Source: an uncultured Chloroflexia bacterium (GTDB lineage: Bacteria; Chloroflexota; Limnocylindria; Limnocylindrales; CSP1-4). From it: a stretch of 64,000 bases of DNA. The position numbers and the translations under genes are program-made. The stretch spans positions 9,385-73,384 of the forward strand of contig CAVVCZ010000008.1 in the NCBI GenBank assembly GCA_963746845.1, written 5' to 3'. The notes beneath the pieces were generated by a model. The model was not told where the DNA came from and made no database searches. It saw nothing but the letters and a program-made list of their open reading frames with translations. Shown one piece after another: positions 1-64,000 of this stretch (the stretch's first letter is position 1; every line of letters starts with the position of its first letter).

Positions 1-871
1 TGCCCGGCCGGGCATCCCGGACCGTCGTCGCGGTCGTGCCGTCCCCGGTCCCGGATCCATCACCCGATCCGGTGCCGTCCGTCGCGCCTGCTCCGGGGTC
101 ACCGGTGTCCTCCGGACCCGAGGCGATCGGCGGCGTAAGGGTCGGGGCGGTGTCGGCCGACGGCGACGCGGACGGCGGAGCCACGGCGGGCTTCGGGGTC
201 GGCTTGGGCTTCGCGGCCGGCTTCGGGGTCGGGCGCGGCGTCACGACCGGCTTCGGCTTCGGCTTCGCGGTCGGCTTCGGGGTCGACGGCGGGCTCGTCG
301 CCCCGCACCGGTCGGCGAACAGGACCGTCCACATCTTCTTGCCGTCGGGGCCCTTGTAGGCGCCGATCCCGATCACGTCCCAGGCCTTCCCGAGGATGTT
401 CGCGCGGTGGCCGGACGAGTTCATGAATGCCTGCTGGATCTCGGCCGTCGCCTGGTCATCGGGATACGTGTTCCAGCCGATGTTCTCGCCGGCGATCTTG
501 TAGCAGTAGCCCTTCGAGTCGAGGATGTTGAACACGCTGTGGCCGTCGGGCGGGATGCTGTGGCTGAAGTAGTCCCGGACGATCATGTCCTTGCTGCGCG
601 CGCGGGCGATCGTGGTCAGGGTCGAGTCCACCTTCAGCGACTTCAGCCCGGCCGAGGCGCGGGCCTGGTTCGTCAGGCTCACGAGCTGCTTCTCCGAGCT
701 CGAGCTGAACGAGTTCGGCGACCACGCAAGGGTCGGGCTCGGCGACGCCAGCAGCCCGATCGAGGTCAGCCCGAACGCCAGCGCGACCATGACGATGAAC
801 CGGCGCGGCTCGCGTCGGACGTCCGGCCGGAGGTCGATCTGCGGGTTCGCTCGGGCGGGGGCGAGGATCAT
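1..871 (-). CDS. CAP/SCP-domain secreted protein with Pro/Lys/Thr-rich tail (runs off left edge)
   Basis: Manual minus-strand translation: signal-like FIVMVALAFGLTSIGLLA, then LVSLTNQARASAGL...RSKDMIVRDYFSH...AGENIGW...FMNSSGHRANIL, which are CAP motifs. Confidence 0.85.
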   Translation of the reverse strand, partial: MILAPARANPQIDLRPDVRREPRRFIVMVALAFGLTSIGLLASPSPTLAWSPNSFSSSSEKQLVSLTNQARASAGLKSLKVDSTLTTIARARSKDMIVRDYFSHSIPPDGHSVFNILDSKGYCYKIAGENIGWNTYPDDQATAEIQQAFMNSSGHRANILGKAWDVIGIGAYKGPDGKKMWTVLFADRCGATSPPSTPKPTAKPKPKPVVTPRPTPKPAAKPKPTPKPAVAPPSASPSADTAPTLTPPIASGPEDTGDPGAGATDGTGSGDGSGTGDGTTATTVRDARPG

Positions 872-1076
872 CGACGGTTCGGTCTCGTGCGAATCGCCGG
901 CTGGGGATCCGGCGTCGTTCGACCGTAGACACGGACCGCCGCGGAGTCCGCGGGGCGATGGTCCCGAGACCGGGGTTCACGGGTACCAGCGCCCGCACCG
1001 CACCGCCGCGGACGTCAGCCGACCGGTTCCCTCTGCCCCGTGCCGCACCGGACCGACCACCGGTCCGGGCGCGGGT

Positions 1077-2429
1077 TCAGCCCCCGAGCACCTCGGTGAA
1101 AGCCCGGTACGACGGCTCGATCGGGCCGGCGAGGCCATCGCCGCCCGCTCCCTCGTCGCCCAGGGCGAACCGGCGCGCGTCCGGCGTCTTCACGCCGTTG
1201 CCGGACAGGATCGCGACGACCTCGTCGCCGTCCCGGATGACCCCGCGAGCCCGGGCCGCCGCAACCGCGGCGACGGTCACGCCGCCGGCGGTCTCGACGA
1301 AGATGCCCTCGTTCGCAGCCGTCCGGCGGATGGCATCGGCCGTGGCCGCGTCCGGGATCCCCTCGATGGAGCCGCCGGTCCGGCGCGCGAGGTCCAGCGC
1401 CTCGCCTCCGTCAGCGGGCGAGCCGATCGCGAGCGAGCGGACGATCGTGTCCGGTGCCCGGACGGGGCGGATCTCGTCGACGCCCTCGGCGAAGGCCGTC
1501 GCGACCGGGGCGCAGCCGGCCGGCTGGCCGCCGACGAACCGGACGGTCTTCCGCTCCACCAGCCCGATGTCGGCGAGCTCCTCGAAGCCCTTCGCGATCT
1601 TCGTGAACATCGAGCCCGAGGCGATCGGCCCGACGAGGACATCCGGCAGGCGCCAGCCGAGCTGCTCGGCGACCTCGTAGGCAATGGTCTTGCTGCCCTC
1701 GGCGTAGAACGGCCGCAGGTTCACGTTGACGAACGCCCAGCCCTCCTCGTCGGCGATCTCGAGGCTCAGGCGATTGACCTCGTCGTAGGTGCCGTTCACC
1801 CGGACGACGGTGGCGCCGTAGCCCAGGGCGTGCTCGACCTTGGCCGGCTCGAGATCCGCCGGGACGAAGACGAAGGCGCGCAGGCCCGCAGCCGCCGCGG
1901 CCGCCGCCGTCGCTCCGGCGAGGTTGCCGGTCGAGGCGCAGGCGAGGGTGTCGAACCCGAACTCCACGGCGCGAGCCGTCGCGACGGCCACGACCCGGTC
2001 CTTGAAGCTGAGCGTCGGGTTGCGCGTGTCGTCCTTGAGATGGAGCGTCGTGCCGGTCCCGAGGTCCAGGTCGCGGGCAAGACGCGGGGAGCGGACGAGG
2101 GCTGTCGAGCCGACCGCGAGACCGCGCTCCGGGGCATGCTCGACCGGGAGCAGCTCGAGGTAGCGCCAGATCCCGGGAGCCCGGGCGGCGATCGCCTCGT
2201 GGCTCAGGGCCGAGCGGGCCACGTCGTAGTCGTACACGACCTCGAGCGGCCCGAAGCACGCCGGACACACGAAGGCCGGACCGATGGCCTCGAGATGCCC
2301 GCAGGCGCGACAGCGCAGGCCCTGGACATGGGAGCGACCCGACGTCGGGAGCTCGGGCGACGCGCCGGCGCCGTCCGGGGTCGCGGGGCGGGCGGGGGTT
2401 TCGAGGGTCATGCCGATCGTCATCTCCAT
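1077..2429 (-). CDS. thrC: Threonine synthase (PLP fold II) with N-terminal CxxC-CxxC
   Basis: NPTLSFKDR PLP-lysine motif, ASTGNLA, VNVNLRPFYAEGSKT, EGIFVETAGG; start could be 2411. Confidence 0.85.
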   Translation of the reverse strand: MEMTIGMTLETPARPATPDGAGASPELPTSGRSHVQGLRCRACGHLEAIGPAFVCPACFGPLEVVYDYDVARSALSHEAIAARAPGIWRYLELLPVEHAPERGLAVGSTALVRSPRLARDLDLGTGTTLHLKDDTRNPTLSFKDRVVAVATARAVEFGFDTLACASTGNLAGATAAAAAAAGLRAFVFVPADLEPAKVEHALGYGATVVRVNGTYDEVNRLSLEIADEEGWAFVNVNLRPFYAEGSKTIAYEVAEQLGWRLPDVLVGPIASGSMFTKIAKGFEELADIGLVERKTVRFVGGQPAGCAPVATAFAEGVDEIRPVRAPDTIVRSLAIGSPADGGEALDLARRTGGSIEGIPDAATADAIRRTAANEGIFVETAGGVTVAAVAAARARGVIRDGDEVVAILSGNGVKTPDARRFALGDEGAGGDGLAGPIEPSYRAFTEVLGG

Positions 2430-2463
2430 TGCGGAGGTCGTCCGACCGGCCCGGGAAATCGAG

Positions 2464-2487
2464 AGACCCTTCCCGGAGGAAGGGCCT
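2464..2487 (-). terminator. Terminator-like hairpin of the SAM riboswitch expression platform
   Basis: Minus strand AGGCCCTTCC-TCCG-GGAAGGGTCT followed by CTCGATTTC, directly 3' of the aptamer. Confidence 0.6.
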
Positions 2488-2497
2488 GGGAAGGATC

Positions 2498-2603
2498 CCT
2501 TATCTCGCAGGAGGACCTGCCCGGATTTGGCACCGTGCCGGCATTCCTGCCGGTCGGTTGTCGGGCTTCACAGGGCCGGTCCCTCCACCACTCTTGATAA
2601 GAG
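2498..2603 (-). ncRNA. SAM-I (S-box) riboswitch
   Basis: Minus strand CTCTTATCAAGAGTGGTGGAGGGACCGGCCCTGTGAAGCCCGACAACC...CGGTGCCAAATCC...GAGATAAGGG matches the S-box consensus, including P1 TTATC/GATAA. Confidence 0.95.
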
Positions 2604-2620
2604 TCTTCAGTTGTGCCCGG

Positions 2621-2650
2621 ATCGTAGACCGCCCGGGGCGCGGCGGTCAA
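2621..2650 (-). promoter_or_regulatory. sigma70-type promoter for riboswitch-thrC
   Basis: TTGACC-N18-TACGAT on the minus strand just upstream of the aptamer. Confidence 0.6.
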
Positions 2651-2670
2651 TGACGAGCGCATCGTGCGGA

Positions 2671-3471
2671 TCACCGGAGCGCCCCCTCCAGCGCGACCCG
2701 GGCATCCGTGCCGGGATCGCGATCCTTGACGATCAGCGGCGTCGAGATCGACAGGCCGAGGGTCCGTGCCCACTCCCCGGGGAGTGGCCGCGTGCCCGGG
2801 ACGACGATCGCGCCGGGTGGGATGACCAGCGGCCGGTCCGGCGTGCCCGTCAGCTCGACCTCGCGGACCAGGTCGAAGACGCGGGACGTGCCGGTCAGCA
2901 CGACGCCTGCCCCGATCACCGCCCCGTGCCGGACGAGGACGCCGTCGAGAAGCCGGGAGCCGGCACCGACGAAGACGTCGTCCTCGACGATCACGGGCCG
3001 CGCCCCGGGCGGCTCGAGGACGCCGCCGATCGTGACGCCGGCCGCGAGATGGACCCGCTCCCCGATCTGTGCGCACGAACCGACGAGGACATGCGAGTCG
3101 ACCATCGTCCCGGCGCCGATCCACGCCCCGACGTTGACGTAGGACGGCGGCATCACGACCACCCCGGGTTCGAGGTGCGCCCCGGCACGGATCGCCGTCC
3201 CGCCGGGCACGATCCGCCGATCGGCGCCCGGATCGATCGGCGGGAAGGCGGCCCGGTCGTGGAACACGAGCGGGCCCACCTGCCAGGTCGCGGTGGTCCG
3301 GTCGGTGAACGCAGAGAGGATCGCCCCCTTGACCTCCGGCCGCACGCGCCAGCCGTCCGGTGCGGACGCGTCGGGCTCGGCCGCGCGGAGCGTTCCTGCG
3401 GTGAGATCGACGAGGCCCCGTCCAGGGTCCGGGGCCGTCTCGGCAGGGCCCGGCGCCAGCGTCGCGGTCAT
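2671..3471 (-). CDS. dapD: Tetrahydrodipicolinate N-succinyltransferase
   Basis: RIVPGG, VMPPSYVNVGAW, TMVDSHVLVGSCAQIG, IGGVLEP hexapeptide repeats; ATGA overlap with dapA. Confidence 0.9.
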   Translation of the reverse strand: MTATLAPGPAETAPDPGRGLVDLTAGTLRAAEPDASAPDGWRVRPEVKGAILSAFTDRTTATWQVGPLVFHDRAAFPPIDPGADRRIVPGGTAIRAGAHLEPGVVVMPPSYVNVGAWIGAGTMVDSHVLVGSCAQIGERVHLAAGVTIGGVLEPPGARPVIVEDDVFVGAGSRLLDGVLVRHGAVIGAGVVLTGTSRVFDLVREVELTGTPDRPLVIPPGAIVVPGTRPLPGEWARTLGLSISTPLIVKDRDPGTDARVALEGALR

Positions 3472-4448
3472 GCCGACACCTCGTCGAGCGCACGAATCCG
3501 GCCGCCCGCCGCCTCGGCCAGCCCGAGACCACGCAGCGTCACGAGCAGGTCCGCCCGGGCCGCCGGCGCCAGAGGCAGCAGCGGGAGCCGGACGGTGTCG
3601 ACATCCAGCAGGCCCATCAGGGCGAGCGCCGCCTTGACCGGCACCGGGTTCGGACCGCCCGCGAAGTTGTCGAGGAACAGCGGCAGCCACCGATCGTGGA
3701 TCTGGCGCGCCCCATCCCAGTCGCCGGCCGCCGCCGCCGCGCACAGCGCGACCAGCTCACCCGGCACCTCGTTGCTCGCCACCGAGACGACGCCGTCGCC
3801 GCCCAGTGCCAGGATCGGCAACGTCCAGGCGTCGTCGCCGGCAAGGACGGCCACGTCGCGCGGGCGATTGCGACAGATCCGGGCGATCTGTTCGAGGTTC
3901 CCGCTCGCCTCCTTGATCGCCACGACCCGCGGATGCTCCGCGAGGCGGAGGAAGACGTCGACCGGCACGTTCGTGCCGGTTCGCGATGGGACGTTGTAGA
4001 CGACGATCGGGAGGTCGCCGTCGTCGGCGATCGCCCGGAAGTGCGCCTCCAGCATCCGGCCGTCCGGCCGGTTGTAGTAGGGCGCGACGACGAGCGCGGC
4101 GTCCGCGCCGAGATCGGCCGCCCGGCGGGTGGCCGCGATCGTGGCCGCGGTGTCGTTCGTGCCCGTGCCGGCGATCACGGGCACGCGTCCGCGCGACGCC
4201 CGCTCGGCCACGGTCTCGACCGTGAGCGCGATCACGCGCTCACGCTCGACGGGCGTGAGGGTCGGGGCCTCGCCCGTGGTGCCGACCGGGACGAGGCCGT
4301 CGATCCCGGCGAGGACCTGCCAGCGGACGAGCCGGCGAAGGGCGTCCTCGTCCACCGAGCCGTCGGCGGCGAACGGGGTGACGAGCGCGGTGAACGCGCC
4401 GCGGAGCGCGGGCCGAGGCCCGTGGCTCGTGCGATCGAGGGGAAGCAT
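3468..4448 (-). CDS. dapA: 4-hydroxy-tetrahydrodipicolinate synthase
   Basis: GTTGEAPTL, VAPYYNRP, YNVPSRTG, IKEASG, PNPVPVKAAL motifs. Confidence 0.95.
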   Translation of the reverse strand: MLPLDRTSHGPRPALRGAFTALVTPFAADGSVDEDALRRLVRWQVLAGIDGLVPVGTTGEAPTLTPVERERVIALTVETVAERASRGRVPVIAGTGTNDTAATIAATRRAADLGADAALVVAPYYNRPDGRMLEAHFRAIADDGDLPIVVYNVPSRTGTNVPVDVFLRLAEHPRVVAIKEASGNLEQIARICRNRPRDVAVLAGDDAWTLPILALGGDGVVSVASNEVPGELVALCAAAAAGDWDGARQIHDRWLPLFLDNFAGGPNPVPVKAALALMGLLDVDTVRLPLLPLAPAARADLLVTLRGLGLAEAAGGRIRALDEVSA

Positions 4449-4486
4449 CGAAGTCTCCGTTTCGTGGGATGGGTGAGTGGGTCGGG

Positions 4487-5242
4487 TCAGGCGGCCGGCC
4501 GGGCCGGACGATCGAACGCGGCCTCGGCTGTCGTGGTTCGGGCGGCGACGAGGCGGTCGTCGATCACCCGATCGAAGGCATGGATGCCGGGGGCCGGATC
4601 CGTGGTCCGGAGCCAGTCGATGGCAGTGAGTGCGCCCGCCGCGTAGGCGGATCGATCGCGCGCCGTCAGACGCAGCTCCACGGTCTCGCCGGCGGCATCG
4701 AGAGCGACGGTGTGGTGTCCGGGCATCGCCCCGGACCGGACCACCGCCACCTCGTCGACGTCGATCGACAGGTGCGGCGCGATCCGTCGGACAAGCTCCC
4801 GCGCGGTGCCGGACGGGCGGTCGGCCTTCGCCCGGCGATGCCACTCGACGACCGCCGGCTCGAACCCGCCGAGCGCGGCCGCCAGCTCCGATGCCTCCTC
4901 GACGAGACGCAGGAAGAGGGCCGCGCCCGGCGACAGGTTCGGCGCCACGACAGCGGCCGCGCCGGCGCCGAGGAGCCGGTCCGCCACGATCGGCCGGGCG
5001 GCCTCCCAGCCGGTCGTCGCGATCAGGAACCGGCGACAGCCCGCCTCCAGACCGGCGACGAGGTTGCCCGGCACGGCCCGCGCCCGCGAAGCGTCGACGA
5101 CGACGTCGGCGCCGTCGAGCGCCCGCGGGTCGTGCCGGCCGTCGAGCGGATGGCCGAGGACCGTCGCGCCATCGCCGCGGGCCCGGAGCGCCGCGGCGAT
5201 CGCCAGCCCGAGCGGGCCGTCCCCCAGGATGATCGTGGACAT
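4487..5242 (-). CDS. dapB: 4-hydroxy-tetrahydrodipicolinate reductase
   Basis: ATTGW, APNLSPG, EWHRRAKADRPSGTA, G.H.V, A.GAL motifs; RBS GAGGAGG before ATG. Confidence 0.85.
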   Translation of the reverse strand: MSTIILGDGPLGLAIAAALRARGDGATVLGHPLDGRHDPRALDGADVVVDASRARAVPGNLVAGLEAGCRRFLIATTGWEAARPIVADRLLGAGAAAVVAPNLSPGAALFLRLVEEASELAAALGGFEPAVVEWHRRAKADRPSGTARELVRRIAPHLSIDVDEVAVVRSGAMPGHHTVALDAAGETVELRLTARDRSAYAAGALTAIDWLRTTDPAPGIHAFDRVIDDRLVAARTTTAEAAFDRPARPAA

Positions 5243-5307
5243 CGGTGGTGCCTCCTCGTCGTTCCGAGGAGCCACCGGGTGGATGGGAGGCCGATCGTCC
5301 GCCGGAC

Positions 5308-5347
5308 GAATCGAAAGGCCGCGGTCACCGGCTGGGTGTCCGCGGCC
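5308..5347 (-). terminator. Intrinsic terminator-like hairpin of the putative dap attenuator
   Basis: Minus strand GGCCGCGG-A-CACC-CAGCC-GGTG-A-CCGCGGCC followed by TTTCGATTC. Confidence 0.65.
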
Positions 5348-5398
5348 CCTGGAGCCTCCGCGCCCGGAGGCTCCTGTCGGTCGTTCGCTCGCGCGCCG

Positions 5399-5479
5399 TC
5401 AGAGCCCCAGGGCCCGTGCCTCCCGGCAGGGCCGCCAGAGCTTCTTCTTGGCCTCGTCGGTCAGGAAGGTGCGGCGCAT
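5399..5479 (-). CDS. Putative lysine-sensing leader peptide MRRTFLTDEAKKKLWRPCREARALGL
   Basis: 26-aa sORF with AAG AAG AAG (5441-5449) upstream of dapBAD, followed by alternative hairpins. Confidence 0.65.
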   Translation of the reverse strand: MRRTFLTDEAKKKLWRPCREARALGL

Positions 5480-5485
5480 ATGCAT

Positions 5486-5514
5486 ACCTTGCATCGGGAA
5501 TGGAAATCTTGCAA
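5486..5514 (-). promoter_or_regulatory. Putative promoter giving a leaderless leader-peptide mRNA
   Basis: TTGCAA-N17-CAAGGT-N6-ATG. Confidence 0.5.
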
Positions 5515-5630
5515 GCGGCCCGGCGGTTGCGGTTCGGTACCGAACCCGGGCCTCCCTGGTCGAAGCGACGCGCCGAATCCGGTAGACTCCCGTGGCCCTC
5601 GCCCGGCCGCGGCCGACGCGCATGGTGCAT

Positions 5631-5707
5631 GGTGGCCTTAGCTCAATCGGCAGAGCACTGGATTGTGGCTCCAGAGGTCACGGGTTCGAACCCCGTAGGC
5701 CACCCCA
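5631..5707 (+). tRNA. tRNA-His (GTG)
   Basis: G-1, acceptor stem GTGGCCT/AGGCCAC, anticodon loop TTGTGGC, GGTTCGAA T-loop, C discriminator, encoded CCA. Confidence 0.97.
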
Positions 5708-5848
5708 ACGACCTCGTTGGCAGGACGTGGTGCGAACAGTGGTGCGCGCGTTGACCGGATTCACCACGGACGGCTTGCGATTCGACCTGACGTCGGGCAT
5801 TGTGCGTCGCCTCGGGGTACCGTGGAGGAACAGCGTGGTTTGGTGCCC

Positions 5849-6823
5849 GTGAGACGACTGCTTGGGGTCTCGCTCGTTGTCGCATGCCTCGTCGCGGCGT
5901 GCGGATCGAACGCGACCGGACCCACCCCGTCGAGCGTCGTCCTGGCCGCGACCGGCCGGCCGGTCGATCCCTCGATCGGGTCGTGCATGGCCGCCGTGTC
6001 GAGCCTCGCCGCGTTCACGGAACGGCTGGGCAAGGACCTCGCCGCCGTTCGCACGCCCCTCAAGACAACCCCGTTCGACTCGGCCGCGACGGCCGCCGCG
6101 AGCTTCCACGTGTCCGCCACGATCACGGCCTACAAGAGCGGCGAGATCGAGGCGGTCCTGCAGGGATGTCCGGCCACCGCCGTCCTCGCGCCGCGGGTCA
6201 AGAAGCTGATCGACACCGCGGATACGGCCCTCGAACAGGCTCGCGTCGCCAGTATCAACAACCCGGCGACCCAGAAGGCCGCGGCCACCAGCCTCGTCAA
6301 CTTGCTCCCGGAGGTCCAGAAGCTCGCGACCAGGAACAACGAGATCGTCGCAGCGCTCGACCTCACGTCCGGCGTCGCGGCCGGCAGCTCGGCGTCGCCC
6401 GGCGCCGCCGCGGACTGGACGACGGCCGCCAATGCCTACCTCGAGGACACGTACGCCACCTACGGGGCGGCCCGGTCCGCCGCCCAGGAGCTGGCCGGGC
6501 TGGATCCCACCGCGTCGGGGGTCACACCGGACGAGCTGGCCGCGCGCCAGGTCGCCGCCGCAACGGCCTGGACGACGGCCGGTCAGGCGCTGACCCGGCA
6601 TCTCGCGACGATGGACGCCAACGTGGCGCGGCCGTGCTACACCGACGCCTACAGCGCGGACCGAAAGCTCGCCGCACAGTGGCAGAAGCTGCTCGGCGCA
6701 GGGACCGTGCCGGCGGTCGACACCGAGCTCGGCCGGACGGTGATCCTGCAGGCGAACCAGGCCATGACGCAGACGACGGCGTTCCTCACGGGCATGGGCG
6801 CGTACTTCGCCGGCTGTCGCTGA
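5849..6823 (+). CDS. Hypothetical helical lipoprotein
   Basis: Lipobox-like RRLLGVSLVVACLVAAC-G; Ala/Thr-rich helical body; strong GC3 bias. Confidence 0.65.
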   Translation: MRRLLGVSLVVACLVAACGSNATGPTPSSVVLAATGRPVDPSIGSCMAAVSSLAAFTERLGKDLAAVRTPLKTTPFDSAATAAASFHVSATITAYKSGEIEAVLQGCPATAVLAPRVKKLIDTADTALEQARVASINNPATQKAAATSLVNLLPEVQKLATRNNEIVAALDLTSGVAAGSSASPGAAADWTTAANAYLEDTYATYGAARSAAQELAGLDPTASGVTPDELAARQVAAATAWTTAGQALTRHLATMDANVARPCYTDAYSADRKLAAQWQKLLGAGTVPAVDTELGRTVILQANQAMTQTTAFLTGMGAYFAGCR

Positions 6824-6964
6824 GCGCGTCCACCGCGGACGGATCAGCCCGGCGACCCCCCGCCCCACGGAAACCACTGACCGGCCATCCGACGAACCCG
6901 GGACTAGACTTGCCCGACGGCGGCGACCTCCGCCCTTCGCTGGCCGAACCATCGGTTCCGGCCG

Positions 6965-6981
6965 TCTCAGGCGCCTCTCAG
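6965..6981 (+). promoter_or_regulatory. OmpR/MprA-type direct-repeat box
   Basis: TCTCAG-GCGCC-TCTCAG upstream of the HtrA-like gene. Confidence 0.55.
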
Positions 6982-7067
6982 CGACGCCGGGGATGCTCGA
7001 GGGTGAGGCCCCGTCGACGGGGTGACCAACGCTTCCCGTGGCGATCCACACGGAGACCCGCCCTCGG

Positions 7068-7940
7068 ATGACCGGCCAGATGGCCCCGCAGGCGCAGCCG
7101 GATCCTCGGCCATCGTCGAGGCGGACCGATCGCGCGCGGGCGGGCGCGCGCCGGGCGACGCCATTCATCGCCGGGGTCATCGCGACCTTCCTCGCCCTCG
7201 TCGTCTACGGGATCCTCAATCCGCCGCCTGCACCGCTCACCACCGCCGATGTCAACCAGGCCGTGGCCAGCGTGCTCGCCTCCCAGACGCCCGGTCCGCC
7301 CCGCTCGGAGCTCGTCTACGCGGCCGTCCAGCCGTCGATCGTGCTCATCGAGACCGACATCGCGGGGACCGGCTCCGGCGGCCCGGGCGCGTCCGGCTCG
7401 CCGGACACGGCCCTCGGCACCGGCGTCCTGGTCAACGACGCGGGCGCCATCCTGACCGCGCTCCACGTCGTCGCGGACGCCTCGTCGATCAAGCTGACGT
7501 TCCCGGACGGCTCCACGGCGCACGCGACGGTCGTCAGCCGCCAGCCCGATTCGGACATCGCCGTCCTCCAGCCGGACAGCCTGCCACCGACGGCCGTGCC
7601 GGCGACGCTCGGCAACCCGGCGGCGATGCACATCGGGAGCGAGGCCTACATCGTCGGGAACCCGTTCGGGCTGTACGGCTCGCTGAGCGCGGGCGTGGTG
7701 TCCGGGCTCGACCGGACATTCCAGCTCCCGAACAGCACCACGGTCATCAAGGGCCTGATCCAGGTCGACGCCGCGGTCAACCCGGGGAACTCCGGCGGTC
7801 CGCTCGTCGACCGCGACGGACGGGTCGTCGGGATCGTGACCGCGCTCGTCAACCCCACCAAGCAGGACGTCTTCATCGGGATCGGCCTCGCCGTCCCGAT
7901 CGATGTCGCAGGCGGCGCCGCCGGCCTGCCCGCGTACTGA
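7068..7940 (+). CDS. Membrane-anchored trypsin-like (HtrA-family) serine protease lacking PDZ
   Basis: GTGVLV, LTALHVV, DIAVL, IQVDAAVNPGNSGGPL catalytic triad motifs; N-terminal TM helix. Confidence 0.9.
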   Translation: MTGQMAPQAQPDPRPSSRRTDRARAGARRATPFIAGVIATFLALVVYGILNPPPAPLTTADVNQAVASVLASQTPGPPRSELVYAAVQPSIVLIETDIAGTGSGGPGASGSPDTALGTGVLVNDAGAILTALHVVADASSIKLTFPDGSTAHATVVSRQPDSDIAVLQPDSLPPTAVPATLGNPAAMHIGSEAYIVGNPFGLYGSLSAGVVSGLDRTFQLPNSTTVIKGLIQVDAAVNPGNSGGPLVDRDGRVVGIVTALVNPTKQDVFIGIGLAVPIDVAGGAAGLPAY

Positions 7941-7974
7941 GCCGCATCGACCCACCCAGGAGGAGGTGATCCCG

Positions 7975-8985
7975 TTGGAGCCCGAAACGACCACCCGCGC
8001 CGCCGCCCCGATGGAGCGGCTGCTCTACGAGGTGAAGAAGATCATCGTCGGCCAGGACCACCTGCTCGAGCGGATGGCGGTCGCCCTGCTGGCCCGCGGC
8101 CATCTCCTCGTCGAGGGCGTTCCCGGACTCGCGAAGACGATGGCGATCAAGTCGCTGGCGGAGTCGATCGGCGGCGACTTCAAGCGGATCCAGTTCACCC
8201 CGGATCTCGTGCCGGCGGACCTCGTCGGGACCCGGATCTACAACCAGAAGACCGGCGAGTTCACGACGTCGCTCGGGCCGGTGTTCACGAACCTGCTCCT
8301 CGCGGACGAGATCAACCGCGCCCCGGCGAAGGTCCAGTCCGCCCTCCTCGAGGTGATGCAGGAGCGGCAGGTCACGATCGCCCACGAATCCCACCCGGTC
8401 CCAAATCCGTTCCTCGTCCTCGCGACGCAGAACCCGATCGAGACGGAGGGCACCTACGCGCTGCCCGAGGCCCAGGTCGACCGGTTCATGCTCAAGGTCC
8501 TCGTCGGCTACCCGAGCCCGGTCGAGGAGTTCGCGATCGTCGAGCGGATGACCGGCCGGCTCGACAAGATCCAGCGCGTCCTGACGACCGACGAGCTCGT
8601 GAAGCTGCAGGAGACGGTCGACGCGGTCTACGTCGACCCGGCGCTCGTGGAGTATTCGGTGCGGCTGACGAACGCCACCCGGTACCCGCAGCTTCACGGC
8701 ATGGCCGAGCTCGAGCGGTACATCACCTACGGCGCCAGCCCGCGGGCCTCGATCAACCTGATCCTCACCGCCCGGGCGCTCGCCTACGTCCGCGGTCGCG
8801 AGTACGTCCTTCCCCAGGACGTCATCGACATGGCCCACGACGTGATGCGTCACCGGCTGGTCCTCTCGTTCGAGGCCCTGTCGGACAACGTCTCGTCGGA
8901 CCAGCTGCTGTCGTCGATCGTGAGCCGGATCCCCGTCCCCGTCGTCCCGCTCCAGGACCATCATGGCGTCCGCGTCGGCGCCTGA
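7975..8985 (+). CDS. moxR: MoxR family AAA+ ATPase
   Basis: EGVPGLAKT, RIQFTPDL.P.D, LADEINRAPAKVQSALLE, ATQNPIE.EGTY.LPEAQ.DRF. Confidence 0.95.
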   Translation: MEPETTTRAAAPMERLLYEVKKIIVGQDHLLERMAVALLARGHLLVEGVPGLAKTMAIKSLAESIGGDFKRIQFTPDLVPADLVGTRIYNQKTGEFTTSLGPVFTNLLLADEINRAPAKVQSALLEVMQERQVTIAHESHPVPNPFLVLATQNPIETEGTYALPEAQVDRFMLKVLVGYPSPVEEFAIVERMTGRLDKIQRVLTTDELVKLQETVDAVYVDPALVEYSVRLTNATRYPQLHGMAELERYITYGASPRASINLILTARALAYVRGREYVLPQDVIDMAHDVMRHRLVLSFEALSDNVSSDQLLSSIVSRIPVPVVPLQDHHGVRVGA

Positions 8986-9868
8986 GCGCATCCTCCAGCG
9001 GCTCGACTGGCAGGTCGTCCGCCGGCTGGACGGGCTGCTCCAGGGCGACTATCGGAGCCTGTTCCACGGCTCCGGCCTGGACTTCGCCGCCCTGCGCGAA
9101 TACCAGTTCGGCGACGACGTCCGGGCGATCGACTGGAACGTCACCGCGCGGATGACGGTCCCGTACGTCCGCGAGTACCACGAGGACCGTGACATCACGG
9201 CGTGGTTCCTGCTCGACCTCAGCCCGTCGGTCGACTTCGGGACCGTCGGCGAGGATCGCGAGAAGCGGACCGTCCTCGTCGACTTCGTCGCGACGCTCGC
9301 GCGACTCCTCACCCGGCGCGGGAACCGGGTCGGGGCGATGATCGCGGGCGGCGAGCGGGAGCTGACCATCCCGGCGGGCGGCGGCCGCGCCCAGGTCCTG
9401 CGGCTGATCGAGGACCTGACGCGCCAGCCCCGACTCCAGGCCGCGCCGTTCACGGACCTCGGCCCGCTCCTCGAGAACGCCCACCGGCGGATCAAGCGCC
9501 GCTCGCTCGTGATCCTGATCTCGGACTTCATCGGCGTGCCCGGCTGGGACCGGTCGCTCGAGCTGCTCAACCGCCGGCACGAGCTCCTCGCGGTCCGGCT
9601 GATCGACCCCCGCGAGATCGACCTGCCGGACGTCGGGCCGGTCCTGATGGAGGACGCGGAGACCGGCGAGCAGCTCTACGTCGACACGGCCGACGCGGCC
9701 TTCCGGAAGCGGTTCCGCGCGGCCGCCGACCAGCGCGAGGCCGCGGTCGCGGCCGCGTTCCGGCGATCCGGCGTCGAGGCTGTGACGCTGTCGACCGACG
9801 ACGACCTCGTCCGCGCGATCGTCCGCATGGCGATGGAGCGACGGCTCCGGAGGCGGAAGCCGGCGTGA
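8963..9868 (+). CDS. DUF58 domain protein
   Basis: G.DF..LREY..GDDVR.IDWNVTAR; follows moxR. Confidence 0.9.
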   Translation: MASASAPERILQRLDWQVVRRLDGLLQGDYRSLFHGSGLDFAALREYQFGDDVRAIDWNVTARMTVPYVREYHEDRDITAWFLLDLSPSVDFGTVGEDREKRTVLVDFVATLARLLTRRGNRVGAMIAGGERELTIPAGGGRAQVLRLIEDLTRQPRLQAAPFTDLGPLLENAHRRIKRRSLVILISDFIGVPGWDRSLELLNRRHELLAVRLIDPREIDLPDVGPVLMEDAETGEQLYVDTADAAFRKRFRAAADQREAAVAAAFRRSGVEAVTLSTDDDLVRAIVRMAMERRLRRRKPA

Positions 9869-10911
9869 CGTTCCAGTCGCCCCTCCTGCTGCTCACGATC
9901 GGGCTCGTCCCGCTGTTCGTGCTGGCCACGCGCCGGATCGACGAAGGGCGCCGACGCAAGCTGGCGACGCTCGGCGGCATCGGACGGCTGACGAGCGGCG
10001 GAGGGTCGGCGGCCACCGGCACGCCCGGCACGCCCGGCACGCCCGGCACGAGGAGCCTCGCGGACCGGATTCCCGCGTTCCTCGTCATCGCCGCGCTCGT
10101 GCTCTTCGCGATCGCGCTGGCGCGGCCGCAGGCCACGGTGGCCCTGCCCCGCGTCGAGGGGACGGTCGTCCTGACGTTCGACGTGTCCGGCAGCATGGCC
10201 GCCGACGACGTCCAGCCGACGCGGATGGAGTCCGCCAAGGCGGTCGCCAAGGCGATCGTCGAGCGTCAGCCCCAGGGCGTCGTGATCGGCGTGGTCGCCT
10301 TCTCCGACGCCGGCCTGTCGATCCTCGCCCCGACCTCCGATCAGGCGACGGTCCTCCAGGCGATCGACCGGCTGGGTCCGGCGCGCGGGACGTCCGTCGG
10401 CCAGGGGATCCTCGCCGCACTCGATGCGATCCAGCAGGCGGAGGCCGACACGCCGCCCGGCTACTACAGCAACCGCTCCGCGCCACCGACCGAGGCCCCG
10501 GCGCCCGTCGCGCCGGGCAGTCACGCGGACGCCGCGATCGTCCTGTTCAGCGACGGCGAGAACAACGAGCGACCGGACCCGCTGAGCGCGGCCCAGGTCG
10601 CCGCGAACGAGGGCGTCCGGATCCTGACCGTCGGCGTCGGGACGACAGGCGGCACGACGCTCGATCTCGACGGGTTCCGCGTTCAGACATCCCTGGACGA
10701 GGCGCTGCTCCAGCAGGTCTCGAGCGTGACCGACGGCACGTACCAGCCCGCGGCGAGCGCCGATCCCGGCGCGGTCTACACGAATCTCTCCGCACGGCTG
10801 GTCTCACGCGACGAGGAGATCGAGGTCACCGCGCTCGTCGCGGGCGCCGGGCTGATCCTCCTGGTCGCGGGCGTGATCACGTCGCTCGCGCGCTCGGGAC
10901 GGTTGCCGTGA
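9865..10911 (+). CDS. BatA-like VWA-domain membrane protein
   Basis: TFQSP N-terminal TM, ALARP, DVSGSM MIDAS, FSDGEN; GTGA overlap. Confidence 0.9.
   Translation: MTFQSPLLLLTIGLVPLFVLATRRIDEGRRRKLATLGGIGRLTSGGGSAATGTPGTPGTPGTRSLADRIPAFLVIAALVLFAIALARPQATVALPRVEGTVVLTFDVSGSMAADDVQPTRMESAKAVAKAIVERQPQGVVIGVVAFSDAGLSILAPTSDQATVLQAIDRLGPARGTSVGQGILAALDAIQQAEADTPPGYYSNRSAPPTEAPAPVAPGSHADAAIVLFSDGENNERPDPLSAAQVAANEGVRILTVGVGTTGGTTLDLDGFRVQTSLDEALLQQVSSVTDGTYQPAASADPGAVYTNLSARLVSRDEEIEVTALVAGAGLILLVAGVITSLARSGRLP
10016..10050 (+). repeat. In-frame 9-bp tandem repeat encoding (TPG)n
   Basis: CCGGCACGC repeated about 3.5 times. Confidence 0.8.
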
Positions 10912-10950
10912 TCGGCTCGTCCGCCACCCCTCTCGGGACGAGGAGCTGAC

Positions 10951-12024
10951 ATGGAGTTCCAGTGGCTCGGCCTGCTCGTGCTCCTCGCGATCGTCCCGAT
11001 CCTCATCGCGATCTATGCCTGGAGCCTGCGTCGCCGGCGCCGGGGCGGCGCCCGGTACTCCAGCCTCGCGCTGGTGCGGGACGCGCTGCCGGGCTCGATG
11101 CGCCTGCGCCGGCACCTCCCGTTCGCGCTCCTCGCCGCGGGCGTCGCGGTGGCCGTCGTGGCCCTCGCCCGGCCGTCGGTCGTGCTCAGCGTCCCGACGA
11201 ACCAGACGACGATCATCCTGACGATCGATGTGTCGGGCAGCATGTGCTCCACGGACATCCTGCCGACGCGCCTCGAGGCGGCCGAGGACGCCGCCGTCGC
11301 GTTCGTGACGAGCCAGCGGGCCGAGACCCAGATCGGGATCGTCGCGTTCAGCGGGTTCGCGGCCGTGATCCAGCCCCCGACGACCGACCAGCGGGCCCTC
11401 GTCGACGCGATCCGCAGCCTCACGACCGGGCGGCGGACGGCGATCGGCAGCGGGATCCTCACCGCGATCGATGCGATCTCCGAGGTCGACCCGAACGTCG
11501 CCCGGAGCGTCCAGCCGGGTCGCCCGGGTGTCGCGCCGCCGCCGGTCCCCGCGGGCGCCTACGCGCCGGACATCGTCGTGCTCCTGACAGACGGGGCGAG
11601 CAACGCGGGCCCGGCGCCGATCGATGCCGCCCAGCAGGCGGCCGACCGGGGTCTCCGCGTCTTCACGATCGGGTTCGGGTCGGTCGACGGCGGCGAGCTC
11701 GATCCCGCCTGCCGGCGCCAGTTCATCGGCAACGAGCCGGGCCAGGGGCTCGGTGGCGGGTTCGGCGGTGGCGGCGGGTTCGGCGGTGGCGGCTTCCCGC
11801 GCGGGATCGACGAGGAGACGCTGAAGTCCGTCGCGAAGCTGACCGGCGGCGACTACTACCCCGCCGACAGCGCCCAGCAGCTCGAGCAGGTCTTCACCGG
11901 CCTGCCGACGACCCTGATCACGAAGCACGAGGTCGTCGAGGTCAGCTTCGGGTTCGTCGGGCTGGGCGGCCTCCTCGCCGCGTTCGCCCTCCTGCTCGGC
12001 CGCGCCTGGCGTCCGTTGCCCTGA
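10951..12024 (+). CDS. BatA-like VWA-domain membrane protein
   Basis: DVSGSM, LLTDGASN, TIGFG, IDE.TL; TM helices at both ends. Confidence 0.9.
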   Translation: MEFQWLGLLVLLAIVPILIAIYAWSLRRRRRGGARYSSLALVRDALPGSMRLRRHLPFALLAAGVAVAVVALARPSVVLSVPTNQTTIILTIDVSGSMCSTDILPTRLEAAEDAAVAFVTSQRAETQIGIVAFSGFAAVIQPPTTDQRALVDAIRSLTTGRRTAIGSGILTAIDAISEVDPNVARSVQPGRPGVAPPPVPAGAYAPDIVVLLTDGASNAGPAPIDAAQQAADRGLRVFTIGFGSVDGGELDPACRRQFIGNEPGQGLGGGFGGGGGFGGGGFPRGIDEETLKSVAKLTGGDYYPADSAQQLEQVFTGLPTTLITKHEVVEVSFGFVGLGGLLAAFALLLGRAWRPLP

Positions 12025-12151
12025 CGTTCCCCGGCCGGTGGCCCACGCTGGCGCAAAGTCGTTGCATGTGCAACAATCGGCGCGGAGACCGGTGCGACCG
12101 GCGCCAGGTCGGCGCGGTTCGTTGGCCGGGACGAAGGAAATCGATATCCCC

Positions 12152-12775
12152 ATGGCCGTTGCGCCGCTCAGCCTTCCCACCACGGCCGGTGAGGCCGTCA
12201 TCCAGCGCGTCGCGAAGAAGCTCCGCGCGAACAACATCGAGGTCGTCGTCGTCGACACGGGCGACCAGGCCCGCGACGAGGTCCTGGCCCGGATCGAGCC
12301 CGGCTCCGAGGTCCACAGCGGCAAGAGCCTGACGCTCGAGGAGATCGGCGTCTTCTCCGCGCTCCACGAGGCGGGCCGGTTCGACGCGATCCGCCCGAAG
12401 CTCCAGTCGATGGACCGGGCGACCCAGGGCCGCGAGATGCGCAAGCTCGGCGCGGCCCCGGATACGATCGTCGGCAGCGTCAACGCCGTGACCGAGGACG
12501 GCGTCCTCGTCGTCGCGTCGGCGACCGGCAACCAGCTCGGGGCGTATGTCGCCGGCGCCGGTCGGGCGATCTTCGTGATCGGCAGCCAGAAGATCGTGCC
12601 GGATCTCGACGCCGCGCTCGCACGGATCCGCGAGACGGTCTTCCCCTACGAGGACGCACGCGTCCGGGCGGTGCTCGGGGTCGGCACGAAGCTCGAGAAG
12701 GTGCTCCTGATCTACGGCGAGTGGGTCAGCGATCGAACCACGGTCATCCTCGTCCGGGAGCCCGTCGGGGTCTGA
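12152..12775 (+). CDS. LUD domain (lactate utilisation LutC/YkgG-like) protein
   Basis: GSVNAVTEDG.LV...TGNQ, VIGSQKIVPDLD.A..R, R.TVILV.E.VG. Confidence 0.75.
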   Translation: MAVAPLSLPTTAGEAVIQRVAKKLRANNIEVVVVDTGDQARDEVLARIEPGSEVHSGKSLTLEEIGVFSALHEAGRFDAIRPKLQSMDRATQGREMRKLGAAPDTIVGSVNAVTEDGVLVVASATGNQLGAYVAGAGRAIFVIGSQKIVPDLDAALARIRETVFPYEDARVRAVLGVGTKLEKVLLIYGEWVSDRTTVILVREPVGV

Positions 12776-12994
12776 TCCGCGGCGCTTCGTCTCGTTCGCG
12801 GGGCCCGGTCGGCCACCAGGCGGCCCAATCGACCGGCGAAACGCGCCTCACGGACGCAATCTCGTCGATCCGGGCCGCCACGCGGACCAACGAGCCTCGT
12901 GAACCAGATCTGACAGGCCTGCGACGGGCCGCATCGGTCGTTTCGTCCACCTGACGGCCAGCCGCCAGAGCCCCGAAGGCGGGGTCTGCGCCGG

Positions 12995-14677
12995 TCAGCC
13001 GGCGACGCTCGCCACCAGCGCCTGGGCCTCCTCGAGCAGCCGCTCGAGATGGGCCTCGCCGCGCCAGCTCTCCGCGTAGACCTTCGCGACGTTCTCCGTG
13101 CCCGACGGCCGGGCGGCGAACCAGCCGTTGTCCGTCGCGACCTTGAGCCCGCCGATCGGGGCGTCGTTGCCGGGCGCCCGGGTGAGGATCGACGTGATCG
13201 GGTCGCCCGCGAGCGTTGACGCGGTGACGTCCGACGGCGACAGCCTCGCGAGGACCGCCTTCTGGTCGGGCGTGGCCGGCGCGTCGACGCGGCGGTAGGC
13301 CGGCGCCCCGAACCGGTCCGTGAGCTCGCGGTAGGCGACACCCGGATCGCGGCCGGTCCGGGCCGTCAGCTCGCAGGCGAGCAGGTCCGGGATGATCCCG
13401 TCCTTGTCGGTCGTCCAGACGGAGCCGTCCCGACGGAGGAACGAGGCGCCCGCGCTCTCCTCCCCACCGAACCCGATCGTGCCGTCGATCAGGCCCCCGA
13501 CGAACCACTTGAACCCGACCGGCACCTCGACGAGGCGCCGGCCGACGTCGGCGACCACCCGGTCGATCATCGACGACGACACGAGCGTCTTCCCGACCCC
13601 GATCTCCGCGGCCCACTCCCGCGCCCCGCCGAACAGGTACGCGATCGCGGCGCTGAGGAAGTGGTTCGGGTTCAGGAGGCCCGCGTCCGGGGTGACGACG
13701 CCGTGCCGGTCCGCGTCGGCGTCGTTGCCGAGCGCGAGCTCGAACCGGTCGCGCAACGCGATCAGCCCGGCCATCGCCGACGGCGACGACGGGTCCATCC
13801 GGATCTTCCCGTCCCAGTCGTAGGTCATGAACCCGAACGTCGGGTCGATCCGGGTGTTGACGACGGTGATGTCGAGGCCGTGCCGCTCGGCGATCGCCGC
13901 CCAGTAGCCGACGGACGCCCCGCCCATCGGGTCGACGCCGATCCGGAGGCCGGCGGCACGGATCGCCTCCAGGTCGACGACGTTCGGCAGGTCGGCCACA
14001 TAGCCGCCGAGGAAGTCGTGCGGCCGGGCCGCCGCGGCGACATCGTTCGCCGACGCGCGGCGGATCCCCGCGATGCCGTCGCTCCCCTTCCCCTCGAGGA
14101 GCCGGTTCGCCTCGGCCTGGACCCACCCGGTCACGTCGGTGTCGGCCGGGCCGCCGTTCGGCGGGTTGTACTTGAACCCGCCGTCCTCCGGCGGGTTGTG
14201 CGACGGGGTCACGACGATCCCGTCGGCGAGACCGCGCCCGGCGGCCGCGTCGGCGTCGGATGGCGGGATCCGGCGACCGCGGTTCGCGACGAGGATCGCG
14301 TGGGAGACCGCGGGCGTCGGCGTGACGCCGAGCTCGTCCGAGGCGACGCGGACCTCGACGCCGCGTGCGGCGAAAACCTCGAGGGCCGTCGCGGTCGCGG
14401 GCACGCTCAGGGCGTGCGTGTCGCGGCCGAGGAAGAGCGGTCCGTCGTAGCCGTGCGCCGCCCGGTACCGGCAGATCGCCTCGGTGATCGCGAGGATGTG
14501 GGCTTCGTTGAAGGCCCCGCGGAACGAGGAGCCTCGATGACCTGATGTCCCGAAGGCGACCCGCTGGGTCGGATCCGACAGATCGGGCGTGATCTCATGG
14601 TAGGCGCGGAGGAGCGCGGCGACGTCGACGAGCGTCCTCGGATCGGCCGGCTTGCCGGCGAGCGGGCTGTTCGGCAC
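12995..14677 (-). CDS. pgm: Phosphoglucomutase
   Basis: [44 protein letters not shown]. Confidence 0.95.
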
Positions 14678-14820
14678 GCCCTTGAGCGTACCGCGATCAG
14701 CGGGCGCCGAGCGCGGCGACGCGCCTTCCGCGGCGACAGGCCCACCGTTCGTCATTCGTCGCGCTCCCTTGCCGACGGGCGCCGATGGGACAGCGGGTCG
14801 GGTGCGGCGATCCTCGTCCC

Positions 14821-15267
14821 ATGACCGCCCTCCCGATCCGAGCCCCCGAGCCAGTCGACCTGATCCACGAGCCATCGCTCCGACGCCTGCTGGGCGCCGC
14901 GATCGTCGGCGGGATCGGGGCGATCGCCTTCTCCATCGCCATCGCCAACAGCTTCGTCGGTACGCTCCACCACCTGCCCGCCGCGTCCGCGGCGGTCCCG
15001 TGGTTCGTCGGGATCGGCGCGCTCAACGTCGTCGTCGCCGCGGCGCTCGCGGCCCGCCGCGACGTGGTCCGCACGATCGCCGCCGTGATCACGGGCCTGA
15101 CGGCCCTGGCTGCCGCGACCGCGGCCGCGATGACCGCCGCCGGCGTCGATCCGTTCGGTCTGTCGGGCTCCGGCCAGCCGGCCCCGAGCGGCGTCGGGAT
15201 CCTCGCCGTCAGCGCGGTCCTGTACGGCGCCGCGACGCTCCTCGCCGGCGGATCCTCCGAGGCCTGA
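14821..15267 (+). CDS. Hypothetical 4-TM membrane protein
   Basis: Four hydrophobic segments; GC3 bias. Confidence 0.6.
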
Positions 15268-15348
15268 CTCCCGGCGCGGGTCGCTCCGCGCTCCGCGCTG
15301 CCGCGCGACCCATCGCGGTTCGGCGATGATCGGCGCGGAGGTGCCCCG

Positions 15349-15753
15349 ATGTCCGTCTTCCCCGCCGACGCCACCGACCTCACGCGGCTGCTGGTCGTCG
15401 CCGATCTCGCCCGATCGGTCGCCTGGTATCGCGACGTCCTCGGCGCCGAGATCGTCGGCGAGTACGGCGGGACGTCCGCGGTCGTGCGGTTCGTCGGGTC
15501 GTGGCTGCTGCTCGTCACGGGCGGCGACCCGACGGCCGACAAGCCGACCGTATCGATGGCGCCGCCGTCCGATCCGGATGTCGTCGATGCCGAGCTGATC
15601 GTCGCGGTCCCGGACTGTCACGCCGCGCACGACGAGCTCATCGAGCGCGGGGCCACGTTCCTGGCCGCCCCGGTCGAGTACGCCTGGGAGATCCGGGCCT
15701 TCTTCCGCGATCCCGACGGCCACTTGTTCGAGATCACCCAGCGTCGCCACTGA
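15349..15753 (+). CDS. VOC/glyoxalase family protein
   Basis: V.DL.RS..WYRDVLG, RAFFRDPDGHLFEI. Confidence 0.85.
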   Translation: MSVFPADATDLTRLLVVADLARSVAWYRDVLGAEIVGEYGGTSAVVRFVGSWLLLVTGGDPTADKPTVSMAPPSDPDVVDAELIVAVPDCHAAHDELIERGATFLAAPVEYAWEIRAFFRDPDGHLFEITQRRH

Positions 15754-15844
15754 CACCGATCACGCGGGAGCACGGGCAGGGACCCGACGCCGGCAACGAG
15801 AGACCGGCGGCCCGCCGAAGCGGACCGCCGGTCGGACGCCGTGC

Positions 15845-16264
15845 CTAGAGGGCGGGCGTCGGGCTGGACGAGTCGTTCGACGGCGTCGTCGAGCCTCCTG
15901 AACCGGAGCTGCCGGAACCGGTGCCGCCGGATCCCGAGCCGCCCATGTTCGGGCAGTTGTGGCCGGTCCCCGCGTGGGGAGCCTGACCCTGAGGCGCGGT
16001 GGTGCCCGGAGCGGTCCCGTTGCCGGAACCACCGGAGCCGCCGGCCGCCGGCTGGCTCGCGCTCGGGGCCGTCGATCCGGACGGATCGGCGGCGAACGCC
16101 ACCGCCGTCCCACCGACGACCAGCAGGCCGACGGCGAGAGCAGCGGTCGCGACGCCACGACGGACGCCGCTGAACCAGGGAGTGGATGCCGCGACGGGCG
16201 GCGGGGCCGCGGTCACGGGTTCAAGGGGTGCCGGCTCGTTGGCCGGCACGTCATACCAGGTCAT
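15845..16264 (-). CDS. Small Pro/Gly/Ser-rich membrane-anchored or secreted protein
   Basis: RBS GAAGGAG; TM AALAVGLLVVGGTAVAFA; low-complexity tail containing GHNCPNM. Confidence 0.6.
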   Translation of the reverse strand: MTWYDVPANEPAPLEPVTAAPPPVAASTPWFSGVRRGVATAALAVGLLVVGGTAVAFAADPSGSTAPSASQPAAGGSGGSGNGTAPGTTAPQGQAPHAGTGHNCPNMGGSGSGGTGSGSSGSGGSTTPSNDSSSPTPAL

Positions 16265-16507
16265 CGTTGACTCCTTCGTGAGGTGGTCTCGAGCGGTGCG
16301 TCAATGCCTGTTCATCGGCACCTCCGTGGGGGGATGGGGTGAACCGCAACCGCGAACGGTCACGGGCCCCGTGGGCTCTCCCCGACGGCTGGTCGACGTC
16401 CGATGACGGAACCGCCGTCGCCGCCCCCACGGCAACCTGGTGATGGGTGGCTGCCGCGCGTCGGGCGGAGGGCCTCGGGGCTCCTCCGACCCGCGCGTCG
16501 GCGGCGC

Positions 16508-17564
16508 TCACGGGAACCGGTTGAACCAGTGCGCCGCGAGGCCCGCGCCGGCGACCACGAGCACGAGCCCGGCCGCCGCGAACCACTGGGTGACCTCGCG
16601 CTCCTCGGACGTGTACCCGATCTTCGAGCCGAGGCTCTGGTAGATCTGGTCGAGGTCCGAGGCCGTCGGGGCCTGGAAGGAGCGTGCGCCCGTCGCCTCC
16701 GAGATCGCAGCCAGCGTCTCGGTATCCGGTGGGACATTGACCGTGTGGAGCTGGCCCAGCTCGTCGGGAACCGTCACGACGCCGTCGGCCGTGCCGAGCG
16801 CGATCGTGTAGATCGGGACGTTGAGGGCCGCCGCCTTCTCCGCGGCCGGGATCGGCTCCATGTCCCCGGTCGAGTTGGCGCCGTCCGACAGGAGGACCGT
16901 CGCGACGATCGGCTTCTCCTCCTCTGGCGTCGCGGAGCCGGACGGAGCCGGCGCCGCGGACGCGCCCGCGGAGGGATCGGTCGACGCGGCCGGGGACGGG
17001 ACGGCGTTCGCCGTGGCCGCATCCGGGTCGAGCCCGGCCGCCTGGAGCGACTCGATGATCGCGTCGCCGAGGGCGGTGCCGCCGTGCGCGCGGAGGTTGT
17101 CGAGCGCCGCGTGGAGGGCCGCCCGGTCGGTCGTCGGCTGGACGAGCGTCTCCGGCGCGGTCGAGAACGCGACGAGCCCGACCTTGAACCCGGCCGGCAG
17201 CCGGTCGATGAAGTCCGAGGCCGCCTTCTCGGCCGCCGCCAGGCGGCTCGGTGAGACGTCCGTGGCCATCATCGAGCCCGAGATGTCCATCGTGAGGATG
17301 ATCGTGGCCTCCTCGCGGGGCACCGCGACCGTCATCGACGGGCGGGCGAGAGCGAACACGAGCGCCGCGGCGGCGACCAGGTACAGAGCCGGCGGAACGT
17401 GGCGTCGCCAGGCCGGCGTCCTCGGGACGAGGTTGCCGAGCAGGTCGACGTTGGTGAACCGGACGACGTAGCGGCTGCGACGCCGCTGCGACGAGCCGGT
17501 AGAGGATCAGCCCGACCGGCACGAGCAGCAGGCCGAGCAGCAGGATGGGATCAGCGAAGGTCAT
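16508..17564 (-). pseudogene. BatA-like VWA-domain protein with +1 frameshift near 17489 (real or sequencing indel)
   Basis: MTFADPILLLGLLL... changes frame to QRRRSRYVVRFTN...ALARP...DISGSM...LSDGAN. Confidence 0.85.
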
Positions 17565-18508
17565 GACCGGATTCCTCGGAGGCGCAGCTCTCCGGCCAGG
17601 GTCCGGAGCCAGTCGCCGGCGGTGGACAGGACGATGTGGTCGACACCGAGCCGGCGGAGGTCGGTGGCCACGGATTGGCGCTCGGCGGCGGCCGCGGCGA
17701 CGTAGCGCTCGCGGAGCCGCGGGGAGGACGTGTCGACGCGGACCTCGCGGCCGGTCTCGGCGTCGACGAGGGTCAGCTCGCCGACATCGGGCAGATCGGC
17801 CTCGCGGGGATCGTCGATCTCGATCGCGAGAACGTGGTGACGGGCGGCCAGCGCGGCCAGCGGGCCCCGCCAGTCGCGCGGACCACGGAAGTCCGACACG
17901 AGGATCACGAGACCACCGCGGGGCGCGGCCGCATTCGCGATCCGGAGTGCGTCGGCCGGTGACGTGGCGCCGGTGCCCTCCTCGACGGTCTCCACCCGCG
18001 ACGCGAGCAGCAGACCGAGGAGGCCGGCGCGGCCGGCGGCAGGCGGGAGGCGCCGATCGCGCGACCCGCCGAACGTGACGATCCCGAGGCGGTTGCCACG
18101 TTGGGTCGCCAGGTGGCCGATCGCGACCGCGACGCCTTCGGCGACGTCCGCCTTGCGGCGATCGGCGGTGCCGAAGGTCATCGACGGCGAGACGTCCAGG
18201 AGGAGCCAGGCGGTCAGCGCGCGCTCGGGGACGTGGACCCGCACGTGCGGGATCGTCGTCCGGGCGGTGACGTTCCAGTCGATCCGGCGGACGTCATCGC
18301 CTGGCTCGTACGGCCGGATCTGGGCGAGCTCCGTGCCGCCGCCGAGGTCGTGCGCCCGGTACTCCCCGGGGATCAGGCCCCGGATCCGGCGCCCGACCGT
18401 CAGGTCGAGCGCGCGGAGAAGCGCCTCCGGCGTGGGACCGGGCCCGGGACGCTCCCGGGTCCGGCCGCGCTGGAGATCGGAGGCGGCGCCGGCAAGGCCG
18501 ACGGTCAC
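17561..18508 (-). CDS. DUF58 domain protein
   Basis: RPYEPGDDVRRIDWNVTAR, LDVSPSM. Confidence 0.9.
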   Translation of the reverse strand: MTVGLAGAASDLQRGRTRERPGPGPTPEALLRALDLTVGRRIRGLIPGEYRAHDLGGGTELAQIRPYEPGDDVRRIDWNVTARTTIPHVRVHVPERALTAWLLLDVSPSMTFGTADRRKADVAEGVAVAIGHLATQRGNRLGIVTFGGSRDRRLPPAAGRAGLLGLLLASRVETVEEGTGATSPADALRIANAAAPRGGLVILVSDFRGPRDWRGPLAALAARHHVLAIEIDDPREADLPDVGELTLVDAETGREVRVDTSSPRLRERYVAAAAAERQSVATDLRRLGVDHIVLSTAGDWLRTLAGELRLRGIRS

Positions 18509-19734
18509 GCCGACACCTCGATGTCGTCGGCCGGCGTCGTCGGGGCCGTCGGGAAGGACCCGGCGAAGGCCGTGCCGCTCGCGACCGAGACGTTGGCGAC
18601 GGGCTCGGTGACCGCGCCGCGGGCGAGCGCGCCGCGCTCGGCGGCCTCGGCCCGGGCCAGGAGGCTGTCCTGGGCGACGCGCGGCACGGGGACGGCCGAG
18701 ATCAGCCGGTCGAGGATCATGTCGGCCGTGACCTCCTCGGCGAGGGCCGTGAAGCTCGGGACGACCCGGTGGCGGAGCACGTCGCGGGCGAGGTCGACGA
18801 CATCACCCGGGACGACGTAGCGCCGGCCGCGGACGAGGGCCAGGGCCCGGGCCGCATGGACGAGGTTGATCGAGCCACGCGGGCTGGCGCCGAAGGCGAT
18901 GTACGGCTTGACGTTCGGCAGGCCGACACGCTCGGGGAACCGGGTCGCGGTGGTGAGGGCGACGGCGTAGTCGACGATCGGCCGGTCGACATAGACCTCG
19001 GTCGTCATCGCCTGGAGCACGGCCAGCGACTGGGCGCTGAGGATCGGGCGGATCGTCGCGGCCGAGTGGAGCGACCGCTCGACGACGAGAGCCTCCTCCT
19101 CGGCGCTCGGGTAGCCGACGACGACCTTCATCATGAACCGGTCGACCTGGGCCTCCGGCAGCGGGTAGGTGCCCTCGGACTCGATCGGGTTCTGGGTCGC
19201 CATGACGAGGAACGGCTTCGGGACCGGGTGGGTCTCCGGGCCGATCGTCACCTGGCGCTCCTGCATGACCTCGAGCAGCGCGGACTGGACCTTCGCCGGG
19301 GCGCGGTTGATCTCGTCGGCGAGGAGGAAGTTGCAGAAGACCGGCCCGAGCTCCGTGTCGAACGTGCCCCGGTCCGGGCGGTAGATGCGGGTCCCGACGA
19401 GGTCGCCCGGGACGAGGTCCGGGGTGAACTGGATCCGGCGGAACGAGGCGTGGAGGACGTCGGCAAGGGTCTTGATCGTGAGGGTCTTCGCGAGACCCGG
19501 GACGCCCTCGAGGAGGAGGTGCCCACCGGCGAGGAGGGCGACGAGGACCCGCTCGAGCATCGCGTCCTGGCCGACGATGACCCGGCGGATCTCGTACAGG
19601 ACGGCCTCCGCGGTCTGGCGGGCGTCGATCGCGTTGTCGATGCGGTCGCGATCCGGTCGCGGCGCGCGTGGGGAGTCGGCGGCAGAAGCCGCGACGGCGC
19701 CGGACGCTGCGTCGGCGCGAAACGAATCGGTCAC
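18505..19734 (-). CDS. moxR: MoxR family AAA+ ATPase (second paralog)
   Basis: EGVPGLAKT, RIQFTPDL, DEINRAPAKVQSALLE, ATQNPIE. Confidence 0.95.
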   Translation of the reverse strand: MTDSFRADAASGAVAASAADSPRAPRPDRDRIDNAIDARQTAEAVLYEIRRVIVGQDAMLERVLVALLAGGHLLLEGVPGLAKTLTIKTLADVLHASFRRIQFTPDLVPGDLVGTRIYRPDRGTFDTELGPVFCNFLLADEINRAPAKVQSALLEVMQERQVTIGPETHPVPKPFLVMATQNPIESEGTYPLPEAQVDRFMMKVVVGYPSAEEEALVVERSLHSAATIRPILSAQSLAVLQAMTTEVYVDRPIVDYAVALTTATRFPERVGLPNVKPYIAFGASPRGSINLVHAARALALVRGRRYVVPGDVVDLARDVLRHRVVPSFTALAEEVTADMILDRLISAVPVPRVAQDSLLARAEAAERGALARGAVTEPVANVSVASGTAFAGSFPTAPTTPADDIEVSA

Positions 19735-20099
19735 ATGGATCTCCGCGCCCGTGGGCACGGGCGATCAGCTCAGTGGTGGCGTGGCGACCTCACTCCGTCG
19801 GACCATGCCGTTGGAGGCAGATTCGCGGGAGCCCATGAGAGGAGCCTGAAAGCCCTCGGGGGGTGCTCGCGGCCTGCCGCCGGCACGCCTGCCGGTCGTC
19901 TGGCTCGAACGACAGCCACGACGTCCTTGGACGCGGCCGGCGGCGAATTGGCGCCGGATCGGCCTCAAGCGCCGCGCTGGCCGCCGAATGAGCCGGAAAC
20001 AGCCGTCCCCCCGGAATGCAGGCAGCTAGGGCTCTCGTGGCTGGCGAGTGATCGACGCGGAGCCTCCGGCCGCCAGGGTTCCTCCGCCGACCTTTTCGT

Positions 20100-20286
20100 T
20101 GCCAGATCGACGTGGGGTGTCGATTGGCGCCGCAGAAGCCGCAAATCAGTGCCAGATCGACGTGGGGTGTCGGTTGGGCGTTGCCGGCTGCACGCAACGA
20201 GCCACCTGGCGCCTTACCGCTGTCGCCTGCGGGCCTTGGATCGATGGCACGAGTCTGCCTCATCGACGCCCGGTGTCGATCTGTCA
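20100..20286. repeat. Cluster of 3 REP-like 31-bp palindromes (TGCCAGATCGAC-N7-GTCGATCTGGCA consensus)
   Basis: Copies start at 20100, 20150 and 20256; related copies at 58476-58671. Confidence 0.75.
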
Positions 20287-20333
20287 GCCAATCCGGGCGA
20301 TCCGGGCCGTCGTCGACAAGGGGCGTCGAACGG

Positions 20334-20900
20334 TCAGGTCGCCTTCTGCTCTCGCACGGCCGACCAGTCCTCATGCCGCAGCCGGTACAGCACGTGCGGC
20401 CGTTGCGGATGCCCGTCCGGCAGGTTCGGGTGCGGGAAGTCGTCGGCGGGATCGTGGGTCATCCCGATCCGGCGCATGACCGCCTGTGATCGCTCGTTCG
20501 CGACCGTCGTCACCGACACGATCTCGGGGACCCGCAGCACCTCGAACGCGAACGCCGCGGCGGCGCGTGCGGCCTCGGTCGCGTAGCCTCGGCCCCAGGC
20601 GAACCGGGCGAACCGCCAGCCGATCTCCGGCTCCGGCAGCCACGCCAGCCGCGCGATCCCGGTGAACCCGAGAAACGCCCCGTCGGCCGTCCGCTCCACG
20701 GCCCACAGGCCGTGTCCGTCGGTCGCCCATCGGGTCGCGATCCGTTCGACGAGCGCGTCGCTCTCCGGGCGCGTAAGCGTCGACGGGAAGTGCTCCATCA
20801 CCGCGGAATCCGCGTTCAGCGCCGCGAACGGCTCCAGATCCGCGTCGCGGAAGCCACGCAGGCGGAGCCGCTCGGTCGTCAGTTCCGGGACGGCGGGCAC
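20334..20900 (-). CDS. GNAT N-acetyltransferase (RimJ/RimL family)
   Basis: L.TERL.LR, EIGWR, WGRGYATEAA, N.RSQAVMRRIGM. Confidence 0.9.
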   Translation of the reverse strand: MPAVPELTTERLRLRGFRDADLEPFAALNADSAVMEHFPSTLTRPESDALVERIATRWATDGHGLWAVERTADGAFLGFTGIARLAWLPEPEIGWRFARFAWGRGYATEAARAAAAFAFEVLRVPEIVSVTTVANERSQAVMRRIGMTHDPADDFPHPNLPDGHPQRPHVLYRLRHEDWSAVREQKAT

Positions 20901-20913
20901 GCTCCGGACGGCC

Positions 20914-21711
20914 TCAGCGCGCCTCGAACGAGCGCTTCGACAGCCCGTAGGCGAAGCCTTCGATTGCGTAGTCCGGCCGGTCGTCCGGTCGCGCGACCGC
21001 GCCGAGCGTCACGAACACCGGTGCGAAGTGCTCGACCGTCGGGTGCGCGTACGGCATCCCCGGCGCCTTCTCGCGGAACGCGAACAGCTCGTCGACGTCG
21101 CCCCGGTTCAGCGCCTCCATCGCCCACTGGTCGAAGTCGATCGACCACTGCGGCGCGCCGGGCTTGCCCATGAAGTACTCGTGGACGAACGGCAGCCCGT
21201 GGGTCAGGAAGCCGCTGCCGACGATCAGGACGCCCTCGTCGCGGAGCGGCGCCAGCCGCCGCCCGATCTCGAACAGGTGCTCCGGATCCAGGTCCGGCAT
21301 CGACATCTGGAGGACGGGGATGTCGGCATCCGGATACATCGCCATGAGCGGCACCCAGGCGCCGTGGTCGAGCCCGCGGTTCGGTCGCTCGAGGACCGGC
21401 TCGGTCGACGGCATCAGGCCGCGGACCTTCGCGGCGAGGTCCGGCGCGCCGGGCGCGTCGTAGCGGAGCCGGTAGTAGTGCTCCGGGAAGCCGTAGAAGT
21501 CGTAGACCAACGGGACCGGCGCGGTCGCGCTGATCGCCATCGGGGCGGTCTGCCAGTGGGCGCTCACGATCAGGATCGCGCTGGGTCGGCGCAGGCCCGC
21601 CGCCCAGCCACCGAGCTCGGCCATCCACTCGGCGTCCTCGAGGAGGGGCGGGGCGCCGTGCCCGAGATACAGGGCGGGCATCCGGCTCGGTTCGCTGTGC
21701 TGGTCGGTCAT
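20914..21711 (-). CDS. Class III extradiol dioxygenase (DODA/YgiD/LigB family)
   Basis: LYLGHGAP, VSAHW, YDFYGFP, RGLDHGAWVPL, GSGFLTHGL, AHPT.EHF.P. Confidence 0.9.
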   Translation of the reverse strand: MTDQHSEPSRMPALYLGHGAPPLLEDAEWMAELGGWAAGLRRPSAILIVSAHWQTAPMAISATAPVPLVYDFYGFPEHYYRLRYDAPGAPDLAAKVRGLMPSTEPVLERPNRGLDHGAWVPLMAMYPDADIPVLQMSMPDLDPEHLFEIGRRLAPLRDEGVLIVGSGFLTHGLPFVHEYFMGKPGAPQWSIDFDQWAMEALNRGDVDELFAFREKAPGMPYAHPTVEHFAPVFVTLGAVARPDDRPDYAIEGFAYGLSKRSFEAR

Positions 21712-21802
21712 CGCGTGGGTCTCCGTGGGCTGTGCAAACAGAGCGTACCGAAGACCGCCCGACCGCAACCGGTGCCGTCCCCGGCGGGTTACGGTGACGA
21801 CG

Positions 21803-22453
21803 ATGCCTGCCGCTCGGCGCACGCCCGCGACACCCGAGTCGCTCGATGACGTCCGCCTCCGCGCGGCTGCCGCGGAGCTTGCGGCCCGGGACCCCGACCT
21901 CGGCGGGATCCTCGCGCGCCACGGGCCGCCGCCGCTGTGGGCCCGGCCACCCGGCTTCGAGACGCTCGTCGCGATCGTCCTGGAGCAACAGGTGTCGCTC
22001 GCCTCCGGCGCGGCCGCGCTCGACCGCCTCCGCGCGGCTGCCGGCGCCATCGAGCCGGATGCGGTCGCCGCCCTGGGCGAGGATCGTGCCCGAGGCGCGG
22101 GGCTGACCCGCCAGAAGGCCCGCTACGTCGTCGGGCTGGCCGACGCCACCCTCGACGGGCGGTTCGACCCGGAGGCAGTCGCCGCGGCGGACGACGACCT
22201 CGCGCGCGCCACGCTCACGGCGCTGCTCGGGATCGGCCGCTGGACGGCCGACATCTACCTGCTGATGGCGCTCGGCCGGCCGGACGTCTGGCCCATCGGC
22301 GATCTGGCGCTGGCCACGGCGATGCGTCGCGCGAAACGCCTGACCGCGCTCCCGACCACGCTCGAGCAGGAAGCGATCGCGGACCGCTGGCGGCCCTGGC
22401 GCGCCGTCGCGGCCCGACTCCTGTGGCACGCCTACCTCGCGGGGGAGCGCTGA
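21803..22453 (+). CDS. alkA: DNA-3-methyladenine glycosylase II (HhH-GPD family)
   Basis: IVLEQQVS, GIGRWTAD.YL, DVWP.GDL, WRPWR..AA..LW. Confidence 0.85.
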   Translation: MPAARRTPATPESLDDVRLRAAAAELAARDPDLGGILARHGPPPLWARPPGFETLVAIVLEQQVSLASGAAALDRLRAAAGAIEPDAVAALGEDRARGAGLTRQKARYVVGLADATLDGRFDPEAVAAADDDLARATLTALLGIGRWTADIYLLMALGRPDVWPIGDLALATAMRRAKRLTALPTTLEQEAIADRWRPWRAVAARLLWHAYLAGER

Positions 22454-22564
22454 ACCTCCGGAATTCTCGGGACCCTTCTCAGCGACTTCTCACCCGACCG
22501 GCCGAACCTCCGAGCGTTGCGCCCCCTCCTCTCAACGGGCGCCGCTGGAGGGCTTGGTCCGGCC

Positions 22565-23752
22565 ATGAAGCTGAAGGTCCTCGCGATCGTCGTCCTCCTC
22601 GTCGTCGGCGGCGCCGCGCTGTTCGTCGCCTCGGGAGGGCTCCCGCGGAACACCTCGGCGGCCGTGACGTATCTCACCTCCCCAGCGACCGTCGCCGACG
22701 TCAGCAACGACGTCGCCGCCACCGGCTCGATCGCCGCGTCGACGAGCTGGAGCCTCGCCTTCGGGAGCGCCCCGACGGTCGGCACCACGGACACCTCCTC
22801 GTCCTCCTCGAGCAGCTCGGGCTCGACGGGCACCTGGCACGTCGCCAGGGTCTCGGTGAAGGTCGGCGACGCGGTGACCGCGAAGCAGGTTCTCTCGACC
22901 GCGACCAACACGACCCTCGCCCAGAGCATCGCGCAGGCGAAGAACAGCGTCACCAGCGCCAACATCCAGCTCCTCCAGGCCCAGGACGCGTACGACGCCG
23001 CGACCACGACCGACGCGATCCGTCAGACCCGGGTCCAGCTCCTCAACGCGCAGAACGGCTATGACCAGGCGAAGGCCAGCCTCCGCGACCTCCAGGCGAC
23101 CGCCGCCCATCCGGCGCTGATCGCACCGGCCGCCGGCGTCGTCACCGCCGTGAACATCACCGACGGCGCCGACGCTCCATCCGGCGCGGCGATCACGATC
23201 GACGCCAGCACCTACCAGGTGACCGCCGACGTCGTCGAGAGCGACGTGTCGTCGATCCAGGTCGGGCAGGCGGCCGACGTCACGGTCGCCGCCATCGGCG
23301 CGGACCTGACGGGCAAGGTCGCCACGATCGCCCCGACCGCCGCGTCGACGGGCTCGTCGAGCTCGGTCGTCTCGTTCGCGGTCGCGATCGACGTCCAGAC
23401 GCCGCCCAAGGAGCTCCGCTCCGGGATGACCGCCGACATCACGATCACGACGGCGTCGGCCGCGAACGTCCTCGCGGTGCCGGCCGCCGCGATCCGCGGC
23501 ACGTCCGGCAGCTACTCGGTCCTCGTCCTCGTCGACGGGACGCCGGAGTCCCGCCCGGTCGACGTCGGGCTCATGACGAGCTCCCTCGTCGAGATCAAGT
23601 CCGGTCTGAACCAGGGCGACGAGGTCGTCATCGGGACGAGCAGCCAGCAGCGTGCCGGCACCGTCACCAACGGGTTCGGCGGCGCCGGGCAGTTCGTCGT
23701 CCCGGGCGCCGGCGGCCGGGTCAACGGCGGCGGCCGCGGCGCGGGCAACTGA
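22565..23752 (+). CDS. Efflux membrane-fusion/periplasmic adaptor (MacA/HlyD-like)
   Basis: N-terminal TM, VKVGD.V, coiled coil, AP..GVV, LRSGMTA, EI.SGL..GDEV. Confidence 0.85.
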   Translation: MKLKVLAIVVLLVVGGAALFVASGGLPRNTSAAVTYLTSPATVADVSNDVAATGSIAASTSWSLAFGSAPTVGTTDTSSSSSSSSGSTGTWHVARVSVKVGDAVTAKQVLSTATNTTLAQSIAQAKNSVTSANIQLLQAQDAYDAATTTDAIRQTRVQLLNAQNGYDQAKASLRDLQATAAHPALIAPAAGVVTAVNITDGADAPSGAAITIDASTYQVTADVVESDVSSIQVGQAADVTVAAIGADLTGKVATIAPTAASTGSSSSVVSFAVAIDVQTPPKELRSGMTADITITTASAANVLAVPAAAIRGTSGSYSVLVLVDGTPESRPVDVGLMTSSLVEIKSGLNQGDEVVIGTSSQQRAGTVTNGFGGAGQFVVPGAGGRVNGGGRGAGN

Positions 23753-23753
23753 C

Positions 23754-24515
23754 GTGGGCCTCCGCCTGTCGGGGCGAGGCCCCCTGCAGGGTCCGGTGCC
23801 GGGCCTGACGAGCGAGGTGCCGGCGGGGCCGGCCCCGATCGTCGCGCTCGAGCGCGTGAGCCGGACCTACGCGATGGACGGCGTCCGTGTCGACGCCCTG
23901 CGCGACGTCACTCTCCAGGTCCGACCCGGCGAGTTCGTCGCGATCGTCGGGCCGTCGGGGTCCGGCAAGAGCACGATGATGAACATCGTTGGCTGTCTGG
24001 ACCGGCCGAGCGCCGGCGTCTACCGGCTCGCCGGCACGCTCGTCGCGGAGCTCGATGATGACGGCCTGGCGCGGCTGCGGAGCCGGACGATCGGGTTCGT
24101 CTTCCAGTCCTACAACCTCCTGCCACGGACCACGGCGCTCGACAACGTCGCGACGCCCCTCCTCTACCAGGGCGTCGGACGGAAGGAGCGGGTCGCCCGC
24201 GCCACCGCCGCGCTCGAGCGGCTCGGGCTGGCCGACCGCCTTCACCACGAGCCGAGCCAGCTGTCGGGCGGCCAGCAGCAGCGCGTCGCGGTCGCCCGCG
24301 CGATCGTGACCGACCCGGCCCTGATCCTCGCCGACGAGCCGACCGGCAACCTCGACAGTGCGTCCGGCCAGGATGTCCTCGCGGTCCTGCGCGAGCTCCA
24401 CGCGGCCGGCCGGACGATCGTCCTCATCACCCACGATTCCGACGTCGCCGCCGCCGCGAGCCGCCAGGTCCACATCCGCGACGGCCAGCTGACGGACGGG
24501 TGGCTGGCCGCGTGA
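23754..24515 (+). CDS. ABC ATP-binding protein (MacB/LolD-like)
   Basis: GPSGSGKST, LSGGQQQRVA, LADEPTGNLD. Confidence 0.92.
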   Translation: MGLRLSGRGPLQGPVPGLTSEVPAGPAPIVALERVSRTYAMDGVRVDALRDVTLQVRPGEFVAIVGPSGSGKSTMMNIVGCLDRPSAGVYRLAGTLVAELDDDGLARLRSRTIGFVFQSYNLLPRTTALDNVATPLLYQGVGRKERVARATAALERLGLADRLHHEPSQLSGGQQQRVAVARAIVTDPALILADEPTGNLDSASGQDVLAVLRELHAAGRTIVLITHDSDVAAAASRQVHIRDGQLTDGWLAA

Positions 24516-25696
24516 ACGCCTTCGAGCTCCTCCGTCTCGCGCTCTCGCGGCTCCGGACGAGCCGGCTCCGGGCCGCGCTCACGATGCTCGGCGTCGTCAT
24601 CGGCGTCGCATCGGTCGTCGCGCTCGTCGGGGTCGGCCAGGGCACGACCTCGAACATCACCAGCCGGCTGGCGAGCCTCGGGACGAACCTTCTCACGATC
24701 AGCCCGACCGGCGGCTCCAGCGAGCATCCCCTGAGCCTCGACGATGCGGACGCGATCGCGAAGGTCCCGGGCGTCGCGGCAGTCGCGCCGGAGCTCCAGA
24801 CCTCGGTGACGGTGGCCGTCGGGACCCAGTCCACGACGACGTCCCTGATCGGGACGAGCGCCGACTACGCGCAGGTCCGCGCGTACGACGTGTGGCAGGG
24901 CTCGTTCCTGACCGATGCCAGCGTCGAGACCGGCCTCCGGGTCGCGGTCCTCGGCGCGACGACCGCGAGCGACCTGAACCTCGACGCGACCGCGATCGGG
25001 TCGACGATCCAGGTGAACGGGCTGCCGTTCCAGGTGATGGGGATCCTCCAGCCGAAGGGCGGCTCGGGCTTCGCGAACCCGGACGACGAAGTGCTCGTGC
25101 CGATCGCGGCCGTCCACAAGTACTTCATCGCCGGCGACGACGTCCGCACGATCGGCGTGAGCGTCGCCTCGGACGACCAGATGACGGACGTCACGAATGC
25201 GATCACCGCGCTCCTCCGCGACCGGCACCAGCTCGCCGCGACCGACAGCGCCGACTTCTCGGTGTTCAACCAGACCCAGCTCCTCGACGCCGCCTCGTCG
25301 ATCAGCGCGACACTGACGCTCCTGCTGGGCGGGATCGCCTCGATCTCGCTCATCGTGGGCGGCATCGGGATCATGAACATCATGCTGGTCTCGGTCCGTG
25401 AGCGGACCCGCGAGATCGGCATCCGCAAGGCCGTGGGGGCACGCGGCCGCGACATCCTCGCCCAGTTCCTGATCGAGGCCCTGACCCTGTCGCTGCTCGG
25501 CGGGCTGATCGGGATCGTGCTGGGGCTCGCCGTGTCCGCCCTGATCGGCCAGCTGGCCGGCTGGGGCTTCCAGTTCAGCATCTCGACCGTCGCGGCGGCG
25601 GTCCTGTTCAGCCTCGCCGTCGGCGTCGTGTTCGGCGTCTGGCCCGCACGCCAGGCGGCCCGTCTCGACCCGATCAACGCCCTCCGCTACGAATAG
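24500..25696 (+). CDS. ABC permease (MacB/FtsX family)
   Basis: LTMLGVVIGVASV, GGIGIMNIMLVSV.ERTREIGIRKAVGA, A.LDPI.ALRYE. Confidence 0.92.
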   Translation: MAGRVNAFELLRLALSRLRTSRLRAALTMLGVVIGVASVVALVGVGQGTTSNITSRLASLGTNLLTISPTGGSSEHPLSLDDADAIAKVPGVAAVAPELQTSVTVAVGTQSTTTSLIGTSADYAQVRAYDVWQGSFLTDASVETGLRVAVLGATTASDLNLDATAIGSTIQVNGLPFQVMGILQPKGGSGFANPDDEVLVPIAAVHKYFIAGDDVRTIGVSVASDDQMTDVTNAITALLRDRHQLAATDSADFSVFNQTQLLDAASSISATLTLLLGGIASISLIVGGIGIMNIMLVSVRERTREIGIRKAVGARGRDILAQFLIEALTLSLLGGLIGIVLGLAVSALIGQLAGWGFQFSISTVAAAVLFSLAVGVVFGVWPARQAARLDPINALRYE

Positions 25697-25709
25697 GGAG
25701 CCACCCTCG

Positions 25710-26396
25710 ATGACCGACCCGACCCGTCCGACCGACCCGACCCAGCCCGCGCCGGCCGGCAACCCGTTCTCCACCCCTGCCGGAACGCCCGCACCCGGTG
25801 CCAGCCCGTTCGCGAGCCCGGCCGCCCCGCCGCCGGCGACGGCCCCGGTCCCGGTCGCGCCGGTCAAGCGCCGATCGAGCGCCGGGCTGCTCGTCAACGT
25901 CCTCCTCGGCGTCGCCGTCGTCGTGGCGGTCGGCGGCGTCGCGTTCGCCGCGGGTCGCGCCACGGCCCCGACGACGACGGCCGCGAACGGCCGCTTCGGC
26001 GGAAACGGCGCCGGCGGCTTCGGCCCGAACGCGAGCGGCGCCCCCGGTCGCGGCGGCGCGTTCCAGGGCGTCTTCGGGGGGGGTGGCGTCACCGTCGAAG
26101 GCACGGTCACCGCTGTGGCGGCCGACTCGATCACGATCCAGCTCTCGTCCGGCCAGGCGGTCACGATCCCGACCAGCAGCGACACGACCTACCACAGCCA
26201 GACAGCGGCTTCGTCGTCTGACGTGACGACCGGCGCGACCGTCAAGGTCGAGCTGAGCGGCGGCGGACGGTTCGCGGGCGGCGGTCAGGGCACCGGCGGC
26301 AACGGCAACGGCGGCAACGCGCCGACCGCGAGCGGCGCGCCCGGCCGCGGCCTTGGCTCGGCGAGCAGCGTCACGGTGGTCCCGGCCGGGAGCTGA
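25710..26396 (+). CDS. Pro/Gly-rich single-TM protein with small beta domain (DUF5666-like)
   Basis: TM helix, then GTVTAVAADSITI...VTI.T..DTTY...DVTTG.TV.V. Confidence 0.55.
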   Translation: MTDPTRPTDPTQPAPAGNPFSTPAGTPAPGASPFASPAAPPPATAPVPVAPVKRRSSAGLLVNVLLGVAVVVAVGGVAFAAGRATAPTTTAANGRFGGNGAGGFGPNASGAPGRGGAFQGVFGGGGVTVEGTVTAVAADSITIQLSSGQAVTIPTSSDTTYHSQTAASSSDVTTGATVKVELSGGGRFAGGGQGTGGNGNGGNAPTASGAPGRGLGSASSVTVVPAGS

Positions 26397-27696
26397 CCTC
26401 GCGGGACGCAGCCTCCGTGCTCGAAAGACGCGCCGCGGTTCCCCGCGGCGCGTCGGGTGCCCGGCGCGGGATCATGATCGCGGCCACGACCCCGGCGACG
26501 ACCGCCGCGATCGCCCCGACGACGATCGCCAGCTCGATGGACTGCGTCGCGAGGACACCCGCGAGGGCCGCCCCGATCGGGTAGCCGAGGAAGTTGAAGC
26601 CCATCGAGACCGCGAACGCCCGGCCCATCCAGGCCTGGTCCGTCCGGCGTTGCCGGATCGTGAACAGCCCGATGTCCATCGGGCCGTTGAGCAGCCCGCC
26701 GAGGGCGAGACCGAACACGACGAAGGCAAACCCGACGGCCGCCGTCGCGGCGCCGGCACCCGCGAGGAGGAGCAGGTTCGCGGCCGCGATCCCGCCCATG
26801 GGCAGCACGAGCAGGTTCCACTCGCGGCCACGCGTGTCCATCTGGCCCGCGATCAGGGCGGCGATCATCCCGGCGATGCCCGACGCCGCGAATGCGAGCC
26901 CGACCGCCACCTCCGGCAGCCCGAGCTCGCGGACGACGATCAGCGGGACGACGATCGTCACCATGCCGCCCGAGAGGTTCAGGAGCGAGATCGACACGCC
27001 CAGCCCGCGGAGCGTCGGGTTGCGGACCGTGTACTTGACCCCCTCCCACGCGTCGCCGAGCAGGCTGCCCGACGATGAGCTGCTGGTGTCCGGGTCCGGC
27101 GCGCCGATCATCGCGATCGTGGCGGCGCCGAAGACGAGCCCGATCAGGATCAGCGCCGTCGCCCCGCCGAACAGTGACACGAGAGCCGCGGCAAGCGGCG
27201 GCCCGATGATCGTGGCGACGAGGTACCCGTTCGAGTCGATGGCGTTGACCCGTTCCCAGAGCCGCTCCGGGACGATCAGCGGGAACAGGCTCCGGAGGCC
27301 CGTCGCGGACAGGATCGAGGTCAGCGAGCTGACGATCGTGATCGCGAACAGGAGCGGCACCGGCAGGGCGCCCGCGAGGGCGAGACCGCCGATCAGCGCC
27401 AGCGAGGTCATCGCCACCGCGTAGTCGATGATCACGAGCTTCGTCCGGCCCTGGCGGTCGAGGAGCGCCCCGGCAATCGGCGCGATGAGGATCCCGGGCA
27501 GGACGCTCGCCGCGGTGATCAGCCCGGTCAACGCGGGCGAGTTGTACTCCTCGAGGGTGAACAGGACGAGTGCGACGCCGACCATCGCCTGGGCGATGCG
27601 CGCCAGCATCATCGAGGTGAGGATCCGGCGGAGCCCCGGGATCGCGAACAGCGCGCGGTACGAGCGTTCGATCCGTGGGCTCGGGCTCGGGGTCAC
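26371..27696 (-). CDS. MFS transporter
   Basis: About 12 TM helices; GALLDRQGR motif A. Confidence 0.85.
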   Translation of the reverse strand: MTPSPSPRIERSYRALFAIPGLRRILTSMMLARIAQAMVGVALVLFTLEEYNSPALTGLITAASVLPGILIAPIAGALLDRQGRTKLVIIDYAVAMTSLALIGGLALAGALPVPLLFAITIVSSLTSILSATGLRSLFPLIVPERLWERVNAIDSNGYLVATIIGPPLAAALVSLFGGATALILIGLVFGAATIAMIGAPDPDTSSSSSGSLLGDAWEGVKYTVRNPTLRGLGVSISLLNLSGGMVTIVVPLIVVRELGLPEVAVGLAFAASGIAGMIAALIAGQMDTRGREWNLLVLPMGGIAAANLLLLAGAGAATAAVGFAFVVFGLALGGLLNGPMDIGLFTIRQRRTDQAWMGRAFAVSMGFNFLGYPIGAALAGVLATQSIELAIVVGAIAAVVAGVVAAIMIPRRAPDAPRGTAARLSSTEAASREVSSRPGPP

Positions 27697-27844
27697 GAGC
27701 CGATGCTATCCGCCGGCCAGCCGGCGCGAGATCCGCACGCTTCTCCGCGTCGACGTGACCCTTGCCGACAGCCGCGACGACGCGCAGGATGTCCGGCGTC
27801 CGGGCCATGTCCCACCGGACCAATGGGAGGGATAGGAGGAATCC

Positions 27845-29314
27845 GTGGCGTCATCGACTGGGGGAGCCAGCCTCGAGCGGAACGCGATCGGTCTCACGGA
27901 GGTCCTGTTTCAATCGATCACCCACATGGCGCCGGCGGTCGCCACGGCCCTCTCCATCGGGCTGGCGACGACCCTGGCCGGCGGGATCACCCCGCTCGCG
28001 GTGCTCTTCGCGCTCATCGCGTGCCTGTTCACGGCCTATTCGATGAGCCAGCTCGCCCGCCACATGTCCTCGGCCGGCGGCATGTACACGTACGTCACGC
28101 GCGGTCTCGGCTCGTTCGTGGGCTGGCTGATGGCGTGGGCGTTCACCCTCGCCGAGCCGATCGTGCCGGCCGCCCTGTTCGGCGCGTTCGGGTTCTTCGG
28201 GGCGTCGTTCATCACCGAGCTGACCGGCTTCTCGAACGAGTGGCTGTGGCTCGTGCTCGCGGTGATCTGCGGCCTGATCGTCTGGTTCCTGACGTTCCGC
28301 GGGATCGAGATCTCCACGCGGACCGGCGTCGTGCTTGGCCTGATCGAGATCGCGATCTTCCTCGCGGTCTCCGTGCTGCTGATCGCGAACGCAGCGCAGC
28401 CGATCAACACCGCGGTGTTCATCCCGCCTGACGGGAACATCCAGCCGGCGTTCCAGGGCATGGTCTTCTGCATCCTGGCGTTCGTCGGGTTCGAGGCGGC
28501 CGCACCGCTCGGCGAGGAGACGCGCGAGCCACGCTCGACGATCCCCCGGGCGATCATCCTGTCCTGCCTGCTGATCGGGCTGTTCTACATCTTCTGCTAC
28601 TACGCGGCGACGGTGTACTTCGGCCCCGACAAGATGAAGACCGACTTCCTCGGCTACAACGAGGGCAACCCGTGGGCCGGGATGGCGAACAACATCCTGC
28701 CCACGATCGGCAGCCTCCTCGTGACGTTCGCGATCGTGAACAGCTGCCTCGCCAACTCGAACGCCGGGGCGATCGCGTCGACCCGGTCGATCTTCTCGCT
28801 CGGCCGGGCCGGGCTCCTGCCGCGGGCGCTGGGCGCCGTGCATCCGACCTATCAGACGCCGGCCCTCGCGACCCACGTCCAGGGCATCATCGGGATCGTC
28901 CTCGCGGTCGGGCTCGGGCTCCTGTTCAACAGCTACCCGAGCGGCGGCCCGATCACGACCTACGGCTTCATCGGGACCATGCTCGGGCTGCTGTTCGCGG
29001 CGATGTACATCCTCGTGAACGCGGCCGCGATCGGGTTCTTCCTCGGCCCGGCGAGGGCCGACTTCAACATCCTCAAGCACATCGTCGTGCCGGTGCTCGG
29101 GATCCTGGCGATGGTCGTCGGGTTCCTGTCGGCGCTCGGCGGGGTCTCGATCCCGATCCTCGGGGTGGATCTGCCGCCGCTGCCGGAGCCGTACAACTAC
29201 GCGCCGCTCGTCGCCGGCATCTGGATGCTGATCGGCCTCGTGGCGTTCTTCCTGCTCCGGGCCCGGAGCCCGGAGGCGATCGGGCAGCTCGGGGCGGCCG
29301 TCGCCGAGGGCTGA
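27845..29314 (+). CDS. APC family amino acid/amine permease
   Basis: AGGMYTYV, FVGFE.A..LGEE, RS.FSLGR.G.LP. Confidence 0.9.
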   Translation: MASSTGGASLERNAIGLTEVLFQSITHMAPAVATALSIGLATTLAGGITPLAVLFALIACLFTAYSMSQLARHMSSAGGMYTYVTRGLGSFVGWLMAWAFTLAEPIVPAALFGAFGFFGASFITELTGFSNEWLWLVLAVICGLIVWFLTFRGIEISTRTGVVLGLIEIAIFLAVSVLLIANAAQPINTAVFIPPDGNIQPAFQGMVFCILAFVGFEAAAPLGEETREPRSTIPRAIILSCLLIGLFYIFCYYAATVYFGPDKMKTDFLGYNEGNPWAGMANNILPTIGSLLVTFAIVNSCLANSNAGAIASTRSIFSLGRAGLLPRALGAVHPTYQTPALATHVQGIIGIVLAVGLGLLFNSYPSGGPITTYGFIGTMLGLLFAAMYILVNAAAIGFFLGPARADFNILKHIVVPVLGILAMVVGFLSALGGVSIPILGVDLPPLPEPYNYAPLVAGIWMLIGLVAFFLLRARSPEAIGQLGAAVAEG

Positions 29315-29353
29315 GGGTCGTTCACCGCGGCCGGCGCACCGCGCCGGCCGCCG

Positions 29354-30283
29354 TCAGTCGAAGATCGACAGCGGGCAGTGGGCCGTGACGACGTAGTTCG
29401 GCATGTCCACGATCTCGCTGATCCGGAGATCGATCGCCACGCTCGCGAGCAGGTAGGCGTCGATCGACGCGATGCCGTGCTCGCGATCGAGCCAGTCGAT
29501 CATCCGATGCAGCGCGTCGCGCGCCGCGCCGGCGAGATCCGGCCCGACGCCGTCCGTGGCGTAGCGCCGGCCGACCGGGGTCCTGACGTCCGCGGTCAGG
29601 AACTCGGGGCCGGTCACCTGGAGGTCCTTGCGGACCGTCAGGCGGACGAGCGCCCGCATCGGCGTCTCGATCGCCGTCCCGCACACCTCGCCGTCGCCCT
29701 GGGCGGCATGGCCATCGCCCATCGACAGCCGCGCGCCGTCGTGGAAGACGGGCAGGAAGAGCGTCGAACCGGCGGTCAGGTGGCGGGTGTCCATGTTGCC
29801 GCCGAAGAGGCCCGGCGGGATCGTCGAGAGCGGTCCGGTCGGCGGGGCGACGCCGATCTCGCCGCAGAACGGCACGATCGGGACCCGGACGCCGGGCAGG
29901 AACTCCGCGCGCCGGCCGGCACGCGGCACCTTCGTGATCCGGAGGTACGGGTCCGCGAACTCGTCGGCGAGCAGCCCGAAGCCCGGGATGCTCGCCGTCC
30001 AGCCCCAGTCGGCCGGCTCGAACTCGAGCAGGTCGACCTGGAGCGTGTCGCCCGGCTCCGCGCCGGCGACCGCGATCGGCCCGTTGACCTGGTCGACCCG
30101 GTCGAAGTCGAGCCGGCCGAGGTCGTCGACGGTCGACGTCGCGTTGAGCTGGCCACCGGCGGCGTCGAGCAGGTCGAACTCGACGACGTCACCGCTGGCG
30201 ACGGTCTCGATCGGCGGGATCGCGGGGTCCCACTTGAGGTGGAACCGGTCGCGGGTGACATGGATCGCCGGACGGGTCTGCAT
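29354..30283 (-). CDS. Acetamidase/formamidase family protein
   Basis: GPI.V.GAEPGD, GGNMD, GDGHAAQGDGEVCGTAIE. Confidence 0.9.
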   Translation of the reverse strand: MQTRPAIHVTRDRFHLKWDPAIPPIETVASGDVVEFDLLDAAGGQLNATSTVDDLGRLDFDRVDQVNGPIAVAGAEPGDTLQVDLLEFEPADWGWTASIPGFGLLADEFADPYLRITKVPRAGRRAEFLPGVRVPIVPFCGEIGVAPPTGPLSTIPPGLFGGNMDTRHLTAGSTLFLPVFHDGARLSMGDGHAAQGDGEVCGTAIETPMRALVRLTVRKDLQVTGPEFLTADVRTPVGRRYATDGVGPDLAGAARDALHRMIDWLDREHGIASIDAYLLASVAIDLRISEIVDMPNYVVTAHCPLSIFD

Positions 30284-30349
30284 CGAGCCTCCTCCGCCCG
30301 GATTGTAGGCGTTGCGTTCGGACCCTCGGTCGTCCCGCGACGCCGCCCG

Positions 30350-30715
30350 TCAGGCGGAGGGCGGATCCCAGATCGTCGCGTCGACGACGGCCTTGAACAG
30401 GCCATTGCTCCACGGCGCGGCGAGGTCGTAATCGCCGAACGCGGACCACTCCCGGTTGAGCCGGCCGAAGTCGGAGTTCGGGTCCTTGGCCGCCGCCGCC
30501 AGCCGGTCCATCGCGGCGTAGCTGTCGAGCTCGACGAACGACCGGTAGTTGCCCGCTGCCTTGTCGGACGTGAACACGGTCGAGAACGTCCCGAGGTAGC
30601 GGCAACCGGCCGGATGCGCCTTCGCGAGCTTCTCCTCGTTGTCCAGCATCCACTGCTGGTGGGCTTCGTCCTGACCGACCTTCACCGTGTACCCGAACTC
30701 CTGGATGAAGCGCAT
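30350..30715 (-). CDS. Hypothetical protein (possible dimeric alpha/beta barrel)
   Basis: RBS AAGGAGG, strong GC3, normal amino acid composition. Confidence 0.65.
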   Translation of the reverse strand: MRFIQEFGYTVKVGQDEAHQQWMLDNEEKLAKAHPAGCRYLGTFSTVFTSDKAAGNYRSFVELDSYAAMDRLAAAAKDPNSDFGRLNREWSAFGDYDLAAPWSNGLFKAVVDATIWDPPSA

Positions 30716-30787
30716 GTCGGTGCCTCCTTGCCGAATGGGGTGACGACACCACGGTACGACGTGTCCATCTGTCGCGTCGTGGTCCCT

Positions 30788-31654
30788 TCAGCTGTCGCCC
30801 GGACCCTCGATCAGCGCGAAGAGGTGGCGCGGCTCCGGGATCCCCTTGAGGGCATGGGTGCCACGGTCGTCGAAGTCGAGGCCCGCGCTGGCGGCGAGGT
30901 CCCGGGTCGTCTGCGCCACGAGCACCTCGCCCGGTCCGGCGAGCGCGGCGATCCGGGCGGCTTCGTGGACGGCCATCCCGCGGACCGCGTCGCCGACGAT
31001 CTCGACCTCCCCGACGTGGACCGCCGCGCGCGTCTCGAGGCCGTCGCTCCGGGCCGTGTCGCGGATGGCGACGGCGCAGCGGATCGCCCGGGCCGGCCCG
31101 TCGAAGGTGGCGAGCAGCCCGTCGCCCGCACGATCCACCTCGGTGCCCCGGAACTGGAGCACCTCGACCCGCGACCGCTCGACATGCCGACCGAGCAGCT
31201 CGCGCCACGCCGCGTCGCCGATCCGGGCGAGCAGGGCGGTCGACTCCACGATGTCGACGACGAGGAGGGTGACGAGCGACCGATCGAGGAACCGGCTCCC
31301 GCGGCCCGCCCACGTGCGCGGGCCCGACCACTCGATCATCACGGCCGGCTCGTCGCCGATCGTGAAGCCGTCGTGGCCGGGCGGGATGTCGTAGACGTCG
31401 TCCGGCCCGTACTCGAGGATCGTTCCGTCGCGCAGCTCGGCGCCCTGCCGGCCGGACAGCGTCACACCGACGTGGTGGCTCTCGCACCACTTGCCGCCGG
31501 CGATCGCCCGCATGTCGTTCGACCACCGCCAGCCCGGGTACTGGACGACCCGGGCGATGACCTCCTCGCCGACGAAGACGAGATCCTCCTCGACCCCGGG
31601 CAGCCGCACCGACTCGTCGGGGCGCCGGAGGTTCTTGGGCACGTGGTCGGCCAT
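30788..31654 (-). CDS. Cupin + class III adenylate/guanylate cyclase fusion
   Basis: PGWRWS...C..HH.G...IPPGHD cupin; DIVEST, GDG..ATF, VHEAAR cyclase motifs. Confidence 0.8.
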   Translation of the reverse strand: MADHVPKNLRRPDESVRLPGVEEDLVFVGEEVIARVVQYPGWRWSNDMRAIAGGKWCESHHVGVTLSGRQGAELRDGTILEYGPDDVYDIPPGHDGFTIGDEPAVMIEWSGPRTWAGRGSRFLDRSLVTLLVVDIVESTALLARIGDAAWRELLGRHVERSRVEVLQFRGTEVDRAGDGLLATFDGPARAIRCAVAIRDTARSDGLETRAAVHVGEVEIVGDAVRGMAVHEAARIAALAGPGEVLVAQTTRDLAASAGLDFDDRGTHALKGIPEPRHLFALIEGPGDS

Positions 31655-31960
31655 GCCCGGAAGAGTGATGCCGCCGTTCGCGCGACGTCAATGCCTCGGG
31701 CGCGGCGTGAGACCGGGCTCCGGTCCGGCCCGGGCTCCATCCGGCCCGGAGCCGCACCCGCTCCGATCCCGCGCCGTTTCTGTCGTTCGTTCACGTGGGG
31801 GTCGCTAGTCGGCGCGCAGGGCGTTCGCGGGCCGCACGGGCGAATGACGGTGTTACGATCCGCCCACTCGAGCCGGCTCCTCGTACGGGGTCCGTCCACG
31901 ACGCCTTCGGCGGCTGGATGCAGGGACCCGCGATGCCCCGGTGGAGTGAGGTGTGCGCGC

Positions 31961-33079
31961 ATGTCGACCGTGACGTTCGAGCACGTCACCAAGAAGTATG
32001 GTGACGTCCTCGCGGTGAACGACCTGAACCTTGCCATCAACGACGGCGAGTTCATGGTCCTGGTCGGACCCTCGGGCTGTGGCAAGACGACCAGTCTCCG
32101 GATGATCGCCGGCCTCGAGGAGATCTCCTCGGGCGAGCTGAAGATCGGCGACAAGGTCGTCAACGATGTGGCCCCGAAGGATCGCGACATCGCGATGGTC
32201 TTCCAGAGCTACGCGCTCTACCCGCACATGACGGTCCGCGACAACATGGCGTTCGGGCTGAAGCTCCGGAAGCTGCCGAAGGCGGACATCGAGAAGCGGG
32301 TCAACGAGGCGGCCGGCATCCTCAGCCTCGAGAAGCTCCTCGATCGCAAGCCGAAGGAGCTGTCCGGCGGCCAGCGCCAGCGCGTCGCGCTCGGCCGGGC
32401 GATCGTCCGCGAGCCCGCGGTGTTCCTCATGGACGAGCCCCTCTCGAACCTCGACGCCAAGCTGCGCGTCCAGACGCGGGCCGAGATCGCCCGTCTCCAC
32501 CAGCGGATGGGGACGACGTTCGTGTACGTCACCCACGACCAGGTCGAGGCGATGACGATGGGCACGCGGATCGCCGTGATGAGCGACGGCCTGCTCCAGC
32601 AGGTCGGCACGCCGCAGGTCCTGTACGACACCCCCGCCAACCGGTTCGTCGCCGGGTTCATCGGCAGTCCGTCGATGAACTTCGTCGACGTGACGTTCGA
32701 CAGCTCGGGTGGGACGGCGAAGTTGATCGGTCCCGGCAACTGGACCGCGAACCTGCCGAATCGGCTGGCGACGGCCGTCGGCGCGACCAGCGGCCGCAAG
32801 CTCGTCGCCGGGTTCAGGCCGGAGCACCTCGACCTCGATCCGGTCGAGGGCGACCAGGTGACCATCCCCGGCCACGCGGACGTCGTCGAGTACCTCGGCA
32901 ACGAGGAGCTCCTCCACGTCACGGCGGCCGAGAAGGACATCGTCGCGATCGTCGGCTCCGACCACCGGGTGAAGCCGGGCGACGTGCTCCAGATGATCCT
33001 GCCGCTCTCGAAGCTCCACCTGTTCGATGCGGAGACGGGCCTGAGCCTGACCTCCGATCGCGAAGCGATGGCCGCCTGA
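31961..33079 (+). CDS. Sugar ABC transporter ATP-binding protein (MalK/MsmX/UgpC family)
   Basis: GPSGCGKTT, AMVFQSYALYPHM, LSGGQRQRVA, DEPLSNLDAKLR, TOBE tail. Confidence 0.95.
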   Translation: MSTVTFEHVTKKYGDVLAVNDLNLAINDGEFMVLVGPSGCGKTTSLRMIAGLEEISSGELKIGDKVVNDVAPKDRDIAMVFQSYALYPHMTVRDNMAFGLKLRKLPKADIEKRVNEAAGILSLEKLLDRKPKELSGGQRQRVALGRAIVREPAVFLMDEPLSNLDAKLRVQTRAEIARLHQRMGTTFVYVTHDQVEAMTMGTRIAVMSDGLLQQVGTPQVLYDTPANRFVAGFIGSPSMNFVDVTFDSSGGTAKLIGPGNWTANLPNRLATAVGATSGRKLVAGFRPEHLDLDPVEGDQVTIPGHADVVEYLGNEELLHVTAAEKDIVAIVGSDHRVKPGDVLQMILPLSKLHLFDAETGLSLTSDREAMAA

Positions 33080-33168
33080 GCGCGGCGACCGACGGGGCCG
33101 GCGACGCCGGCCCGAACCCCGGAGACAGCTCGGGCGCGGCGCCGGACCCGGCGACCGCGCCCGCTGGC

Positions 33169-34335
33169 GTGACGGACGCGGGTGCCGACGGCATCGCCGG
33201 CTCCGGTGACGACGCCGACCTCGTCGAGCGGGTCGTCGATTCCCGGATCCTCCATCGGGGCCGCTACCTGACGTTCCGCGTCGACACGATCGAGCGCGCG
33301 GACGGCAGCCGGTCCGAGCGCGACATCGCCGGGCATCCGGGAGCGGTCGCGGTCGTCGCGATCGACGCCGAGGATCGCGTCCTGCTCGTCCGGCAGTGGC
33401 GGACCCCGGCCGAGCGGGTCCTGCTCGAGATCCCCGCCGGCACGCTCGACGAGGACGAGGCGACGGGCGCGATCGAGGACCCGGAGCTCGCATCCCGGCG
33501 CGAGCTCGAGGAGGAGACGGGCTACCGCGCCGGGGCCTGGCGGAAGCTCGCGGCGTTCTGGACGGCGCCGGGCTTCGCCGGCGAGCGCATGCACCTGTAC
33601 CTCGCCACGGATCTCGAGCCCGCCCACCCCGACGTGCGGCTCGGGCCCGACGAGGACGAGCACCTCCGGCTCGAGCGACGCCCCTTCGCGGACGCGATCG
33701 CGGCCGTCGAGTCCGGCGAGATCGCCGACGCGAAGTCGATCGTCGGGCTGCTCTGGGTCGACCGGATGCGTCGCGCGGCGGGCGCTGCCACGCCGGCCGG
33801 CCTGGGCGAGGGCCGGGCGGAGGCCGCTGCCGCTCCCTCACCCCTCGTCCAGCGCTCGTTCAGCTACACCCTGGGCGAGGCGATCCGGATCTCGATGCTG
33901 TCGATGCGCCGGTCGCGGTTCGCCCAGTTCACCTCGATCGCGATCGCCCTGATCTCGGTCCTCGGCGCGAATGGCGAGCTGATCGTCGCGCTGCCGGGGC
34001 TGATCGTGGCGTTCCTGTTCATCACGGGCCTCCTGAGCGTGCCGATCACGTTGTTCTTCGCCTGGCGGTACCGCGAGCGGTTGTTCGCCGTCACCACGGT
34101 GAGCGTCGACGTCGACGGGATCCGCGGCAGCTCGACCACGAGCCAGTGGGAGACGCCGTGGACCGCCTTCCAACGCCTCCAGGAGTCGGGCGGGTTCCTC
34201 CTGCTGGACCTCGGGCCGCAGCTCCTCTCGTTGCCGTTGCGGGCGTTCACGGCGGACGACCTGACGACGATCCGCCGGCTCGCGGCCGACGCCGGCTTCG
34301 GGCCCGACGGGCGGCCGGCACGCCCGAAGGTCTAA
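33169..34335 (+). CDS. NUDIX hydrolase (ADP-ribose pyrophosphatase-like) fused to a YcxB-like membrane domain
   Basis: HPGAV, RQWR, EIPAG.LD...A.RELEEETG, DEDE, DAKS; C-terminal 2 TM helices plus PW..F..L.E. Confidence 0.8.
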   Translation: MTDAGADGIAGSGDDADLVERVVDSRILHRGRYLTFRVDTIERADGSRSERDIAGHPGAVAVVAIDAEDRVLLVRQWRTPAERVLLEIPAGTLDEDEATGAIEDPELASRRELEEETGYRAGAWRKLAAFWTAPGFAGERMHLYLATDLEPAHPDVRLGPDEDEHLRLERRPFADAIAAVESGEIADAKSIVGLLWVDRMRRAAGAATPAGLGEGRAEAAAAPSPLVQRSFSYTLGEAIRISMLSMRRSRFAQFTSIAIALISVLGANGELIVALPGLIVAFLFITGLLSVPITLFFAWRYRERLFAVTTVSVDVDGIRGSSTTSQWETPWTAFQRLQESGGFLLLDLGPQLLSLPLRAFTADDLTTIRRLAADAGFGPDGRPARPKV

Positions 34336-34769
34336 CCCTCGGTCGGCTCGGGCGGGGTCGGTGACGGCGGCTCGGGCGGCGGCCCGAGGCGGGCGAGCGC
34401 GCCGGCGTAGAGCGTCGAGGTCGGGCTCAGCGCGACCGCGAGCCGCAGGTGCGTCCGCGCCTCGCCGCGACGGCCGAGCTGCTTCAGGCTCTGGCCGAGC
34501 GCGAAGTGGGCGTAGGGCGCCGACGGGTCGAGCACCAGGAGCCGCTCGAACGTCGCGCGGGACGCCTCGTGCTGACCGGAGTTGTAGTAGGCCCGCCCGA
34601 GGGCCTCGAGGATCGACGCCTTGCCGGGCTCCGCCCGGTCGGCTCGTTCGAGGACCGTCGCAGCCTGTGCGTAGTGGCGCCCCTTCAGCAGCTCGTGGCC
34701 GCGCTGGAGCAGCTCGTACGCCGACTCACGCTCGTCGTCCGGGTCGCGACCGGCCGCCTCGTGTTCCAT
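34332..34769 (-). CDS. Tetratricopeptide repeat protein
   Basis: EALGRAYY, YAHFALG..L TPR pattern. Confidence 0.8.
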   Translation of the reverse strand: MEHEAAGRDPDDERESAYELLQRGHELLKGRHYAQAATVLERADRAEPGKASILEALGRAYYNSGQHEASRATFERLLVLDPSAPYAHFALGQSLKQLGRRGEARTHLRLAVALSPTSTLYAGALARLGPPPEPPSPTPPEPTEG

Positions 34770-35391
34770 GCCCCGATGGTGGCACGATCGGTCCGATCGG
34801 GCCGTCAGCGCGGAGACGCGCCTCGAGCCACGGGACGAGGAGCTGTCGCTCCACCTCGACGGCGCCGTCCGACGAGAGACCGGACGTGCGGGCGGCAAAG
34901 TAGATGTGGACGTGCGCCGCGGCGACGACGGCGACCGCGACCGGATCGTCGTCGAGCGGCGCGATCGCCGCGCGGATCAGCGTCGCGACCCGCGCGTCGT
35001 AACGCGCCTCCGGCATGGCCCAGGCATCGATCCCGGCCCGGTCGGCCTCGCGGACCTCCCACCACCCGGTCGCCCGCTCGAAGAACGCGCCGATCTCGAC
35101 GAGCAGCCGGTCGACCCTCTCGATCGTCCCATCCGCCCCGTCGAAGATCGACGCGTCGGGCATCCCGAGCCCGTCGAGGATCGCCTCCGCGGCCGCCTCG
35201 GCCAGATCGGTCGGCCCGGGGAAATGGTTGCGGACCGTCGCCGGCGCCACGTCCGCCGCCCGTGCGACGGCCGGCACGGTCGCGCCGGCCACGCCGACCT
35301 CCCGGTACAGCTGGAGAGTTGCCGTCACGATCCGGGCGCGCGTCTCCGCCTTCGCCTCGTCCCGCTTGTCCATCGCGTAGCGACGGGGCAC
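34726..35391 (-). CDS. TetR/AcrR family regulator
   Basis: ETRARIV.A..L..E.G....TV..VA.AADVA.ATV..HFP. Confidence 0.85.
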   Translation of the reverse strand: MPRRYAMDKRDEAKAETRARIVTATLQLYREVGVAGATVPAVARAADVAPATVRNHFPGPTDLAEAAAEAILDGLGMPDASIFDGADGTIERVDRLLVEIGAFFERATGWWEVREADRAGIDAWAMPEARYDARVATLIRAAIAPLDDDPVAVAVVAAAHVHIYFAARTSGLSSDGAVEVERQLLVPWLEARLRADGPIGPIVPPSGHGTRGGRSRPGRRA

Positions 35392-35412
35392 GCTTCCTCC
35401 TCAATCGAATGG

Positions 35413-35441
35413 TTGACAGGTAAGTCAATCAATCCTATCAT
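35413..35441 (+). promoter_or_regulatory. sigma70 promoter overlapping a probable TetR operator
   Basis: TTGACA-N17-TATCAT; palindrome TTGAC-N6-GTCAA at 35413-35428 between divergent genes. Confidence 0.75.
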
Positions 35442-35484
35442 GCGCCCGTCCACACCGGGGAAGGCGAGCACTCGTGAGGGATCG

Positions 35485-36084
35485 ATGATGGCGACTGCGG
35501 ATCTCTACCGTCTGGCCGGTCTGTCCACGTGGGTTGCCCTCGTGGCGCTCGTCCTGTCCGGGATCGCCCTCGCCCTGTTCTTCGGCGGGGCCGGCGAGTT
35601 CTGGGGTCCGGTCAACGACGCCCTGATCGTCGTGACCGCGATCGCCCTCTTCCCCGCCGTGTTCGCCGTGGCACGGCTCGCCGGAGACCGCGGCGCGCCG
35701 TGGGTCTCGATCCTGTCGATCGCCGCGATCGCCGGGCTCGCGCTGATCGCCGTCGGTCAGACGCTGCTGATCGTCGGCCGGCTCTCGCTCGAGGGGTCGT
35801 TCGTGACCGGAGGGATCGGCGTCGTGCCGTTCCTCGCGTGGATCGTGCTGGTTGCGGTTCTCGGGATCGGCCTGGGCGTCCTCCCGGCCCGGACGGGCTG
35901 GCTGGCCGCTGCCGTGCTGGTCTCGATCGTCTCGGCGTCCTTGATCGCGACCGTGACGAGCGGACCTGTCTGGTGGGTCCTCGGGATCAGCGAGCTGCTC
36001 GTCCTGAGCGTCTGGCTGGCCGACCTGGCCGTATCGATCGGAGGCGCCGCCGGGGAGGTTGCGGTGATCGAGGCGACCGCCTAG
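35485..36084 (+). CDS. Hypothetical 6-TM membrane protein
   Basis: Multiple hydrophobic helices; divergent from TetR. Confidence 0.7.
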   Translation: MMATADLYRLAGLSTWVALVALVLSGIALALFFGGAGEFWGPVNDALIVVTAIALFPAVFAVARLAGDRGAPWVSILSIAAIAGLALIAVGQTLLIVGRLSLEGSFVTGGIGVVPFLAWIVLVAVLGIGLGVLPARTGWLAAAVLVSIVSASLIATVTSGPVWWVLGISELLVLSVWLADLAVSIGGAAGEVAVIEATA

Positions 36085-37115
36085 CCGGTCCCGTCCCGCC
36101 AGAGCTCGAGATCGATCGGCCTGAGCCGGGGCGATTCGGTCACGCCCGGGATCCGGCCGCGCTTGGCGATCGGCCGCCCGTCGATCTCCTTGATATCGCC
36201 GGTGAAGTCGATCGGCGTGGCGCCGCTGATGTACGAGCCGACGGCATACGAGTCGACCGGCGCGCCCTGCTCCTTGAACCAGGTGATCCGCTCGGGGGTG
36301 AGCCCGCCCGAGACGACGATCTTCACGTGGCGATAGCCCTCCTGATCGAGCCGCGCCCGGACCTCCTTCACGAGGTCGGCGGTGACCCGACCGCGCTCGG
36401 ACGGCGTGTCGAGGCGGATCCCGTAGAGCCGGTCGCCGAGGGCATGGGCGACGCGGAGCGCCTCCTCGGCCTCGTCCTTGAACGTGTCGACGAGGACGAT
36501 CCGGGGCACGTCGTCGTCGAGGTCGCGATCGAACGCCTCGGCCGCGAGGACCGTGTCGCCGAAGATCAGGACGAGCGAGTGGGGCATCGTCCCGGTCGGG
36601 TTCAGCCCGGCGAGGCGGGCGCCGGCCGGGGTCGACGCGCCGACACAGCCGCCGACGATCGCGGCGTAGTCGAGGACGTCGGTGATGTCCGGGTGGACGT
36701 GGCGGGCGCCGAACGAGACGACGGGATCCGGGGCCGCGGCGTCGACGACCTCGCGGGCCGCGGTGGCCCAGCCGGTCGACTGGGCGAGCATCCCGAGGAT
36801 CGCGGTCTCGTACAGCCCGAACCGCCGGTACCGGGCGTGGATCCGGAGGACGACCTCCTTCGGCGCGATCCGGTCGCCGTCGCTCAGCGCCTCGACCCGG
36901 GTCTCGGACGGCTCGCAGTCGGCGAGGACGTGCCCGATCAGGTTCTTGGCCTCGTCGATCCCGCACAGGATCGCGTCCTGGCGGGTGAAGACCTCCATCG
37001 TGACGACGGGGTCGAGGCCCTCGCGCTCCATGATGCTGGCCGCGCGGGCGAAGTAGACGTCCGCCGAGTCGCCGGACAGGATCTCGCGCGACGGTCGCGT
37101 GCGTACGAGCCCCAT
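36081..37115 (-). CDS. pncB: Nicotinate phosphoribosyltransferase
   Basis: D.YF, SFGARHVHP, GTMPHS, LVDTF.DE, IRLDTPS.R, SGG, VGS.I. Confidence 0.85.
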   Translation of the reverse strand: MGLVRTRPSREILSGDSADVYFARAASIMEREGLDPVVTMEVFTRQDAILCGIDEAKNLIGHVLADCEPSETRVEALSDGDRIAPKEVVLRIHARYRRFGLYETAILGMLAQSTGWATAAREVVDAAAPDPVVSFGARHVHPDITDVLDYAAIVGGCVGASTPAGARLAGLNPTGTMPHSLVLIFGDTVLAAEAFDRDLDDDVPRIVLVDTFKDEAEEALRVAHALGDRLYGIRLDTPSERGRVTADLVKEVRARLDQEGYRHVKIVVSGGLTPERITWFKEQGAPVDSYAVGSYISGATPIDFTGDIKEIDGRPIAKRGRIPGVTESPRLRPIDLELWRDGTG

Positions 37116-37128
37116 CAGCGGTCCTGGC

Positions 37129-39380
37129 TCACGATGCGTCTCCCTGGTCGGCGGGCGGTCCGTCCGGGCCCGCGTCGTCCGATGGCTCGGCCGGCGCGTT
37201 CGACTGGTCGGCGAGTGTAGCGTACGGTCCGCCCTCGGCCGGGCTGGTCGCCAGCTCCGAGACGGGCGCCGGCTCGGCCGCCAGCATGAGCAGCTCCGGC
37301 GCCGGATGGGCCATCGACGTCCGCGGCCGCCGCGTCGATGCGGGCCCCGAGGCTGCCCCGTGGGCCGCCGCCTCTGCCCCGTGGGCCCCTGCGGCCGTCA
37401 CGATCCGGCGGTGCCGGCGGCCGGACCAGATGATCAGCACGATCGCGATGACCCACGTCGAGGAGCACGACCAGGGCGAGGCTCCCCGCGAGGATCAGCC
37501 GGCCTCGTCCGACCTCCGCCGCACCGGCGATCAGCGCCGACAGCGCGGCCGCGTCCGCACCCGTGCGTCGCCACGCCGCTGCTGAACGACGCCCGGATCG
37601 CCGCGAGGCGGGTCTCCGGCGACCGCCCGAGGAGACCCACGGTCGTCAGGGTGTCCCGCGGCGCCGCCACGGCCGCCGACGCGCTCGAGACGAGACGTCC
37701 GTCCGCGATCTCGCGGTCGGCGAGGGCGGCCGCGCCCTGCAGCGAGTCGGTCGCGGTCTGGTACGCGGTCCGGAGATCCGGCGGCGGCGCGACCCCGAGC
37801 CCGGCGGCGACCGTCGCCAGCTCGTCCCGCTTGGCGATCACGTCCTCGGCGCTCGCGATCCGCGACGCCGCCTCGTCGAACCGCCAGCCGGACATCGAAT
37901 CGCGCACGTACATCGGCGGGAGCCAGTCGCCGCCTGCCGTAACGAGGCCGGCGTACGCGGTCCGGGCGGTCGCCCGCGCGTCGAGCTCCGCGACCTGCGC
38001 GTCCGTGACGACCCACTGGCGGAACAGGTCGTCGGCAGAGCGCGCATGACCGCGCTCGTCGAGCAGGTCCAGCAGCCGGCGCCAGTCGTTCGGGCCCGAG
38101 ACCGTCTCGGGCGCCCCGGCGCCGACGTACGCGATCTGGCGATCCTGTGCGGCCGCGAGGACGTCGCGCATCGGGTCGGTCCCGACCTCCCGGACGATCG
38201 ACCGGACGACCGTCCACGAGGCGTCGTACCCGAACTGCTCCCGGGCGTCGGTCTCGTCGTCGTTGATCCGGCCCGGGAAGACCCAGTCGTTGAGCTTGAC
38301 GGCCGCGGCATCGGTCGGGCTGACACGCGACGGGTTCCACGGCCCGAGCCCGGTCGCGTCGAGCGACTGGGCCGCGAACGTGTCCGCGAACCCCTCGTTG
38401 ATCCAGCGGCCGGCGAACAGGTCGTTGTTGAACCAGGCGTGCGACGACTCGTGGAGGATCGTCAGGTCGTCGAGGTCCTCGCTGATCTCGATCCGGTTCT
38501 CGCCCTCGAAGAAGATCCCGGCGTAGCCCTCGAGCAGTGGCGTGTGGACCTCGAACACGTCGAGGTCGCCGGACACCGGCCAGGTCAGGCCGGTCTCGTC
38601 GACGAGCTCGGGCAGGCCCTTCGTCAGCAGCTCCGCGACCTCCGTCTTCCAGGACGGGTCGTCCGGCCAGGCGTGGATCACGAGGTGCTCGCCGCCGGGC
38701 AGGTCGACCCGGGCGTTGGTGAGGGCGGCCTTCCGATCGGCGTTGACGACGACGTACCAGTCCGGGACGTCGGTGATGCTGGTGGCGCCGAACACCGTGG
38801 CCGTCCCGGCCGTCGACTTGACGACGTCGGATCCGCTCGTCTCCGCCTCGAACCCGGCCGGGATCACGACCCGGACCGAGCCCGAATCGCCGAACGCCCA
38901 GCCCACGAACGTCGCGAACGCCGGCCCGACGCGGATCTCGCTCTTCGAGCGTGGGGCGCCGCCGGGCAGATCGAACTGGACGCGGACCCTGGCGGTCTCG
39001 GCGTGGAACAGCGACGTCCGGAAGCGGACCTCGAGCTCCTTGAAGCCGTCGCGTGGCCGGATCGTCGTCGAGAGCGCCGCCCCGCCGGATGTCGCCTTGA
39101 TCGACGTGGCCTCGGGCTGGATGCCGATCCGGAACCCGTCGTAGAAGTAGCGGGTCACGACGCCGCCCGAGGTCTGGTTGGGCTTGTCGTTGCGGGCCGT
39201 CACGTCGACGAGGACGCGGACGACCTTCCGCGACGGGACGAGCGTGTAGGTCGCGCTCGACGTGAGCGTGAGGGTGTCCGTCGCGGCGCGGGCGACGGGC
39301 GCCGTCATCGGCCCGAGGCTCGCGGCCACCGCGAGGACCGTCGCGACGAGGAGGAGCCCCGCAGGCGAGCGGCGGCGCAT
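37129..39380 (-). CDS. Secreted/membrane gluzincin-like (HExxH) protein; two apparent +1 frameshifts near 37565 and 37459
   Basis: Signal peptide; HESSH...RWINEGFA; restored C-terminus aligns to the upstream paralog and contains a TM helix. Confidence 0.7.
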
Positions 39381-41425
39381 CAGCTGCCGGTCAGGAGGGT
39401 CCGACGCCGGACGCCACGGTCACGCAGCCAGCGGAACGCCAGCCACACGCCGAGGGCGAGCGCGGCCAGGGAGGCGACGACGCCGATGATCCGGTTCCGC
39501 CCGACTGCGGACGCCGACCCCCAGGTCGCCTTCGCGAACGAGCTCGCCCGAACCGTCGTCTCGAGGTCGCCCGCGGCGAACGCGGTGGCCGCCTCGGCCA
39601 GCGACGCGTCCGGCTTCGCGTTCCACAGCCCGATCGTCTGGACGATGTCGGTCCCACCCGTCCGTGACGCCGCGGCATCGCGGTACGCGGCAATCGCGGC
39701 CAGCTCCGCCTCTGCCTCCGCCGACGCGGCGGCGAAGCCGCGCGGGCCCTCGAAGTCGACCTGCATCGTGTCGGGTGGCGTCAGCCCGGCAGCCGATGCC
39801 GCGTCGGCGACCGCGTCACGGTCGTCGAGCGCGTTGGACGCGGCGTTCAGCAGCTCGCCGAGCCGCTCGTACTGCCAGACCCGGAGCGCGTCGCGCACGA
39901 CGCGCGGCATCTGCCAGTCGCCGGCCCGCGCCGCGACCTCCGCGTAGCCCGTCTTCGCCGCGTCGCGGTCGATGATCAGGTCGGCCTCGGCCGGTCGCGC
40001 GACCCAGTCCGTCCACAGGTCGGTGAAGTCCTTGCCGGTCCGGTCCTCGAGCAGGTCGAGGAGACCGCGCCAGTCCGGGGCGGCCTCGGACCGCTCGAGA
40101 TCGGCCGCGCCCGCGGCGACGGCGCCCTGCATGTTGCCCGGCTGGAACGGCGCGCGACGCTCCTGGATCGCCGCCCACAGGGACCGCAGGCCGTCCGGAC
40201 CCGCCCGCTCGGCGACGAGGGACGCCAGACGCAGGGCCGCGGCGTACTCCGCGTCCTCGGCCCGGGACGAGGTGCCGTCGGGGTTGGGCGGCCCCCACGC
40301 GTTCAGCGGCACGCGGAGCTTCGCGAGCGCCGGGGTCAGCGGATCACCGACGACTCCCTTCGCCTTGATCGCCTTGGCGGCCCCCAGGGCGTACCACGAC
40401 GCGAACCCCTCGCTCGCCCATCGGTCGGCCAGCAGGCCGCCGTCGAACCAGGCGTGAGCGGCCTCGTGGAGGATCACGAACGTGTCCGCGTAGTAGGCGA
40501 TCTCGATCGTGCCCTCGGCGGGCCGGTACTGGCTCGCGAAGCCGCTCGTGTTGCGGCTGACCGCCTCCTGGACGATGAGCGGACGGCTCGCGGTCCACGG
40601 CAGGCCGATCGCCTTCGAGAGCGCCGGCAGGCCCTTCGTCAGGAGCGAGCCGACCCGCTTCGCCCAGGCCGTGTCATCGGGCCACGACCGGAGCGTGATC
40701 GGGACCGTCTCCCCGCCGATCGGGACGTTGAGCTTCGTCTCCTTGAAGGCGCTCGGGCGGTCGGCGGTGAACGTGGCGATGAACGAGGTCGGGTTGGCGA
40801 GCCGGCCGGTCTGGAAGACCGTGTTGCCGGCGGCGTCGGTCGAGGGCTTGCCGACGCTGCCGCCACTCGGCTGGATCGCGTACCCGGGCGGGAAGACGAC
40901 CGTGACGCTGCCACCCGTCGCGCCGTCGCTGCCAAGGCCCCACGCGCTGAACGACACGAGGCTGGTCCCGATCCGAAGTGGGCGGGTCGGGGCGCCGCCC
41001 GGGTCCGGGATGTCGAAGCGGATCGAGAACGTCCGCGTCGCGCCCGCGCCGAGCTGCTTTCCGAAGTCGATCCTGAGCAGGTTGTAGGTCTTGTGGCGCG
41101 CGGTCGCGGTCACCTTCGGCGCCGCGCCCGCGCTCGAGATCTTGAAGCCGGTCGTGCCCGGCGGCACGGACAGGAACGCGCGATCGAAGAAGTAGCGGCG
41201 GGTCTTCGTGTCGGCCAGGTGGTTCGTGGCGGACAGGGCCACGGTCACGTGGACCTTGTGGGTCGCCGGGTCGACGACGTAGCGGGCGTCCGCCGTCGTC
41301 GTCAGGCCGCTCGCCGCGGCCACGTCGCCCGGCGCGCCCGGAGCGCCCGCGGGCAGGAGCGCGGTCACGGAGACGAGGCTGAGGGCGGCGACCAGGGTCG
41401 CCGCCGCGAGTCGCCCGCGGATCAT
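39380..41425 (-). CDS. Secreted/membrane gluzincin-like (HExxH) protein
   Basis: Signal peptide; ILHEAAHAWF...RWASEGFA; C-terminal TM helix. Confidence 0.75.
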   Translation of the reverse strand: MIRGRLAAATLVAALSLVSVTALLPAGAPGAPGDVAAASGLTTTADARYVVDPATHKVHVTVALSATNHLADTKTRRYFFDRAFLSVPPGTTGFKISSAGAAPKVTATARHKTYNLLRIDFGKQLGAGATRTFSIRFDIPDPGGAPTRPLRIGTSLVSFSAWGLGSDGATGGSVTVVFPPGYAIQPSGGSVGKPSTDAAGNTVFQTGRLANPTSFIATFTADRPSAFKETKLNVPIGGETVPITLRSWPDDTAWAKRVGSLLTKGLPALSKAIGLPWTASRPLIVQEAVSRNTSGFASQYRPAEGTIEIAYYADTFVILHEAAHAWFDGGLLADRWASEGFASWYALGAAKAIKAKGVVGDPLTPALAKLRVPLNAWGPPNPDGTSSRAEDAEYAAALRLASLVAERAGPDGLRSLWAAIQERRAPFQPGNMQGAVAAGAADLERSEAAPDWRGLLDLLEDRTGKDFTDLWTDWVARPAEADLIIDRDAAKTGYAEVAARAGDWQMPRVVRDALRVWQYERLGELLNAASNALDDRDAVADAASAAGLTPPDTMQVDFEGPRGFAAASAEAEAELAAIAAYRDAAASRTGGTDIVQTIGLWNAKPDASLAEAATAFAAGDLETTVRASSFAKATWGSASAVGRNRIIGVVASLAALALGVWLAFRWLRDRGVRRRTLLTGS

Positions 41426-41967
41426 CCGACGGCGGCCGGCTCGACGGGTCCGATCACCTCGGCCAGGCGATCCGCGTAGCGGACGAGCAGGTGGGCGCCG
41501 CGGCTCGTCCGGGCGCTCGTGTCCGGGACCCGGCCGCCGACCCACAGCCAGCTCGCGGACTCCTCGAGCAGCCGATCGGCGATCGCGAGGGAGCGCGCGA
41601 TCGCGAGCCCCAGCTCGTCCCGGTCGAGGGTGGCCACGGGGATCTCCGTCGCGAGGACCGGCCGCTCGTCCTCGGCGAGCGAGAACTTCACGAACGGGTA
41701 CTCGTCGTTCCAGCGCAAGAGCTTGCGGTACGACTTCCGGAACGCGTCCCCGATCGGCGGGGCGAAATGGACCCAGCAGATCAGGGCGAAGCCCGGATCG
41801 AGGATCAGGGTGATCGGGACGTCGAAGCGGCGCAGGCCGTCGAGGCGCAGGTCCCACGACGAGACGCTGTCGCGGTCGGCGCGCTCGGTCGGCGCCAGCC
41901 CGAGGTCGTCGAGCCAGCGCTCGACATCGGTCGGTCGGACCATCGCCCCCGACTCCGCTGCAGGCAT
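41422..41967 (-). CDS. YbjN-domain (T3SS-chaperone fold) protein
   Basis: YRKLLRWN..YPFVKF.L.ED pattern; about 170 aa. Confidence 0.6.
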   Translation of the reverse strand: MPAAESGAMVRPTDVERWLDDLGLAPTERADRDSVSSWDLRLDGLRRFDVPITLILDPGFALICWVHFAPPIGDAFRKSYRKLLRWNDEYPFVKFSLAEDERPVLATEIPVATLDRDELGLAIARSLAIADRLLEESASWLWVGGRVPDTSARTSRGAHLLVRYADRLAEVIGPVEPAAVG

Positions 41968-42021
41968 GGCGGGCAGTCTACCGTCCGGTGTCGATCGGGG
42001 CCGTCGCGGCCCCTCGGGCGC

Positions 42022-43416
42022 TCAGGTGTCCGAGGCGCCCCCGGCGCGGGCGACCGAGCCCGCCGACGACGACTCCTTGACGGCGGCGGACGATCCGGAC
42101 CGCGCGGCGCCGGCCTCGGCCCGTCGATTGGCGACGGCCAGCCGCGCTGCGGCGGTCGCGGGCCGACCGGACTCGATCGACGAACCGCTTTTCACGACGC
42201 GCTTCGGGAAGTCGGTCGCCTTCACGTCGCCGGCGATCTTCACGTTCCGTCCGATCCGCGCCCCGCGCGGGATCACCGCCCGCTTGCCGATCACCGTGAT
42301 CCCGGTGTTCAGCCGGCCGGGCTCCTGCTTGTTCGGCGTGTCGAAGTCCGGTCCGTCGCCGACGATCGCGCCCGGCCCGACCACGACCTCCTTGTCGAGG
42401 ATCGAACGGTCGACGACCGCGCCGGATCGGATGATCGAGTCGAACATCACGATCGAGTCGCGGACCACCGCCCCGACGTCCACCCGGACGCCCGGCGACA
42501 GCACGCTGTTCACGACCGTCCCGTTGATCACGCAGCCGTGGCTGATCAGGCTCCGGTGGACCTGCGCGGTCGGGCCGACCTGGGCGGGCGCCCGTTCCTC
42601 CGACCGGGTGTGGATCAGCCAGTCACGGTCGTACAGGTCGAGCGCGGCGTTGTCCTCGAGCAGTGCGAGGTTCGCCTCCCAGTAGCTCTGGATCGTCCCG
42701 ACGTCCTGCCAGTACCCCTCGAAGTGGTAGCCGAAGACGCGGGCACCGCCGTCGAGCATCGCCGGGATGACGTCGCGGCCGAAGTCGTTGCGGTCCTCGC
42801 TCAGCCAGCGCATCAGGGCCCGCTTCGAGAAGACGTAGACGCCCATCGACGCGAGATCGCTCTTCGGGTGCTTGGGCTTCTCCTGCCACTCGGTGACCCT
42901 GTCGTTCTCGTCGAGCGCGAGGATTCCCATCCGCGTCGCCTCGATGAGCGGCACCCGCCGGACCGCGATCGTGACGTCGGCCCGCTTCCGGCGATGGGCG
43001 GCGATGAACGGCTGGTAGTCCATCTTGTAGATGTGGTCGCCGGCGAGGATCAGGACGATGTCGCCCCCGTCGTGCTCGATGACGTTGAAGTTCTGAAGGA
43101 CCGCGTCGGCCGTCCCGCGATACCACTCCGCGACGCGGCCGCGCGCGATGTACGGCTGGAGGAGCTTCACGCCGCCGTTGTTGCGGTCGAGGTCCCACGG
43201 CCGGCCGAGACCGATGTGGTCGTTCAGCGAGCGTGGGTTGTACTGGGTCAGGACCACGACGTTGTCGATGTCGGAGTTGACGCAGTTCGACAGCGTGAAG
43301 TCGATGATCCGGTACTTGCCGCCGAACGGGACGGCAGGCTTCGCGCGGACCGACGAGAGGATCGACAGGCGCTCACCCTCACCACCGGCGAGGATCACCG
43401 CCATCGTCCGCTTCAT
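42022..43416 (-). CDS. glgC: Glucose-1-phosphate adenylyltransferase
   Basis: [44 protein letters not shown]. Confidence 0.95.
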
Positions 43417-43487
43417 CGTCCGATGCTAACAGCCTCGGCCGTCGTTCACCGGTGACCGGGAGGTGAACGTTCGGTTGCGCGGACGAG

Positions 43488-44870
43488 CTAGAGGAACAGC
43501 CGCGGGTTGACGAAGTCGTCGTTGAACCGGACGGCCCAATGGAGGTGCGCCCCGGTCGAGTGGCCCGTGTTGCCCTCGTGGCCGACAACCTGGCCGGCGT
43601 TGACATGCGTGCCCGTGTGGGCGGGGCAGTTCGGGGTCATGTGGGCGTACCAGGTCTCGAGCGACTGGCTGTGGGCGACGATCACGATCCACGCCGGGTC
43701 GGCCCCGTCCGCGTAGTTCCAGCCGCAGTAGACGACCTCGCCTGCCCCGGACGCGCGCACCGGAGTGCCGTACGGGCTGACGATGTCGATCCCCTGGTGG
43801 AAGTGGGCGCAGGTGCCGAGCGGAGGCTCGAAGACGACGCCGGTGCAGCCGAAGTCCTGGCTCACGGCGCCCGACATCGGCCACTTCAGCGTCCCGTTGT
43901 ATTGGGACGGGATGTTGCCGTGGGCGTATTGCTGGGCGACGAGGTCGCTGATCTTCTGGGCGAGCGCGTGCTTGGCGGCGTCCGTGATCCTGAGCGCCTT
44001 GGCGAGGTCCTTCTTGTTCCGGGCCAGCCGTGCGTAGGCGGCGTTCTGGATCGCGAGCGCGCTCTTCGTCGCCTGCTCGAGGCGACGGAGCTCGGCCTGC
44101 GCGGCCTTCAGCGCCTTGAGCTGCTTGTCCAGCTTCGCCTTCTGGGCGGCGGTCTGGACCCGCAGGTCATCGGTGGCCGAGCGCATGTCCTCGACGGTCT
44201 GCTCGACCGCCGCGAGGGTCTGCTGGTCCTGGACGATCTGGATGGCGAGGGCCTTGTCCTGCTCGCTGACGTCGATCGCGTAGCTGACGTCGGACAGGAC
44301 GTCCGTGAACGATTCGCCCGAGAGGAAGGTCTCGAGCATCGACGTGCGATCCGTGTCGTACGCCTGGCGGAGCCGGTCGGCGAGGATCGCCTTGCGCTCG
44401 GCCAGCTGCCAGCGCATCCGCATCTCGTTGATCTTGATCCGTGCGAGCTGACTGTCGAGGAGGTTCAGGCTGGCGACCTGGGCCAGGTAGTTCAGCCGCA
44501 CGACCGCGATCTTCCGCGCCATCGTGTTGATCGAGGCCCGGACCGAGACGAGATCGGCGTTGATCCCGTTGAGCTGGCGCTTCGTCGCGGCGATCTCTTG
44601 GCCGAGATCGGCCTGGAGGGCGTTGATCTGGTCGACCTGCGCCTTCTGGTCCTTCAGCTGCTGGGCGAGCGCGGTCTGGCGGGCTCGAGCGTCGGAGAGC
44701 TCGTCCGCGCCGACCGGTGACGCGGGCGCGCCGCCGATCCCGACGATGAGGGACGCGAGGACGAGCAGGGGGACGAAGCGCGCACGGCCGAGGACAGGTC
44801 GTCGGCCGATCCGGCCGGTGCCCTGGCTGCGTGACGTGTCGGGGGCCGAGTGGGCGCCTGGGCGCTTCAC
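43488..44870 (-). CDS. Coiled-coil M23 metallopeptidase (EnvC/MepM-like)
   Basis: Signal peptide, long coiled coil, HQGID, YAHM, GNTG.STGAHLH. Confidence 0.88.
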   Translation of the reverse strand: MKRPGAHSAPDTSRSQGTGRIGRRPVLGRARFVPLLVLASLIVGIGGAPASPVGADELSDARARQTALAQQLKDQKAQVDQINALQADLGQEIAATKRQLNGINADLVSVRASINTMARKIAVVRLNYLAQVASLNLLDSQLARIKINEMRMRWQLAERKAILADRLRQAYDTDRTSMLETFLSGESFTDVLSDVSYAIDVSEQDKALAIQIVQDQQTLAAVEQTVEDMRSATDDLRVQTAAQKAKLDKQLKALKAAQAELRRLEQATKSALAIQNAAYARLARNKKDLAKALRITDAAKHALAQKISDLVAQQYAHGNIPSQYNGTLKWPMSGAVSQDFGCTGVVFEPPLGTCAHFHQGIDIVSPYGTPVRASGAGEVVYCGWNYADGADPAWIVIVAHSQSLETWYAHMTPNCPAHTGTHVNAGQVVGHEGNTGHSTGAHLHWAVRFNDDFVNPRLFL

Positions 44871-45119
44871 CGGGGCATCGTCATCGTGCGAACAACTCCG
44901 TTGGCGTTGCCCCGTTCTCACCAGACGCGCTGGGGGCGCGGGTGTCGGCAGCGACGCCGATCGTTCCGCCCCGACAGGGCACCCTCAGGACGATGACCGA
45001 CTGCCCGGCATCATACCTCGGGCTGTCCAACCTATCAGCCGTCCGGAGGCCCCGGGACCCTGACGATGGTCCCAAGTCGTGCCGGGACGCCGCTCGCCAC
45101 GGCAGCGCCCGGACAACCA

Positions 45120-45764
45120 TCAGGGCGTGACGAAGATCGCCCAGAGCGCGCCGAAGATCAGGAACGGCCCGAACGGCACATACGTCCGCCGACCGACCCG
45201 CTTCGTCACGAGCAGTACGAGCAGCACGATCCCGGCCACCAGCAATCCGGCGATCAGACCGTTGAGCGCACGCAACAGCCCGAGCATCAGCCCGACCCCC
45301 ACGAGCAGCTTCACGTCGCCCATCCCGAACGCGCCGGCCCCGAACGGGATCGACAGCAGGTACAGCCCGCCCGGCAGGACGATCGCGACGATCAGCGCCG
45401 CGATCCACGCCCCGCCGACGAGCGGGTTGTGACCGGTCAGGTTCAGCACGAGAGCCACCGGGATGATCGGCAGCGTCACCTCGTCGGGGAGCAGACGCTG
45501 GTCGAGGTCCACCGCGAACCCGAGGACCAGGGACGCGAACCAGGCGGCGAACACGACGACAGCCACGGCCTCGGCGTCGGCGAACTTCAGGTCGAGGAGC
45601 GAGAACGCGAACGCCCCGACCGCGCCCGTGACGACCGTCCGCCAGCCCATCGGCCGGCCGGGTGGATGCTCGTCGTCGTGCTCGGGCCAGCGCACGGCGA
45701 GGCGATCCGCGGCGACGCCGAACACGGCCCCGCAGATCGCGAGGGCCGCGGCGAGAGGGGTCAG
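45120..45764 (-). CDS. A24 prepilin peptidase family protein
   Basis: DL..RLLPD, GMGDVKL, VPFGPFL; start uncertain (CTG overlapping the pepA stop). Confidence 0.8.
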   Translation of the reverse strand: MTPLAAALAICGAVFGVAADRLAVRWPEHDDEHPPGRPMGWRTVVTGAVGAFAFSLLDLKFADAEAVAVVVFAAWFASLVLGFAVDLDQRLLPDEVTLPIIPVALVLNLTGHNPLVGGAWIAALIVAIVLPGGLYLLSIPFGAGAFGMGDVKLLVGVGLMLGLLRALNGLIAGLLVAGIVLLVLLVTKRVGRRTYVPFGPFLIFGALWAIFVTP

Positions 45765-47278
45765 CCCTTCGCCCCGGCCAGCGCCAGCTCGACGAGCGTC
45801 GCGTGGGTGACGCCGGTCGCGCCGCGCGCCGCGTACGGCGTGGTCTTCCGGAAGTAGCCCGTGCCGCCGATGTCGAGGTGGACCCACGGCACCGTCCGGA
45901 ACTCTCGCAGGAAGATGCCCGACTTCACGAGCGACCCTTCGGCGGAGCCCGTGTTGATGATGTCGCCGTACCAGCTGTCCATGTCGCTCGTGTACTCATC
46001 GACGAGCGGGATCTGCCAGTAGCGCTCGGCGGCCCGATCGGCCGCGGCCATCACCTGGTCCCACCACGGCTGGGGCGTCCCGAACGCCCCGGTGATCAGG
46101 TGCCCGAACGCCCGCGACACCGCGCCGGTGAGCGTGGCCACGTCGACGATGTGGGTCGCCCCGAGGCGCTCCGCGTAGGTCATCGCGTCACCGAGGATCA
46201 GGCGGCCCTCGGCGTCGGTGTTGATGATGTCGACCCACTTGCCGTTCAGCGCGCGAACGACGTCGCCCGGCCGCGTCGAGTGCGGACCGGGCATGTTCTC
46301 GACGGCCGGGGCGACCGCGAGGAGCGGTGTGCCCGGGGCGATCCGGGACACGGTGTCGATGGCCGCGATCACGGTGCACGCACCGATCTTGTCCATCTTC
46401 ATCTCTTCCATCCGGTCGGCCGGCTTGATGCTGATGCCGCCGGAGTCGAAGCAGACGCCCTTGCCGACGATCGCGAGATGACGGTCGAGGGCGTCGCGCT
46501 CCCCTTCCCCGCCCGAGCGCATGACGATCATCCGCGGCGGGTTGTCGCTGCCCTGGCCGACGGCGAGGAACATCCCCATCCCGAGGTCCCGCGCGCGGTC
46601 GGGCTCGATGACGTCGATCCACAGCCCGTGGCGCTCCGCGATCGTGCGGGCTTCCTCGGCGAGGACCTCCGGGCTGACGTCATTGGCAGATCGGTTCGAG
46701 AGCGACTTCGCGTGGTTCGCGCCCTCGCCGATGATCACGCCGCGCTCGGCGGCCCGCTGCAGCTCCCCGGTCGAGGCCGCGCCGGTCGCCACGAGGATCA
46801 GCTCGTCGAGGACCGGCGGCGCGGTGGCGAGGTCGTCGGGGTCGCGATACAGGGTCTTCGGGTCGAAGCCCCCCTCGACGACCCCGCGGGCGATCAGCTC
46901 GGCGACCGCGGCGGCACCCCCATCGAGAATGGCCGACAACGGATCGAGCCAGACCGCCAGCGTCCGCGCATGACGGCCGCCGAGCCGGTGCTCCGTCGCG
47001 GCGCCGACGTGCAGGACGGTCTCGCGGTCGAGCTTGGCCGGGTCGCCGGCACTGACCGTGAGAACCCGGCCGGCCGCGAGCTCACCGGGGGCGGCGATCG
47101 ACGAGCTGTATCGCTTCGCCCGCAGCTCGCCGAACGCGGCGAGGGCCGCGAGCTCGCCGCCGGTTCGCTTGTTCAGCTCGCCGAGAGGGCCGTCGAATGC
47201 CGGGTCACCGACGATCGGGACGGCGAGGACGTCGGCCCGGACGTCCCACGGTTGGTCGGTGACGACACGCAGCAGCAC
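45761..47278 (-). CDS. pepA: Leucyl aminopeptidase (M17)
   Basis: VGKGVCFDSGG, MK.D..G, ENMP, NTDAEGRL, ATLTGA, HLDI. Confidence 0.93.
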   Translation of the reverse strand: MLLRVVTDQPWDVRADVLAVPIVGDPAFDGPLGELNKRTGGELAALAAFGELRAKRYSSSIAAPGELAAGRVLTVSAGDPAKLDRETVLHVGAATEHRLGGRHARTLAVWLDPLSAILDGGAAAVAELIARGVVEGGFDPKTLYRDPDDLATAPPVLDELILVATGAASTGELQRAAERGVIIGEGANHAKSLSNRSANDVSPEVLAEEARTIAERHGLWIDVIEPDRARDLGMGMFLAVGQGSDNPPRMIVMRSGGEGERDALDRHLAIVGKGVCFDSGGISIKPADRMEEMKMDKIGACTVIAAIDTVSRIAPGTPLLAVAPAVENMPGPHSTRPGDVVRALNGKWVDIINTDAEGRLILGDAMTYAERLGATHIVDVATLTGAVSRAFGHLITGAFGTPQPWWDQVMAAADRAAERYWQIPLVDEYTSDMDSWYGDIINTGSAEGSLVKSGIFLREFRTVPWVHLDIGGTGYFRKTTPYAARGATGVTHATLVELALAGAKG

Positions 47279-47353
47279 GGATGGGCTCTCCTTGCGGTGA
47301 GTCGCGCCACGGGTCGGGCGCGTCCGGGATGAGTGGCCGCAGTGTAGCGGCGG

Positions 47354-48334
47354 TCAGCCGCTCGCCGTCGGAGCCGGGGACGACGATGACCTGGGCGCCG
47401 CCAGCTCGTCGACAGCCGACTGGAGCTTGAGCTTCGCCCCTTCGATCCCGATGACGGCCTGATTGAGCCCGCCCCGGCCGATCTCGGCGAGGATAATCAC
47501 GAGTCCCGAGGTGTTCGCCGGCAGCAGCGAGTGCGCGTGACGCTCGTCGATCGCGGCCTGCTTGAGGTCGTCCGTGATCCGGCCCTTCGCGTCGATCGTG
47601 GCCTGGTACAGGTGGCCGAGCGCCGCGTCGTACTCGACGTTCCGGTCGATCCACTGCGTCAACGTCGTGACGTCGACCGTGTTCGCCAGGGCGTCGCGAA
47701 GCGTCTTCGCCGCGTCGAGCTTCGCCTGCGCCTCCTTCAGCGTCTTCAGCGCCGCGGCGTACTTGCCGGCCCGGCCGCTCGCCGCCGCCTGGCCCGCGAT
47801 CGTGTCGTGATCGGTGAGCAGCGAGGTCAGGCCGTTGGCCGTCGTCGCCCCGGCCGCGAGCCGGATCCATGCCGCCTCGAGACCGCTTGTCGCGTCCAGC
47901 GCGGCCAGCGCGACGTCTCGCCGATGGCGGGTCTCGGGCGACCACGTGAGGTCCTCGGTCGGCCCCGTCCCCGGAAGCTGGGTCAGCTCGGCGCGGATCG
48001 CCGCCGAGCGGTCCTCGATCGACCGCGCGAGCGTCTTGCCGTCGGCGACGGACGAGTCGAGCGTCGCGAAGTCCGAGTCCACGAGGGCGGTCAGCGCGCC
48101 CCGCCCGAGCTCGCCGAGCTTGTCGACGTCGCCCGACAGGTCACTCAGCTCCGTCTGGGCCCGGGCCAGCCCGGCGGCCGCGGCGGCGTCGCCCTCGGCG
48201 GTCAGCTCCGGTCGCGCGGCGGTCCCCGGCGGGTTGGCGAGCGTCGCCACGAGCCCGGCGCCACCGATCGCGATGACCGCGGCGAGGAGCAGCCAGACGA
48301 CGGTGACGGACGCCTGCTTGAGGGACGGACTCAT
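47354..48334 (-). CDS. Hypothetical single-TM helical protein
   Basis: N-terminal TM helix, Ala-rich helices, GC3 bias. Confidence 0.65.
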   Translation of the reverse strand: MSPSLKQASVTVVWLLLAAVIAIGGAGLVATLANPPGTAARPELTAEGDAAAAAGLARAQTELSDLSGDVDKLGELGRGALTALVDSDFATLDSSVADGKTLARSIEDRSAAIRAELTQLPGTGPTEDLTWSPETRHRRDVALAALDATSGLEAAWIRLAAGATTANGLTSLLTDHDTIAGQAAASGRAGKYAAALKTLKEAQAKLDAAKTLRDALANTVDVTTLTQWIDRNVEYDAALGHLYQATIDAKGRITDDLKQAAIDERHAHSLLPANTSGLVIILAEIGRGGLNQAVIGIEGAKLKLQSAVDELAAPRSSSSPAPTASG

Positions 48335-48384
48335 GCGGCGATTCGGCTCGGCCCGGACATCGGGCGGCATCGTAGCATCGGGTC

Positions 48385-49428
48385 GTGCGTGCCCCCCTCG
48401 ACTCCGGAGCCCGGCGTGCGTGGCTGGCGTCGATGCCGAAGGCGGAGCTGCACCTCCACCTCGACGGGTCAATCCGGATCGAGACGGCGATCGAGCTCGC
48501 CCGGACACGGGGCGTCGAGGCGCCCCGGGACGTCGAGGGCATGCGACGCGAGCTCGTCGCCCCGATGCCCTGCCGCGACCAGGCGGAGCTCCTCCGCGCG
48601 TTCGAGATCCCGATCCTGCTCCTGCAGGACGCCGAGGCGCTCGAACGGATCACCGCGGAGCTGGTCGAGACGAAGGCGGCCGAGGGCGTGCGCTACGCCG
48701 AGATCCGGTGGGCACCGGCGCTCCACACCGCGCGCGGCCTCTCCCTCGAGGATGGCATCGCGGCGGTGGCGCGCGGGGCGCGCGACGCGGCGAGCCGGCA
48801 CGGGATCGAGATCCGGCTGATCTGCACGGCGATGCGCTCCCACGACCCGGCATCGAACGTGGCGCTCGCGCGGGTCGCGGCCCGGTTCGCCGGCGACGGG
48901 CTGACCGGCTGGGACCTGGCGGGCCCCGAGGCGGCATTCCCGGACCCTGCTCTCCACGCGGCCGCCTTCGCGGCAGCACGGGAGGCGGGTCTCCGGATCA
49001 CCGTCCACGCCGGCGAGTGGGGCGGCGCGGTACAGGTGCGGCGTGCGTTGACCGTCGACCCGGAGCGCATCGCCCACGGCCCGGGCGCGATCGACGACCC
49101 CGACCTGATGCGCGAGCTGACCGCGCGCGGGATCTCCCTCGACGTCTGCCCGACCTCGAACTGGCAGGCCGGGATCGTGTCCTCGATCGCCGCCCATCCG
49201 CTGGCGCGACTCCATCGCGCGGGCGTGCCGGTGACGCTCTCGACCGACGACACGACCGTCTCCGACCTGTCGCTGACCGACGAGTACGAACGGGCGCTCG
49301 ACCTGATCGGGCTGACGGTCGACGAGCTCTGGGCGATCGACCGGGCCGCCCTCGACCACGCCTTCGCGGATGCGCCGACCCTCGACCGCCTGCGGGCGGC
49401 GTTCGACGCATGGGCGACGAGCGCCTAG
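48385..49428 (+). CDS. add: Adenosine deaminase
   Basis: PKAELHLHLDGS, HAGE, RIAHG, CPTSN, STDD. Confidence 0.92.
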   Translation: MRAPLDSGARRAWLASMPKAELHLHLDGSIRIETAIELARTRGVEAPRDVEGMRRELVAPMPCRDQAELLRAFEIPILLLQDAEALERITAELVETKAAEGVRYAEIRWAPALHTARGLSLEDGIAAVARGARDAASRHGIEIRLICTAMRSHDPASNVALARVAARFAGDGLTGWDLAGPEAAFPDPALHAAAFAAAREAGLRITVHAGEWGGAVQVRRALTVDPERIAHGPGAIDDPDLMRELTARGISLDVCPTSNWQAGIVSSIAAHPLARLHRAGVPVTLSTDDTTVSDLSLTDEYERALDLIGLTVDELWAIDRAALDHAFADAPTLDRLRAAFDAWATSA

Positions 49429-49439
49429 GCCGAACGACC

Positions 49440-49575
49440 GTCCGAAATCGTTCGCCGCTCGGAGTCACTGTCCTTCTCCGACCCGTACGTCCGATTCCGG
49501 AGTCCGAACTCGGACGACCGCGACCGGGGCGAGTTCGCCGCTCGGAAGGGCCGAGATCGGAGTCCGAATTCGGAA
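49440..49575. repeat. Intergenic palindromic/direct repeat cluster
   Basis: GTTCGCCGCTCGGA at 49450 and 49533; CGGAGTCCGAAYTCGGA at 49498 and 49558. Confidence 0.6.
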
Positions 49576-49661
49576 GTCCTGACGTGGAAGTGAGAGTGTC
49601 TTCCCGTGGCGTGCGAAATCGGACTGGTTGCGGGGCCCGGACGCCCCTGGCCGGCCGGCGA

Positions 49662-50537
49662 TCAGCCGGCGAACCTCGCCAGGATCCCGGCCAGCTCGGC
49701 GGCGTCGGCGGCAATCGCGGTGGGACGGCGATCGGCCGGCGCCGCCTCCACGTCCGCTCGTGACGTCACGCCGGTCAGCATCAGGACGCTCCGCGCGCCG
49801 ACCGCGACCGCCGCGGCGATGTCGGTCCCGAGACCATCGCCGATCATGATCGCCTCGGTGGCCTCGCGGCCGACGGCTCGTGCCGCCTCCTCGAGCAGGT
49901 ACGGCTCGGGCTTGCCGATCGAGGTCGGGACGACGCCGCTCGCCGCCTCCAGCGCGGCGACGATCGAGCCGGCCCCCGGCCGGACCGCCCGCTCGGTCGG
50001 GTAGACGGGGTCGCGGTTCGTCGCGATGAACCGGGCGCCGGCGCGGATGCAGTCATTGGCGACCGTCAGCCGCAGGTAGTCGATCTTCGGGTCGAGCCCG
50101 ACGACCACCGCGTCGGGCTGGCCGGCCGCCTCCCAGCCGTTGCCGCCGTCGGTGCCCTCGACGCCGCCGCCGCGGATCAGCTCGCCGGCATCGCCGGCGC
50201 GGGTGACGCGGAACCCGGCGTCGGTCAGCTCACGGTCGAGCCCACTCGCGCCGACGGTGAGCACGTGCCGGACTGACGGCTCGTGGTCGCGGAGGTAGAG
50301 CGCGGTCGCGCGCGGCGACGACACGATCCGATCCGCCGACACGGGGCCGCCCATCCCGGCAATCCGCTCGACGTACTCGGCGTGGTACCACATCGAGTTG
50401 TTCGTCACGTACACGACGTCGTCGCCGCGCGCCGCTCGGTCGGCAAGGAGGGGGCCCACGCCGGGCACGGGGTCGGCGCCGCGGTACAGGACGCCATCGA
50501 GGTCGACGAGCAGGAGCAGGCCGTGGGCGGTCGTCAC
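49662..50537 (-). CDS. HAD-IIA hydrolase (NagD-like)
   Basis: DLDGVL, TNN, ATNRD, GKPEP, IGD.L.TDI. Confidence 0.9.
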   Translation of the reverse strand: MTTAHGLLLLVDLDGVLYRGADPVPGVGPLLADRAARGDDVVYVTNNSMWYHAEYVERIAGMGGPVSADRIVSSPRATALYLRDHEPSVRHVLTVGASGLDRELTDAGFRVTRAGDAGELIRGGGVEGTDGGNGWEAAGQPDAVVVGLDPKIDYLRLTVANDCIRAGARFIATNRDPVYPTERAVRPGAGSIVAALEAASGVVPTSIGKPEPYLLEEAARAVGREATEAIMIGDGLGTDIAAAVAVGARSVLMLTGVTSRADVEAAPADRRPTAIAADAAELAGILARFAG

Positions 50538-50592
50538 GATCGGGAATGCTACCGGCGGACGCAGCCGGGCACGGCGGGACTACGATCGAGAG

Positions 50593-51228
50593 GTGACCCG
50601 CGTCGCTTCGTCGTCCGATCCGCTCAGCGGGGTGACCCGCCTGCTCGTCGACGGGACGAACCTCCTGCACGCGCTCGCGCGCGGACCGACCGGTCCCGAT
50701 CGCCAGCCGCCGGCGGCCCTGATCGGGCGGCTCCGCGCGGCGATCCCGCCCGAGACCTCGATCGAACTGATCTTCGACGGCCCGGCCGAGCCGGGCCTGA
50801 CCCGCCAGCGGATCGCCCACGGCGTCAGCGTCCGCTATGGCGGCCGCCACACCGCCGACACGGTCCTGATCACCCTGGTCGAGGACGTGGTCCTCGGCGC
50901 GGGCGGGACGCCCGGTGGTGGATCGCTGGCCACGGACGCGCTCCTGGTGGTGACCGACGATCGCGAGCTTCGTGCCGCGGTCACGCGACGCGGCGCGCGG
51001 AGCGCCGGCGCCAGCTGGCTCCTGCGCCGGATGGAGCGGCCGCGCCTCGCGTCGCCGTCCGTGGGCAATGCGCGCCCGCCGCGAGCGCCGCACGTCGACC
51101 AGGGTCCGCCCGGCTCCGCGTCCGCCTCCGCCGACGCTGACGGCCACGACGAGCGGCGCGGCTGGTCGCCCGGCCGCCACGCCACCCGCAAGAAGGGTCC
51201 CGGCAAGAAGCCACCGAAGAGCCGCTGA
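50593..51228 (+). CDS. NYN/YacP-like PIN-domain protein
   Basis: LVDGTNLL, IFDG, TAD..I, VVTDDREL. Confidence 0.75.
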   Translation: MTRVASSSDPLSGVTRLLVDGTNLLHALARGPTGPDRQPPAALIGRLRAAIPPETSIELIFDGPAEPGLTRQRIAHGVSVRYGGRHTADTVLITLVEDVVLGAGGTPGGGSLATDALLVVTDDRELRAAVTRRGARSAGASWLLRRMERPRLASPSVGNARPPRAPHVDQGPPGSASASADADGHDERRGWSPGRHATRKKGPGKKPPKSR

Positions 51229-51272
51229 GGCGCCGCGCGGTCGTCGCCGCGGCCCGGCGCTATCATGCCCGC

Positions 51273-51752
51273 GTGACCGTGATCGATCAGATCCAGCAGG
51301 GTTGGTCGAGCCTCCTCGACTTGCTCTCGAAGCTGATCATCCCCGACTGGGCGAGCCTGATCGTCCTGCTCCCGGTCTTCGTCCTGATCGGGATCGTCGG
51401 TCCCCTCCTGACGCTCGCGATCCTCGGCTGGATGGGCTACGGGATCCTCAAGCCGCGAACGGTCGTCACCTACGAGGAAGGCACGCGGACCGCGCCGCGC
51501 GATCAGCTCGGCCGGATCGTCGCCCCGGCCGGCGAGCCGTACTGCCCGCGAGACGGGCTGATCTATCCGTCGGGGCAGCAGCGGTGCGACGTCGACCACA
51601 CGACGCTGCTCCTGCGCTGCCCGAAGTGCGAGGTCGTCCGCGAGGCCACGATCTCGACCTGCGGCAACTGCGGGCTGAGCCTCCGGCTCGAGCCGCGCGC
51701 GATGATCATCGCCCGGGATGCGCCGCCTCCGGGTGGCGCCGCCGTCGCCTAG
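51273..51752 (+). CDS. Membrane protein with Cys-rich double zinc ribbon
   Basis: TM helices followed by CPRD...C..D...CPKC...CGNC. Confidence 0.65.
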   Translation: MTVIDQIQQGWSSLLDLLSKLIIPDWASLIVLLPVFVLIGIVGPLLTLAILGWMGYGILKPRTVVTYEEGTRTAPRDQLGRIVAPAGEPYCPRDGLIYPSGQQRCDVDHTTLLLRCPKCEVVREATISTCGNCGLSLRLEPRAMIIARDAPPPGGAAVA

Positions 51753-51766
51753 GAGCCGGTCCTCCC

Positions 51767-52720
51767 ATGAGCATCCTCGCGACGATCCTGTTCCCGCTCG
51801 GCACGGTCGCGATCGCGATCGCCTTCGCCGCCCACGTCGGGCACGCCGTGCTGCTCGCGAACGGCCGTCGATCGATCGGGCTCGCGCTCGGCCGTCCGAC
51901 GAACCAGCCCGCGTGGGCCGGCGCGGTCACGGGATCGTTCGCCACCGCCCAGGCCGCCGCGATCCCGGCCGACTCGCCGGACGCACCGCTCGGGATCGCC
52001 CCGACCCCGCTCGGTCGCGCGGCCGTCGTCATCGCCGGCGTCGGGTTCGTCGCCCTGCTCGCGTACCTGATCGCACGCGGGATCGCGGTCGGGCGCGGGC
52101 CGTGGGGCAACATGTTCGAGTTCAGTGTCGCCTTCGCGACGTCGATCGTCGGCGGCTACCTGTACCTCCAGCGCCGCTACCCGATCCGCTCGATCGGGTT
52201 CATCCCGACGGGGGTTGCCCTTGGGCTGCTCCTGTACGCGTCGAGCCTGCCGTCGCAGATCAGCCAGCTCGTGCCGGCGCTCCAGAACCCGCCGTTGCTG
52301 ACGATCCACGTCGGGCTCGCCGTGCTGTCGTACGGGATCTTCGCGACGTCATTCGCTGCGGGCGTCGGGTACCTGCTCCAGGGCCAGGGCGACCGGTTCG
52401 CCTGGCTGCCGAGCCACAAGGTCCTCGACGAGGTCGCCTACCGGGCGGTGATCATCGGCTTCCCGGTCTTCGCGACGATGATCATCCTCGGGTCGTGGTG
52501 GGCCTCGATCGCCTGGTCACGCTACTGGGGCTGGGACCCGAAGGAGACCGCGGCGCTCGTGACGTGGCTGTCGTACGCGGTGTACCTCCACGCGCGGAAC
52601 CAGAAGTCGTGGGCCGGCCGGCCGGCCGCACTGCTGCTGGTCGTGGCGTTCGGGATGGTGATCGTCACGTACTCCGGGTCGCTCTGGTTCAACGGCCTGC
52701 ACTCGTACAGCGGGCTGTAG
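51767..52720 (+). CDS. ccsB: Cytochrome c biogenesis system II protein CcsA/CcsB (ResC)
   Basis: PWGNMFEF, LVPALQ, IHV, WASIAWSRYWGWDPKET (WWD domain), GLHSY. Confidence 0.9.
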   Translation: MSILATILFPLGTVAIAIAFAAHVGHAVLLANGRRSIGLALGRPTNQPAWAGAVTGSFATAQAAAIPADSPDAPLGIAPTPLGRAAVVIAGVGFVALLAYLIARGIAVGRGPWGNMFEFSVAFATSIVGGYLYLQRRYPIRSIGFIPTGVALGLLLYASSLPSQISQLVPALQNPPLLTIHVGLAVLSYGIFATSFAAGVGYLLQGQGDRFAWLPSHKVLDEVAYRAVIIGFPVFATMIILGSWWASIAWSRYWGWDPKETAALVTWLSYAVYLHARNQKSWAGRPAALLLVVAFGMVIVTYSGSLWFNGLHSYSGL

Positions 52721-52983
52721 CTCCGGCTCCTCGCCCCGCGCCGGCCGTCCCCGCTGGCACTCCGGCTCTCGCACTTCCGCGAACGTGCACCCACGGACCG
52801 TTCGAGTCGGTCGCTGCCTGGACTTCGAGGGCCGCGAGCGCGGTCTGACGGGCACACTCGAGCATCCAGTCATGCCGTGACCATCTGATCGACTCCCGAC
52901 CACGAGACGTGGTCCAACGGTCCCCCGATGACCGTCTGATCGGATCCGGCACACGGGCGGGACCTGCGGCGCCGGACCGGGGA

Positions 52984-53721
52984 CTACGGCGAGGTCGATG
53001 CGGATGCGGCCGGCTGACCCGGGCCGCCGGCCACGACATCACCGCATGCCACGACCGTCGGGTCCTTCGCGGACTTCTGGATCAGGATCGCGAACGGCTC
53101 GGCGACGAGCGCGCTCGGTGGCGTTGCGATGACCGTGTTCGACGAGCCACCCGCCACCGGGTTCAGCGCGAACGGCGGGCCGGGGACCGCGGACGGCGCG
53201 GAGGCCGACGGCTCGGCGCTCCCGCTCGCGGCGGGCGCACTGGCCGGCGCCGCGGGCGCGGCGCTCGGGCTCGCAGCCGGCGCACCGCTCGCGTCGGCGC
53301 TCGGACTCGGTGGCGGGGCCGTGACCAGGTCGGCGCAGGCGCCCTGCTCGAGCGTCGCCGGCATCGGATCGGCGAACCCGATCGCCACGATGCCGAGCGT
53401 CACTGCGGTCGAGTTGCCGTCGGCGAGCGCGATCAGGATCCCGCCGCCGAAGACCTTGCTGGCATTCGCCTCCGCGAACGAGGTGGTCAGTCGGGTGACG
53501 GGCGCCGCCGACGGCGACGGCTCGACGGACGGCTCGACGGACGCCGGCGACGTCGCCAGCGGCGAGCCCGTGGCGCCGGCGACGTCCCCGGAGGCGGAAC
53601 TCGAACCGCAGGCGGCGACCAGGAGCGCGGCGATCGTCGCCAGGCCGGCGATCGGAAGCGGATGGCGGAGGGTCGCGTGACGTGCGGAGGGGGCACGCAC
53701 TGGCAATCCGTCGTGAGGCAT
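52984..53721 (-). CDS. Hypothetical lipoprotein (Ser/Pro-rich; CHRD/SOD-like C...VVACGD)
   Basis: Lipobox ALLVAAC-G; QGAC...VVACGDV. Confidence 0.55.
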   Translation of the reverse strand: MPHDGLPVRAPSARHATLRHPLPIAGLATIAALLVAACGSSSASGDVAGATGSPLATSPASVEPSVEPSPSAAPVTRLTTSFAEANASKVFGGGILIALADGNSTAVTLGIVAIGFADPMPATLEQGACADLVTAPPPSPSADASGAPAASPSAAPAAPASAPAASGSAEPSASAPSAVPGPPFALNPVAGGSSNTVIATPPSALVAEPFAILIQKSAKDPTVVACGDVVAGGPGQPAASASTSP

Positions 53722-53846
53722 GAGACGTCCTCCACGGAGACGGTGAACCGCTCGACGATCCCACCGTCTCGCGTGCGTGCGCGCGCCCGCGCGAGGCGAT
53801 CGCGTTACAACGGCGTCCCAAAGCGCGCCCGCGAGGGCGCGCCCGA

Positions 53847-55859
53847 TCAGCCGGGCGGCGGCTCCGGCGTCGACGCGAACGGGTCGGACGAGGGTGCCGG
53901 CGGCACCCACTGGATCAGCGGATCGTCGATCCATGACTCCGGAGGCTCCGGCCAGACCGCCGATTCCGGCCCCGGCTCCGCGCCGCCGAGCGGCCCGATT
54001 CCCGGCTCCGGCAGCACGGACGCGGCCGGCGTCGACGCGGCGGCGGCCGCGCCGGCGGGCTGCCACTCCCCGGCTTCCCGCGCCGGCGGCGTCGGCATGA
54101 ACTGACGGAACTGGAGGACCTTCCGCTCGAACGGCTGGGTCAGCGTCGGATCGACCGCCTCGGCCTCGAGGAAGACCTGCTCCAGCTCGTCGCCGATCAG
54201 CTCGTCGCGCTCGATCAGGGCGCGTGCGACGTAGTGGATCGCCGTCATCTTCTGGAGGACGAGCCGCTCGGTCTCGGCATAGAGCTGGTCGAGGAGCTCG
54301 TTCGCCGCGACGAGGAACGGCTGAGGTGGGAGCTGCCCCGCCACCACCGGCACGACCAGCTTCGACGGGCCCATGGCCCACACGGACGTGTAGTAGACGG
54401 CCTGGGCCGTGGCACCGCGGAGATCGGACGACGGCCCGGTCGAGAGGTCCTTGAGATAGCGCGTCTCGATCACGTGCCCCGCGAGGGCGACCATGATCCA
54501 CGACTCGACATGCCGTCGGAAGTACGAAGTGCGCTCCTCGCGCGGCTTCGGCACGACCATGCCGAGCGCGTGGCCGCGGCGGATGATCGTCGCCTTCGAC
54601 ACCCGCGAGTCCGTGAGGATGTAGCGGGCGACGGTCGCGTGAGCAGCCTCGTGATATGCAGTCTTGCGGCGGTCGTCGCGATGCCACGAACGGATCGGCT
54701 GCTTGATGCCGTCGGATCGCTCGTCCGCGGCGGCGAGCCAGTCCTTGTAGGTCAGCTGCTCTCGACCGTCGTTGTGGGCATGGATCAGGGCCTCGTTGAT
54801 CACGGTCTTGATGAGGATCGGGGTCCACTCCATCGAGTCGGTGATCATCAGGTTCTTGTCGATGTCCGGGTCGTGCGCCTTCTTCGACAGGTAGAAGTCG
54901 ATGATGTCGCGGCGGCCGTCGGCGTCCGGCGGGTGGACCTCGATGATCCGGTCGAGCCGGCCGGGCCGGACGAGCGCCGGGTCGAGGACCTCGGGCCGGT
55001 TGGTCGCGCCGATCACGAAGATCAGCGGGCGGTTCTTCGCGGGACCGCGGATGATCCCGAGCCAGCGCAGGAGCTTGAACCGCCAGCGGTCCTCGATGTG
55101 CTCGGTGAGCGAGTCCATCTGGTTGAGGAGCGCGTTCAGCCCCTGCGAGCCGCCCATGCCGCCCATCATTCCGCCGCCGCCGAGCCCGATCCCCATGCCG
55201 CCGCCCTGCTGGCCGCCGCGGGCCTGGCCGATCGCGTCCAGCTCGTCGAGGAACATGATGCAGGCGCCGCGCCTGCCGGGCTGCGCATACCTCCGGGCCA
55301 GCCCACGGGCGTCACGGAAGAGCTTCATGACCATGAGCTGCGACGTCCCGACGAAGGCGCCCTGGAGCGAGCTCGCGTCGAGGTAGATGAACGGCAGCTG
55401 CGCCTCCGAGGCGATACAGCTGGCCAGGAAGGTCTTGCCGGTTCCAGGCCCGCCGGAAAGCAGGAGGCCCTTCGGCATCTCGCCGCCGCGGCGCTCGAAA
55501 TCCGTCACGCCACGGAGGATCGCGACGGTGCTCTTGGCGTGCTCGAGGAGGTCCGGCTGGCCGCGATAGCTCGCGAAGTTCACGCCGATCTGGATGTCGT
55601 CCGGCGTCACGACGTATTTCCTCGGCCGAGAGAGGAAGTAGAACATCATGAAGAATTGGGCGCCGATGAAGACGACGGCGAACGACAGCTGCAGCGCGAA
55701 CGCTGGCAGGATCGCGAGCAGCCCGACGACCCCCTCGACGAAGCCGCGGAACCCGTTCTGCAGGACGAGGAACGTCAGGATCGCCAGGAGGATGACGAAC
55801 CGGATGCGGTTCCTCTCCAGGAAGTAGGTCGTACCGGTGACGGCGTTTCGAACGCGCAC
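53847..55859 (-). CDS. Divergent FtsH-like AAA+ ATPase / M41 protease
   Basis: 2 TM helices, GGPGTGKT, FVG pore loop, FLDELDA, ATNRPEVLDPAL.RPGRLDR, AYHEAAH, TGPSSDL. Confidence 0.85.
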   Translation of the reverse strand: MRVRNAVTGTTYFLERNRIRFVILLAILTFLVLQNGFRGFVEGVVGLLAILPAFALQLSFAVVFIGAQFFMMFYFLSRPRKYVVTPDDIQIGVNFASYRGQPDLLEHAKSTVAILRGVTDFERRGGEMPKGLLLSGGPGTGKTFLASCIASEAQLPFIYLDASSLQGAFVGTSQLMVMKLFRDARGLARRYAQPGRRGACIMFLDELDAIGQARGGQQGGGMGIGLGGGGMMGGMGGSQGLNALLNQMDSLTEHIEDRWRFKLLRWLGIIRGPAKNRPLIFVIGATNRPEVLDPALVRPGRLDRIIEVHPPDADGRRDIIDFYLSKKAHDPDIDKNLMITDSMEWTPILIKTVINEALIHAHNDGREQLTYKDWLAAADERSDGIKQPIRSWHRDDRRKTAYHEAAHATVARYILTDSRVSKATIIRRGHALGMVVPKPREERTSYFRRHVESWIMVALAGHVIETRYLKDLSTGPSSDLRGATAQAVYYTSVWAMGPSKLVVPVVAGQLPPQPFLVAANELLDQLYAETERLVLQKMTAIHYVARALIERDELIGDELEQVFLEAEAVDPTLTQPFERKVLQFRQFMPTPPAREAGEWQPAGAAAAASTPAASVLPEPGIGPLGGAEPGPESAVWPEPPESWIDDPLIQWVPPAPSSDPFASTPEPPPG

Positions 55860-55888
55860 GGTCGCTCTCCTCAGGGCGCTGACCGGGG

Positions 55889-57058
55889 TCAGCGGAAGTC
55901 CGTGATGGCTCCGTTGTGGATGTGGACGACGAGGTTGAACGTCAGGGCGTTGCCGCTCTGGTCGAGGCCGGTGATGAGGATCTCGGTGGCGCTGTCGGGG
56001 CCGACCGTGTAGGTGGACATCGCCTTGGCGCCGACGATCGAGCTGATCCCGTCGACGGCGAGCTCACCCGCGAGGAGCCGGTATGGCTGGGCGGGGACGA
56101 CGAGCTGGACCTTGGTCTGGTTGTCGGACTGGAGGGCATCGATCAGGGACAGGACCTGCGCCGGGACGACCGTGGTGGTGCCGTCCGACTGGGCCACCGC
56201 GACCGGGACGGGCGGCTGGGGCACGGGGAGCGATCGGACGTAAGCCGTGAACCCGAAGCCGAGCCCGACGAGGAACAGGAGGGCGATCGCGACGGGGCGG
56301 GCGATGATCCGCAGCGAGCCGCGGGTCCTGGCTGCCGCGCGGCGCCACCAGCTGGGTCCGGCCGGCTTGACCTCGACGGGCGCAACCACCGCGAGCGCGG
56401 GCGCGGCGAACGGTGCGGCGCCGGTCGGGACCTGTGCCAGGCCGGCTGCCGGTGCCGGGGTGGGACTCGGGAGGATCGCGGGGGTCGGGTAGCTGGGGGC
56501 AGCTCCCAGCGCCGGCGTCGCGCTCGCGGCCGACGCCCAGCTGAACGCCGCGGTCGCCGGCCCGACCGGCGGCGCGGGGGTCGAGACAGCCGGGGCGGCG
56601 GCGGTCGGCGGCACGAAGGGCTGCATCTCCGGCGAGACGACGTCCTCCGGCCGAACCGCGATCAGCTCGTGGCCGGCGGCGACGTCCCAGCCGTCGTCGC
56701 GGGTCGGGTCGAGGAGCTCATCGGTCGGCTCCCACGGCTTCGGCTGCATCCGGGCGATGTCGAGGCGCTTCATCTCGACCGCGGTGAGCTCACGATCCTG
56801 GAAGAGCGAGCCGGGAGCGGGGAAGAAGGGTGCGGCGGCGGGGGCGGCGGCCTCCGGGGCGGCGGCGGCGGGGGCCTCGGGCGCGGGGGCGGTGGCCTCG
56901 GCCGCCATGGCCGTTGTCTCGGTCGCCGCGGCGGCTGCCTCGGCCGTGGGCGCGGTCTGAGGCTCGGCGGCTGGCTGAGCCTCGGGCTGGGCCGGCGCTT
57001 CGGGCGCGGGCTGGGTCTCCGGCGCCCCGGCGGCGGTCGGGTCGATCGGGTCGGTCAT
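55889..57058 (-). CDS. Hypothetical protein: Pro/Ala-rich N-terminus, TM helix, small C-terminal domain
   Basis: 389-aa ORF, ATGA-coupled to the upstream gene. Confidence 0.7.
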   Translation of the reverse strand: MTDPIDPTAAGAPETQPAPEAPAQPEAQPAAEPQTAPTAEAAAAATETTAMAAEATAPAPEAPAAAAPEAAAPAAAPFFPAPGSLFQDRELTAVEMKRLDIARMQPKPWEPTDELLDPTRDDGWDVAAGHELIAVRPEDVVSPEMQPFVPPTAAAPAVSTPAPPVGPATAAFSWASAASATPALGAAPSYPTPAILPSPTPAPAAGLAQVPTGAAPFAAPALAVVAPVEVKPAGPSWWRRAAARTRGSLRIIARPVAIALLFLVGLGFGFTAYVRSLPVPQPPVPVAVAQSDGTTTVVPAQVLSLIDALQSDNQTKVQLVVPAQPYRLLAGELAVDGISSIVGAKAMSTYTVGPDSATEILITGLDQSGNALTFNLVVHIHNGAITDFR

Positions 57059-57516
57059 GGCGTCGGGTCCAGCGCGCGCGGCGGGAGCAGGAGGCCGGCC
57101 CGGCCGGAGTTCGTCGCGACCCGCCAGCTGAGGATCGTCTTCGTGCCGTCGTTCATCGTGGCCGGGGCGGCATAGGCCTGGATCGAGATCCCCGGCCCAC
57201 CGATCGACCCGAGCAGAACCGGCGTGCCGACCTCGATCACCTGCCCGGCCAGGTCGTTGGCCTTGACGGTGTCGAGCTCGATCGCGCCGAGCGCCTTGAG
57301 GCGGTCCTGGTCATTGGCGACGAACGCGTTGATGAACTCGCGCGCGATCGGGAGCTCCGCGTTCTGCGTCGCGGCCGGCCGTGCCGCGAGCTGGTTCTGT
57401 TGCTGATGCGGGGAGTACTCCGCCGCGATCGTCGGGATCAGGAAGCCGAGCAGGCCCCCGAGCGCGACCGTTCCAACGATCGCCGTGATCCGTCGGATCA
57501 ACCGCCGCAGACGCAT
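57055..57516 (-). CDS. Hypothetical TM/secreted protein
   Basis: MRLRRLIRR plus hydrophobic helix; GC3 bias. Confidence 0.65.
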   Translation of the reverse strand: MRLRRLIRRITAIVGTVALGGLLGFLIPTIAAEYSPHQQQNQLAARPAATQNAELPIAREFINAFVANDQDRLKALGAIELDTVKANDLAGQVIEVGTPVLLGSIGGPGISIQAYAAPATMNDGTKTILSWRVATNSGRAGLLLPPRALDPTP

Positions 57517-57625
57517 CGCGCTCCCACCTGCCCCGGATTTGCCGCCGAGTCTAACCCCGTACGCACGAAACGTCAGACGGGAGTTCCACTCGTTGGCGTA
57601 GGTACGCAACACAACGCCGTGCGGT

Positions 57626-58386
57626 TCAGGCTGTCGATCCCCCGTTGGGGCCAGCCGCCCCGCCCGGTGGGGCCAGCCGCCTCGGGGCCCGCACGCGTCG
57701 CGCGCCGCTCGGCGCCGCCGTCGGTGCCGGCCACACGACGATGCCGTTGCACGGACCGACCGGATCCCGCAACCATGCTCGGGCCGAGCGTGCTGTTGTC
57801 GGCAGCGCGGTCCGGAGAACGCCCGCATGGGCGCCGATCCGGCGAAGGTTCGTGCGCGTGTCGGTAATCATCAGGATCGTTCCGACGGACTCGGCCGGCC
57901 AACCGCGGTCCCGCGCGACGCGCGGGGCGAGGCGCCGTTTGCGATCGAGCGTGCCGAGGAGCTCGTTGACGTCGACGATCTCGGTCTTCAGCTCGATGGC
58001 GAGCAGGGCTCGGCGATCCGGGTGGTACGCGAGCACGTCGATGACGCCACGCTCCGCACCGATCGCGAACGACACCTCCGGAGCCACGATCCACTCCGGA
58101 CGGTCGCTCCGGAACCAGCGCGCGACGTCGTCGTGGAGCGCGGAGTGGCGGGCGTTGAGCAGGCGGTCGAGGTCGCCGCCGCGCCACCGCGGGACGAGGT
58201 CCAGTCGACGTCCAGGGCTGCGGCCACGCGTCGGATGGTCTCTAGCGGGATGCCGTCGAGGTGGCCGCGCTCGATCCTCGAGATCTGGGCGTCCGAGGTG
58301 TGCGCGGGGCCACCGAGCTGCTTCTGGGTGAGTCGGCGGCGGATCCGGATCGCGCGGATCGTGGCTCCGAAGCGCTGGTCGTCCAT
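57626..58386 (-). pseudogene. XRE-HTH + PD-(D/E)xK-like nuclease protein with 1-bp deletion near 58206
   Basis: MDDQRFGATIRAIRIRRRLTQ...ISRIERG HTH; frame change to LDLVPRWRGGDLDRL...EVSF...GVIDVL...IELKT. Confidence 0.75.
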
Positions 58387-58475
58387 ACCGAGATGGTCGT
58401 TGGGGGCTCTTCGCGGACGCTTACCTGCCACTTCGTCGCCCGGCGTCGACCAAGCGCCGATCAGGCCCGAATCAG

Positions 58476-58671
58476 TGCCAGATCGACATGGGGCGACGAG
58501 GAGGCCGAGCCGGCGGGCGCCACGCGGGCCCGGGGCGGCGCTCCCACGCACGACGGCGAGGCGATCGGCCTCCGATTCCTCCGCTCACCGTGCCCAACCG
58601 ACACGCGGTGTCGATCTGTCACCGAATCCAACACTTCCGGCTGGTGCTCGACACCGGGTGACGATCTGGCA
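58476..58671. repeat. Second cluster of REP-like palindromes (same family as 20100-20286)
   Basis: Copies at 58476, 58591 and 58641; AATCAGTGCCAGATCGACRTGGGG is shared with 20144. Confidence 0.75.
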
Positions 58672-58824
58672 GAATTGGAACGCGCGTTCGATCTGCGAGG
58701 ACCCAGGAGCCGTCCACAGCCCCACGCCACTTGCCCACAACCGGCACGCGACTCATCCACGCACGGAGCCCCGTTCTCCACGCACGAGCGGCGCTTGTGC
58801 ACACGTGTGCCCACGACCCGCGAA

Positions 58825-58873
58825 ACGCAACATCTAGCGGTGAACGTACAGAACCAACCACTACATCTTGTGG
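58825..58873 (+). promoter_or_regulatory. Tandem NrdR boxes
   Basis: ACGCAACATCTAGCGG (58825) and CCACTACATCTTGTGG (58858), 33 bp apart, upstream of the RNR gene. Confidence 0.8.
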
Positions 58874-58880
58874 TTTGGGC

Positions 58881-58909
58881 TTGACGGAGCCACCCGCCAA
58901 GCGTACGCT
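58881..58909 (+). promoter_or_regulatory. sigma70 promoter of nrdJ
   Basis: TTGACG-N17-TACGCT. Confidence 0.65.
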
Positions 58910-59117
58910 GGGCGCTCGCGCCGATTGATCCCGGCCCGCCCCAGATGGCCCCCTCGCCGGCCCAATCCGCCGGCCCCGAGACCGCCCCGGGCCCGCCCTC
59001 CGAGATCGGCAACAGAGGATGCGTCGCAGCTACATCGGTCGGACCGGTGGCATGGCCCGGCAGGACGAAGACCCAGGCGACGGACGACCCCGGCGAACGG
59101 TGGAGGAGAGAGGCAAG

Positions 59118-62312
<3,195 letters not shown>

Positions 62313-62464
62313 AGAGTCATCCTCGTGAACCGGGGAGATGTCGCCCGAGCCAATCCAGCAGTCCCACGTCAGGCCACCGGTGTCATGGCCCGATGCCGAC
62401 GCCCGCGATCTTCTTTCTGGTCGATCGCGACCAGCTGCTTCGAGCCGCGCTCGACGCTCAGCAC

Positions 62465-62752
62465 TCAGGCGCCGGCGGGCCGCAGCCGATCGCGGTTCGT
62501 GTAGCCGCCGCCGAACCAGGTGAAGACGTCGAAGGCGAAGCCCAGGATGATCCAGCCGAAGTCGAATCCGGTGATGCCGTCCGGGAAGACGAGGACGTAC
62601 ATCAGCGTCGTCCATGGGGCGACGAGGAAGCCGAGGAACGGCCACACGAAGGTGTCGAACGTCTGGTTCCAGCGCACCGGCTGAACGAGGTACCAGATCA
62701 GAATGGCGGCCCTCGGGCCCGCGGCGAACAGCGCAGCGACGATGCAACACAT
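62465..62752 (-). CDS. Small membrane protein
   Basis: MCC...GPR....W...WP.LGF...PWTTL.Y hydrophobic pattern. Confidence 0.7.
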   Translation of the reverse strand: MCCIVAALFAAGPRAAILIWYLVQPVRWNQTFDTFVWPFLGFLVAPWTTLMYVLVFPDGITGFDFGWIILGFAFDVFTWFGGGYTNRDRLRPAGA

Positions 62753-63022
62753 CGGCCTCAGGGCCCTCCCAGCGCCGAGGCTTCGGACCTCGGGATCAAT
62801 GGATGGTCGATCCATCCAGTGTATCGACCTGCCACCTCGTCGCCCGCCCGCTCGACACGGACCTACCCAGGTCGTGCAATGGCCGCCGGTCCTCCGACCG
62901 GCGGCCACTCGATTCGCGGCCGGAGTGCTACGGCACCGGGATCGACTGCTCGTAGAGCGCGATCTCGATGCGATGGTACGAGCCCCGCAATGGGCGCCCT
63001 CGGCCGTGCCCGTGCGTTCGGA

Positions 63023-64000
63023 TCAGGTCGGGCCGGTGTCCGCGAAGTGCAGCTCGACGAACGGCTTGTGCGGCTTGTCCCGGGTCGAGAAGACCTGGGC
63101 TCGCTGCCTGAACGCCTTGAGGGTGTCGCCGTCTGGCACGCCCGGGTAGGTCTTCGGGTAGGTCGAGACGATGGCCCGGCGCTTGATCTGCCCGCCGGCG
63201 GCCGGCTTCGGGAGCACCTTGTCGAGGATCCCGTCGGGCGGGAGCCCGGTCCGGCTGCCGTGGTGGCTGATCTTCAGGAAGTCGACGGGCTGGAGCGTCG
63301 TCCGCGCGTCCATGGTCTTCCAGCTCCGCTGCTCGGCGTCACCCGTGAACAGCAGCCGCCAACCTTTCCACTCGAGGAGCAGCACGACCGACGTGTTGTT
63401 CGCCGCCTGGTCGATCTGGAGGATCGTCGACGCCGCCCCGTGGCGGACGTCGAGGAGGTTGTAGAACGCGCCGGCGTCCACGCCCCTCGGCGGATCGGGC
63501 GGCGGGTCCGTCGACGCGATCCCATCGAGATCGTCGAAGTCCTCGATCCCGAGCGCGCCGAGTCCCTTCGCCAGCCCCTTGAACTTGCCGTAGTAGTCGG
63601 CCGTGTTCTCCTCTGGCGCCAGGATCGAGATCGTCCCGGGCCCGGACCAGAGCTGGCCGACCTTCGTCGTCCGGTCGACGTAGTGGACGCCGCCCGGGTC
63701 GGTGAGCTGCGTCCGCAGGAAGTCGATGCAGTCCGTCGTGCTCTTCGGGTCGTTCACCGCGAGCAGCGAGCTGACGGTCGGTGATCCGGCCTGTGCGGGG
63801 GTCATCCGGGCACGCACGAAGGCCAGCGCGGCCTGCGCCGCCAGCGCCTGCTTCTTCGCGCCGGGATGCTTGCCGTTCTCGTAGTAGTCGGGATCGGCGG
63901 AACCGGTCAGCCAGGCCTGCTTCGCCTTGATCCGCTTGTTGAAGGTCGTGGCGGAGTAGAACAGGCCCTGGACGTGATCCAGGTGCTCATGGGTCATGAC
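63023..64000 (-). CDS. Metallo-beta-lactamase fold hydrolase (ComEC/Rec2-like), 5' truncated by the window
   Basis: THEHLDH, NNTS.VL, LFTGDAE, KISHHGS. Confidence 0.8.
   Translation of the reverse strand, partial: VMTHEHLDHVQGLFYSATTFNKRIKAKQAWLTGSADPDYYENGKHPGAKKQALAAQAALAFVRARMTPAQAGSPTVSSLLAVNDPKSTTDCIDFLRTQLTDPGGVHYVDRTTKVGQLWSGPGTISILAPEENTADYYGKFKGLAKGLGALGIEDFDDLDGIASTDPPPDPPRGVDAGAFYNLLDVRHGAASTILQIDQAANNTSVVLLLEWKGWRLLFTGDAEQRSWKTMDARTTLQPVDFLKISHHGSRTGLPPDGILDKVLPKPAAGGQIKRRAIVSTYPKTYPGVPDGDTLKAFRQRAQVFSTRDKPHKPFVELHFADTGPT

Follow-up and report, generated by a model that had tools for sequence, protein, structure and literature searches.

The classical attenuators of enteric bacteria (trp, his, thr, leu, phe) combine a short ORF carrying cognate codons with mutually exclusive RNA pairings and an intrinsic terminator. 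The lysine (aminoadipate) cluster of Thermus thermophilus is said to have a leader-peptide attenuator too, with Lys codons in a short ORF and a terminator. Leaderless designs have also been described. In Sinorhizobium meliloti the attenuator RNA trpL/rnTrpL has the AUG of its leader ORF at the very 5' end, and ribosome position attenuates transcription, according to the accessible part of that report (PMC10117765). In mycobacteria, as the accessible text of Canestrari et al. has it (10.1101/834739), leaderless poly-Cys sORFs form the first cistron, and a ribosome that stalls there exposes the RBS of the gene that follows. The poly-Cys loci share one design, which those authors call a 'ribulon' (10.1101/834739, same portion).

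We believe that the leader of dapB-dapA-dapD in an uncultured Chloroflexia bacterium is probably a ribosome-mediated (leader-peptide) transcription attenuator acting on a leaderless mRNA. The window is the 64,000-nt stretch of DNA that was analysed, from a genome of 71.2% G+C, and the whole leader element lies on its minus strand (Table 1). Our argument rests on a conserved start, stop, frame and set of Lys codons, on a covarying terminator, on the absence of an Rfam match, and on a paralogue with Met codons before metY. The initial annotation of this locus had already read it as a leaderless ribosome-mediated lysine attenuator; its coordinates all agree with the sequence, and comparison across genomes supports that core reading.

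Like the classical attenuators, this leader has a cognate-codon ORF, predicted alternative pairings and a putative terminator before the first gene, and the 5' hairpin within the ORF could be a pause site. It differs in being leaderless where theirs are SD-led, in having two fixed codons spaced by one (X-n-X) instead of a long run, in an extra stable hairpin (H2) between sORF and terminator, and in an on state that would consist of three strand swaps in one long 'zipper'. It also serves other amino acids, Lys for the DAP genes and Met for metY, and the host belongs to the Chloroflexota. The Thermus attenuator, which we liken to this one by its description rather than by comparing sequences, belongs to another phylum and to the aminoadipate rather than the DAP pathway. 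S. meliloti trpL is likewise a leaderless attenuator, but on the available account it senses tryptophan and is unrelated in sequence and phylum. The mycobacterial system shares a leaderless first-cistron sORF with cognate codons and the use of one design at several loci (here Lys and Met); it belongs to another phylum, and the accessible portion of its report describes no terminator like the conserved one found here. The supposition that a leaderless version on a DAP operon might be undescribed has to be narrowed, since leaderlessness itself is already in print, as the available parts of both papers make clear (PMC10117765; 10.1101/834739). Our literature search found no published RNA regulator of lysine (DAP) or methionine genes in this Chloroflexota class.

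Table 1. Positions in the window of the leader elements and of the genes that follow them
Feature	Position	Strand	Remarks
-35-like hexamer TTGCAA	5509..5514	-	TTGnnn 16-19 nt 5' of the -10 in 106/117 unique relatives
-10-like hexamer CAAGGT	5486..5491	-	nAnnnT type; ends 6 nt 5' of the start codon
Leader sORF, MRRTFLTDEAKKKLWRPCREARALGL	5399..5479	-	26 codons + TGA; start, stop and frame conserved in relatives
Regulatory Lys codons AAG AAG AAG	5441..5449	-	first and third are the conserved ones
Long imperfect hairpin P1/P2	5401..5445	-	inside sORF, second Lys codon to U of stop codon
Proposed antiterminator strand GCGGCCCU	5428..5435	-	codons W-R-P, sORF nt 45-52; P2 5' arm, also complementary to T 5' arm
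Helix P0, 3' strand	5393..5401	-	stop codon and following bases; pairs codons 2-4 at 5470-5477; MFE
Small variable hairpin P3 (CGC-GCGA-GCG)	5386..5395	-	by eye
Hairpin H2, GGAGCCUCCG-GGCG-CGGAGGCUCC	5351..5374	-	perfect 10-bp stem; folding
Intrinsic-terminator-like hairpin T and tail UUUCGAUU	5309..5349	-	GC-rich stem 5316-5348
SD-holding hairpin CUCCUCG-GAACGA-CGAGGAG	5252..5271	-	3' arm contains the dapB Shine-Dalgarno
dapB (4-hydroxy-tetrahydrodipicolinate reductase)	4487..5242	-	first structural gene; Pfam DapB_C 82.7 bits (cut-off 27)
dapA	3468..4480	-	Pfam DHDPS 281.9 bits; listed ORF 3468-4844
dapD	2671..3420	-	NF008808 239.2 bits (cut-off 204); listed ORF 2671-3744; hexapeptide repeats

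The leader reading frame and its putative promoter

The product of dapB, whose ATG at 5242 is preceded by GAGGAGG, also scores 84.9 bits against TIGR00036, under the cut-off of 122. The DHDPS domain begins at residue 147 of its listed ORF, so the true start of dapA should lie at about 4400-4480, its exact position not being fixed; the dapD match begins at residue 113 of the listed ORF, and that start is not fixed either.

A strict pattern for the leader motif finds at least 118 loci in other genomes, nearly all titled Chloroflexota or Limnocylindria; being related, these genomes are non-independent samples. Downstream of the motif dapB is found in 122 of 133 motif-bearing loci, and among the 11 without it five have less than 100 nt of downstream DNA and five have just 300 nt. 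It lies 129-181 nt past the motif end, with one exception at 327 nt (L094) where a scaffold join falls in the leader region. An apparent tandem leader at that same locus sits behind the run of N that marks the join, and we rejected it. A locus search with a single DapB protein gave 3 loci only. All 14 genus loci that were found via DapB and have upstream DNA carry the motif, at a DapB identity of merely 45-78%. Judged by sequence comparison, the leader is conserved well beyond the level of DapB itself.

The short frame was originally described as a 26-aa sORF at 5479-5399 with three AAG codons, and so it is, with AAG three times at 5449-5441. Both the sORF and its Lys codons are conserved in relatives. 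An ATG or GTG start is found in 117 of 118 unique upstream sequences (105 ATG, 12 GTG), and every one of 101 unique copies ends in a stop with varying letters (81 TGA, 14 TAG, 6 TAA). Indels within the sORF, including the length changes at its N-terminus, are whole codons. The first Lys codon is AAG in all 101 copies. The middle one is not conserved (AAG 85, CAG 13, and TCG, GCG and CGG once each). The third position was preset by the search pattern in these copies, and it is also Lys in the divergent copies found by CM. Divergent clades have K-x-K or K-P-K-S-K; one relative (L166) uses the synonymous AAA, the only such case, and another (L161) has M-K-K. The two conserved Lys positions lie 12 and 6 nt 5' of a conserved UGG-CGG-CCC. 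Codons for the operon's own amino acid therefore stand at both fixed positions of the leader.

The promoter-like arrangement seen in the initial annotation, TTGCAA and CAAGGT with a 17-nt spacer and then 6 nt to the ATG, was recovered exactly (5514-5509, 5491-5486 and 5479). Among 117 sequences the distance from hexamer to start peaks at 6 nt (55 sequences) and 7 nt (50), and an SD-like core precedes the sORF in just four. The spacing from promoter to start implies a leaderless mRNA, and its geometry is kept in 106 of the 117 unique upstream sequences. A simple consensus scanner called 0 promoters and 0 terminators over 5000-5900. Both sites are off consensus, the -10 being an nAnnnT hexamer and the terminator having a bulged stem with a short U run, so we do not count the empty scan against them. 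None of the public sequencing runs contains half of the stretch, and six RNA libraries contain small shares of it. In four of these six, relatives' copies of the conserved leader occur in contigs that extend into the promoter side; such contigs are blind to starts, ends and strand, and DNA carry-over is possible.

Hairpins between the leader frame and dapB

Folding the 249-nt leader gives -139 kcal/mol, whereas 200 shuffled sequences give -113.5 +/- 4.7 (z -5.5), and 0 shuffles equalled the leader. The hairpins are conserved as structures in the relatives. P1/P2 (helix 1) has 19 pairs, with 95.6% of cells paired and both-side changes at 7 pairs; H2 (helix 2) has 10 pairs, 84.4% and 6; T (helices 3 and 4) has 15 pairs, 96% and 10. 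Over all 44 pairs the share of paired cells is 93.2% and drops to 53.5% or less on sliding, and 23 pairs show both-side changes against 9.1 +/- 1.7 after shuffling, a count matched by 0 of 500 shuffles. For P0 the cognate duplex is at -11.9 kcal/mol, against -8.25 with shuffled 5' ends and -11.4 with non-cognate partners; since cognate and non-cognate energies are nearly alike, we treat P0 as a suggestion, with examples of double changes noticed by eye. P3 was also followed by eye and not by formal count, and it appears in relatives as CGUC..GACG, CGUUC-GAAG-GAACG and CGCG..CGCG.

Two of these hairpins had been noticed before. The perfect 10-bp hairpin is where it was said to be, at 5374-5351, and of the terminator-like hairpin with a U-rich tail the GC-rich hairpin stands (5348-5316) while its tail UUUCGAUU turns out to be just moderately U-rich, a weak U run for the present copy. 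Within 8 nt past the stem core, 55 of 69 relatives have four or more T and the other 14 have fewer. The leader ORF is thus followed, ahead of dapB, by a putative intrinsic terminator, a covarying hairpin with a T run. When the full-length leader is folded at equilibrium, T forms in all the states tried, whether the leader is free or a ribosome sits on the Lys codons or on the stop.

That T would form in every state, with a U run this weak, invites the view that the output is mainly translational: the position of the ribosome on the sORF would free the dapB SD, and T would have a purely structural role or act as a partial stop that is constitutive. We think this unlikely. It can point to the dapB SD, placed in the 3' arm of its own hairpin, which relatives retain with different letters (by eye), and to the nearest published leaderless sORF sensors, which work by RBS sequestration in the accessible account of them (10.1101/834739). 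However, about 125 nt separate the SD hairpin from the sORF stop, and some 165 nt separate it from the Lys codons; three stable hairpins lie in between. T and its T run are conserved and covarying, and the strand complementary to the T 5' arm is the best-conserved part of both Lys and Met leaders.

The proposed antiterminator and mechanism

The initial annotation paired the end of the sORF (5414-5404) with 5355-5344 as the antiterminator. The complementarity is real, with 12 pairs and one bulge, but the pairing is not supported. It lies 6 to 17 kcal/mol above the optimal fold for all the transcript lengths and ribosome positions that we modelled, and its covariation is at shuffle level (2 pairs against 0.9, attained in 105 of 500 shuffles). 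For these reasons of energy cost and covariation we demoted it to a weaker alternative. A pairing of the P2 loop with the H2 5' arm was dropped because it is lost, by eye, in clades with other loop letters.

We propose instead that GCGGCCCU pairs with the T 5' arm, GGGGCCGC at 5342-5349, and on our folding models this would make the better antiterminator. Six pairs at its core persist in 67-69 of 69 rows, one double change (C-G to U-A) being found, and by eye one relative (L178) has GCGGUCC matched by GGACCGC. Covariation is somewhat better than for the earlier pairing (7 pairs against 2.8), and since most of the helix is invariant this support is thin. In silico, once the T 5' arm has emerged, it pairs with the W-R-P strand at a mean probability over 67 leaders of 0.98 and 0.96 when a ribosome occupies the regulatory codons, and of 0.41 when none is present. 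With the ribosome there, 42 of the 67 leaders cross from below to above 0.5; in the other 25, which include most Met-type leaders, the antiterminator is predicted at that transcript length even without a ribosome. A ribosome on the stop codon frees the antiterminator strand likewise in these calculations, so the off state would require fast ribosome release. Since T wins at equilibrium in all states, the models imply that read-through would have to depend on a kinetic trap.

The mechanism we have in mind is as follows. Transcription would begin at the sORF ATG, or within a base or two of it, and the ribosome would load at the 5' AUG. When lysyl-tRNA is ample the ribosome would reach the stop codon and depart; the sORF RNA would then fold on itself (P0, P1/P2), H2 and then T would form, and transcription would stop before dapB. 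If lysyl-tRNA runs short, the ribosome would wait with a conserved Lys codon in its A site, and the P1 5' strand would stay covered. The 3' half of the sORF RNA, now free, would zip onto the emerging H2, and GCGGCCCU would pair with GGGGCCGC before the T 3' arm exists, so that the polymerase reads through into dapB-dapA-dapD. Translation of the sORF, termination at T, lysine-responsive read-through and the order of folding are all things that we infer.

The conservation of W-R-P after the regulatory codons, in Lys and Met families alike, could also mean that the peptide itself matters, as a nascent-chain arrest motif (K-x-K-L-W-R-P) that detects the signal from within the ribosome tunnel or as a basic peptide of 26 residues acting in trans. 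A trans-acting leader peptide has been published for S. meliloti (peTrpL, from the part of that work available). Yet non-conservative replacements occur at positions 15, 18, 20, 21 and 23 (W>L, C>S/F/R/G, E>K/M/L/T, A>V) with the pairing preserved, the peptide is three codons shorter at its end in one clade, and one relative (L171) retains the RNA motif CGCGGCCC in a different reading frame, where P-I-A-A-R replaces L-W-R-P. A role for the peptide is in our opinion very improbable.

A Met-codon paralogue and lysine control in the class

Thirteen paralogous leaders share the scaffold of the Lys leaders (x-x-[R]-W-R-P, the hairpins and a GGGGCCGCGG terminator) and have Met-x-Met in place of Lys-x-Lys. 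The gene downstream of them begins ..RPET.ALHAGQ. in its protein. One of the thirteen is in the source genome itself, where the gene is O-acetylhomoserine sulfhydrylase, metY (TIGR01326, 658 bits, cut-off 495). A pattern without the regulatory codons found 11 more Met-type copies, some of them at the same loci (10 MCM, 1 MFM), and metY is downstream in 10 of these 11. Screening the source genome for further copies gave 25 candidates by the W-R-P strand combined with a short ORF and 35 by this type of terminator, and none but the Lys and Met leaders remained. We regard the codon-swapped Met paralogue as the decisive finding.

It bears on the idea that the leader is a metabolite- or protein-binding RNA, a new class of lysine riboswitch or a protein operator in which the ORF is tolerated and not used. 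A ligand pocket would not explain how one scaffold serves two pathways with just two codons switched to the matching amino acid, nor why start, three kinds of stop, frame and leaderless promoter spacing are all preserved. Several features favour such an RNA: nucleotide conservation is extreme, third codon positions included, a closed multi-helix fold P0-P1-P2 is predicted, and in the C-terminal half the peptide undergoes non-conservative changes that preserve base pairs. The invariance, however, is accounted for by dual pairing in the off and on states, and no Rfam family except tRNA comes near its gathering score. This makes a binding RNA quite improbable to us, somewhat more so than translational output.

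The known lysine riboswitch was looked for directly, as the initial annotation had asked so that an L-box could be excluded. Rfam models run over 4000-7000 of the window at E<=10 gave a tRNA gene alone at gathering score, and neither a T-box nor RF00168; the sole other match was a chance-level P13 (19.5 bits against 70, E 8.3). No RF00168 was found in the whole source genome, with controls positive in 4 of 14, nor in 44 genomes of the same family. In the sister family f3 a canonical RF00168 occurs in 45 of 49 genomes, two of them unpublished, and there it precedes homocitrate synthase and aminoadipate genes. RF00168 and the attenuator share a task, in that both concern lysine genes and have a 5' leader and a terminator as output, and within the class their distribution is complementary. 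Unlike RF00168, the leader studied here has a conserved and presumably translated frame, and its specificity would be in codons.

A broader reading, which we put forward tentatively and rate a little below even, is that the Limnocylindria have a modular leaderless attenuator cassette. Its RNA zipper would be fixed (GCGGCCC against GGGGCCGC, with a decoy hairpin between), and specificity would come solely from two codons that precede the switch strand by 12 and 6 nt. The cassette would have been re-aimed at least once (Lys-x-Lys for dapBAD, Met-x-Met for metY), and in the DAP-using family f1 it would do the job done in f3 by the lysine riboswitch of the aminoadipate genes. If this is true, exchanging two codons should suffice to exchange the signal.

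The proposed attenuator offers a concrete, testable regulatory mechanism for lysine (DAP) and methionine genes in a class of Chloroflexota that is abundant in soil and freshwater but uncultured. Its two forms, Lys and Met, amount to a natural codon-swap experiment and argue for codon sensing without bench work; they also suggest a compact part whose specificity may be reprogrammed through two codons. Short frames like this one are likely to be overlooked when genomes of this sort are annotated automatically. One class would hold a leader-peptide attenuator and a lysine riboswitch in complementary families with different lysine pathways, and leaderless translation would be part of gene control in the Chloroflexota.

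A conserved leader in front of dapB

The promoter-like hexamers, short open reading frame (sORF), AAG codons and hairpins all lie where the initial annotation had placed them (see table). The leader, 249 nt long in a genome of 71.2% G+C, folds with a z of -5.5, and none of 200 shuffled sequences folded as well.

Features of the Lys-type leader, its neighbours and the Met-type leader of the same genome
Feature	Position	Strand	Remark
-35-like TTGCAA	5514-5509	minus	17 nt 5' of CAAGGT
-10-like CAAGGT	5491-5486	minus	6 nt 5' of ATG
sORF, 26 codons, MRRTFLTDEAKKKLWRPCREARALGL then stop	start ATG 5479, end 5399	minus	
Three AAG codons	5449-5441	minus	within sORF
Small hairpin	between sORF and H2	minus	
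H2, perfect 10-bp hairpin	5374-5351	minus	
T, GC-rich hairpin then UUUCGAUU	5348-5316	minus	
Hairpin CUCCUCG..CGAGGAG	5252-5271	minus	3' of T; dapB Shine-Dalgarno GAGGAGG in 3' arm
dapB start ATG	5242	minus	
dapB, dapA, dapD, then thrC	downstream		Pfam DapB_C; DHDPS; NF008808 above cut-off
thrC, threonine synthase	1077-2429	minus	TIGR00260 above cut-off; next after dapD, same strand
tRNA-His gene	upstream of leader		divergent orientation
Met-type leader, contig C4 of this genome	locus L192, about 4515-4669	minus	outside the window; leaderless, hairpins and terminator

A DapB search found the gene in 14 of 41 related genomes, all 14 from one genus. Every such locus having upstream DNA carries the same leader even though DapB identity is only 45-78%, and the dapB upstream regions of relatives, whose comparison the initial annotation had proposed, keep Lys codons at two set positions as well as covarying hairpins. 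An exact pattern of the conserved core occurs at no fewer than 118 loci; among the matches listed, nearly all record titles name Chloroflexota, 'Chloroflexia' or Candidatus Limnocylindria/Limnocylindrales MAGs. The dapB start lies 129-181 nt 3' of the pattern in 122 of 133 pattern loci (327 nt at locus L094). The other 11 comprise five with less than 100 nt of downstream DNA, five with only 300 nt, and locus L039. Copies from relatives are present in RNA-library contigs of four studies.

Two loci deserve a separate word. In L039 the terminator is truncated, its 3' arm and U run being gone, and other sequence stands in place of dapB; judged by its sequence, this contig is rearranged or chimeric. 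A second model match in L094 (about 1234-1357) was ruled out as a tandem attenuator, the run of 10 N on its 5' side being a scaffold join.

A covariance model of the leader finds one dapB leader in this genome. Across the class it matches 36 of 151 genomes: 30/44 in f1, the family of this genome, 4/50 in f4, 1/49 in f3 and 0/6 in f2. The single f3 match is spurious, and 136 sampled genomes from other classes of the phylum gave no match. The DapB query matched none of 16 small f2 genomes (1.0-1.4 Mb), and six of the f2 genomes searched with both the leader model and RF00168 matched neither.

A known alternative for lysine genes is a riboswitch. At E<=10, Rfam 15 recognised the tRNA gene at its gathering score and otherwise gave a single P13 match at chance level; the proposed scan for an L-box returned no RF00168 in the window's leader or in this genome, which is 92% complete. 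RF00168 is likewise absent from all 44 f1, 50 f4 and 6 f2 genomes searched. It occurs in 45 of 49 f3 genomes (two unpublished) and the one f5 genome, with homocitrate synthase behind it in 5/5 loci read (e.g. L315 1-340; NCBIfam-confirmed for one). By sequence, the loci read belong to the aminoadipate lysine pathway. The two regulators thus fall in separate families of one class, the riboswitch with one lysine pathway and the probable leader-peptide attenuator with the other.

Codons and the methionine counterpart

The sORF has a coding signature. Its aligned start is ATG or GTG in 117 of 118 unique upstream sequences, the sole exception having a 1-nt deletion. All 101 unique ORF regions end in a stop codon, TGA in 81, TAG in 14 and TAA in 6, with no sense codon at this place in any of them. 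The N-terminal length varies among relatives by whole codons only. A promoter of the form TTGnnn-(16-19)-nAnnnT ends 6-8 nt 5' of the start in 106/117; the distance from -10 to start has a sharp peak, with 55 of 117 sequences at 6 nt and 50 at 7 nt, and only 4/117 have an SD-like core upstream. Because of this spacing and the scarcity of SD-like cores, the mRNA should begin at the sORF start codon, making it leaderless.

Many relatives carry GGAAATGG directly 5' of TTGCAT (about 5495-5540 in the window, upstream of -35), together with half-palindromes across the promoter, for example TTGCAT..ATGCGTA or CTTGCA..TGCAAG. These sequences may be an operator for a protein regulator.

The first AAG is present in all 101 unique ORF regions and the middle codon is AAG in 85, CAG in 13 and others in 3; the third AAG was set by the search pattern. 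Divergent copies found with the model read K-A-K, K-S-K, K-R-K or K-P-K-S-K, one using the synonymous AAA, and a single exception has M-K-K in place of Lys-x-Lys. The constant feature is Lys at 12 and 6 nt 5' of UGG-CGG-CCC.

We fetched weaker model matches from genomes already carrying the dapB leader. These 15 comprise 11 leaders of a second type, one further dapB leader and three spurious matches; a twelfth second-type copy came from the divergent model matches and a thirteenth from this genome. The two types share a promoter near the start, a short ORF, the [R]-W-R-P / GGCGGCCC strand, hairpins, and a GGGGCCGCGG...CCGCGG-U-run terminator. Exactly at the Lys-x-Lys position the second type has Met-x-Met (x is Cys in 12, Gln in 1). 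In this genome its peptide is MTTNRRSMCMRWRPRRVEDGV then stop, and the gene behind it (GTG start at L192 4423; TIGR01326 658 bits, cut-off 495) is by sequence an O-acetylhomoserine sulfhydrylase / homocysteine synthase (metY). At the other loci the downstream gene begins, by eye, with the same ..RPET.ALHAGQ. motif. A collection scan leaving the regulatory codons free gave at least 119 matches, mostly chance ones in GC-rich genomes. Among those listed, eleven have sORF and terminator; all eleven are M-x-M (10 MCM, 1 MFM) and ten precede metY, at least one locus being already among the fetched paralogues.

The Lys and Met leaders share one scaffold and differ systematically in just two codons, which fit the pathway. 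A ligand-binding RNA would be hard to reconcile with this; a codon-sensing attenuator predicts just such a pattern.

Structure and the proposed switch

In its C-terminal half the sORF hardly varies at any of the three codon positions, and the peptide changes seen there are non-conservative yet keep pairing (C18 to S/F/R/G, E20 to K/M/L/T, W15 to L, A23 to V). Sixty-nine distinct copies, divergent clades included, were aligned on the model. For the 44 pairs of H2, T and P1/P2, the helices inside the sORF, pairing holds in 93.2% of cells, compared with 53.5% or less after sliding. Both partners have changed at 23 of these pairs; shuffles give 9.1 +/- 1.7, and 0/500 reach 23. At least 4 of the 8 nt 3' of T are T in 55/69 copies; the U run in the window copy is weak. 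A further helix, P0, would pair codons 2-4 with the stop codon and adjoining 3' bases. It is suggested only, because the duplex, far better than shuffles, is hardly better than non-cognate partners.

The initial annotation was right in kind about an attenuator, as the Lys codons, coding signature and Met paralogue indicate, but its antiterminator is in the wrong register. The complementarity of 5414-5404 with 5355-5344 exists, yet for every length and ribosome position tried the pairing is 6-17 kcal/mol worse than the best fold, since H2 competes strongly nearby; nor does the covariation of this pairing exceed that of shuffles.

An alternative on state is suggested by folds in which the ribosome footprint is masked. 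With a Lys codon in the A site, the ribosome would cover the 5' strand of P1. The freed P1 3' strand (GGGGCUCU) would pair with the 5' arm of H2, the 3' arm of P2 with the 3' arm of H2, and the P2 5' arm (GCGGCCCU, W-R-P codons) with the terminator 5' arm (GGGGCCGC), all before the terminator 3' arm exists. Averaged over 67 Lys- and Met-type leaders (three loci were not parsed), the probability of this last pairing is 0.98 and 0.96 when a ribosome occupies the regulatory codons, and 0.41 without one. Ribosome placement crosses 0.5 in 42/67, and in 25/67 the pairing is predicted even without a ribosome. The on-state helix (27 pairs) is kept in 92% of cells versus at most 54% slid, with both-side changes at seven pairs versus 2.8 +/- 1.1 shuffled (1/500). 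By eye, locus L178 has changed GCGGCCC/GGGGCCGC to GCGGUCC/GGACCGC, and in L171 the RNA strand survives in another reading frame, an argument against a peptide motif. Such strong conservation would be explained if nearly every base served in two structures.

The proposed switch has weaknesses. Minimum-energy folding of the full-length leader yields the terminator in each state tried, so read-through would need a kinetic trap. In masked folding, a ribosome standing at the stop codon likewise leaves the antiterminator strand free. The weak U run noted above also counts against the switch.

The Shine-Dalgarno hairpin is kept in relatives with other letters and may be a second, translational control layer.

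A codon-swapped pair

A lysine-cluster leader peptide is reportedly known in Thermus. Leaderlessness in itself, for which the initial annotation suggested possible novelty on a DAP operon, is not new and has precedents in two reports: the trpL attenuator of S. meliloti (PMC10117765) and mycobacterial poly-Cys sORFs, acting at the RBS (10.1101/834739). In Actinobacteria, a survey reported no RNA elements upstream of operons for lysine or methionine (PMC1262725). In openly accessible literature we found no leader peptide for lysine or methionine ahead of DAP or metY genes, and no element of this sort in Chloroflexi/Limnocylindria. We believe the dapB leader is quite probably a new member of the leader-peptide attenuators, extending them to new amino acids and a new phylum. 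The added interest of the dapB and metY leaders is that they form a codon-swapped pair on one scaffold.
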